A DNA stretch of 64,000 bases from Lytechinus pictus. Its lineage: Eukaryota. Every line of letters starts with the position of its first letter. Position 1 is the first letter of the stretch. Position numbers and translations under genes: made by a program. Under the pieces are notes generated by a model. That model ran no database searches. It had not been told where the DNA came from and saw only the letters and a list, made by a program, of their open reading frames with translations. This document shows, piece after piece, positions 1-64,000 of this stretch. The stretch spans positions 31,930,001 to 31,994,000 of the forward strand of contig NC_087256.1 in the NCBI RefSeq assembly GCF_037042905.1, read 5' to 3'.

Positions 1-13830: not shown

Positions 13831-16076
13831 TAGACGGTCTTGTCTCCCCAATTCCAGATACTGCGCGGTTTCTTCTTTGAAGAATCGAGGAATTGTAGCT
13901 TAATTGCTCATAAGTATTTACGAAGAAAAATACATCATTTTGTGGTAGTTTCCCAATCCAGTCTTGACATTCTTATAACATGACAATTATCTTTCTTCCA
14001 CTGTCTCTCTCATCCCCTCTCTCGTTGCCACTCTCCTCTTTCTGAACCCTTTTGTTTTGTCATACTCATACCTTTACTCTTCCTTTGCGTCGATCTGTCT
14101 CTTTTTTTGTTGTTAATAGAATGTGTGTCATCGGAATTGTATATATTCATTGCTCCAAAGAATACAAATCCTCAAAATTATCTCGATAGGATAAAAATGT
14201 CTTTAAAAAGAAGAATTTAATTTGGTTGAAGATGATGCTATGATTTACTTGATTATTTTAAACAATTTTAATAAAATAACATTTTTTTAAATTCCACATA
14301 AAAATTATCCATTAGCTGTCTCTAAAGCCAGATCTGTTGTTTATAACATCGAAATGTGTGTGTGTAGGGGGTGGATGTGTGTGGGTTATGACAAGGTTAA
14401 GTTTGCAAGTCTTTATTTACTTTTAATATATGTAATGCTTCTCCCGTGAGCTTGTTATATTCAAAATTGTTCATCGAATTGTTTTGTACTTATAAATATG
14501 ATTTATTTATGATGAGTGTGAGCAGAACTTCTGGACAGAGGTGTGTTGTGTGTGTGTGTGTGTGTTGGGGCGGGGGGGGGGGGAAGGGGGAAGATTTTTA
14601 TAATAACTGATTTCATTGTTTTCTTTTAAGATATATATGATTCATGATTATATTAAGTTAGTGAAAAAAAAGTGAAAATATGAAATGTAAAGTATTATAT
14701 GTGATTTGAAATGTTAAATTGAAATGTTATGTAACTATTTGTTCATGAAATCAGAATAAAAACCGTATTAAAAAAAAAAGTGTGTTGTAAAATTTAAATG
14801 TCAATATTCTTTTCGTTATCGTTTTTTCATATCAATAATTTATGTTAATGTTTGTGTAACGATGATTTTTTTTCTCTCTGAACCGGTGGGTGGGGGCGGG
14901 TGTCTCTATAATTTTAAAATCAATTACATAACTATCATATCATTTGCCAATTATGCCATTATGTATACATATTTAATTTGAGATTGTGATATCGATACAT
15001 TGGAAAATTGTTCTTGAAGTCGTGGACCCTATGATGAAGGTGAAATACAAGGGAGAAAAATAGGGCACAAGATATATTCATCCTAATTCTAACCTAAATT
15101 TTATGGATTATTACATCGACTTTTGACAAACCACAATTTAGAAATCTTGTTGCGCTATCACATTCGGAGAATTCTTTTTGCTTTAGAAATGGCAAGAGCT
15201 TCCTTCTCTGTTCTAGAAATTATTATCTTCGTGCAGTCCCTTTCCCTTTTTTTGAGAGAGTACTTTGTCAGCAGATAATTTTTGAAGCAGTTTCACGACT
15301 TTAATATTGTGACAATCAACCTGAAAAGCGTAGAATGTCAAATCTACTTGAGTTTGATTCATGTTTGAAAGCGTTCATGTGCTGTAAATTGGGCAAGAAC
15401 ATCATGAAAATTTACTTTGAGAAGAACAATCTCGCTTCTTCTTCGGTTTCCCCCAATAATTGGCAATAGTCTCATATTCCCGGCATTACTTCTACTTATT
15501 ATCCTGATGAAAGTTTACACGATAAATGTTTCTCAATTCAAATGAAGTGACGCAGTTTTCGTCGAATATAAGTTGAAATAATGTTTGCAATAAGGCGAGC
15601 TTGACAAGGTGCACGCTCAAGTCATTTCAAAGACATTTTTTCTTTACGGAAAAGAATATTTTTTTTTATGAAGAAGTCTGGTTAATTTCTTTTGCCCTTA
15701 ATTCAAATTCGCGTTGATGTTCCGTGTATATTATTCGTGAGTGCTCACAAAGGGCTGTAGATATTTGCATTTTTCGTAAATTTGCAGAAGATCTTAGTTT
15801 GCTTGATTGAGATGCTATATCAAGACAAAAAGATAGGGAAAGAAACTTTACTACCTTGAGATTGAGATGTAATTAAAGGCAACTGCAATCTTGAAAGATC
15901 GAAAAGAACTCAGAGGCTTCGTAAAAGGAGTATTATGAATGTTATTACTCAAATTAAAATTGGAAATGATAAAATATTCTTTCATTCAGATAAACATTCA
16001 CTCAAATAAACACTCATTTTCTTCTATTTTCACAAAATATTTTTCTTCAACACAAATATGAAATGTTATTAAAGAG

Positions 16077-16229
16077 CAGGGGCCGCGGAAGCGGGGGGGG
16101 GGGGGGGGGGGGGGGCTTCAGCCCCCACCTTTTTCCAAAACCGTGTACAAAAAACGTAAAAATGACAATATGATTGTGATTTTTTTTATGGTCAGCCCCC
16201 CCCCTTTGTAAACCGTTCCGCGGCCCCTG
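16077..16229. mobile_element. 153-bp hAT-like MITE with 5-bp TSD
   Basis: Perfect 14-bp TIR CAGGGGCCGCGGAA/TTCCGCGGCCCCTG. TSD AAGAG at 16072-16076 and 16230-16234. Confidence 0.9.
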
Positions 16230-16547
16230 AAGAGAACTACACTTTTCAATACATCTTTGTTAGTAAAATGTTGGTGATTTTCGTTCTTAATTCTTTCAGA
16301 TTTCTTTAACATAAGTTGGCACATGGTCGATGGTTAGAGAACACCAATTAAAATATTTCTGCATAAATTACCGATCTCTCAAGTTTACTTATACATCTTA
16401 TAATGACAATGGCATTGGTAAGACAACGTTTTTCTTTCGATCGATTTAAGATTTAATCGTCATATGGATCTAGAGAGATAGTTAGGAGAGCAAAATCAAT
16501 ACCAACATTGCCATTGTTATGATGAATCAATAGCCGGAATACTGATA

Positions 16548-16760
16548 CACTCTAAAAAAAGTTTACCCAATAGTGGGTAAATTAGAAACGTGCATGTTTG
16601 AAGGGTAAAAATTTACCCAATATTTTGTAAATTTTACGCAATGTTGCGTTGAAAATCAAACATGCATTTCCCCCAATATTGGGGGAAAAAATACCCGGCA
16701 AACATGCATGTTCCCTTTTTACCCAATATTGGGAAATGTTTACTCTCTGTTTTTAGAGTG
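16548..16760. mobile_element. CAC..GTG (EnSpm/CMC-like) MITE
   Basis: TIR CACTCTAAAAA/TTTTTAGAGTG with TA/CA flanks. Repeated internal TTTACCCAATA(T/G)TGGG palindromes. Confidence 0.8.
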
Positions 16761-17934
16761 CAACAGAAATAACAGTTTGTACCTTAATCCACCACCTCCT
16801 CTTCTTCCTTATATTATAAAGAATAGATGAAATAACTTGATAAAGGGTCAATTGGCATGTCTAGTTATTCATCTTATGATATTGTAGTCAGTCAGAGACG
16901 TGTCTGGAAATCCCTTGAGAAAAGGCAAACAATTCTTACCCCCCCCCCCCCCAAAAAAGAGGCCAAATGTCACAGCCATTTCCAAAAGCATTTTTCCAAA
17001 AAATTTCTGGCAACTGAAAAGGCTTTAAAAAAAGGTCAATATTCTTTCAGTTGATAGGACAGGCACTGTGCTCCCTCTCCATCTCAGGTAAGTCAAATGA
17101 GGAACTAAATACAATTTCACTTTAGTTTGTATTAAGTCTTACCAAGTACTTCTCTCCCTCTTACCCCTCTCCCCATCCTCTCTCTATCTCTATCATTGTT
17201 TTCTCTCTTTTCATTGCTACCTCTCGTATTCCTTATATCACCACTCCTCTCCGTCGATTTCTCATGTAATTAGAGGACATTTCTAAAAGATAGCGTTCAT
17301 CTCCCATGTATTTCATTCTTCTTGTTTGATCTAATAGAATTAGAAGGTCTTACCCATTATCCAACCTCTTTGGATAAATGAATAAAGATAATGGAATATT
17401 AATGTATCAAGTGCGCTGACCACATTTATCGTAATTACATGCTTTTCAAAGACAGATTGCTGGATAATCGGATGGTACTTCTCATTGGATGGTACTTTCC
17501 ATTTCTTGCCCCCAAAAATGTTTCAGGCAGGAAATGAAAATGTTTAGCAAGCATTGTCAAGGTCGCTCACATCGTTACTTGAATTTCAGTGCAGGTCTTG
17601 AAATAGTAATTGGGGGAGGGGCAAAAATAAATAAATAAAAGCACAATGGTTTTTATCTCTTAAGGCATGTTACACAGAATAATTGGCAATGTTTGGACAA
17701 AGAATGCAAACAAAAGTTATTCTATTGAGGCAATGAAAGAGTATTTATGGAATCTAAACTATTATAAATGAAAATGGTATATTTGGGTATATGAAAGGGC
17801 CAGAGAGATAGGTAATGAGAGAAAGATAGGGGAAGAAAGAAAGCGAGAACTAAAAGAGAAAAACGGGGAAGGAAAGATAAAATGTCAGAGGTATAGTAAA
17901 TGCTATCAGGAAAAGACAATAAAGCTCTTCACTA

Positions 17935-18085
17935 GATAGGATAGAGAGAGACAGAGAGAGAGAAGGGGGGGGGGTGGAAGAGGGAAGGAGGGACAGAGAG
18001 AGAGAGAGTAGTGATAGAGGAGGGAAAGAAATGGGTGGGTGTGTGTGTGTGTGTGCGTGAGAGAGAGAGAGAGAGAGAGGGGGGA
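17935..18085. repeat. Compound (GA)n/(GT)n/poly-G microsatellite
   Basis: Read directly from the sequence. Confidence 0.9.
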
Positions 18086-18259
18086 TAGAACATGCAGAAT
18101 GGGGGAAATATAATTGGTATTCATCTCGTGATAAAGATTTCACAACAACCCATAATGGTCGCAGTTACAAATGAACACTTGATAAGTTAATATCTGTTGT
18201 GTCTCCAACTAGGTTAAATATAAGACTGAGATGTCCCCAACAAAAACAAGTTGATACAT

Positions 18260-18537
18260 TAATAAAAATGATAACAATAGGCATTTATATAGCGCCATTT
18301 ATCTAGAAATAATCTATTCCGAGGTGCATTGTTATTATTATTGTTATTACCCCAGCTTTAGCTCGAGCCTCCTTCGAGCATTCATTGCATTCAATAAATC
18401 GATCCTTCTGTGCACCCATTCACCTCACCTGGGTCGAGTGCAGCACAATGTGGGTAAACTTCTTGCTGAAGGAAAACACACCATCGCTGGGATTCGAACC
18501 AACGTCCCTCAGACTGAAAGACGAGAGTTGTAACCAC
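18260..18537 (-). mobile_element. tRNA-derived SINE with the same head/core as 161-460 but a different 3' tail
   Basis: Reverse B box GGATTCGAACC, core CCCATTCACCTCACCTGGGTCGAGTGCAGCA and tail GGCATTTATATAGCGCC (plus-strand reading). Confidence 0.88.
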
Positions 18538-19867
18538 CAACATTAAGATATAAATAAGATAAAAAGATGAAATAAAAACTTCAAGAAATAGGCATCCAAA
18601 AACGGCCAGAAAGTAATCACACCGTTCATTATTTTGTACTGCTTGGAATTGAATTTGGACGGAGTTGATGAACACATTGGTCAATAAGAATTAAAAAGTA
18701 GAGGAAAATAAAAAAAAATTAACGAAAAATGACATGAAACTAAAATATCGATAACCTTTTCTTCAAAAGCATTATTGATAAAGATCTTTATTGGTCCTTT
18801 GTACTGATGTATGTCTGATCCCCTTAACTGTAAAACAATTGGGTATCCGTCAAACGTTATCAGTTTAAAGGTAAATGGATTTTCAGATCAAAGATTAAGA
18901 AAATCTTTATATCAAGTTTAGAGCAAGAAATGAAGAAGAAATCAGAATATTGATGGAGGAAGGTAAAAAAAAAAGAATCTACCTCTACTTTTTTCGATTA
19001 TACAATAATCCTAAATTGATCAAAGAACCCGACCGATCATGTGACCCCTTAAAATGGAGAGAGGTAGAAATTTACGCGGGAAAAAACAGGAGCCAAGACG
19101 TGGAAGGTTAGATTCGCAGACGATCAGCAGTGGCTTGTTCGAGAATGATATTGGAACAAAAAATCTTAGCTCGGAACGTTTACAATCACTTAACCGTACC
19201 TTCGATCCAATTTAAGGATGGATTTTAGGCACAAATGGCAAATGATGGGGCTGTCCAATTTATGGGATGTACGCGCATGGGGAAGGGATGATTAAAGCAA
19301 AAGAATAAAGGAATCGAAAATTGGCTGATAGTAGAAAGAGCAAAATCGCCCAGGGGCTCAGCATTATGATGGTTGCTGTGTTTTATAGAAATATATCTTT
19401 ACCCACCTCCTTCTCCTCTACTTTCGTTTGTTTGTCAGTATGCCTGATCCTCTATATTTCCTTACTTGTAATCCAATGTTTGTTGTTATCTTCTGTTGTG
19501 TATATCTATTTTTATGTATATAATCATTATTTTGTTTTATCGTTACCAATTCCTTCCTTCATCTTCATTATTTGTCATTATTAACTTTAAAGAGTATCCT
19601 GCATGGATCCAATTACAATAATGAGTAACGATAATCAACATGCATGTTGATTTGCATCATTTTATTTTATGAAAAGCAATAAAGGAACATGACTCAGTGG
19701 ATCAGTTATGGTTTAACCAGTCACTGAGTATAGTAGACTTCTGACCGAGTAGGTCTATTCTAATCTTTAAAGTTAAAAACTGACGCCATTTTGATTAGGG
19801 GAACTTACTTTTTTGTATAACATTCACTTTAGGTCATTTTTTTCATTGCAATTAGTTGACTCTATTA

Positions 19868-20305
19868 TTGAGAGAATTGCACTGGTTACCTGTCCGGCAA
19901 AGAATCACATTTAAGATCCTAATGATTGTCTTTAAAGGTTATAATGGTCAGGCCCCCTGTTATATCTTAGATCTCTTGAAATGAACATCCCAATCTCATG
20001 ACCATCAACTTCGTAGCTCACAAGATACACTTACACTGCAAGTACACTCACACAAGACTAAAGCAACACTAGGAGATGGAGATTTCTGATGTCAGCCCCA
20101 CGACTATGGAACAAACCTCCCCTCGATATTAGCAATTCAACAACTTTGTATAATTTCAAATTAAAAACCTATCTATTCCAATAGTATGTACAGCATCTAG
20201 CAGTGCAATAGAAGATATGGAAAAAATAGTTTTTTGCGTTATATAAATGCATGTTATTATCATTATTACTATAACTTTATTGTTAATATCATTATTATTA
20301 TTACA
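19868..20305 (+). pseudogene. Decayed L2-clade LINE ORF2 C-terminus and tail
   Basis: Translation LRELHWLPVRQRITFKILMIVFKGYNGQAPCYILDLL..LRSS..TLGD..PRLWN..LKTYLF, interrupted by stops and frameshifts. Tail GCGTTATATAAATGC plus (ATT)n. Confidence 0.9.
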
Positions 20306-23300
20306 AGTTTTCTACAAATTCCAAATTATATATTTGGGTACCACTCAAATTAATCCAGAAAATGCTCATGTTTTCGTTGTAGAGACTGCAAAAAGTTTAA
20401 CCAACCCCATGATTGAAAAGGCTTCCATTTAAAAAAAAATATCACCTTATCGATTATATATATAAAGTTGATTGTATGAGATAATGGTATTACAGTAAGG
20501 ACAATATGTCAGTAAAGGTGTACTGAATCTAATATCATACAAGTAAATGTACCGTGTCACATGTCGCCTATCCCATAAACACCCAGCACATTGAACATCT
20601 TCAGAAATCCCCAATGTTTCGTTATTCACAGTAAAGTGAAAATTTCAAACAACGAATTCGATTGGTTAATAGTAGGAGTAATGCGCAATATGCGCGTGTA
20701 ATAAAGGTCTTAATTGGTTACTGCAATTCTGCAAATCACAAACATTTGGGTTACGGTACGGTACCAGAACATTATTTCTTGCCATTTAGGAACTTGAATT
20801 CTACACACACCCCATTCGACTGTATGTGTGTAAATCAATCAGCTCATACAACTTTTCTGGTTGTTTTTCCCGCCCTGGCGCCTGTATTATCAACCCAAAC
20901 TTTGAGCTTAATACAAACCAATTCACACCCACAGATATAGGCACTTATCGACTCTATCGTCTACTAAAGACAGATCTAAAGCCGCCAACTATACCACTCT
21001 GCGTCAAAGGATATGACCAAATTTGTATTCTAGAAGACATTTTAAAAGAAAAGAAGTCTGCAAATTGGCCAAACAACCGAAGTCATTTTCTCTATTATTA
21101 GGGTATTTGAAAATCAATATGTAGTCTACATTCGCTAGTTCTTGTTCTGTTTTATACACGATGAGAGGGTGAAGGGCATGGATGTCACAGTGCATTATAT
21201 TCCGGTAAATATGACCTTTAGGACAAAATGCAAAAATCATGTTATCATCGGTCTTATTCAGAAAAACCAGTTGCCATCTCGACGTAACATGCATGCATCT
21301 CTTTCAAGCTTTTTTCAAACAAATATTAGTCGTAGTCTTGTATCAAAGTATCTGGCTACTGATTTAGGAGTATACATGTAGCAAAAATAGTCAAATATGA
21401 CTGATCGCCAAACAAAAAGAAAATAGGAAGGAGAATAATTTATTCCTTCCGGTCGTATATACAAAGAGTGATGATTGTTTCATAATTCAAGCGAACTTGA
21501 AACGAATATCTAAAGTGAGGTATGGAATAATGACAGAGATGTTTTTAGATCTTATTCAATAACGGCCATTTGCCGAGAAAACAGTTGTTTGATGCATAAT
21601 ATTTTGATAAAATATTTTTAAAATATAATGATAAAATTTATATCACGTGGGCAGACAAGCTATGAAATAAAAAGCCTAAAATGTCATAACGAATGTCATT
21701 GAACGGGACCGTATATCAATTAGATATTACTTAATATGTAATGTAACATTATAGAAGTTCACGATCATAATCACTCTATGGACATCTTGTTCATATATTA
21801 GCTAAATATATAGTTTCCGAATCTATACTGTGCATTTGATGTTACACCCATTTATATTACAGGCTGCATTTGCATAGGTATATATGCATTGTTACTTTCT
21901 ATTCACATTTATAGAAATTTAGCATTGATCATACTTATTTTATGATTTTAAACTGTTGATAAAAGTAAGTGTAAAAGTAAGTGACCAGTATAGTAAATAT
22001 AAAGATAATATACAAAAAGTTACATATACAGTTATGAATAAGAACATATACATAATATGCATGGTGAAAATCTTACTTGCCTTCTATATTAAAAAGCTTC
22101 AAATATAATCGATTTTAACTTAACAATTTGATGCACTATGTTAACCTTCCAAAATATATTTTATCTTTTTTTATATCGTACATCTTCGCCTATTCATCTG
22201 CGATTATTTCGGGGAACATTTGGTTTCTGTCTGAAATGAAGACTACAGTTGAATCTTGACCCTGAGAAGGGAGATGCACTCTGAATAAAACACCAATAGG
22301 TATGGCTCGTGTCTTATTAATTTCTCGCGCGTTTTCTTCGCGCTCAGATATATGGTAGATAATAGGTGCGGAAATGGCGGTATGGCAGTGATAACCACTG
22401 GGGTGTAGCCAGTCTTAGTTTCTTGTCAAGTATAGGCGAATGAAGGGGGAGAAAAATTGAAGGATTTGGATGGGAGTATTTGGGAATGGTCTATAGGGGG
22501 AGGACCGGTATCTTAACATGGAAAGATAACATGGATAAGGAATAATCATGGCAACGCTGAAGGCACGTTTATGACATATTTGTGAGAAGAGTATTTGATG
22601 TACCATACTAAAAATGTCACCAAAAGGGATTCAACTTGATCTTAATTTGCACTTTGGTTATTCATGTGATGTATCTCTTAATATTTTGTAGAGGTAGAGG
22701 ATATATTATCGTAGTGAGATGTGTAACATTACAGAATAAATTTCCTTAAAGAAGAGAGCATATGTATTTCCTTATCAAAGGATTTACGAAAATTCTAAAT
22801 TGTGTTAATATTTTTTTGCATTATCGATTATCTGGTTAAGAAAATCAATTTGTGAGAACGCGACACAATCTATATTAAAACGTATGAGATGGAAACAATA
22901 CTCTTAAACGTTCAGTAAAAATATGCTCAATATTAAAAGGGAACATATTGGGTAACAAAAAAAAGCACGTTTCAAAGGTAATGTGTCCACAACATTATAT
23001 TAAACTTTCGCAGCTTTAAGCATTGTTTTACCCAACAAACAGGCATGCCTCCTTTTAACGCAATAACTGTTAAATCATTTAACATTATTAATATCGTCAA
23101 TTATTGTAAACTGGCACGTGAATATACGCGAAAATTAGCTCCAGAGAACAAACCTAAAGAGGGGAACTCCAACACCACCTTAAATACCATCATATCTAAA
23201 CATTCTATATTATGGTAACCTAAGATGGAAAGCCCATAACAACCCTTAAACGACACTGAATGTGAAACATGCTATATAGATGGCAACTTAAGAGAATAAA

Positions 23301-23329
23301 ACCCAGAACACCCCCCTCAAACTCCACCC

Positions 23330-23580
23330 AATCTGAAACATGCTGGATGACGCCGTCAAGCGAAAATGGCGCCTATATTGGTTGGGCGGTATCGGGGGGT
23401 TAACGGACAAAACGCCGCATTGATGAATCAATCACAGGGCCATGATAGGGGACCCTACTCCATGTACTCAGGCTCGATTAGGGTACGATGGGGCGCCCCT
23501 ATCTGCTACTTATACCGCTATCACCACCCTAATTTAAAGATAATGAAAGGGGTCAATGGGTCTTGGATCCTCCTACATCA
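23330..23580. promoter_or_regulatory. Candidate cis-regulatory module
   Basis: GC/CpG island with AAAATGGCG (YY1 consensus), two GGCGCC sites, ATTGG and TGATGAAT. Motif-level evidence only. Confidence 0.35.
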
Positions 23581-26500
23581 TGTACATGGAGATGATCATG
23601 TCTTTCAAAAACCCATATTTGGCAGTTTAATTTTTCACACTTCGAGGCTTTGTTTGTAGAAAATTTGATCACTCGTTTGAAATCAGTATATTCATGATCA
23701 TCAGAAAAATAACATGCATCTGAGGATTTGAGAATATGATATCAATAAAATGAACCTCATGAAAAAAAAAGAAATAACAACAAGGCGAAAGATAATGTGA
23801 CTCTGAATGTTTTTATTTTAAAATCTTAGACGAGTTATTTAGTTAAGATTATAAAAGTGGCTTTCTTGAATTTGAAAATTTCCGATTACTAAATTGCATT
23901 AATCAGTAAACAAGCTCCCATAAAAACAACAACTATAAACTTAAGAAAACGGGTAAAGCTATTTAAATCTATTGTCCACAATCGATGACGTTGGACTGCA
24001 TTTATTTAAATAATCTGTGATTATTTTGTTAAAGTGAACTTTTGATTTAAACTATAATGTTTCTGTTCGACATTTTTCATGTCTTCACCCTCTGAACGAG
24101 GAACGTCTGAACACACCCTGACACACGATGTCTCATTTAACGTTATACCTGCGCCGCAAGGTGTGATGGGTATACAATGAAAATTGGCGGGAACATCTTT
24201 TATTGCTTGGGTGCGGTGTCGTCACGTTTTTATGAAGTTATAGATACCTTTCAATTTGTAGAACGATTGGTACTGGCGTTCTCTTATTGCTTGGGCGGTG
24301 ACAAAAACTCAAAGAAACATTGATCGATTTAGAATATTGGGGTTGGTAGGGTTGGTTGACTGGTTTGGGGGCAATCATGGGGTTGTTACCTGAAAAATGA
24401 GAGTATTATTAGAGCCCCTGCCTCCCCCATTAGAGAGCGATTGGCCGCCCATCCACTGCCGCCATATTGACTCATGTAAAAGACGACGTCATAGTGCTCA
24501 TGATGATGATGCGCAGTGGAGGAGTGTGTGCGTTAACTTGTAGAGGTGTGAGCGTATATGATGCGCGCGCATGATGGATGAGTACGGTGCGTGTGTAAGT
24601 GTTTGTGTGATAGTATGTAAGCCTAAAATGTCTAATTGCATAATGAAAGCAGGAAGTAAAGGTGTACGAGGCGAAGTGTGTGTGCATGTTAAGATGTGTA
24701 GCAGGAGGAACGATATATTTGATTGCATAATAAAATAATTAAAATAATCATAACTTTGTTCTTCCAATTATCCACATAATATGTTCATTCAAATTCTAGA
24801 CCTCCATAAATGCCTCGAAACTGAGAGCTTATTCACCTACAGTAAAAACATTCTTTCATATTCTTATGGTTTTGTATATCGCATCATAAACTTAACTGAA
24901 AAATTCATCTATTTCATATTAATTATATAAATTACTTTGCGTAATTTGAAACATTTCAGAACAGAAGCGTGGTTCTATTGAGGAGGGAACAAAGTAACAT
25001 TTTCATTAATCAATTTGTTGAATGCTTCAGAAAATGTGAATACAAGTACACGTAATCTATCTAATACAACCTTTTAAAAATTCAAAAAGATATTTACGGC
25101 CCTTTGTTTTGTTGATAAATTATTTATTCATTGTGATAGTATTGTGAACGAGTGCCGATAAATGGTGATTATCGACCCTTTTCTCCTCAATAAAACCATC
25201 TGTTTGAATACCATCATGGTTATTTACAGAGCGCTAACGGTGGCTTTTTAACTAATCAAATATTGGTTCTTTGTATATTGACGGTATCTCAATTACAGAA
25301 TGATCATCAACGCCTGATTAATATTTATTTTTTTCAATTACTGCCAACAATGCACCACCCTTGATTGACAATATACTCAAGTTACCAACAAATTAGCCAA
25401 GCGATACATAAACATCGTTTTCTTGAAGGCCGAGGCCTATCGCATCAGGTTTGAAATTATGATAAATTATTGATGGATGCCTTTATGTCGTATGGTGATA
25501 ACCGCTATATTATTTCATCATGAATGGAAAATAGCGAGATCATGCCATTCCCACGACCTTGGGATGAGTTCTGAAAATGAGATTCATATTTCAAGGCAAT
25601 GATAAATGGATTTGGACAACAAGAAAATGACGCAGGTCCGGTCCACTTTGATGTTGTTGAGTTAAAATGAAATAATCTTAAAACTTGTAACTGAAAAGAA
25701 CTGATTTATCGATTCATTTACAAAAAAAGAAAACAAAAGTGAGAACATGGATGAAAAATGAACATTGTCATTTTTTCTTTTTATAATTCCTTAAAAGTAA
25801 AAAATTAATTATTGATTTACATTAACATCTCCTGGACAAGTTTGAAGGATTCGGTGGTAATTTACACTGTCATGACTGTATTAAGGGAATTTTAGTTTCT
25901 ATAAATCAACATTGCTCTTCTGATATTTTCTATTCATCAAAAGTATTCGACTTTGTGGCAACGTGAAACGAACCTCTAATGAGGTAATGTCAGAGATTTT
26001 TATGTTTCATAAAGTGTTTTAAAATTACATACGTAGGAACGAAATGAAAAACAGTTTTAGTGTATTCAGGGACGTATTTCAAACGTTGTAGTATGTTGTG
26101 GTATACAATTTACCTTCAAATTGAATGTATGTACATGATAAAATATGAACATTGAAAGAGTTCAACTTCGTTTGAAGCAACTACAAATCATTAAGAAAAC
26201 CATGTTTCAGTTGTCCATACAGTCATTCGTATCCTTATGAATAGATTATCGAAACACCCCTGACAACTACATGTATCATCAAAATCATAGTGACTATATA
26301 ATATATATATACTACGTCTTTTAGTATCCACTGTCTTGGGTGGTTTTTGATAGGTGACGAACGACACGTATTCTATTTTATTTCTTAATGACGATAATTA
26401 TGACCACCTTCTTTGAAATGACTTTGTGTGAATACCTGAATCTATAAGCATACATTGTTTGAAGTTCACATGGATATTTCAAAGGGGTAATACAAATCCG

Positions 26501-26811
26501 AATATGAATACTTCATTGTTGAAATTTAGTAACCATAATACATAATTCCAATGTGAAATATACACTGATATATGTTTATACTAATCAGTTCAAAGGAAAT
26601 TATATCCTAAGTGAAAATTTTAGTTGCATTCTAAGTTCAGAAACCCTGTACTGAATAATTGAGAAGATGAAAATGGGTTGAGTTCGTTCTGGAAATACAT
26701 ACATTTCCATTATCAATTTCACAAAAATAAGTAACAATGACCTTGCGGTTTTAACCGATACTATTCACAAACCTTAGATAAATTTTCTATTCAGATGTAA
26801 ATGCCCACCAT

Positions 26812-26962
26812 GGCCCAGTCTTACAAACACTTGCGATAGATTAAAATCAATCTCAAATCGCTATTAATCTTAATTTGTGTAGCTATAAGATATGAACTTT
26901 CGATCGATCACAATTTGAGTTTGATTCGAATCTATCACCGCTATTGTTTGTAAGGCAGGGAT
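26812..26962. mobile_element. Degenerate Harbinger-like palindromic MITE
   Basis: Ends GGCCCAGTCTTACAAACA and TGTTTGTAAGGCAGGGA. Inner inverted pair GATAGATT/AATCTATC. Confidence 0.65.
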
Positions 26963-26965
26963 CTG

Positions 26966-27121
26966 GGCTTTGTAACACAGAGATCAGCGATCAATCGCTC
27001 AATGAACTGACCAATTAATATCAATGTTACACGCGCATTTGGTTTAAAATACTGACCAGCAACCAATCAGAAGCATTCTTTCATATTTGCAATTCATCGC
27101 TAACCTTTGTGTTACGGGGCC
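26966..27121. mobile_element. Harbinger-like MITE (CWG target) abutting the previous one
   Basis: GTAACACAGAGATCAGCGAT pairs with ATCGCTAACCTTTGTGTTAC. Flanked by CTG and CAG. Confidence 0.7.
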
Positions 27122-27757
27122 CAGGTCTAAGTTCAAATCAAAGCTATACAAAAATACGATCTTTGTGAAAGTACCAGCAAATAATAATTGCCGTAAGGTG
27201 ATCTAAAATGGGATTATAGGAAAGCATTCTGATCCATAAACTATGTAAACAGGGGTATTTAATTGCTATACCTGCTACATCACATATTGCAAAATATAAC
27301 TTCTTCAATAAAGAGAATAATCACATTTAGCTTTGATTTTCTACTTTCACTTGAAAAAATAATGTAAATAAATAATAATAAATGTCAATAGAATCATTTC
27401 CAAAACATTAAAATGATATGATTTTAATCCTTTTGATTTCTATCTGAATACATTTGCGATATATAAGACATTTTGTTCCGAGCGAATTGAATCATCAATT
27501 TATAAAAAGAACACTATACGTGGTAAATCAGTATCTACATTTGAATACATTGTACATTTGAACCAAATACTATCTTTTTTTGAAATTCTCATGGTTGATT
27601 TAGTTGGGCTGCAAAAACTAGATCTTACAAACAGTAGCGATATATTCGAATCAAACTCACGAAGTCTACATTTTGGAAATATTCATGACCTATCCTTGAA
27701 TTAAATAGCAATTTGTTGGTGTAAGATGCATTTTGTTTGAATATCGCGTATAGCGGA

Positions 27758-27812
27758 TAATAGGCATTTATATAGCGCCATCTATCTAGATATATTCTAT
27801 TCCGAGGCGCAC
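27758..27812 (-). repeat. Solo 3' tail of the 18.3-kb SINE or its partner LINE
   Basis: TAGGCATTTATATAGCGCCATCTATCTAGA..CTATTCCGAGGCGC is nearly identical to 18278-18327. Confidence 0.8.
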
Positions 27813-28659
27813 AAGAAAAGAAAGAATGAGAGGATTCGGATGAGTGTCAAAGTTCCAGTAACTAATACAGTTAAAAAAATAAGACTTCAATATGAAAGTG
27901 TATTCAGAGATTCTCTTTTATTGTGAAAGACATCATATCCATCGTACCTATCAAGAAATTGATCTTTTGGTAATTTTTTTAAATTTTGAGACCGAGATAA
28001 ATATGCATTCACATGCATATTTAACTATTTACGCGACATGCGATTAGAAGTGTTTGGTGATTTTATTTAGTTTAGATTATTTCTTTTTCCATATTTTAAG
28101 GTAAGTTTGAACCTCCAAACCCCTTTGTTACAATTTTCGAAAAATTATCAAATTTTAATCCTAGCCTGTCAGAGATATGATACTTCAATCTTTTTTGGTA
28201 AATTTTGTCAAATCTTCTTTCATTTTTCTCCCGCTCTCTACATTATTTACTAATGGTTGTCTTTTTTTTTGCATTTTTGTTCATCCTTTTCTCTTGATTT
28301 ATTCTTATTTATCTCCCCCTAATTTATTTACCCCAATGTCTTCTGTCTGATATGAAATATATCAATTGATAATTTTTTTTAATATTTCAGTTCATAATCT
28401 CTCTCTTTCTGCAGGAGAGTGTGTGTTATGTGTGTGTGGGTGTGTCGATGTGCGTGGTGTGGGTGTTATCTTATAATTATTGTGCACATGACCCAGTCTT
28501 GCTATAAATAGGCTTTTGCACTTCAATGTTGTACTTTTTAAACATATGGAAATGAATAAAGTCTTGAATCCCATCAAAATCAACAAGATAAAATATAACC
28601 ATATAGTATTGAATTTAAATTGAAATGTCATTTGTCATGTTCATGTGTCGCCTGTTCCA

Positions 28660-31600
28660 AGTGAATAGATTGGCTAAGAGGAAAAAGCCACCACAATCAA
28701 ATTACTTTATCTTTATTTCACAATCCACCTTCCCTTTTTAGGCAGTTAACCAACCCCTTCCAGAAGAGATATCGGAGCTTGGTAAAAGCAAGGTGTCGAA
28801 GATTATGTTACCCTAAGTAATTTGGATAGGCGTAATGAAAAACTTTTGTTTTCAGGTAAAAGTCCTCTCCAGCTCGCCATCGATGGGGGCAAATGGGTTT
28901 GATAGGAGCTGAGAGTGCCTCTATTAAATCCTCCCTTCAGCTTCATTCTCTAAACTATAAAGTGCAGAGAGAATCTTCATTAAGTCCGCCACCCTGGTCG
29001 CATGGGTCAGTTTAACTTTTAAATTTACCTATCACGTACAGAAATCGAACCGGGCACTTTGCCGAGCCCCTCTTGATTTTCTTCCTTATTTTATATTTTC
29101 AAGTGGAGAGGATTGGTGGTTTTAAGAGAGGGAGTGAGATGAAGAGTTTAGACTGGAGTGTAGTGTGATGCTACCCATCTCTCTCGGGCTGACAGTATCT
29201 TTCCATTAATGGGCTCTCTCTCCGGCATTCACCTGGAGCAGGTGCTGGCGGATGTCCACAATAGCTCTCGCAATTATTACCGCCGATTCATTGGCCCACA
29301 TAACCCTGCCGTTTAGCATTCAGCCCTTCGCTTAAATCGTCTCCTTTTTTCTCACATTCACTCCCCCTCTCCTTCGATACCTTTCCTTTCGCTCCAGGCA
29401 CCCCAGCAAATATACAAGAAAGAAAAAAAAAAGGCGGGGAAAACCGGGCCACGTCATTTCGGTGTCCGTGTGCATGTGTGTGTGTGGGTGGATGGATGTG
29501 AATGAGGGTGTGCACGACCGTAAGTGTTTGCATTTCCAAGCTTACATTTCCTCTTTATTTCTTTAAATGTGCACACTTTATCCCCCTTTTGCCTGATGAT
29601 GACGATGATGATGATTGTGAAGAGGCTCTAGTTGATTCATATCACTATCATCCATCCACTGCCTGTCTCTGTTCGCATTAGTCTTGCGGACGGCCTGAAC
29701 GCCTGCCAGTCATATGATACACCCAAGGCGTGGTGCACGCCAGCCGCCAGCGCGTGAAAATCATTCTTTATTCGATAGGGAGCATAAACTCCCTTGAGAT
29801 ATAACTGACTCTCAAAGTGCCAAAATGTAAGCAAGATATAGGAATATTATCTGCGGGTGGATGTAGAGCGCGGTTACCTAATACCTCTTGAAGTTTAAAC
29901 AATTTTGAAGTATGTCATGGTGGGCTGGAGGGTTTTCGTCGGATTGAGACCGATTCGATCGATATCGGAAGAGCAATCGGGTCGGCAAGAGCGCTGCACC
30001 AAAATATCTTGTTCGGGAGTGTCGAATTTTTAAAATCTGGCATGGACAATTAGAGCTCCCACTCAAGGACTGATGGTTAATACACTTCAGGCTTTTAGTT
30101 CAGCTTAAACGATTCAATTTATTATTCTAACGGTAGATATATTTTTGATTCAATGAAATCACATCAAGGTTTTTATCTCACGATTTTGAGTCTCAGACAA
30201 ATTTAAAGACAAACATGAGAGAAGAGATGAAAGCAGACAGGAACTGTGCTTGGTTTATTATTGATTGATTTGTCTAGATTTGAAGGGGTCTTAAGCTCAA
30301 GGAGCTGCATGAGGGGGGGGGGGATTACACGCGTGAAATAAGAAAGAAAATATAAGCAATGTCTGGTTTAGTGCTCGTTCTTAGTGCCTTTATAAAAACC
30401 CTGCTTTCTCGTCACTGCCTCTGCCTCTTCTTCGACGCAAATTACCAGGAAATAATTGGACAAACGCGCCCTGAAATAGCAGGAAGGAGTTTATCCGACC
30501 CACCGCTTCTGTCTAGAGCACTGGGCCGAATGAGACATATCATCAAAGTAAGCTAATTCGGCCGTAATTACGTTTGGTCGAGAAATAAATTGCAGACGGG
30601 CTCGCTAATTTCATAATAACATCAATTTAATAATTCTAATTCGTATTGACATATAGAGCAGGAGAGATAGTGTCGCTTCGAGCAGCACCCGTGCCTCGGC
30701 GTGTGTGAAATTATCAGCTCCCCTGACCCTGCGCCAATACTAAGACCTTACCTCTCAACCAATGTTGTCTATTGAATTCGATTAAGCGTCATTGTTTCTG
30801 AGAGAATATTTCATTCAAATGATGTCACTTGTGATCAACGGAATAGCTAATCTTGATGCTATTACTTTTGCCGAGGAAAGCGACAACTATTTCGATCTAC
30901 TCTTGAGCGGCTCGATGAAGGCAAAACATGCTGTGGGTGAACTTTTTAACCATTAAAGGACGGGCGTCCTCAACAAATGGCAAAATTGGAAGATTCAATG
31001 ACAAATTAGGACATTATAAGGGCAATTGACGATCGCCCATCCCCAGCAGCGTTTAGCAGTTAGCACCCCATAATCGCTTCAACCGTTCCCGAGCGCTATT
31101 CAAGAAAGATTCTTGATTGCGCGTAAATACCCGTTCGCTTCCACCACTTAAGAACGGTAACCCAACCATTAAAGACAAGATGGGGGCAGTCTTTTTCTCT
31201 TGTCATTCAGACTTCCTTCCTCGCCTCCCCTTCTTCTTCCAAAAAGTGAAAATCAAACAAAAACCAGAAAGATTTGAATGTGATTGTAAATGAGGGGAGA
31301 AAGCTCATGCCTTCTTGGGGTTTGGTGCTGATCAATTGAGTCGGGCTATCCTCGCGCGAGCGCTCATTATCTTACTTAGTACTATTTACACGGGTAACTT
31401 TCATCGAGGGCTTGAAGCACGAATCGAGTCCCATTGTAAGCTATTAAAAGTCATTCCGTGACAGTCCCGCGATGATGTGTCTTCACATATTATCCGAGGA
31501 CTCTGTCGTCACGTCATCATGCCTTGGGCAAGCTCTTTGGAAGGAGAAGAAGAACATAAAAAATGAGGGCACGGGTCGGACGAAGATGAAGTTCAACGGC

Positions 31601-32100
31601 GTAAAGAGAAAATCACCCTGGGATAAATTTGTCCTCCCTTTCTTGTCTTCCTTTTATTTCCTCCCTCTATTCTTCGCTCTCTTTCTCTGTTTCTATACAC
31701 CATCCCCCTTTCTCCTCCAAACTGCCATGATTCTTGAAGATGTGCTCTTAAGAATATATGCGGCGGGAAAGAATCGGGCGTGCTGTATATCCGTCACTTC
31801 TATGCGCCACTTCCTGTCTCACTAAGCGACTATTTTTATCCCAAGGCATGTATTAATACAGACTCTAGCCCGAAAAGTAAACGAGGCCCCGATCGCTCGT
31901 GACAAGCTATCTGTATTACACTTAGATATAGCTAATTGAATAATACGTCTGATTGGGAAATACCTAGAGCCATTTTATCAAAGTCTTTCCCGGCCTAACG
32001 AGATTCCAAAACCGACTATCAAGCCTCAATTGAGAAGAGCCTTATCGACGTAATGATTCAAACATGAAAGTACACACACCCCCTTCTCTTATATCTTTCT
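28660..32100. promoter_or_regulatory. Large transposon-free, CpG-retaining block; candidate cluster of conserved regulatory modules
   Basis: About 3.4 kb with no recognisable TIR/SINE/LINE, higher GC than the flanks and no convincing ORF. Dense TAAT cluster at 30550-30650 and ATCAAAG sites. Confidence 0.5.
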
Positions 32101-33195
32101 AGCTCAAAGGATATAGCTCGTCAAGATGAAACTAGATGATAAATAAACCGTATGAAAGAGATGTCAGTGTTGAAATAAACGAATTCCTTCTATCGAGAAC
32201 AAAGCATATTGAAAGGCGTTTTGTTCCATTTTTTGGGGTGAATAAGATGGTGGGAATTCATTAGGTTTCTTTTTATTGTGTTGTAATTTCCTTTTGTATG
32301 TGAGAGTAAAGCATATTTTCACCATCATAAGACCGTAAATAGATCAAAGAATGGCTATTTTTGTAAAGACGGCAGCGTATATACTTTTACAAATTCTTCA
32401 AGTAGGTTAGAAAAGCAAAAAGGTAAAGACCGTCTCGATTTTTTGGTCCAAATCATAGAATATTTTGCAAGCACATCCACGTTCAAGCGGCAATAAAAGA
32501 ACGAACTTCTACATTTATTGTATAATCATGGAGAGTTGTATGTAAAGCCAGTGGAGCACCGTAGAGAATATCAGATTACGAAAATGAATAAATCTGTTTC
32601 TCTGAACTTACTGTTATTGAAACGGAGAACAGTTTCACTATGACTGATCATGAACCTATTACCATGGACTGAAATAACCTATACGTAAAAAAAAAGTTTC
32701 ATATGTAATTGGTTATATACCAGCTTGGCGTTGATGCACCAGAAAGCTGCTTTGCAGAGTTCCTACCGGCATGACAGGAGCATACCTCAACAGAAACAGA
32801 AACGTCCGATGCTGGACGCTTCTTCAGCTCGTCTGAACTGGCAGGAAATCGTCGTTGCCACTTGGAGCTGACGCACAATAGATTTATGTGAGATTGTTAT
32901 AATTATCTGGATTTTTTTAAATCTTGCATTGTGAGATTTTAGACGTTGTCCTCGATGTTTTTTTTTTTTTTTTTTTTTTTTTTGGGGGGGGGGGCAATCA
33001 TTAGGATCGTTTGGTCTAAAGGCAAGATATTATAAGCTGTAAACCCAAACCATCAACTTTGAATATGAATGTATGCATCTTTTGTTCTTGTTGGAAGATA
33101 ATAAGAAACTGTTTCATCTGCACCATGGGTGTCGATTACGGGGAGGGAGGGGGTGGGGGATATATCCTCCAGGTAGGGGGGATGGCCGCTGTTAT

Positions 33196-33410
33196 CGGTG
33201 AAAAGACATTTGCTCCTGCGAACATTTGCTACAGCCTTGATATCTCAGAAGGCATAGAGTTAGAGTTAGGAGAGTAAAAGAGTTTTTATTTCAAAATAAT
33301 GTAAATAAGGATTATGGTTTGTTTAGTTTCGGAGGTAAGGTTTTATGTTTCACTTAAAGTGCAGATTTTCCATCGGAGCAATTGTCGCCGGAGCAAATGT
33401 CATGGAACCG
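33196..33410. mobile_element. CGG..CCG-ended MITE with 6-bp TSD, next to or inside a hAT-like fragment (33123-33187)
   Basis: GACATTTGCTCC/GGAGCAAATGTC inverted repeat, internally duplicated at ~15-bp period. TGTTAT at 33190-33195 and 33411-33416. Confidence 0.75.
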
Positions 33411-34584
33411 TGTTATCATCCATGATGCTCCAATTATTTACTGTCAATCATCATAATAGTTACATAAGGTGAATCATATGACAAGTATGATCATGATTAT
33501 AAGGAAGGGGTACATGATTGATTGATTGTATTTATTCTTTTTGGTTTCAACTTCAACAGAATTTACAGTCATGACAATTTAAAGCAAAATGTAAAATAGA
33601 GAACTGAAAAAGGGAACCCACTGAAAAGCACAACTTGTTTATGTGAGTTCCCTGCAATATCTTTATATTTGTATCCTACCACAGGGCTCCTTTATTTAAA
33701 ATCAATATAATCATATTTTATTTTCACAGTATATAATTGAATAATCAACACAATATAGGTCACGAAATTCATACATATACAATGTTCTATGGAATTGTCA
33801 TATCATTTGTTAAGAAAACGAATTTTCAGTGTAACAAACAAGCAGTTATTTAATCATACAGAGAATGCAATCAGAAACACTGAAGTAAGAAATGACAAAC
33901 TTTTCATGAATTTCTTTTCTTATATATGGGGGAGAGCGGGGCGAGTCCTCCCCTATTTTCACGCTCTTCTAGAATCGTCATTTCTTTAGCAGGATGGTCG
34001 TACTTTAGGATGTATAAAGGTCTAGGTAATATTTACCTAATACCTGCCCCACCCTGGGGCAAGTTTGCCGGTTAGGCGGGGCGAGTTCGCCCATAGGGAA
34101 AAACAGTGATATATGAAACAAGATGATGTGTTCAAAGACACCAAATATTTTTTTTTATATTGGAACAACAACGACTTCTAGTTCGATAATCTATGAAAAG
34201 TTATCATGATTTAGCACATATACTGACATACTTGCATGTCATGTCATATTTATACGGATGGGTCTAAATGTGGGGCGGACCTGCCCCGTCGCAAAAGGAG
34301 CAAACTAGCCCCCCCCCCCCGGCAGCCATTTTCTCTTCTCTTGTTTTTCGCAAAATGTACAACATATTTTGAAGTATCAAAGGCATATTTCAGTAAGCAA
34401 ATATCACACCTTTCTAACAAAAAATATTATAACTCCATGCATGAGTGTCTATTGAAAAATACAAGAAATTTGAAGAATCTATTTTTTACAAAATGGCCCC
34501 GACATGGACGTATCGCCATAATTTTCTGTAATTCCGAGCAGATGACCTCTCGTCAAGGTATGTTGCTACCTTTGGGGAGGTAAA

Positions 34585-35150
34585 AGGGATGGTCCGGGCT
34601 GAAAATATGTATATCTTAATAAATAGAGTAAAATTCACAGAGCAAAATTCTGAAAATTTCATCAAAATCGGATAACAGATACGAAGTTATAGAATTTAAA
34701 AGTTTATCAATATTTTGTGAAAACAGTTACATGCACATCGTCATGAATATTCAATTAGATAGGCTGATGATGTCACATCCCCACTTTCCCCTTTCTTATG
34801 TTATTACATGAAATCATAAATGTTTCATTTTTTCATACATGTGTAAATGATGTGTCTCCATTATGATGAAATAAGTTGCGGCAGTAAATAACTAATGCAC
34901 TTAATCAGTTGTCACTCCAATTGTTAAGGTTTTGGTAGATAAAAATTGTATAACCATAATTTCACATAATAAAAGAAAAAAGAACAAGTGGGGATATGAC
35001 ATCATTAGCCCACCTAATGAATATTCATAAAGACATGCATTGAACTGTTTTACCGGAATAATGCAAATCTTTAAAATTCAATAGCTTTGTTGCTCTGTGA
35101 ATTTTGCTTTGTTTATTGAGATATAAATATCTCCAGACTGGACCATCCCC
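34585..35150. mobile_element. Kolobok-like MITE nested in the previous element
   Basis: Ends AGGGATGGTCC/GGACCATCCCC with TAAA/TTAA flanks. Long imperfect arms include ATGAATATTCA..GGCTGATGATGTCACATCCCCACTT and its inverse. Confidence 0.85.
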
Positions 35151-35239
35151 TTAACATTACATCATCAACAAAACCTACATCCAGTCACAGTAAAGTGGAA
35201 AATCACGTGGTGGTCGGACTTGCCCCAGGGGCGGATTAG

Positions 35240-35331
35240 TTTCAGTTTGTTTCAGTTTGGTTTATTTTCATTTCAACTCAAGTCAACAAGTCAACAGTAA
35301 AAGAAATCATTACAAAGATATAAATGAATAT
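35240..35331 (-). mobile_element. 92-bp 5'-truncated retro-insertion
   Basis: GATTAG is duplicated at 35234-35239 and 35332-35337. The minus strand ends with AATAAA plus an (AAACTG)-type tail. Confidence 0.65.
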
Positions 35332-36471
35332 GATTAGCCCCGCTATCCCCTATATACTTATAATAAGATTTTATTTCTCACTTAATATAAAATAAAAAAA
35401 CGGACCCCTGCAATAATAACTAATAACTAATAAAATTCATACCGTAATTAACAAAGTTCAACAGAATGATAAAAAATTGATCGTCGTATATAAGTAAGAT
35501 GACTATCATTTCCCCCCCGAAATCTTCGAAAGGAGTAATGTATGGTTGAGAAGAATTTATTTTGAAAAGTCGCAGCACCTTCATAAATACAATTGGAGAA
35601 TTGATGATATCAAACATTAATTTGAATATATGATTGTGAATTGATGGAAATCGACGCTGCGTAAAATCAGATTATTAACCATTTATACAAACACAAAGGG
35701 GACTTCTTCAATGCCAAATGACAAAGTATGTAAATAAAACCAAGTTTATTTCCATCATGATGATTTTGTGGGCTTTTGTGGTATGACCACACAAACAGAT
35801 TTGATAATAAATCACTGGATATTACTTTCAAAATAATATCAATAAAAAAAGAACACAGGTAGAGTCAAAGAATATAGATCTTTAAAAGTGGAACTATTTG
35901 CGCACAGTGAAAGGTACAAGTCCTTTTTTAATTTGACTAGATTGTTTTTTCCGGCTATACCGAATTCGCAAACGATTTTCATCCTTTTATACAAACACCT
36001 CAACATTACAATTTCATTACTGTTATCACTATGAGGAGGAAAATACGGTAAAAATTCACTTACTTCAGGCTCTTTCTCTCTTTCTCCTCAACTCTTCCTA
36101 TCTCCTCTCATCTTTATCTTTTACCTATCTATCTTACAATTGTCCAGCTTGCTATAGTTGCTTGCTCTAATCTTTTTTTTTTATTTGTCTGTAGTGTTTG
36201 TGTTTCTTGTTTCTGTCCTGTCTTATCCTGTTTTCTAAATTGTCTTTGATTTTTTTTATTATTTTCTGTCCGTTCTTGTCCGTCTGATTTTTTATTTGCA
36301 TTTCCCCAAACTTAAGTATGCTTAATGTATTACAGGGGTATTAATTCTTTTGATGTTCACATAATGTATATAGGCATAAAAAACTTGACCCTATATTAGT
36401 TTTCTTTTTATTATTCGATTGAACCTTGTTAAATACGATTTGAAATTCATTGAACATAAATATATTTTAAT

Positions 36472-36750
36472 CAGTAGCGTACTGTGGGTCACGGCATGTT
36501 GGGGGCACCAGCAAATTTTTTAGTCACTTGGCGCGCGAAGCGCGTTCAATTGCCAGGTATGCTGACCTATTAGAGAAATTTTAAGGACTGTGACATTAAA
36601 CGGATATGTATCACACTGATCAAATAATGTGACCGCGAAGCGCGAGCTGAAACTCCAGACCTAAAAGAGGGAAATTATAAGCAATTTTCTGTAATCGTGA
36701 TACGTACCTGTCCCACTAAACAAACGATGCGAGCGCGAAGCTCGCATTGT
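36472..36750. mobile_element. Left part of a hAT-like element
   Basis: CAGTAGCGTA start and three GCGCGAAGCGCG-type motifs in the same ~100-120 bp module as 5194-6574. Right TIR not found. Confidence 0.6.
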
Positions 36751-37324
36751 GGATGTTATGCCACTATTAAATACATGAAGTTATACGTGCTGCATATTAA
36801 TATTGAGTGATGTATGTTGAGCTTGACAAAAACAAACAAGATGCTTCAACCTTAGAAACACGTTTATAATGTGACAAGCAGATAAACATTACCCGTTTTA
36901 TTATTGCAAAATTCAATGTCAGTCGATACATATGATAGGTGTAGACGTAAATCAATACTTTTTCCTTGTGGTTTTACATTAAACATATTGTCTATTTGTA
37001 TCTCGTTGCATATTTTATAAGCAATTCAAAAATATGCATACACACAAACACACGCCCACACACCCTCCCACCCACCCACACACCCTCACAAGACCAACTC
37101 GTAAGAACCATTATTCGACATGTATTTCTTATTTACTGTCCTCGCTTAGTATATATATACTAGCCCACACATACACTCACACACACACGCACACACACAC
37201 CCTATCCCACACGCACATTCACATTATCACACTCTTCCACTCCCTCACATATCTACACAATCTTACATGTCTTTCTATATGATCGTTTCTTATCTAACAG
37301 GTATTCAACCTACCTCATACTTTG

Positions 37325-37598
37325 CAAGGGCGTAGGCGGGGGGGGGGGGTGCACCCTCCCGCTGAGGCAGAGGAGTTTCGGCACTGACAAGCAAAACAAA
37401 ATTTGTACCCCTTCTTCTGCTTTCAACAGCTGATTTTCCAAACTTTACTTCCACCTTCCCAAGGTGTGCACTCCCCCCTCCCCCATACCACTTTAGTTCC
37501 ATCTCCCCAAGGTGTGCATTCCCCCCTCCCCCATACCACTTTAGTTCCACCTCCCCAGGATGTGCATCTCCCCATGCTCAAACCAGCCTATGCCCTTG
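37325..37598. mobile_element. hAT-like MITE with 5-bp TSD and an internal 48-bp minisatellite
   Basis: TIR CAAGGGCGTAGGC/GCCTATGCCCTTG. TSD CTTTG at 37320-37324 and 37599-37603. About 2.7 copies of a 48-bp unit at 37443-37575. Confidence 0.88.
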
Positions 37599-38845
37599 CT
37601 TTGGGATCCAAAAATGAACTCCCATATAACATTAAAACTTTACTTATTTTTTTTTTAAATCAGATTCAATTTGGATTATTTGATAGTTAAAGCCTATTAT
37701 TAGTTTTGGTAAATCCCCGAAATGTACACAAACACTTCCAATTTATTTCTAGATTATATTATTGTGGTATGAAGGATAAATACTTCAAAATGTGTTTTAG
37801 TGGATAAATATTCGGATTTTACATCAGATTTAATTCGGTAAGGTGCCTGATCAAAGTAGAGTATCCGTATTTTGTCCTGTTTATTATGTTTAAAGCACCT
37901 CAAACATAGAATGGGCTGAACATGTCAGGATACTTAGTATATAGTAGCTTTCTAATATCCAATTACTATTGATATGTAAAGTAAGTGCTCAAATGGTTAT
38001 TTCCATTAAAAAAAATGAAAACATTATCGAGAGAGGGCGCTAGATTCTAATTTAAATCCTAATCTGTAAATGGGTAAAAATTGCATTCAATAACTACCAA
38101 GTTTTTGTAATATTCGATGATTCTCTAATATAGTTCATATTATTATTATTATAGATGAAGGTCTAAACGAGGACAGAAGGTATGATGGGCATTGGTCTAC
38201 CACAACATTGATCACAAAGATGGGATCATCCCATCATTGTGGAGCGGTTGCATTCGCCGAGTTTAATCTTTACATTAGCAACATTCTATTGTACAATATC
38301 AAAGAGGTATTACATAAACAATGCATTCTAATGAACTTATTCTTATTCCTCAAACTTGATTTCTCGTGCTTGAATACAAAAGGGAAATTATCTTACAATG
38401 AAATGACTCATACCTATAACAATATTAGAAAGAGATTGTCAATCATGATTTGGATTGAATGCCGACACAGGTATGACTATTATTGTATACCAGTTCTGAT
38501 TTAGAATGAAGCCTATAATCATCTTTGTAACCTTCATTATCTCAGTAAAGTTCTTCGAAAGTAAAATAAGATTGCAGTTCTCACGCCTGTTTGGGGACAT
38601 CAGGGAGATGTCAGTAATTATTATGTCAGTAAATATGAAAATATATTTCCATACAATCGTTAGATGTCCTTCCGTGTGGGAATATGCTGGCTTTGTAAAG
38701 TTGAAGTTGCAATGCCTATTCACAGAAACTTTGATTAAATATTATGTTTAAAGAATTTGGGCGCCAACTGTTTTTCATTTTTACGGGGGGGGGGGGGGGA
38801 TTGAAAATCTTGTGATTCTTTAGATTCTAATGGTATACAACTGTA

Positions 38846-39000
38846 CACTGTAAAAATGAAGTGCTCTTACAGTGCTTGTATTTTGACCGCACTACGAGTG
38901 CTGATTTTCTAGTTTAAATTTGAATTATAAATCAGCACCCGTAGTGCAGTCACTATACAAGCACTGTAAGTGCGAAATTAGCACTTCATTTTTTACTGTG
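38846..39000. mobile_element. Almost fully palindromic CACTG-type MITE with TA flanks
   Basis: CACTGTAAAAATGAAGTGCT..CTTACAGTGCTTGTAT..GCACTACGAGTGCTGATTT is mirrored on the right arm. Confidence 0.9.
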
Positions 39001-39075
39001 TAAGTGTACCGAAATGACCACATAAAACATATTTTTATCAATGGTATTATGACATCCCGCTCCTTTTGTCTTTAA

Positions 39076-39390
39076 AAGGGCAAGTCCACCCGGAAACTTG
39101 AATTTAAAAGTAAGAGAAAATCAAAGAAGCATATAACACTAGAAATATTTTAAAGCAAATTATAGCATTTTTATATCGCTGTTATATTTCACAAAACAAA
39201 TATGCACAATGATATGCAAATGAGAGAGTCGATGATGTCACTCACTCACTATCTATCTTTTTTAATTTTATTTTTGTGTGAAGTACCAAACATTTAACAT
39301 TTTTTAGTATTAAATTTTGAGCGTTAAGCTATTTGATTTTATTTTTACTATTTTTTCACATCAACACTTTGATGGTGGTAGGCTCGCCCT
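39076..39390. mobile_element. Kolobok-like MITE
   Basis: TTAA|AAGGGCAAGTCCACC ... GGTAGGCTCGCCCT|TTAA. Internal GATGATGTCAC as in 34585-35150. Confidence 0.75.
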
Positions 39391-42180
39391 TTAACGCTTT
39401 TTTTAAAATCTCGATTCCTTGGATTAAACTCAATGGTGCTATTTGAACACCTTTTGGTGTAGTCTTAAGTACGTATGATATCAATATTCTACATGCTATC
39501 TTTCATCAGCTTTGCTTCGGACGTACAGCTCCTGCTCCTTTCTGGGTCAACGATATTTAAGGTTGGCAAAGGGGTATTTTGGATACATATATCTATAAAA
39601 ACAAGGGAAATACCACATGTAAATGGGTTTGCCAGGTTATCTTCTAGATTACAGTAGAAAATAATAATTCAAAGATAATTTTCATATTGTGGGTATTTGT
39701 GACGTGATCACACCGAAATAATTATTATAATAAATCACTGAATATTACAGACAATATGAAAAATAAACACAAGTAGAGCTGAGATTCCTGAAAGTGCAAA
39801 CTAGTTGCCCTGAATGGTTCTTCATATATGATATACACATGACTGCCAACGAAATAATTTCACTAATGTACCCAAATTCATCACCTGGGTTGAGAGTGGC
39901 TGATAGGAATTTGTTTTCCTTCCTCATGCAAGGTCCAGAGATATCAACACCTCTAAAACAGTGACAGAATTTCCACAGTTCAAGCTGGGCTTGTTACCTC
40001 TTGATGCGCACATAAAAATCAAATTAATGGCTCGTATATGTCCGACTGAGCCCTTTCTCGTTTTTCATCTCTTTCAAAATTGCACTCCAAATTGTGTTAT
40101 TAGCTTATCTGTATACGTTAAGGATGAATTAGTGTCCCGTGATGTCATCGCGCTCTGTTTTTCTACCTCCGAAATGCGCTCGTATTTCTATCCCCATTCC
40201 AGAGGTGATCAAGCCCAAGATTTATCTGCCCGGCTTCGAAAGGGACAATGAGCGTCTTTTAAACCATGGAATGCAGACTCTTTTAAAAACGTGTAAATCT
40301 TCTTCAAACATTTGCTACGTCTCAAATATGTCGGATGGATGTTGGTCAAGGGGGAGTGAGAAAGAGAAAAGGAAGAAATTGAGAAGAGATTCAAGTCCAA
40401 AGTTCCGGTGACGATTTATGGTGCTTGGCATTCGGTAGAGCAAAATTTGTTGACTTACCATTCATGTGTATACAGTTGTGATATATATCATTAGCTCGGT
40501 TTAAAGACCATACCATATCACAGAGTGTAAAGACCAGTTCAATGGCATAACGTGCGGGGAGGGGGCAGGGGGGTTGGAGTCTGTCCCACTGGCGGATTTC
40601 GCTGGGAGAATAAAAAAAAAAAACGTGAAATATGAAAAGGAAAGGGTAAGAAGAAAAATTATTAGAATCAGGAAAAGAAGTTAGAACTGAATAAGCGAAT
40701 AGACTATGGGAAAGGCAAAATTGGAAAATGAAGGAATGGGAAAACATTAAAATAACAAGTATGCCTACTTAAAAAATGGGAAGAAACAATGAAAGTGGGA
40801 AGAAAAGGAGAGGAAAGGACACACAGAGGATTGACAATGATTAAAAAAAGGAAAGCAAAGCTAGAACACGTAGAATGGTGTAGGCAAAAAGATAACGAAT
40901 TAATGTGTAAAAGGGAGCTAATGAACTTTAAAAAAATGAAAAGATAGACAGAAAACTGGAAAAGAAGGGAAACAGAGGAAAAATTGATCAAGAAAGGGCA
41001 AGTGAGCAATATGATATTCAGGGTTACAAAAAGTGCCAAGAAAGTCCATTTTTTGTTAGGTCGTAATATAAAATTTCTTTAGCTCGCGCTTCTCGCTCGC
41101 GTTGTTCATTAATTTGGTAAGATATGACTTACATTCATAGTTTATTTCAAATTGTGTATATCTTGCAGCTACTGGCTGGAACATCAAAATCCATAACAAA
41201 ATGTAACATGAATAATCAAAGATAAAAGTAATTAGAAATAAATAAATACAAAATCCATGGAGAGAAACTACCACTCTGCTAGGATCGAAAGCTTAGGCCC
41301 CTTTTGACTCTCTAATTTACTCCATTGGCTCTCTTTTATTAGATAAGCAGTTTTCAGCAGCTTTTTTCTGATATTGATTTTAAGTTAGGATTGTGAACGA
41401 ATTCGGAATGGAAACTAAAGTTAATCCCTTAAAATATCCTGATTATTTCTAGAAAATATTTAGGAATAGTAAATTTTCTACATGTCAAGTAAATCGAAAT
41501 TTTAAATATAAATCAGTTGTTTTGTGAATTAAGCAAAGTTGTGACATAAAAATCGACATTATTATCATTTTTCTTCCATATTGTTAAACAAGACAACAAC
41601 AAAAAACAATATCACTTAAATGTGTACTCTTACGGATTCAAAATTTATCAAGCTATAATTTGAAAAGTAATTATAAGAAAAACTAGTAAATATATTATTT
41701 ACAAATAGAATTTAATTTCCGTATTTTCCAAAATCAATTAGTACAAAAACAGATTTCATTACAATAAAAATAACGTTTCATTCTCCGCTAAGAATAATAA
41801 CTGCACAAGAATTACATGGCGTTGCTGACATTGGAAATATTGCACAAGAGTTTATATTGATATCCATTAGAATTATTTACATACATGACAATTAATTGGT
41901 TTTAAGATTTCATGCTTTCATTAAATAACCTTATCAAAGCTCGTTCTTATGTTTGTTAGTAGCTGTGGTGTCGCTGACCAACCAAAAGGTGGAACACTCT
42001 TTTTTTTAATTCTCTCAACCTTATCACATTCTCTTCATGAGTCACTGCAATTATTAGGTTCCTTTTCAGGTCAGTATATTGTTAAATTTAGCTCGCGCTT
42101 CGCGCTCTCTTTCATTGTGTTGTCTTTGTTTTTAAGGCACCCGATAGGGAAAAATGGTGATGGCGCTGCTCACCTATAGG

Positions 42181-43045
42181 CAGTGGCGTAGACAGGTTCG
42201 TACACCTGGGGGGGGATGAATGGGCTGCCAACGCTAGTGAGGGCGCGAAGCGCCCGAGCGAGGGAGCGAAGCGACCGAGCGGGGGGGGGGGAGGGTGTGG
42301 GAGGGGGGTGTCCCCCCTCCCACGGTAGGGAGCTTTTGCAATTTTGAACTTGAAATCGTGCAATCTGATGCATACTTAATGAGGTAAAATAACACACACA
42401 AGCGCGCACGCACACATACACATACTCACACACCATCACACACACACACGTGCGCGCACCACACACATACTACGCCTTGAATGGACAGACATACATCGAC
42501 AAGATCTACACACCGTGGCATACGAATACAGAATGGACTGACACATAGTATTGCATATTGAACCACACTACGTATTTATTTATCTCTGTGAATTTTGCTG
42601 TTACACCTCTTCAGAAAAACGCAAAACTCGTGGTTATCTTTTGGTTTCCACACCACGAGATTGCGCGCACTGCAAAATATGCGCGATTAATCCTGTGGTT
42701 ATCTTGTGGTTTCCAAACCACAAGATAACCACAAAATACTTGTAAGATTTTCTTTTTTTCACCGTCTAAATTGGCTTTCACCGTGTGAATGCGGCTAATA
42801 ACAATAAACACAATTACAATAATGATAAGGATTATTATTATCATCATCATAATTATTATTATTATTAATATTATAATTGTTATCATTATTATTATTACTA
42901 TTATTATCATCTTTATGACTTATTAAGTAACCAAATATCATTCCCCAAAACCTGGGGGGATGATTGTACATGCCATCCCCCCACCTTGTGAGGTGGGGGG
43001 GGGGGGATGCATCCCCCTCATCCCCCCCCGTTGTCTACGCCCCTG
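42181..43045. mobile_element. Non-autonomous hAT-like transposon with 8-bp TSD
   Basis: TIR CAGTGGCGTAGAC/GTCTACGCCCCTG. Palindromic TSD CCTATAGG at 42173-42180 and 43046-43053. Contains (CA)n, (ATT)n and an internal hairpin. Confidence 0.95.
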
Positions 43046-44581
43046 CCTATAGGTAAAGTTTTATGCTGGTGTGATTTAATGTGTAAAGTCTCTTTAGGTA
43101 TATGTACATTATTTTCAGGTTTGTAAGCTTTGGCTAAGTCTCCAAGGCTTTCGGCCCCGTACCGCGGTAGGGGTTCTCCGGGGGGGTTCTCCACCTAAAA
43201 ACTGCAAATGACTTTATTACGGGACCTCTTATGGACCCTACCTGCATTAAGCATTACGTTGAAGCGATGTGTTATGTAAAATCTACATCCGTGCTAAATC
43301 TTGTTAAAAATAGGGGCCTTTAAAATGGCTAAATCTCGATTTCATCTGGAGGCTTCCTCCGGACCCTCGAAAATTCAACCCTGGACACCATCAACGTAGA
43401 GCTTCACTAACCGCTAACTCGCGTCCCGTGTGGTGTGTGCTATGCGCACAACCAATACTAAACTCCTGATCACACCATCCACTGATCGAGAATTTTCGGC
43501 TTTTGCCCCCTGACAATCGATCCTATCCTATCCTGGACCCGTTCATACTCATCATTAAAATAATTTTAAAGGTTGCTGATGAAAGCTGGGTTTGAAATTA
43601 ATACTTTTTTGATATGTTGTATAATTATGCAGTCAGGAAATCAAGTTTTTTTTTAAAATTATATCATTAATGGCAGCCCAGTCGATGCTACATTATACAT
43701 ATAACATTAAAGATATTTTTAATATAAAATCTTTATGCCACTTATTCATTTATTCAAAGGAACATGCATTAACAAGCTTACAGGAGGTTCCCATTTCATG
43801 TCACTATATTTCATCATAATGCGCATTGCTTTGTAATTTCAATGTTGAAAATTTGAAATGAAATAAATTCTTGTATCAATCAATCCATCCTTCAATCAAT
43901 CAATCAATCAATTAATCAAGTAGAATGAATAAGTTAAGTAATCTTAAAGTGAAAAATATTTAGGTGAATAGAAATGAATTTATGGGAACATCATTGGCAT
44001 CTGCCAATATTCTGTTCAAACTAAAATACAAACATGACAAAGTATACAAAACATACAAAATATATATACAATTCGACGAACATTTGAGGAAAAGCAAAAT
44101 AACAATAATAAGGGGTATTGTACATTGCTCTTATAAATCCTTCGGATGGTGACTTTAAAGGTTGGTTCCTTGACGTATATCTGAATGATACATATCTGAA
44201 AGAAACCAAAACACAAATCACAAATGGCGGAAACGATGATCACTTCAACTTTTCACCTTTCTTCATAGTTTTAAAAGCTAATTTGTATTTTCTCAGTACT
44301 TTACTACGTCTATACTGCGCTTCTGTTTCAGTTCCATTGCTTCTACAACTACACCATACACGCCCTCTCTTTATAAAGCTGCAATGTCTTACTGTTAATG
44401 ATGTCCATTTCTTTCAAACTTCCCTTTTCATATATCGATTTAATGCTAGAATGTTACCTACCTGCTTTTCCACTCTGTTTCAACAAAATAATGCTATTCA
44501 TGACAAGCATCTAATATGCATATATGTATAACCCTCGTACGCGGCTGTTGGCTCACAAATCTATCAGACATAATGGTCCAG

Positions 44582-44727
44582 GGGCCCGTTGCGGAAAGAG
44601 TTGCAATCAATTGCAACTCTAATGATCTTGCGCAATGTGATTTTCAACCAATCAACAGCGCGCATTTGGGACTTGCGATTGATTTTGGACTTGCGTTTAA
44701 ACGAAACTCTTTTTCTGCAACGGACCC
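44582..44727. mobile_element. Harbinger-like MITE with CAG TSD
   Basis: CAG|GGGCCCGTTGCGGAAA ... TTTCTGCAACGGACCC|CAG. Confidence 0.85.
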
Positions 44728-47700
44728 CAGATGTTTGGAATTCCCTATAAAGGCCTACCTACTAGTACTAGGAATGTATTATCAGTGCATTACTTCAAAA
44801 GTGCTGTTAAACGCATACTTGTCTTTAAGATGTAATTCTCTAGCAAGACAAATATGTGTTGTACTGGATATTTTTAACTTAAAGATTAATATAATTTCAA
44901 AGTATTATTACGCCTCACACACTCTTTGTAAATATTTGTAAAAAGTTGTGGCATATAATGATTTGTTTCTTTTTTTCTTTGTTTAATCATTAGCTAGTTT
45001 CGGTAACAAAATATTTATGTATGTACTTCATACATACCCAAATGTGTGACAACGGCTCAAGCATCTGCTTATATTGTCATACCACTGCATGTTTGCAACC
45101 TGGGTATAATCAGTTATGTAAATGATCATAATTATGCATCTTTTTATGTAAAAAGTAATTATTTACTTTCGTGATGGTCATATATACTATGTACATTGTC
45201 ATGACATGCAGAAACGAATAAAAAAAATACTGCTTCTAATATTGTTGCTACTGATATTGATGTTGTTGCTGCTGCTGATACCGTTGATGTTGTTGTTACA
45301 ATAATACTAATCAAACTACATCTGTTATTATCAATACGCTGTCACTAATAGGCCTACGGAAGTATTTTGTCCAAAACATGAAACATTGAAAACACATACA
45401 ATAATAATACCGAAATTACTACAAGAAATGTAAACAATTCAAAAGAGAGAATATCCTACGTATTAACAATATTTATTTTAGGGGTGAAAATCATCCGAAA
45501 ATGGTACTTGTAAAGGCACACTTCTGTTATGATATTTGTTGGTGACTGCCTGGTAATATTGGCCTGCCCCGCCACCAATCGTTACAAGCAGCCTCCTGAA
45601 CCACATAAGCAACTAACTGCTACCACACCGTCTACCACATAAACCAAATCAATTAGTTGACATGGTTTGTGAGGACGTGATGACCAATCAACCATAAAGT
45701 TCGAGGTTCAAACATCGGACAATAGCAACCATATGAAATATTATTAGCAGTACTCATTTATTAACCATAAAATGGCCTTCATCTCATCATTATCATGATG
45801 ATTTGCGATCATTCTAAAATCATAACGACGCCCATCACAACTCTTAGATTAAAAACTTTGGTACGTAATTAAACTCACTTTTCTACTAAATGGAAGTATA
45901 TGCATTGGCAGCCAAGCAAGTAATGGTTGAAAGAAGAGGAAAGAAATGGCCCTCGTTAAGGCGCAGATTACATCTTTTGTTCAAAATCTGGGACATGTTT
46001 AGATTTTAATTTAGTCGTCATGTATCATTAGATTTTGGAATCTAAGATAAATTGTCTGGGTAGATGAATTCCTGATCTATTCAAATCTCAACTTTGGATA
46101 ATAATCTGCCCAAGGTGAAACTAAACATTAGGTATTTTGTCTTCAAATTGGTTATTTAATCCAGAGGAAAGGAATAGAACAAATGCTTTTGGTAAACGTA
46201 GCGTGAAAATAATTATTACCCGCAAATAATACACATATTGGCGTCTGCTTATGAAGATAATTGTCATTTTGGCCCAGGGGCCAACACGATTTGTACTCGC
46301 TTTATAATATTTTCAATTTCTAATTCTGGACAATAATATTGAAGAGATTGATTTTCTTCAAGGTGCCTTGTGATATGATATCTACAGTAGTCTACGTTGA
46401 TACTTTCGGTTAACATTTTAATTATTTTTCAGACACATATATATAAGCCCATGTGTTCGACTTGTAAATTGATATAATTAATTTGAACTATATATTATGT
46501 AAATTATGATTATAACTAGATATGATTCAAAGCAAAATCAATATTTTAGAAATCACCAATATGAAGCTACATGAACATATAAATAAATTGAAATGAATCA
46601 ATTGTTATCTATGATGGAAACTCATTGAAAAAATCATTAATTGTCAAAAGCAGAATATTATGTTTTAGAGGAAAAAAAGTAATCTTCACAATAGTCTGTT
46701 TTATGTTTGTTTTTCCAAGTACATTCTATTAAATTTCGGTTTGGTTCCATACTGCAATAGAAATTACTATATTATTTTCTTTAGTTGTCAGATTATCATG
46801 AAATATTACAAGTAGTTTGAAAGTCACATTGAGCATGTTTTTAAATGCCCCTTTATATGAATTAATCAAATTGTGACACGGCTTACGTAACCTTGAACGA
46901 TGCAAAAGTAAATAGTTACTATTCAAAAACAAGCTTGCGTATTCTTTATCCGAATTGTTCTCATTTCGAATCGAATAATACCTTTTTGGTAAGCAATCCT
47001 TTACTATTGGTTATTTCATGATGATTTCATAAGAAATATATTTTCCACGTTGTTTGCAAAATATTTCTATGGATAGAGCAATTTAATATTAGTGACAATC
47101 AATCTGATATTCTATCCTTACAATTTATCATTGTGGTAAGATGTTGAGAAGAAGCATTTATTAATATAATCATTATCTATTTATTTTTTGAATTTACATG
47201 TATACAAACAATATGGCGGTTGACGAATTGAATGATTTTAATGACTTTTCAAATCGACGGAGGTCATCTATGTGCCAAATAAATGCACGAACTCAAATTT
47301 AGGAAAAAAGGGTACATAATACAGTGTAGTAGGGAAATGCTGGACTGATGATTTATTTGAAAATGAAACTTAAACGAAACAACACAATAATACATTAAAA
47401 AAAATACAACGCATATGTACATATATGTTTAACACAGACGTTGGATTAACCCGATGGATAAACATAAATGTAAAATTAAAAGAAATATATCATAACATTA
47501 AAAAGTTAAAGAAATATACGTTGGTGGTTATGTGGACAGTGTAATATGAATGAAATTTTACTTTAGACTTCACAAAATATCGTTTTTATATGATAGTTCA
47601 TAGTAATATCACATGGTTCAATATACGAATTTATTACTTATAAGGTTGATTTTTTATGTTTTCACAGAATGAAAAATAAAATGGCAAAATAGAGTCACTT

Positions 47701-48446
47701 GTTTAGTTGTTTGGTTTTGATTTTAAATGCAAGAATTTTACACATTTCTTAGTCAGCATACATGAATAAAAATCGATTTTTTTTTATATAATCATTTGTA
47801 GATATTGTCGTTTTTCTGTATATGTTTGATTGCTCAGCCTAACGAAGAAATATAATATAAAAAAGGAGTAATATTCAGTGTCAGTAATTATAAAAATATC
47901 TCGTGCAGTGAGTATTATAATGAGGAAAAGAAGAAAAAGTCGTGTAAATATTAAGCTCATTTTTGCGGCAATATTGGAGCTTGCTCTTGTCTTATATACG
48001 CTTCACATCCACAAAGCATGTGTATTGGCAATCCAGATTTCATCTAGAGTTCGGTGTCTTTGCCAACTGATGAAAAATATCACCCCCAAATCTTTGTATC
48101 AAATTAGGAGATGTGCCAATGAATTAACAAATGGGTTTAAACAGAAAAGCTACCAAGGCAGGCAGCCGTGCACGGAAGGGAGTGCCAAAGCGGGGCTCGG
48201 GAAACAGCCAGGCCAGCCCTTCCGGGCGAATGATGGACAGCTCCCGGGTGCAGCCTCGACGGGTATCACCCCAGGCGATGTATCGTGATGGCCCGCTGCA
48301 AGTGAGTTTTATGGGACAGACCCTGAAGGCTCATCATTGTCACAATGAATATAAATATCCTTTCCAGCGCTCACAATTGAAAGATTATTACTTTTCTTTC
48401 TGTAAAGCTTCCCCTTCCTTTTCAATTCATCATTCAAACAATTATA

Positions 48447-50283
48447 GGGTGCGTTTATCCGCCACTTTTTCACCCTAGAATCATGATCTGAATCATGATT
48501 CAAATCACGATTCTGCAGAATCACGATTGCGTTTAGTCGAAATTGAATATAATCATGATTAGAATCACAAACATGAACTACGAAAAAAGGGGCGTTTGGA
48601 AAGACGTTTGTACAGAATCACGTATGAAAATGTTCGAATAAACGATATCGTGATTTGAATCATGATTATATGACCTCACTGTGTCGGGCTACTTTCGGTT
48701 TGACTCTTGCCAAGCTCAAGGCTCTCTATATGCTCATTGTATGTACATGGTTACTCTGCATGCATTTCTTGTCATGTTCAAGTTCTGTGTTGGTAATTGC
48801 ATCGTCCACTACTTTTCATTTTTTGGTCATGTCTTCAACTTCAAGTTCTAGTGAATGAATTAACTGGACAGACAATGATCTCAGTTGTTGTTGAGTATAG
48901 AGTGTTAATATTAAATTGGATCTACGCTGAAATTCACTTCCGAACACCATTTTGGATAAACTAACAAGATGAATAGAACGTACCGGACATCTACCCCCTG
49001 GACATCCACCCCCCGGACATCCACCACCCGGACATCCACCCCCCGGACATCCACCCCCTTAGGACAAGTACCCCCTAGGACATCTACCCCCCGGACATTT
49101 ACCCCCCGGACATCCACCACCCGGAAATCCACCACCCGGACATCCACCCCCCGGACATCCACCCCCCGGACATCCACCCCCCGGACATCCACCCCCCGGA
49201 CATCTACCCTCCGGACATCTACCCCCCGGACATCTACCCCCCGGACATCTACCCCCCGGACATCTACCCCCCGGACAATTACCCCCGGACATCTACCCCC
49301 TAGGACAAGTACCCCCCGGACATCTACCCTCCGGACATCTACCCCCCGGACATCTACCCCCCGGACATCTACCCCCCGGACATCTACCCCCCGGACATTT
49401 ACCCCCCGTATCCAAAATATCCGTGAGTAGATGCCCGGGGGTAGCATGTCTGGGGGGGGGGGGTAAATGTCCGGGGGGTAAATGTCCGGGGGGTAGATGT
49501 CCGGGGGGTAGATGTCCTAGGGGGTACTTGTCCTGGGGGTAGATGTCCGGGGGGTAATTGTCCGGGGGGTAGATGTCCGGGGGGTAAATGTCCGGGGGTA
49601 GATGTCCGGGGGGTAGATGTCCGGGGGGTAATTGTCCGGGGGGTAGATGTCCGGGGGGTGGATGTCCGGGTGGTAGATGTCCGGGGGGTAGATGTCCGGG
49701 GGGTAGATGTCCGGGGGGTACTTGTCCGGGGGGTAAATGTCCGGGGGGTAGATGTCCTAGGGGGTACTTGTCCTAGGGGGTAGATGTCCTAAGGGGGTGG
49801 ATGTCCGGGGGGTAGATGTCCGGGGGGTAGATGTCCGGGGGGTACTTGTCCGGGGGGTAAATGTCCGGGGGGTAGATGTCCTAGGGGGTACTTGTCCTAG
49901 GGGGTAGATGTCCTAAGGGGGTGGATGTCCGGGGGGTGGATGTCCGGGTGGTAGATGTCCGGGGGGTGGATGTCCAGGGGGTAGATGTCCTAGAATCGAA
50001 TAGAAGCATATGGACCCTATAGAAGTAAACAAAATTAGGTATAGACTGAATTCTGGAAGCAAAAGATTTTTCGAGAGCCGAAACACGTGCGAAAAACTTC
50101 CTCTGTCAAACTGCGCACTAGTGATGCGCACTGGATTGGCCCGAATCTGAGGAGAAACAGCATTGTAATGAAGGTCGTCTAAACGCTGATTCTGTGACAT
50201 CGTGATTCATGTTTGTGTTTTGAATCATGATTCAAATCATGATTCAAATCATGATTCTGGCTTGAGGTCGCATAAACGCAGCC
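48447..50283. mobile_element. Harbinger-like non-autonomous element (3-bp TSD) hosting a foldback insertion
   Basis: TIR GGGTGCGTTTAT/ATAAACGCAGCC with TSD ATA/ATA. Subterminal 11-bp tandem repeats of the palindrome AATCATGATT at both ends. Confidence 0.88.
48979..49997. mobile_element. Foldback (TU-like) element: inverted arms of 15-bp tandem repeats
   Basis: (GGACATCTACCCCCC)n at 48985-49408, its inverse at ~49428-49990 and a very short spacer. GAATAGAA is duplicated at 48971-48978 and 49998-50005. Confidence 0.92.
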
Positions 50284-50599
50284 ATAGAGTTACGAGTCAT
50301 TTTTTCAATTCTTCTACTTCTATTTGTCTATATTACATTCCCCTTCTTTGTTTCACAAATTAGAATCCAGAGGCTTTTCATTACGTTTTGGGGTTTTAAT
50401 TGTCTTATTATGCAACATTATTTCAGCCTTTTTGTGGCGATAATTTATTCGTCACATTGTTTTGGTTTATCGAACAAATGATATTTACTTCAATAATAAC
50501 ATACATGTATAACTTTCCTCTATATTGGGCTTAAAAATTGGACCGAAGTAATTCACACATGTATTTATTACTAAATATTAGCCTAATAGTCTGTCATCG

Positions 50600-50820
50600 G
50601 ATTCAGACTTGTCCGCAATGTATGCACTTTCTCCACTCCCTGGGAAGCATTCCAGTATCAGTTAGCAAGGCATACTGTAATCACATTGCCGTCACATCCT
50701 ACCAGGTTGTAATTTAACTTCTGGGTTGTGGATTGACGCCTTGCCAAAGGATGCTATAGCATGTGGTGGGATTCGAACCCGCGACCCTCTGATAAGAAGG
50801 CGAGGTTCAGAGACACTACA
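50600..50820 (-). mobile_element. Degenerate tRNA-derived SINE, second family
   Basis: Reverse B box GGGATTCGAACCCGCGACC, followed on the minus strand by CCTTTGGCAAGGC and a diverged core. Confidence 0.7.
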
Positions 50821-50825
50821 CTAAA

Positions 50826-51043
50826 GGGGTGTTGCAAGACAATATTTGCAATCAATCGCAAATATTCTCTAGCAGTTTTACAATGAATAGGTCAATTTTA
50901 TCTGTAGCTAATCAGATTATTCTCCTTGTTTCAAGAAGCAGTTCAGAAATCAATCACACATTTACAATTAATTACAAGACATATGATTGATTTATAGACC
51001 GAAAATAGACTTGTAATTTATAGCAAGTTTCTTGCAACGCCCC
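50826..51043. mobile_element. Harbinger-like MITE
   Basis: TIR GGGGTGTTGCAAG/CTTGCAACGCCCC. Internal TTTGCAATCAATCGCAAA. Confidence 0.7.
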
Positions 51044-52963
51044 AATAGAAGCTCTCAATATACGACGACCCTCTTATTTTTTCTAACGTAATTCGCCATT
51101 ATGTTTTGCCGTTTAATTGCATATTTTTCAATTGAAACTAAAATGGCTATACCACACATAAGGACACAACATAGAACAAAGAAATTAATTCCTAATCGCA
51201 GCCACGTTATAATAAAGCTATTCAAATTCAGTTTAATATATTTTATTTTGGCGTGGATACCTGATGTTTATTTGAGAATTAATTCGTGAAACCAATTTGC
51301 TTAACCTAATTAGTTTGTTACAACTCATTCGGAATTTGAGTATCTGAGACGGACACATACGATGAAATAAAATCTGTCGGAATGGTTGAAGCAGATAACG
51401 TAATATTGATGATTAAACACTTAATCACTGTAACTCAATGGAAAGCAATTGTTGAGTCAAGGATTAATAATCATGATAATGATTATAACAATGTTAGCAA
51501 TAGCGATGCTGATAATGAGGATAGTGATGATGATAATAATCATCATCACTTGATTATCCTTTTTTTTTTACCAAGCTTCTTTTTTTATTTTTGTTACAAT
51601 TGTGTTTGTGTTTTTGTTTTTTTGTTTTGATTTTGTTTGTCTGTTTTTTTATTTTGTTTCTGTTTTGTTTCATCCTCCCTCTTTGGTTTTGTATATAGAT
51701 TTTTGCTTTACTTATTTTTACTTTGTTATGATTTGTTATTCTTTATATTGTTTGTATATTGCACGGCCTCTCTGAATACCAGCCATTGGCTGATCGAGGG
51801 CTTTTTACCGTGTTTAAATGAAATGAAATAAAATAAAATCGAATAATGAATAATGCTAATGATAATTCACTAGTATTTCTGATTGTTTGATGAAAATTGA
51901 TATAGAAATGAAATAAACCAATAAATTCAAAGTCAAATTGAAGCTGAAGATGACAATGGTGGGGGATGATGATTATGATGATCAGATGATGATGATATTA
52001 GTAATGATAATGATAATAAAAATGTTAATTCTCCTCCTCCTCATCATCATCATCGTCATCATCGTCATCATCATCGTCCTTGTCATACTGTTACATACAA
52101 TTTTTCGATGAATTAGGGGGCATTGTGTCCTCATTTTCTTTGCCACAACTGTAGTCATCCAAAAGGGGCGTATCTTTGCGAGTTTAGCGTCCATCGCTAG
52201 CGAAATCGATGTAACTTAACGGCGGGGGGGGGGGGGGGGGGGCTAATGAAAATCGAGGTTGATGAAAGTCGTCACATAAATAACTGACAATGGAGGGTGC
52301 ATAACAGATCATTTCCTGCAAGACGTGTGCGGGATATTCTGTTTTATATGGAATTTAAAAATATATTACCAAGCCATGACACGTGATGGACGCAGACAAG
52401 GACGTACGCCACGTACGAAGAGGTGTGCGTGTAATCTATCTAATAATACTGATGATTTTACACACTGTAATAATGGCTACTTGTTTTTGACCACCGATAA
52501 ACACCCTAGCACAGGAAAAAATAATAATCCAACATGACACCACATGTATATCAATAACAACAAACACAAAAATATCAATTCAAATAAACGTTTCAATTCA
52601 AATAAAAAAAAATATCGAACCTATTATAAATTCATGGTGTTTAATTCATTGATTAACATAATACACAATCCCACCGATGAATTCTTAAATTTAAAACCCT
52701 CTTTAAGTTTCGGCAAATCCCACAAAATATCTCCGTCACTGTTCAAGTTTATCACTACGTTTTTAACTACTATGTGACATGGTGTTGATGCAATTGAGTT
52801 AAATGTATTTTATAATTTGCGATTTTACATGGAAATTTATTTTAGCCGAGATCATGACCGACCGCTCTGTGCTCTTTCGAGTATGACAAAAAATTGAAAG
52901 GGAAAAGAAAGAAGAAAGAGGTGTATAGAAAAGGAGATTTAGGCTATGTATCTCCATATTATA

Positions 52964-53174
52964 CACTGTTAAAATGATTGGTTACTATCAAACGAACCGT
53001 GGGTTAATATGTGTGTGAATAATAAAAATTATCAATATAAACCACGACACTTACTCACTATCAGATTGCATTCTAAAAAATGAAATGTTAAATCAACATT
53101 TGAGTGACAACCTATATATTTATCTTTACATTTACCTTTCAAATGTTGATTTAACATTGCACTTTTATATTGTG
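52964..53174. mobile_element. Degenerate CACTG-type MITE
   Basis: TA|CACTGTTAAAAT start. Inverted pair AATGTTAAATCAACATTTGA/TCAAATGTTGATTTAACATT. Confidence 0.55.
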
Positions 53175-56100
53175 ATTGTTTTAAACAATACCTCTAAGGA
53201 GCAGACCCCATCTATTGATCAATTTTGATGGTCTTGTCCGCAAACCAAGCACCCTAACTCCGCACATGGATTCATGTAAATATATTTCAACAGAAAACAA
53301 ATCACATTTGCGTTTGTTTGTGCATAATCGATTATTTACTTTTTCATTTCATTTAATTGAATTTAAATATATATACATATACATGTATATATATAGATAT
53401 ATCCATATTATACTTTTTACAAGCATTAAAAGATAACAGAAAAATAAAAAAAATCGCACAATTTTTTTGTCCTCCATCGATTTATACTTCATTCTCTTAA
53501 TCGGTTCTATCCGAAACGTTATTCGCTTGATCCGAAGTAAATTCTACAGTCACATAAATGACCGATTTTAATCGACTGATGATATCCGACTATTTGGCTG
53601 ATCCGACATAATGCTTTAGTCACATCAATGAAATCGAATTAAAAACCTACAGACGATATACCATTCAAAATAGTTTGATTGGTCTGGAGTTGGTTTGGTT
53701 CAGTTCATGTGACTGTGGCCAGAATTAGGTTGACATTCACTCAGTCCCTTCACTCTTGGCAATGATAAATAACCTCGAGAAGATGACAAAAATGGCAGAG
53801 TTCTTTACCTCCTATCTCGCTTTCACCTCATAATGTAACAATCTCCACCCTCCGCGTGTCTGGTTGGGCCTAAAATGGCACAAATAAAAAGATGGAGCTG
53901 GCCCGGGGGTCTTGTCACCCGGGGGCAACGGGGGAGAAATAAGAGACGAAACTGGGCTGAGAGCACGCCCCGGAGATGTAGATTACCATCTAAGCCTTCT
54001 CATGTTCACTACCCCATCCGTCTTCTATCCTCCCTTCTTTGCCTCGTCTCCATTTTCTTCCACCATCGCCCCCCTCTCCCCGAACATGGGATTTGAGGTT
54101 CGATTATTACCGCGCACTGAGTGAAAGGCCACTGGATGGATATAAACAGGAACTATAGTTTCAAAAGTCTCTATAATCGTGATGCGAAAATGACGTACAG
54201 TACAAGCTGAAAAATCTTTGAAGCAAATCTTTTGTTGCCTTTTTTGCTCCTACAATACTTTCCTCGGGTAAATAATACCGCCCACATCAATGCCACTACC
54301 CTGTACGATTATTTGGCATGGTGATTATTACTCGGAAGGGGTGATGAATACAGATCAACACTCTTCTTTCAAATACTTATCGGTTATTATGAATAAACGA
54401 ATCACTTATACTCTTTCAAATGAATGTCTCCCGGTCGAGAGAGATCAAAGATTTTAATTTGCCAAATACTGTCAGCGGTGTTAAATGCTGAACCTTTATG
54501 AGATATCTTTATATTAGGGTGTCCAATGTATTCATGTCCTAAATGTGCATGGATATAAGTTACTTGGAGTTGTCATAATATCTCTTTTAAGGAAAATCCC
54601 CTCTTTATCTTATGAAACAAAATCTAACTTCCATATCAGTTTGCGATAATATCTAACAGTTTAATATTCGTAGTTAGCGAATCGGAAACGATTTCAATTT
54701 TAGATTTTCACTGGAAACCGGTGTAACAGAGAGAGAGAGAAAATTATAAAAGGCTGAGTTTGAAAATGGTATACTTCTATGTACAGACATTTAGTGAGTG
54801 AGAGAAGTGAGAGAGCCAGCGAATAATTAATTCTGACATAGTTTTGACATGTAAACGATGATCAAGATAAAAGGGAGAATGATGACGAGTAAATCACAAA
54901 ATCTTAAGAATTGTACTTTTTTGCATTTAAGAGACTAAATATTTGAAAATGTTATGAGGTCAGTAGAATACTACACAAAACAAGGTTTTGATTGCTGATA
55001 TATATAATTTCGACTCATTGGGCTCTTAATAATGCTTTGATACTTCACGTGGCATGAATTGTGGCAAGAAATTATCATGATGATGACAGTAAAAATTTGA
55101 AAATCTTGCTTATATACACATTTCAAATGCTGGGCAACATGCTGTCCACTGTGTTGGGTAATTAGTCCAGTCAATATAGGGTTTGACCCACCACTAATTG
55201 CAACACGAGATATTCCACTGCAATGCTTTCAAGGAAGGTCCTCTAAACAACATACTAAAAGTCCCAAGAAATCCAAGCAGTGGAAATTTATGAAATTTGC
55301 ATATTATGCAAATTAGCCATAACAAGTTAGAAAAATAAGGAAAATAGCCCAAATATTACAAATTGAGTGTCCAAAACAATTCAATTTGAGCGAAAATTCA
55401 TGATAAGTAACGGTATTCAATGTTTTTTGTCATAAGTGCAAAAAATATACCTCATTTGCATAATATGCAAATAAGCATCCTTATATGGAAAAATGTCAAG
55501 GTATTGTGATTTTTCTCTCATTATCTGCTTGAAAATTTCAGTAATGTTGGAATTTACATGCTGCTATCACTAAGGACGTTGAATACATTTGTATTCAGCT
55601 TAGTGTCTGTAGTGTAATTTGCATATTATGCAAATAAAAGTATCTAACATGTTATAAATATTCAAGAAAACACACTGGTGATACATCCCTAAAAAATTGC
55701 AAGTAGATTATCTATTGAAATTGGAATATGGCAATACCTTACAGGAAGGTTTCCTAAACACCATATTAAAAGTCCTTAAATATACAAGCATATAGGAAAA
55801 TCACAAAATTTGCATTTTATGCAAATTAGCCATAATAAATTACAAATAAGGAAAATAATCCAAATATTGGAAATCAAGTGCAATCAATACGAATTGAACT
55901 GAAGCCCGTGATAAGTTTTACAAATTTATTTATGTTTTAAATAAAAAATCGCAAATAAATCTACCTCATTTGCATATATATGAGCATCTTTATATGGAAA
56001 AAAATCCAGAAATTTTGATTTTTCTCACAAAAACAGTTATGAATACATTTCAGTCTAGATCAATATGATGTGATCACTAAGAATGGCAAATAAATTAATA

Positions 56101-56514
56101 ATCAGCTTAATATCTGAAGTGTAATTTACATATTATGCAAATAAGCATCCGACATGTTATAAATATTCAAGGATACACATAAGTGATACTTTCCTCTAAA
56201 ATTCCATGTAGATTATGTGTATTAACCATGATGGCCTTCCCTACACTTCTTGCTTGGTTGATATTGAGTTTTGTCACGAGCAGTTACCCCACTCATATTG
56301 TACAATGATGAGTCCATTCTACATGGATCCCACTGCTTGAATTTTTCATTATTTCCATCCAAGTCTTGCTCTCTTCTTGACTTTGTATAGAGACTTTGCG
56401 TTTCTTGCGAGTATAGTCCACGCTAGCAACTCCTGGATTGCCAAGTGATCAGCACAAGATGTCACACCCGTTCAAATAAAAGCCCATTAGCTTCGAATAT
56501 TTGGTCCTTGTAGC

Positions 56515-56982
56515 ACACCAATTAGCTTATAAACTTGGGGTCCTTGTATTTAAAGCGCTTAATGATAAATCTCCACCCTACATCTCAGAGCTCTTATCTC
56601 AGCATAGACCAACACGCAGTCTCAGATCAGCAGCTCAAGCATTGCTGAGGGAATCTCTCAGCCACACAACCTGGGGTGACAGAGCCTTCTACATCTCTGG
56701 ACCAAAGCTGTGGAATAGCCTTCCCCAATTTATCAGGAGAGCAGAGGCCCAATAAACTTTTGAGTCTTACCTGAAGACCTTTCTGTTCCCCACTCCAACA
56801 TTATCCCAAGACAAGAATAACTCAATTGTAGCATTACTAGGACAGTATTTGAATTGAATGGTGATCCTAAGCACTGTTTGAAGATATTGAAATTTGTGAG
56901 ATATTTCCTATTTTGAGCAAGCGCCATGAGCGCCCAGCTGAGGCGGATACCGACGCTTTACAAGAACCCATCATCATCATCA
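56515..56982 (+). pseudogene. L2-clade LINE 3' fragment inside the Academ-like element
   Basis: YKLGVLVFKALNDKSPPYISELL..RPTRSLRS..WGDRAF..GPKLWNSLP..LKTFLF, then a 3' UTR and (CAT)n tail. Confidence 0.9.
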
Positions 56983-57349
56983 CTTGTCTTGGTGGTGAAC
57001 ATGAGTACTTGCTTGGAACACCCTTAATATCACCATCAAATACCATCCAACATTGATTAGACAGTGTGTACCACTTCCAAGATTTATTTGCCACAATGTG
57101 CTACTCATGGGTATACTGTGAGGTTATCCAGATGAATAAAATTTTATGGTACGACTAAGGATGTTCTTCTGGAGGAATGCTGACTTTAATAGTGTCATGC
57201 AGATGTACTTTGGACAATCATACAGATCTGTACTGAAATCCGACAAGTCGAGCATAGGAGACTGAATGCCAATCAAGAGGACTTTAACAAGAACACACCG
57301 TTAACCATGTCTTCTTCCGACACAGGTTGCCTCAATGAGAGAATGGACA

Positions 57350-57975
57350 TAAGTTGTGTCGGAAGATGTCAAGAGTTTTAGAGAAAGGCTAGGAAGGCTT
57401 GCACATTCTAGAGCTCCAAAAGCATCAGTGAGGTAAAGCTCAGAATTGCTACAATGCATTAAAGAGGACAATAAGAGGGTTTGTAGACAAGCCTATAATA
57501 CATAATTTGTTGACCGGATTGACAATGATCCAGGCTGTAACAATTAGCATGCTGGGAGCCCTTAATATCAATAGCTATGACTACATTGGAATATAATTAT
57601 TAAATGAAAGCAAAGATTTTTAGTCTTAGTATTCACCACTGATCATGATGATGATGACGCTGAAGTCCTGGGACCCAGTCCTGACCCAGATATGGCCAAA
57701 TAACATATTGTTTAGTCAAGCAGGTGTAGCCAGACTACTGAAGAAATTGTTAAAGAAAACAACCTGCATGAAGCTACTAGGCCAGACGGAATCTCTGCTG
57801 CACTTTTTAATGAGACTACTCATCAGATCTTACCTGCCATAAGTTTGCTTTTCCTGGCCTCCCTTTATCATGTTTATGCGGTGAAATTTCAAGAAAGTCT
57901 AAGTCGTTCCCATCCATATAAGAAAGGGTTGTCAACTCTAACAAACTACACACCAATTCAAATACTGGGCTTTGT
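57350..57975 (+). pseudogene. Heavily decayed CR1/L2-group LINE ORF2 segment (region at the start of the RT domain)
   Basis: NLHEATRPDGISAALFNETTHQILPAISLLFLASL, then VVPI..KKG..NYTPI, matching KAxGPDGI..VxPIxKKG..NYRPI. Many frameshifts. Confidence 0.75.
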
Positions 57976-59415
57976 TCTTGCCAATCCCATCATCTTGTCA
58001 GACTAATGCTTAGGAAGCGAAGAACATATTTCCAGTATTTTTCCTTGAATATAAATCATATTAGGATAGATTTGAATGCTTAGTGATAGCAGCATATTAA
58101 TTTGAAAAACTGAAATGTTTTCACTGCAGTCAATGTGATAAAAATCTAAATTTCTTGACATTTTCCATATAAGGATACTTATTTGCATAATATGCAAATG
58201 AGGCAGATTTGCTAGCTTTTTTAAATAAAGACATTGAATTTATTGATTCATAATGTTCAATATTACTTGCTGTGGACATTTAATTTGTAATCTTTGGATT
58301 AATGTCCTCATTTTCTTTTTTTTTTAATGGCTAATTTGCATAATATGCTAATTAATTTTCAGGTATTGGGATGAATTTTCGTGCTTAGTGATATAGTAGC
58401 ATATTAATGTCAACATTAATGAAATGTTTTCAAGCAGTCTATATGAGAAAATTCACAATATCTTGACATTTTTTCCATATAAGGATGCTTATTTGCATAA
58501 TATGCAAATGAGGTAGACATTTTTGCACTTTTGATTAAAAACATTGAATTCAGTTATTTATCATGAATTTCCATTCAAATCAAATTATTTTGGACATTTA
58601 ATTTGTAATCTTTCGATTATTTCCCTTCTTTTTCTAATTTTTCATGGCTAATTTGCATAATATGCAAATTTCATAAATTTCCACTGCTCGGATTTCTTGG
58701 GACTTTTAGTATGTTGTTTAGGGGACCTTCCTGGAAAGCATTTCAGTGGAATATCTCGTGTTGCAATTAGTGGTGGGTTACCCCCCTATTCTGGCTAGAT
58801 TGACTGGACTAAATGTATGTTGGTAATATATATATATTTCTGGGCAATTATTATCCAATTGAGCAAGTTTATTACCCAATTATTAGTTTTTATAACCCAA
58901 TTTGGACAGATTTCAACCAATAGTTTTGTGGACAGTATGTTGCCCCGGGTTGGTTAAAAGTTGGGCATTTTCCCCAACTATTTTAAGAGTGTAGAGCAAT
59001 GTCATGAATATGGTGATATGGTGAAACAATTTTAATTCACGAAGTATTGATGCATTGAACTTGTCGAAGCAATCAGACAAATCACTCAATCCGGATGGTA
59101 TAACCTATAGTTGATTAATATACTTTATGTAAGTAGTACAGTCAAATCCAAATTTCATTGTATGAAAATGAGAAAAAAACCCAAATTTCTTATAGTCCTT
59201 TATGAATTCTTTGTTCCGTTGCGGTATGGTTTAGAGCGAATGAAGTTAGATTCGTTGTCTTATTTTAGATAATAATGATGATGAAGTCCTGGTTGGGTAA
59301 AATTTAGTGGCCTTTAATGAACTTCATACCACCAAATACAGGTCATCGACAGGTCATCATTTTATTTTCATTTTCCCCCAACAACAGCAACAATAAAACA
59401 TCTAGCAATCCTTAA

Positions 59416-60874
59416 AGTTGAATTAAGAAGGGGGTGAGTTTCCATAAATATAGGTTCTACATACAATATATAGTATATATAAGTTGTTCAAACACATAGC
59501 ATGTCACAATAATCCTCTGCCTTCTCGATATTTTGCTTTGAAAGTCTATGAAATTAGCTACCTGTCAGAGCCCGAGAGACGAGTGTACAGAAAAGTCACT
59601 CGGAGTGTGACGTCACCGGGGGGAATTTAGTATAAGAGGTGCCTGAATGTCATACAGAAATGCTATGCAGAGAGAGAAAGATATTTTACAATTTTTTTTC
59701 AAAGTAACTCAAATCAAACAAATAGGACTGATATGTACAAATCTTTACTTTCCCTGTATAAAAAACAGTATGAATAACCACCATGAACTCTTCAATCATG
59801 ATGTAAGATAGCAAACAGTGAGTTATTGAATGATATTTTCACTATTTCTCATTTATTTTATCACGATGTTCAATCAAGTGAGTAGCTGGAAAGTAATTCC
59901 GGCGGCTAGCTCAGCGCGCGCTGAACGCATAATACTAGTACACACAACACCCAGGCATTGAGTGTACTGTTATGGTCTGGTATACGTATGTCGACTTAGT
60001 TCATGGCCGTGCAGCGATCCCCTGGCGTTTTTTCTTCTTTTCTTTTGTCTTTGACTCCACTTTTATATCCTCTGGATCATTTCCACTCATAGCTCATTCC
60101 ACAGAACAATCTTGAACCAAACGTATAGTATTCTTTCTTGGCCTTCTGAGTTGTTTTCTATATTTAATTACGCTAGGGGTCACCGTCACACATACAAACG
60201 CAATTCGGAAGTGAGTTGAAGACAGAAAGATATATAGTAATTAGTATACATCTCTATGGTTGAAGACAACAAGAACGGTACGGTAGCTCGACAGCTAGCT
60301 GCGCCGGAGCGGGCGGCCGGTCGGCACAAAGCAATTCCGCAACCAACTGTGTTTTTTTTGCAAGAGCCGCGTCACACGCGGATAAATATGTCATAATAAC
60401 ACGTCTGCTACGTTATCGACTGGTGAGAAGATCTCGATCAAATTTCATATTATTCACCTTGAAATTATTCCTTTAGGGTCTATGGTATCATTCTGAGGGA
60501 ATTCACATATTTGGAATAATAGTACGGCCACAAATATTTTAATCATTTCCTCTTTGCAAGTTCTATGGCTCGCAGATACAACTTCAACTGCAGTTATTCC
60601 ATATGAAGGAGTACGTGCATAGTACACAAAACGGCACTGCCTTGATTACTACACCGGGACCGAATACCCCCCGGTGACGTCACACTCAAAGAACACCCGT
60701 CTCGGTAGGCATTGCAGGAGCGAACTCAGGGAAAATGGGTAGGGATAAATCGTTCAAATTCACTATTTTGAAAAAAGAAAATGGGGGGTCGAATCACCTA
60801 TTAGTGTTTGGGGGTTGTAAGGTTGCTATTAATGTAAATATCTCAATATTTGGAATCGTCTTCTTAATTCAACT
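59416..60874. mobile_element. Kolobok-like non-autonomous transposon
   Basis: Perfect 15-bp TIR AGTTGAATTAAGAAG/CTTCTTAATTCAACT with TTAA on both sides. Perfect 21-bp subterminal inverted repeat GAGTGTGACGTCACCGGGGGG located 187 bp from each end. Confidence 0.92.
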
Positions 60875-62059
60875 TTAACTGATAATGCTGGTAGCGCCAT
60901 TAATACGCACGAACACATCCTCTTCACTTACACGGGCGCGCACTCACCCAGGCGACACGTTCGGTTTTTACATTGCCCAAAACGAGTTCAATTTTTCATG
61001 ATTTTTACAAAGAATCGCATCTTGTCATGGGATGAAGTGACCGTCAATATATGAGCCCATCAAATCAAACAGACAGGATGAACTCGAAGTACAAAACACC
61101 GTGATCAGAACAAAACTAAGCCCATCCTTTTCGTTTAACAATTGGACCCGATTACAGGAGGATTTCAGAGGTAAATGAACCGTCAATTCAATTAAGTAAT
61201 GTAATGCAATGTAATCTAATGTGTAGGGGTCCCTCTTCTGTTCGCCGTCTCTAAACGAAACTCTTGGCCAATCAGCGCGCTCGCACCTGTACAGATGAAA
61301 AATTGCTTGATATAATATGCATTAAAGAAGAAATCACCAGTTACAATTCAGGGACACTTCACGCTTCGCTACCTAGTACGCAACTACAAAAAGAAGTAGG
61401 AGAGGGGAGGGGGTTGCTGCCTTGAGCAATAGAAGCAGATTTTTTTTATTTTTAATTGAATGGGTAATATGCTTTATAGGCCTGGTTCAGGGAACATCCA
61501 TTTATCAAATTTGCTCTTGACAGTTTGCTAACAAAAACTCAAGCGAAGGGGGTAATTAACTTCTATAAATGCCTGCTGACATGTGGTTGTTCTGGTTCAA
61601 TCCACTAAATGATCTTTTAGAGGTAATACCCCGACTATCGCCCTACCAACAGTTTGGAGTCAAAGTACTTTTAGTTCAAAATGCCCGCATTCCCACTTCT
61701 CTCCCCCCTCTCTCTCTCTCTCCTTTTCACATTTGTTCTTCTGCATTCCTCTTCATCTATGTCACTCTTTCTCTCTCTCACATATATATATTGCAATATA
61801 CATATATATATATATCATAAAACTATACACACATGCACACACACCCTCGTGTGTGTGTGCCTACATCAATTTTCTTTCTATTTACTGTCTCCTTTTGTTT
61901 CTCATACAATCCGCTTCCAATCTCTACTCCTCTCTCTCTCTCTTCATCGCTCTCACACACATAAACGCACACCCTCACGTTTGTAAACGCGCCCACACAC
62001 AGTTATAACCTCTCTCTTTCTCTCTCTTTCTCCATCTTCCCTCCCCTTCATTCACCATT

Positions 62060-62370
62060 TTTGCTCTGTTAGAGTCGTACATGGGGGACAAAGCAAGAAA
62101 AGGCTTTTGTTGGCAAACAGATACAAATAAAATGCCTATTCTTATCCAGAAATTCCCTGCTCCGCCTTTGATAAATTTGATTCGGTGTAATTTATCTCAA
62201 TCACGATATGCATTGTTCCGGGTATTAAACGGTTTACTAAACTTGCCCTCCCTAACTCATAATTTGTCTTTTGTGCGGTGACTAGTAATCAATGGGGTCC
62301 CATATATAGGTGTTTAGGTTAGCTTTTCCACCAAACTCTGCTTGTCAGTGTGTTGCCATTTGACCTTGGT
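62060..62370. promoter_or_regulatory. Candidate conserved enhancer
   Basis: Unique sequence densely packed with TCF-like CCTTTGAT, Sox-like CATTGTT and CTTTTGT, Fox-like GCAAACA and GTTTAC, and TAAT sites. Confidence 0.4.
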
Positions 62371-63924
62371 CTATTTAGTATTATCAAAACGTCATCAGGA
62401 AATTGATTTCCTCTTTCCTTTTCATATCGAAATTCCTTTCATATGATTTAATACTTAATCTCATTCTCTTTTACTGCAATATACCTGTCCGTTTATGAAT
62501 CCAATTGACTTATGTCTTCCTTTAAATGTATTAGCAAACTCGTCCTAATAAATGTTGAGGTAGGATATTAATTATCCGCTGTGGGACATACTTACACCCT
62601 CCAAAAGTGCTCATCTTTTATCAAATGCTCAGTTCATTATAGTACTCTCTCTCTCTTAACAACACGTCAAAACGATACGTGTTTACAGTTCGTCGTAAAT
62701 CTCTCTAAATAAAAGAATTGTTATCAAAATATTTCCATCTAACCAAGGACAAATTTTAATAGTCCTAATCCAATTCGTAATTAACTCATTTTCGGCAAGA
62801 GGTAAATCCTCACATAATAATGCAACCACAGTGCTCTTTAAAAAGTGCGTTGCGACCATTAGTTTGGAACTTGAATTTCTCCGCCCCGCGTTGTTACCCT
62901 TTCCCCATTTTCCTTTTAAAATAATGGGGGTCATTTGAGGGACAGGGGGCATTTTGAGAAATTACTAGGTTATTAGCCTAAAGGTCAACGACCCATGCAT
63001 CTGTGTAAGCTGCTTCATGTTTATTGGAAATGCAGTACCGAAAATCATAAGGCTGAAGACTTCGGAACAGTAACTACAATTGAAGTTATGGCATCAAATG
63101 TTACATAAATCAAATAATTCAAATCTATTCACTGCAAATTTACTATAATTGAATACAGGAACACAAAAGATAACACTACAATGGAATTAAAAAATAAAGG
63201 AGGGAAAGTAAAATCTATTAAATCAAATGCCAAAAATAATGAAATTAATAGAACACTGAGATCACACCTGTATCGCAAAATGCACACATTTAACTATCGA
63301 CAGAAGTTGATATCGTACAGCTTATACAATATGTAAGCCAGCTTAGGAAGGGTTACGTTGGTTTATCGAGTATAAACTGAATAGGTACATTTATAATTAT
63401 ATCGTCGGTAGAGATCATCTATAAAAGGTTGCAATGTACAATTTCCAATGTAAGACTTAATTATGTAAGTCATTACAGAATGAATTTATTTTCTTCAGAC
63501 TGAAAGTAACAAGTTAGAAAACATAACACCGATCTTTGTGACCAAATACTTCATGACACATTGTCATAATTTTAGTTATTGTATCATGTGCAACGATAAA
63601 AAGCGAGTGTTATTGTATCATTAGATAAAGTATTTTTTTATATGAAAAAGAAGTGACGAATATATTATAGAATCCTCATAAATTATTAATATATTTATTC
63701 ATCTTATATTTTCAACCAAAAAAGAGAAACAAATGGAACACCTCTTGCAGTCTCACGTGTATTACGCAATTTGATATAGCAGCAGTGCTGACTTTGAAAA
63801 CGACTATTTAATAGTTATTCACAAAAACACCATTCATATGATAATGAAATATTATGTTAATTGACCCCTAAAAGACATTTGACCTTGATCATGTGACCTA
63901 AGAATTGTGCAAGACCCAATTCGA

Positions 63925-64000
63925 GGAATTTCTTCCTACCGGGTACCCATTCACCTCACCTGGGTTGAGTGAAGCACAATGTGGGTACATTTCTTGTTGA
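63925..64000 (-). mobile_element. tRNA-SINE core, cut by the window end
   Basis: CCGGGTACCCATTCACCTCACCTGGGTTGAGTG is the reverse complement of the core of SINE 161-460. Confidence 0.85.

What the first reader, a model, noticed from the sequence alone, without database searches (positions are those of the whole stretch)
55163..58811. Academ-like transposon carrying ten phased double-octamer palindromes
Seen: ATTTGCAT-(3 nt)-ATGCAAAT, two back-to-back octamers, at 55295, 55454, 55617, 55808, 55968 (half-degenerate), 56124, 58181, 58334, 58491 and 58651. Spacing within each arm is 153-163 bp, with one interval of 191. The left arm is two ~510-bp units of three sites each. The sites are better conserved than the spacers. 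Known: ATGCAAAT is the POU/Oct binding site, and TAG-starting long TIRs with 3-4 bp TSDs fit the Academ superfamily. Inference: either these are transposase-binding sites that mimic the octamer, or the element recruits host POU dimers at near-nucleosomal spacing. In the second case it would be a mobile Oct-responsive enhancer array, here landed among candidate regulatory modules.
Basis: partly seen in the sequence, partly recalled or inferred. Interest (0 to 1): 0.8.

Follow-up and report, generated by a model that had tools for sequence, protein, structure and literature searches.

The report
Non-autonomous transposon with phased double-octamer palindromes
This is one copy of a young family of about 220 non-coding cut-and-paste transposons whose long end regions carry evenly spaced palindromes; these are kept intact only in lineages that go on jumping, so they most likely bind the transposition machinery and are not host enhancers.

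Summary
Nine near-perfect ATTTGCAT-N3-ATGCAAAT palindromes and one decayed one sit at the stated coordinates, 153-163 bp apart with one 191-bp gap.

Window 55163-58811 is a 3649-bp copy of a non-autonomous DNA transposon. A full copy is about 4.07 kb.
- The genome holds about 220 left ends and 1,501 perfect palindromes.
- The terminal inverted repeat is a perfect 13 bp, TAGTCCAGTCAAT. The arms are about 1.06 kb (six sites) and 0.78 kb (four sites).
- The target-site duplication is 3 bp in 16 of 18 full copies, here AAT.
- There is no ORF over 80 aa.

Across 39 left and 25 right arms, substitutions private to one copy are as common in palindrome cores as in flanking DNA (2.08% vs 2.28%). Substitutions shared between copies are three-fold depleted in the cores (0.82% vs 2.60%, p = 3e-15). 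The sites are therefore selected during propagation and decay neutrally after insertion. This points to cis-acting sites for transposition, probably bound by a dimeric transposase or accessory protein. It counts against a host-maintained Oct enhancer array.

The Academ label is unverified. No autonomous partner was found, and XPG-bearing repeated ORFs are absent. The architecture resembles CACTA elements most closely, but the termini are not CACTA.

Verdict: an ordinary kind of element in an unusually tidy form.

The parts
55163..58811 (+). One copy (3649 bp) of a non-autonomous cut-and-paste transposon family. It lacks about 358 bp of the 4071-bp reference copy L037:101-4171; the deletion lies near window 57021.
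   Evidence: 98-99% identical terminal 168 bp at 40 or more loci, both ends found in 18 copies, and the alignment to the reference copy.
55160..55162 (.). Left copy of the target-site duplication, AAT
   Evidence: Paralogous empty sites in Logan contigs join 55162 directly to GTATG..., so only one AAT is present there (tables 5 and 5c).
58812..58814 (.). Right copy of the target-site duplication, AAT
55163..55175 (+). Left 13-bp perfect terminal inverted repeat, TAGTCCAGTCAAT
   Evidence: The flanks vary right up to the T.
58799..58811 (-). Right 13-bp perfect terminal inverted repeat (reverse complement of TAGTCCAGTCAAT)
55163..56225 (+). Left arm: terminal region plus two ~510-bp units, with six palindrome positions
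   Evidence: (families D3, D5, D7, D8, D11)
58027..58811 (-). Right arm: terminal region plus two ~310-bp units, with four palindromes. The outer ~480 bp matches the left arm at 83-89%.
   Evidence: (I1 is 266 nt at 89%; also D1, D6, D10)
55295..55313 (.). Palindrome 1 (class a), perfect
55454..55472 (.). Palindrome 2 (class b), perfect
55617..55635 (.). Palindrome 3 (class c), perfect
55808..55826 (.). Palindrome 4 (class a, unit 2), perfect, centre TTT
55968..55986 (.). Palindrome 5 (class b, unit 2), with its right half decayed. It is decayed in the family consensus too, not only in this copy.
56124..56142 (.). Palindrome 6 (class c, unit 2), ATTTACAT half. This G>A change is the family consensus.
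58181..58199 (.). Palindrome 7 (right arm, innermost), perfect
58334..58352 (.). Palindrome 8, with one change private to this copy (ATGCTAAT)
   Evidence: the consensus is perfect
58491..58509 (.). Palindrome 9, perfect
58651..58669 (.). Palindrome 10 (right arm, outermost), perfect
56519..56980 (.). Secondary ~462-bp insertion inside the family's internal region. My reading is that it is SINE-like; this was not tested. Older copies lack it.
   Evidence: L057 and L068 skip reference 1350-1853. One search shows a joint 56518>56981 in DNA contigs, and RNA loose ends at 56520 continue in the same sequence.
55118..55162 (.). Left part of the ~190-bp high-copy MITE-like repeat into which the element inserted
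   Evidence: inverted repeat GGGCAACATGCTGTCCAC; very high contig depth
58815..58961 (.). Right part of the host MITE-like repeat

Best explanation
Window 55163-58811 is a recently inserted copy of a non-autonomous cut-and-paste DNA transposon that depends on a transposase supplied in trans. Its ends have a 13-bp perfect terminal inverted repeat, which is the presumed cleavage site (inferred). Inside each end lies a long subterminal arm carrying 19-bp palindromes (two ATGCAAAT half-sites, 11 bp centre to centre) about every 160 bp: six positions on the left and four on the right. The palindromes are cis-acting sites required for transposition. Most likely they are bound by a dimeric DNA-binding domain of the transposase or of an element-encoded accessory protein. 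Such a protein would load several copies on each arm and help pair the two ends before cleavage, as TNPA does on the subterminal repeats of En/Spm (CACTA) elements and as Sleeping Beauty transposase does on its IR/DR sites. Their identity with the POU octamer is most likely coincidental. Shown here: family structure, copy number, target-site duplications, lack of coding capacity, and selection on the sites during propagation but not after insertion. Inferred: which protein binds the sites, and the end-pairing role.
For: - Family and mobility. The left-end 30-mer occurs 222 times at up to 2 mismatches. The right-end 27-mer occurs 181 times exactly. The terminal 168 bp are 98-99% identical in the best 40 copies. 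Of 18 full copies, 16 have a perfect 3-bp target-site duplication, one has 4 bp and one has a mismatch. Paralogous empty sites match.
- No coding capacity. The reference copy has no ORF over 78 aa.
- The palindromes belong to this family. The genome holds 1,501 perfect 19-mers and the reversed control finds none. Palindromes with flanking bases foreign to the family are only about 35 scattered single sites. All nine G-flanked sites bar one lie in family copies, and the rest that could be checked by coordinate lie beside family ends.
- Selection signature. In 39 left and 25 right arms, singleton substitutions are 2.08% in palindrome cores against 2.28% in the 70-bp flanks (odds ratio 0.91, p = 0.47). 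Substitutions shared by two or more copies are 0.82% against 2.60% (odds ratio 0.31, p = 3e-15). All eight testable sites show the depletion, and it holds at A/T and at G/C positions separately.
- Long-term conservation. Cores are 100% identical between the left and right arms and between the right-arm units, while spacers are 82-89% identical. The three spacer classes are mutually unrelated (z below 5).
- Precedent. In CACTA elements, 13-bp TIRs plus asymmetric, palindrome-forming subterminal repeats are cis-determinants bound by TNPA-like proteins, and the duplication is 3 bp (PMC2613891). In Sleeping Beauty all four sites in the TIRs are required (PMC7827188).
Against: - No autonomous partner or transposase was identified, so the binding protein is unknown.
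- Selection at the level of transposition cannot tell a transposon-encoded binder from a host factor recruited for transposition.
- Each half-site is a perfect POU octamer, and the host genome has about four POU-domain genes.
- Singletons are not purely post-insertion changes, and the copies sampled were those best matching the query. Excluding the selected first 168 bp did not change the result.
- The innermost left-arm sites are decayed in the consensus itself, so not every site is needed.
Confidence: 0.6

Rival explanations
1. The palindromes recruit the host's own POU/Oct proteins as cofactors of transposition. These would act as architectural or loading factors, as HMGB1 does for Sleeping Beauty. 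From my own knowledge, Oct-1 does the same at the octamer in adenovirus terminal repeats. The sites are still selected for mobility, but the binder is a host protein.
For: Each half-site is the exact consensus octamer ATGCAAAT. The host has POU-domain genes at four loci. The selection signature, protected during propagation and neutral afterwards, fits this as well as it fits transposase binding. No element with its own distinct arms bearing these palindromes exists in the genome, and no partner was found.
Against: As I recall them, the known cooperative POU dimer sites differ from this arrangement. PORE is ATTTGAAATGCAAAT and MORE is ATGCATATGCAT. Here the ATGC subsites face each other across 3 bp. 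This comparison was not tested here. Strict 19-bp dyad symmetry with a fixed 3-bp A/T centre is typical of a dedicated homodimer. Subterminal repeat arrays in known elements bind element-encoded proteins.
Confidence: 0.15
2. The element is a mobile Oct-responsive enhancer array whose palindromes are kept because the host uses them.
For: There are ten high-affinity-looking octamer pairs per copy and about 1,500 in the genome. The ~160-bp spacing is close to a nucleosome repeat.
Against: After insertion the cores gain private substitutions at the same rate as flanking DNA (2.08% vs 2.28%). In two older copies, 11 of 202 core positions are already changed. This copy lies inside another repeat. 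RNA reads across the element are sparse, fall on both strands, and show no preferred start. Single exapted copies cannot be excluded.
Confidence: 0.05
3. The palindromes have no function and are passive relics of tandem duplication of a ~160-bp monomer.
For: The arms clearly grew by duplication of ~510-bp and ~310-bp units.
Against: Shared variants are three-fold depleted in the cores at every site, while the private mutation rate is equal. The three spacer classes share no detectable similarity, yet the cores are identical.
Confidence: 0.03

Closest known systems
CACTA (En/Spm, Tam1, Tgm) elements of the CMC superfamily
   Same: Both have a 3-bp target-site duplication and a 13-bp terminal inverted repeat. 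Both have long, asymmetric subterminal regions packed with repeated, palindrome-forming motifs that act in cis. Both have non-autonomous derivatives mobilised in trans (PMC2613891).
   Different: The termini read TAGTCC..., not CACTA. The motifs are few, 19 bp long, perfectly dyad-symmetric and regularly spaced about 160 bp apart, not densely and irregularly packed. None of the 12 Transposase_21 matches in the genome (nine in uninterrupted frames of 657-914 aa) lies near a family end.
IR/DR-type Tc1-like elements (Sleeping Beauty)
   Same: Both have long TIRs with several spaced transposase-binding sites per end. In Sleeping Beauty all sites are needed, the complex assembles in a fixed order, and a host cofactor helps (PMC7827188).
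   Different: Sleeping Beauty has two direct-repeat sites per ~220-bp TIR and a TA duplication. This family has four to six palindromic sites per 0.8-1.1-kb arm and a 3-bp duplication.
AcademX (the Academ lineage with 3-4 bp target-site duplications)
   Same: The duplication length matches: 3 bp, with one 4-bp case in 18 copies. AcademX is reported to make 3 or 4 bp (PMC10045372).
   Different: No Academ-type transposase was found. As I recall Kojima 2020, which is not held here, AcademX families encode an XPG nuclease. XPG_I and XPG_N match only about five single loci in this genome, none near a family end.
PIF/Harbinger
   Same: Both have a 3-bp duplication. The target leans to T-W-A with C at positions -4 and -5. 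The superfamily is very active in this genome, with 150 matches scored. From my own knowledge, Harbinger uses a Myb-like partner protein that binds subterminal sites.
   Different: Only 20 of 65 ends have TTA or TAA. No DDE_Tnp_4 match lies within 10 kb of an unpaired family end. The Harbinger loci on contig C1 have no palindromes nearby.
POU octamer dimer sites (PORE, MORE)
   Same: Each half-site equals the octamer consensus ATGCAAAT.
   Different: The geometry differs: two full octamers in inverted orientation, separated by 3 bp. No host-level constraint is seen on inserted copies. Binding was not tested.

Membership tests
Non-autonomous TIR (cut-and-paste) DNA transposon | Terminal inverted repeats flanked by a target-site duplication of fixed length, in many dispersed copies | tested here: met
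   13-bp perfect TIR. 3-bp duplication in 16 of 18 copies. 222 left ends. Flanks are unrelated between copies.
Non-autonomous TIR (cut-and-paste) DNA transposon | No transposase gene of its own | tested here: met
   No ORF over 78 aa in the 4071-bp reference copy.
Academ (AcademX) | Target-site duplication of 3-4 bp | tested here: met
   The literature value comes from PMC10045372.
Academ (AcademX) | Mobilised by an Academ-type DDE transposase | not testable with these tools
   No Pfam model exists and no partner element was found.
Academ (AcademX) | XPG nuclease domain encoded by the autonomous element | tested here: not met
   XPG_I matches four loci and XPG_N four loci, three of them the same genes. 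None is repeated and none is near a family end. One 729-aa open frame with a weak XPG_N match at C2:66706938 was not examined.
   No reference for Academ termini was available in the papers held.
CMC / CACTA | CACTA-type termini (5'-CAC...) | tested here: not met
   Termini are TAGTCCAGTCAAT.
CMC / CACTA | 3-bp target-site duplication and subterminal repeat arrays | tested here: met
CMC / CACTA | Partner with a Transposase_21-type transposase | tested here: inconclusive
   12 matches, nine in uninterrupted frames of 657-914 aa, none near a listed family end. Their own termini could not be read.
PIF/Harbinger | TWA (TTA/TAA) 3-bp target-site duplication | tested here: inconclusive
   20 of 65 ends are TTA or TAA. 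There is a T-W-A bias, but most ends are something else.
PIF/Harbinger | Partner with a DDE_Tnp_4 transposase plus a Myb-like gene | tested here: inconclusive
   150 matches, none within 10 kb of an unpaired end. The C1 loci lack palindromes.
Host POU/Oct-dependent enhancer | Octamer sites under host purifying selection after insertion | tested here: not met
   The singleton rate in cores equals that in flanks.
Host POU/Oct-dependent enhancer | POU binding and reporter activity | not testable with these tools
   Needs EMSA, ChIP or reporter assays. The host does have POU genes.

The most novel reading that the evidence does not exclude
The family uses the host's own Oct/POU proteins as the loading or architectural factor for transposition. 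Double octamers would be held one nucleosome length apart, since three unrelated spacer classes all measure about 132-144 bp. Each new insertion would then drop up to ten high-affinity Oct dimer sites into the genome, about 1,500 in all, giving raw material for Oct-dependent regulation.
Probability: 0.12. Interest if true: 0.75.

Novelty: new member of a known kind. Interest (0 to 1): 0.35.

Why it matters
The family shows clearly how to separate selection for mobility from selection for a host function. The same 16 bases are protected on the branches that kept transposing and are free to decay once a copy has landed. The contrast between private and shared variants can be reused on any young repeat family whose motifs resemble transcription-factor sites, before an enhancer is claimed. 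The regular ~160-bp spacing, kept across three unrelated spacer sequences, is unusual for transposon ends. It suggests a length constraint in the nucleoprotein complex, from wrapping, looping or an intervening nucleosome, that would be worth testing. If the binder turned out to be the host Oct protein, the family would be a rare case of a DNA transposon depending on a developmental transcription factor.

Tried and rejected
**Search for the autonomous partner**
- I listed the exact left ends (first 100, contigs C1-C12) and exact right ends (first 100, C1-C9) and paired them by coordinate.
- About 60 pairs are 3.2-5.5 kb apart. Only two are wider, at 7.06 kb and 14.7 kb. Both are family copies interrupted by nested retroelements (L079 and L080).
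- Fifteen left ends had no exact right end. An internal family marker and 180-bp probes showed that 13 of them are ordinary copies.
- Two remain unexplained, C3:78113953(-) and C5:18508560(+).
- The three copies with no right end within 5 kb hold a nested LINE-like ORF, an internal duplication or a nested MITE.

**Termini and palindromes outside the family**
- The terminal 13-mer followed by G or T gives 17 hits against 11 in the control. The hits that carry palindromes are family variants or an old copy.
- Palindromes with flanking bases foreign to the family are only scattered single sites.

**Pfam scans of the genome**
- I scanned for XPG_I, XPG_N, DDE_Tnp_4 and Transposase_21. No match lies next to a family end.

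**Limits and dead ends**
- The key Academ papers (Kojima 2020; Yuan and Wessler 2011) are not held.
- Earlier scan notes gave no coordinates.
- Laying reads did not settle whether this insertion is polymorphic. The flank at 54843-55023 has no contig cover, and the joints seen come from paralogous copies of the host MITE.
- An RNA loose end led to a single locus, C15:15835132, which could not be fetched.


Full report
**1. The observation**

- Seven sites are perfect: 55295, 55454, 55617, 55808, 58181, 58491 and 58651.
- Two sites have one mismatch, 56124 and 58334, and 55968 is half-decayed.
- None of 100 dinucleotide-preserving shuffles of the window reaches the observed count.
- Spacings are 159, 163, 191, 160 and 156 bp on the left and 153, 157 and 160 bp on the right.
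- The left arm is two ~510-bp units of three sites. The right arm is two ~310-bp units of two sites.
- The outer ~480 bp of the two arms are inverted repeats of each other at 83-89% identity.

**2. What the thing is**

The terminal 168 bp recur at 98-100% identity at 40 or more places in the window's own 812-Mb genome.
- The left-end 30-mer occurs 222 times at up to 2 mismatches.
- The right-end 27-mer occurs 181 times exactly.
- An internal marker occurs 130 times exactly.

I fetched 20 further copies, of which 17 had both ends within the 5 kb fetched.
- Lengths run from 3198 to 4656 bp, with a mode near 4070-4080 bp.
- With the window copy this gives 18 full copies. The flanks form a perfect 3-bp target-site duplication in 16 of them, a 4-bp one in one copy (CAAG), and a duplication with one mismatch in one copy.
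- In the window the duplication is AAT.
- The bases outside the first T vary freely, so the element ends precisely with TAGTCCAGTCAAT on both sides. That is a perfect 13-bp TIR. After it, the right arm carries an ~11-bp indel relative to the left.

The 4071-bp reference copy (L037:101-4171) has no ORF longer than 78 aa, so the family is non-autonomous.
- The window copy lacks about 358 bp of the internal region.
- Two older copies, 80-87% identical, lack a further ~500-bp block. That block is therefore a secondary insertion into the family's ancestor.

Contigs from three DNA runs of the same species join window position 55162 directly to GTATG.... These are uninterrupted paralogues of a ~190-bp, very high-copy MITE-like repeat. 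They show that the element landed inside that repeat and that one AAT is the original target.

**3. The palindromes belong to this family**

- The genome contains 1,501 perfect 19-mers. The reversed control finds none, and I estimate that fewer than one is expected by chance.
- All those listed lie in arrays at family copies.
- Flanking-base combinations never used by the family give only about 35 scattered single sites. All nine G-flanked sites bar one lie in family copies, and the others that could be checked by coordinate lie beside family ends. None forms an array.

**4. What the palindromes are for**

All copies are young, so comparing copies cannot show conservation in the ordinary sense. 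I therefore split the substitutions in 39 left arms and 25 right arms into two classes.
- Private substitutions are seen in one copy only and arose mostly after insertion.
- Shared substitutions are seen in two or more copies and were inherited through at least one round of transposition.

| Class | 16 specified core positions | 70-bp flanks | Odds ratio | p |
|---|---|---|---|---|
| Private | 2.08% | 2.28% | 0.91 | 0.47 |
| Shared | 0.82% | 2.60% | 0.31 | 3e-15 |

- The depletion of shared changes is seen at each of the eight testable sites.
- It holds for A/T and G/C positions separately.
- It holds after dropping the 168 bp by which the copies had been selected.

So the mutation rate is the same in sites and spacers. 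Inserted copies are not protected, but variants in the palindromes rarely pass on to daughter copies.

Over the longer term the pattern is the same.
- Cores are 100% identical between the left and right arms and between the right-arm units, where spacers are 82-89% identical.
- In the two old copies, 11 of 202 core positions have already changed.

This is the signature of a cis-acting requirement for transposition.

**5. The spacing**

- The three spacer classes are terminus-to-a, a-to-b and b-to-c. They show no detectable similarity to one another, direct or inverted (z below 5, against z of 13-64 for true paralogues). Yet all are 132-144 bp long.
- The one long interval (191 bp) holds a partial internal copy of the terminal region.
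- Either a very old ~160-bp monomer has lost all spacer similarity while keeping its length, or the spacing itself is constrained.
- With only three independent spacer classes the case is suggestive, not proven.
- 153-163 bp is not a whole number of helical turns, so strict helical phasing is unlikely (my arithmetic).

**6. Mechanism**

The best-supported reading is as follows.
- The 13-bp TIR is the cleavage site.
- The palindromes bind a dimeric DNA-binding protein supplied in trans, either the transposase or an accessory protein.
- Multiple loading on both arms drives end pairing.

The closest described architecture is the CACTA group. It has 13-bp TIRs, 3-bp duplications, and asymmetric subterminal regions full of palindrome-forming repeats. 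These repeats are cis-determinants bound by TNPA-like proteins (PMC2613891). Sleeping Beauty's IR/DR ends give a second precedent for several spaced, individually required sites plus a host cofactor (PMC7827188).

What the data cannot decide is whether the binder is encoded by a transposon or is the host's Oct protein recruited for transposition. The host has POU-domain genes at four loci. Each half-site is a perfect octamer. From memory, the arrangement matches neither PORE nor MORE.

**7. Superfamily**

The 3-bp (rarely 4-bp) duplication fits AcademX, which is reported to make 3 or 4 bp (PMC10045372). It fits CMC, PIF/Harbinger and Zator equally well.

I could not find the autonomous partner.
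- About 80 left ends on contigs C1-C9 were resolved by pairing, an internal marker and short probes.
- All are ordinary copies or copies with nested retroelements, except two that remain unexplained.

Pfam scans gave no link to a known transposase.
- XPG domains, which as I recall accompany the transposase in AcademX, occur only at about five single loci.
- There are 12 Transposase_21 matches and 150 scored DDE_Tnp_4 matches. None is next to a family end.
- Academ, Zator, Sola and Kolobok transposases have no Pfam model (PMC5751038).

The target shows a loose T-W-A preference, with TTA or TAA at 20 of 65 ends and C enriched at positions -4 and -5. That leans towards PIF/Harbinger-like targeting but is far from the strict TWA of that group.

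The Academ label is therefore unverified. One expected feature, a repeated XPG-bearing ORF, was looked for and not found. The termini are not CACTA, so the element cannot be filed there either.

**8. Expression**

One RNA-seq run gives sparse reads on both strands across the element. Most are 90-95% identical and so come from other copies. There is no preferred start or end. This says nothing for or against enhancer activity.

**9. Verdict**

The element is real, well defined, young and abundant. It is a new member of a known kind: a non-autonomous TIR transposon with subterminal binding-site arrays. Its sites are unusually regular and happen to equal the POU octamer. The enhancer-array reading is disfavoured, the transposition-site reading is supported, and the superfamily is open.

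Noticed in passing
window 55118-55162 and 58815-58961: The element is nested in a ~190-bp MITE-like repeat with inverted ends GGGCAACATGCTGTCCAC / GTGGACAGTATGTTGCCCC. The summed contig depth there is as high as or higher than over most of the element itself.
   Followed up: partly
L041:720-1302 and L031:2691-3280: Small MITEs with ~14-bp inverted ends (GGAGAATGAAACCC..., GGGGAATCCAGCC...) are nested in two family copies at TTAA(A)-like targets. The two inserts are weakly related to each other.
   Followed up: partly
L039:3007-3864: A 285-aa ORF lies inside a ~2-kb nested insertion in a family copy. It has a coiled-coil-like N-terminal half, and my reading is that it is LINE ORF1-like; this was not tested.
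   Followed up: no
L080:1264-3369 (G000 C2:40531913-40534018): A 701-aa gag-protease-reverse-transcriptase ORF of an LTR retrotransposon is nested in the family copy that spans 14.7 kb.
   Followed up: no
G000 C2:66706938-66707192 (-): A weak XPG_N match (26.9 bits) sits at the start of an uninterrupted 729-aa frame and is not one of the XPG_I loci. It could be an Asteroid-like host gene or a transposon-borne nuclease.
   Followed up: no
G000 C15:15835132-15835161: This is a single-copy locus. RNA reads from another individual carry about 50 nt like window 56045-56093, flanked by unlike sequence that maps here with 2 mismatches.
   Followed up: partly
G000 C8:31416661(-), C8:35717726(+), C4:16904869(+), C8:32363682(-): There are recurrent size variants of the family. 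The internal marker lies 3029 bp from the left end in two copies and about 2555 bp in two others, where 1117 bp is normal. Five copies are 5.47-5.5 kb long. These suggest sub-families that carried nested inserts along.
   Followed up: partly
G000, many loci (for example C15:2117429-2118555 and C9:16245490-16246611): About 17 Harbinger transposase copies have identical scores and open frames, and a second set has 446-aa frames. PIF/Harbinger looks recently active in this genome.
   Followed up: no
65 family ends (flanks in L001-L077 and the window): The target preference is T (57%), A/T (86%), A (55%) in the duplicated triplet. C is enriched at -4 and -5 (35-38%, against 18% background).
   Followed up: yes
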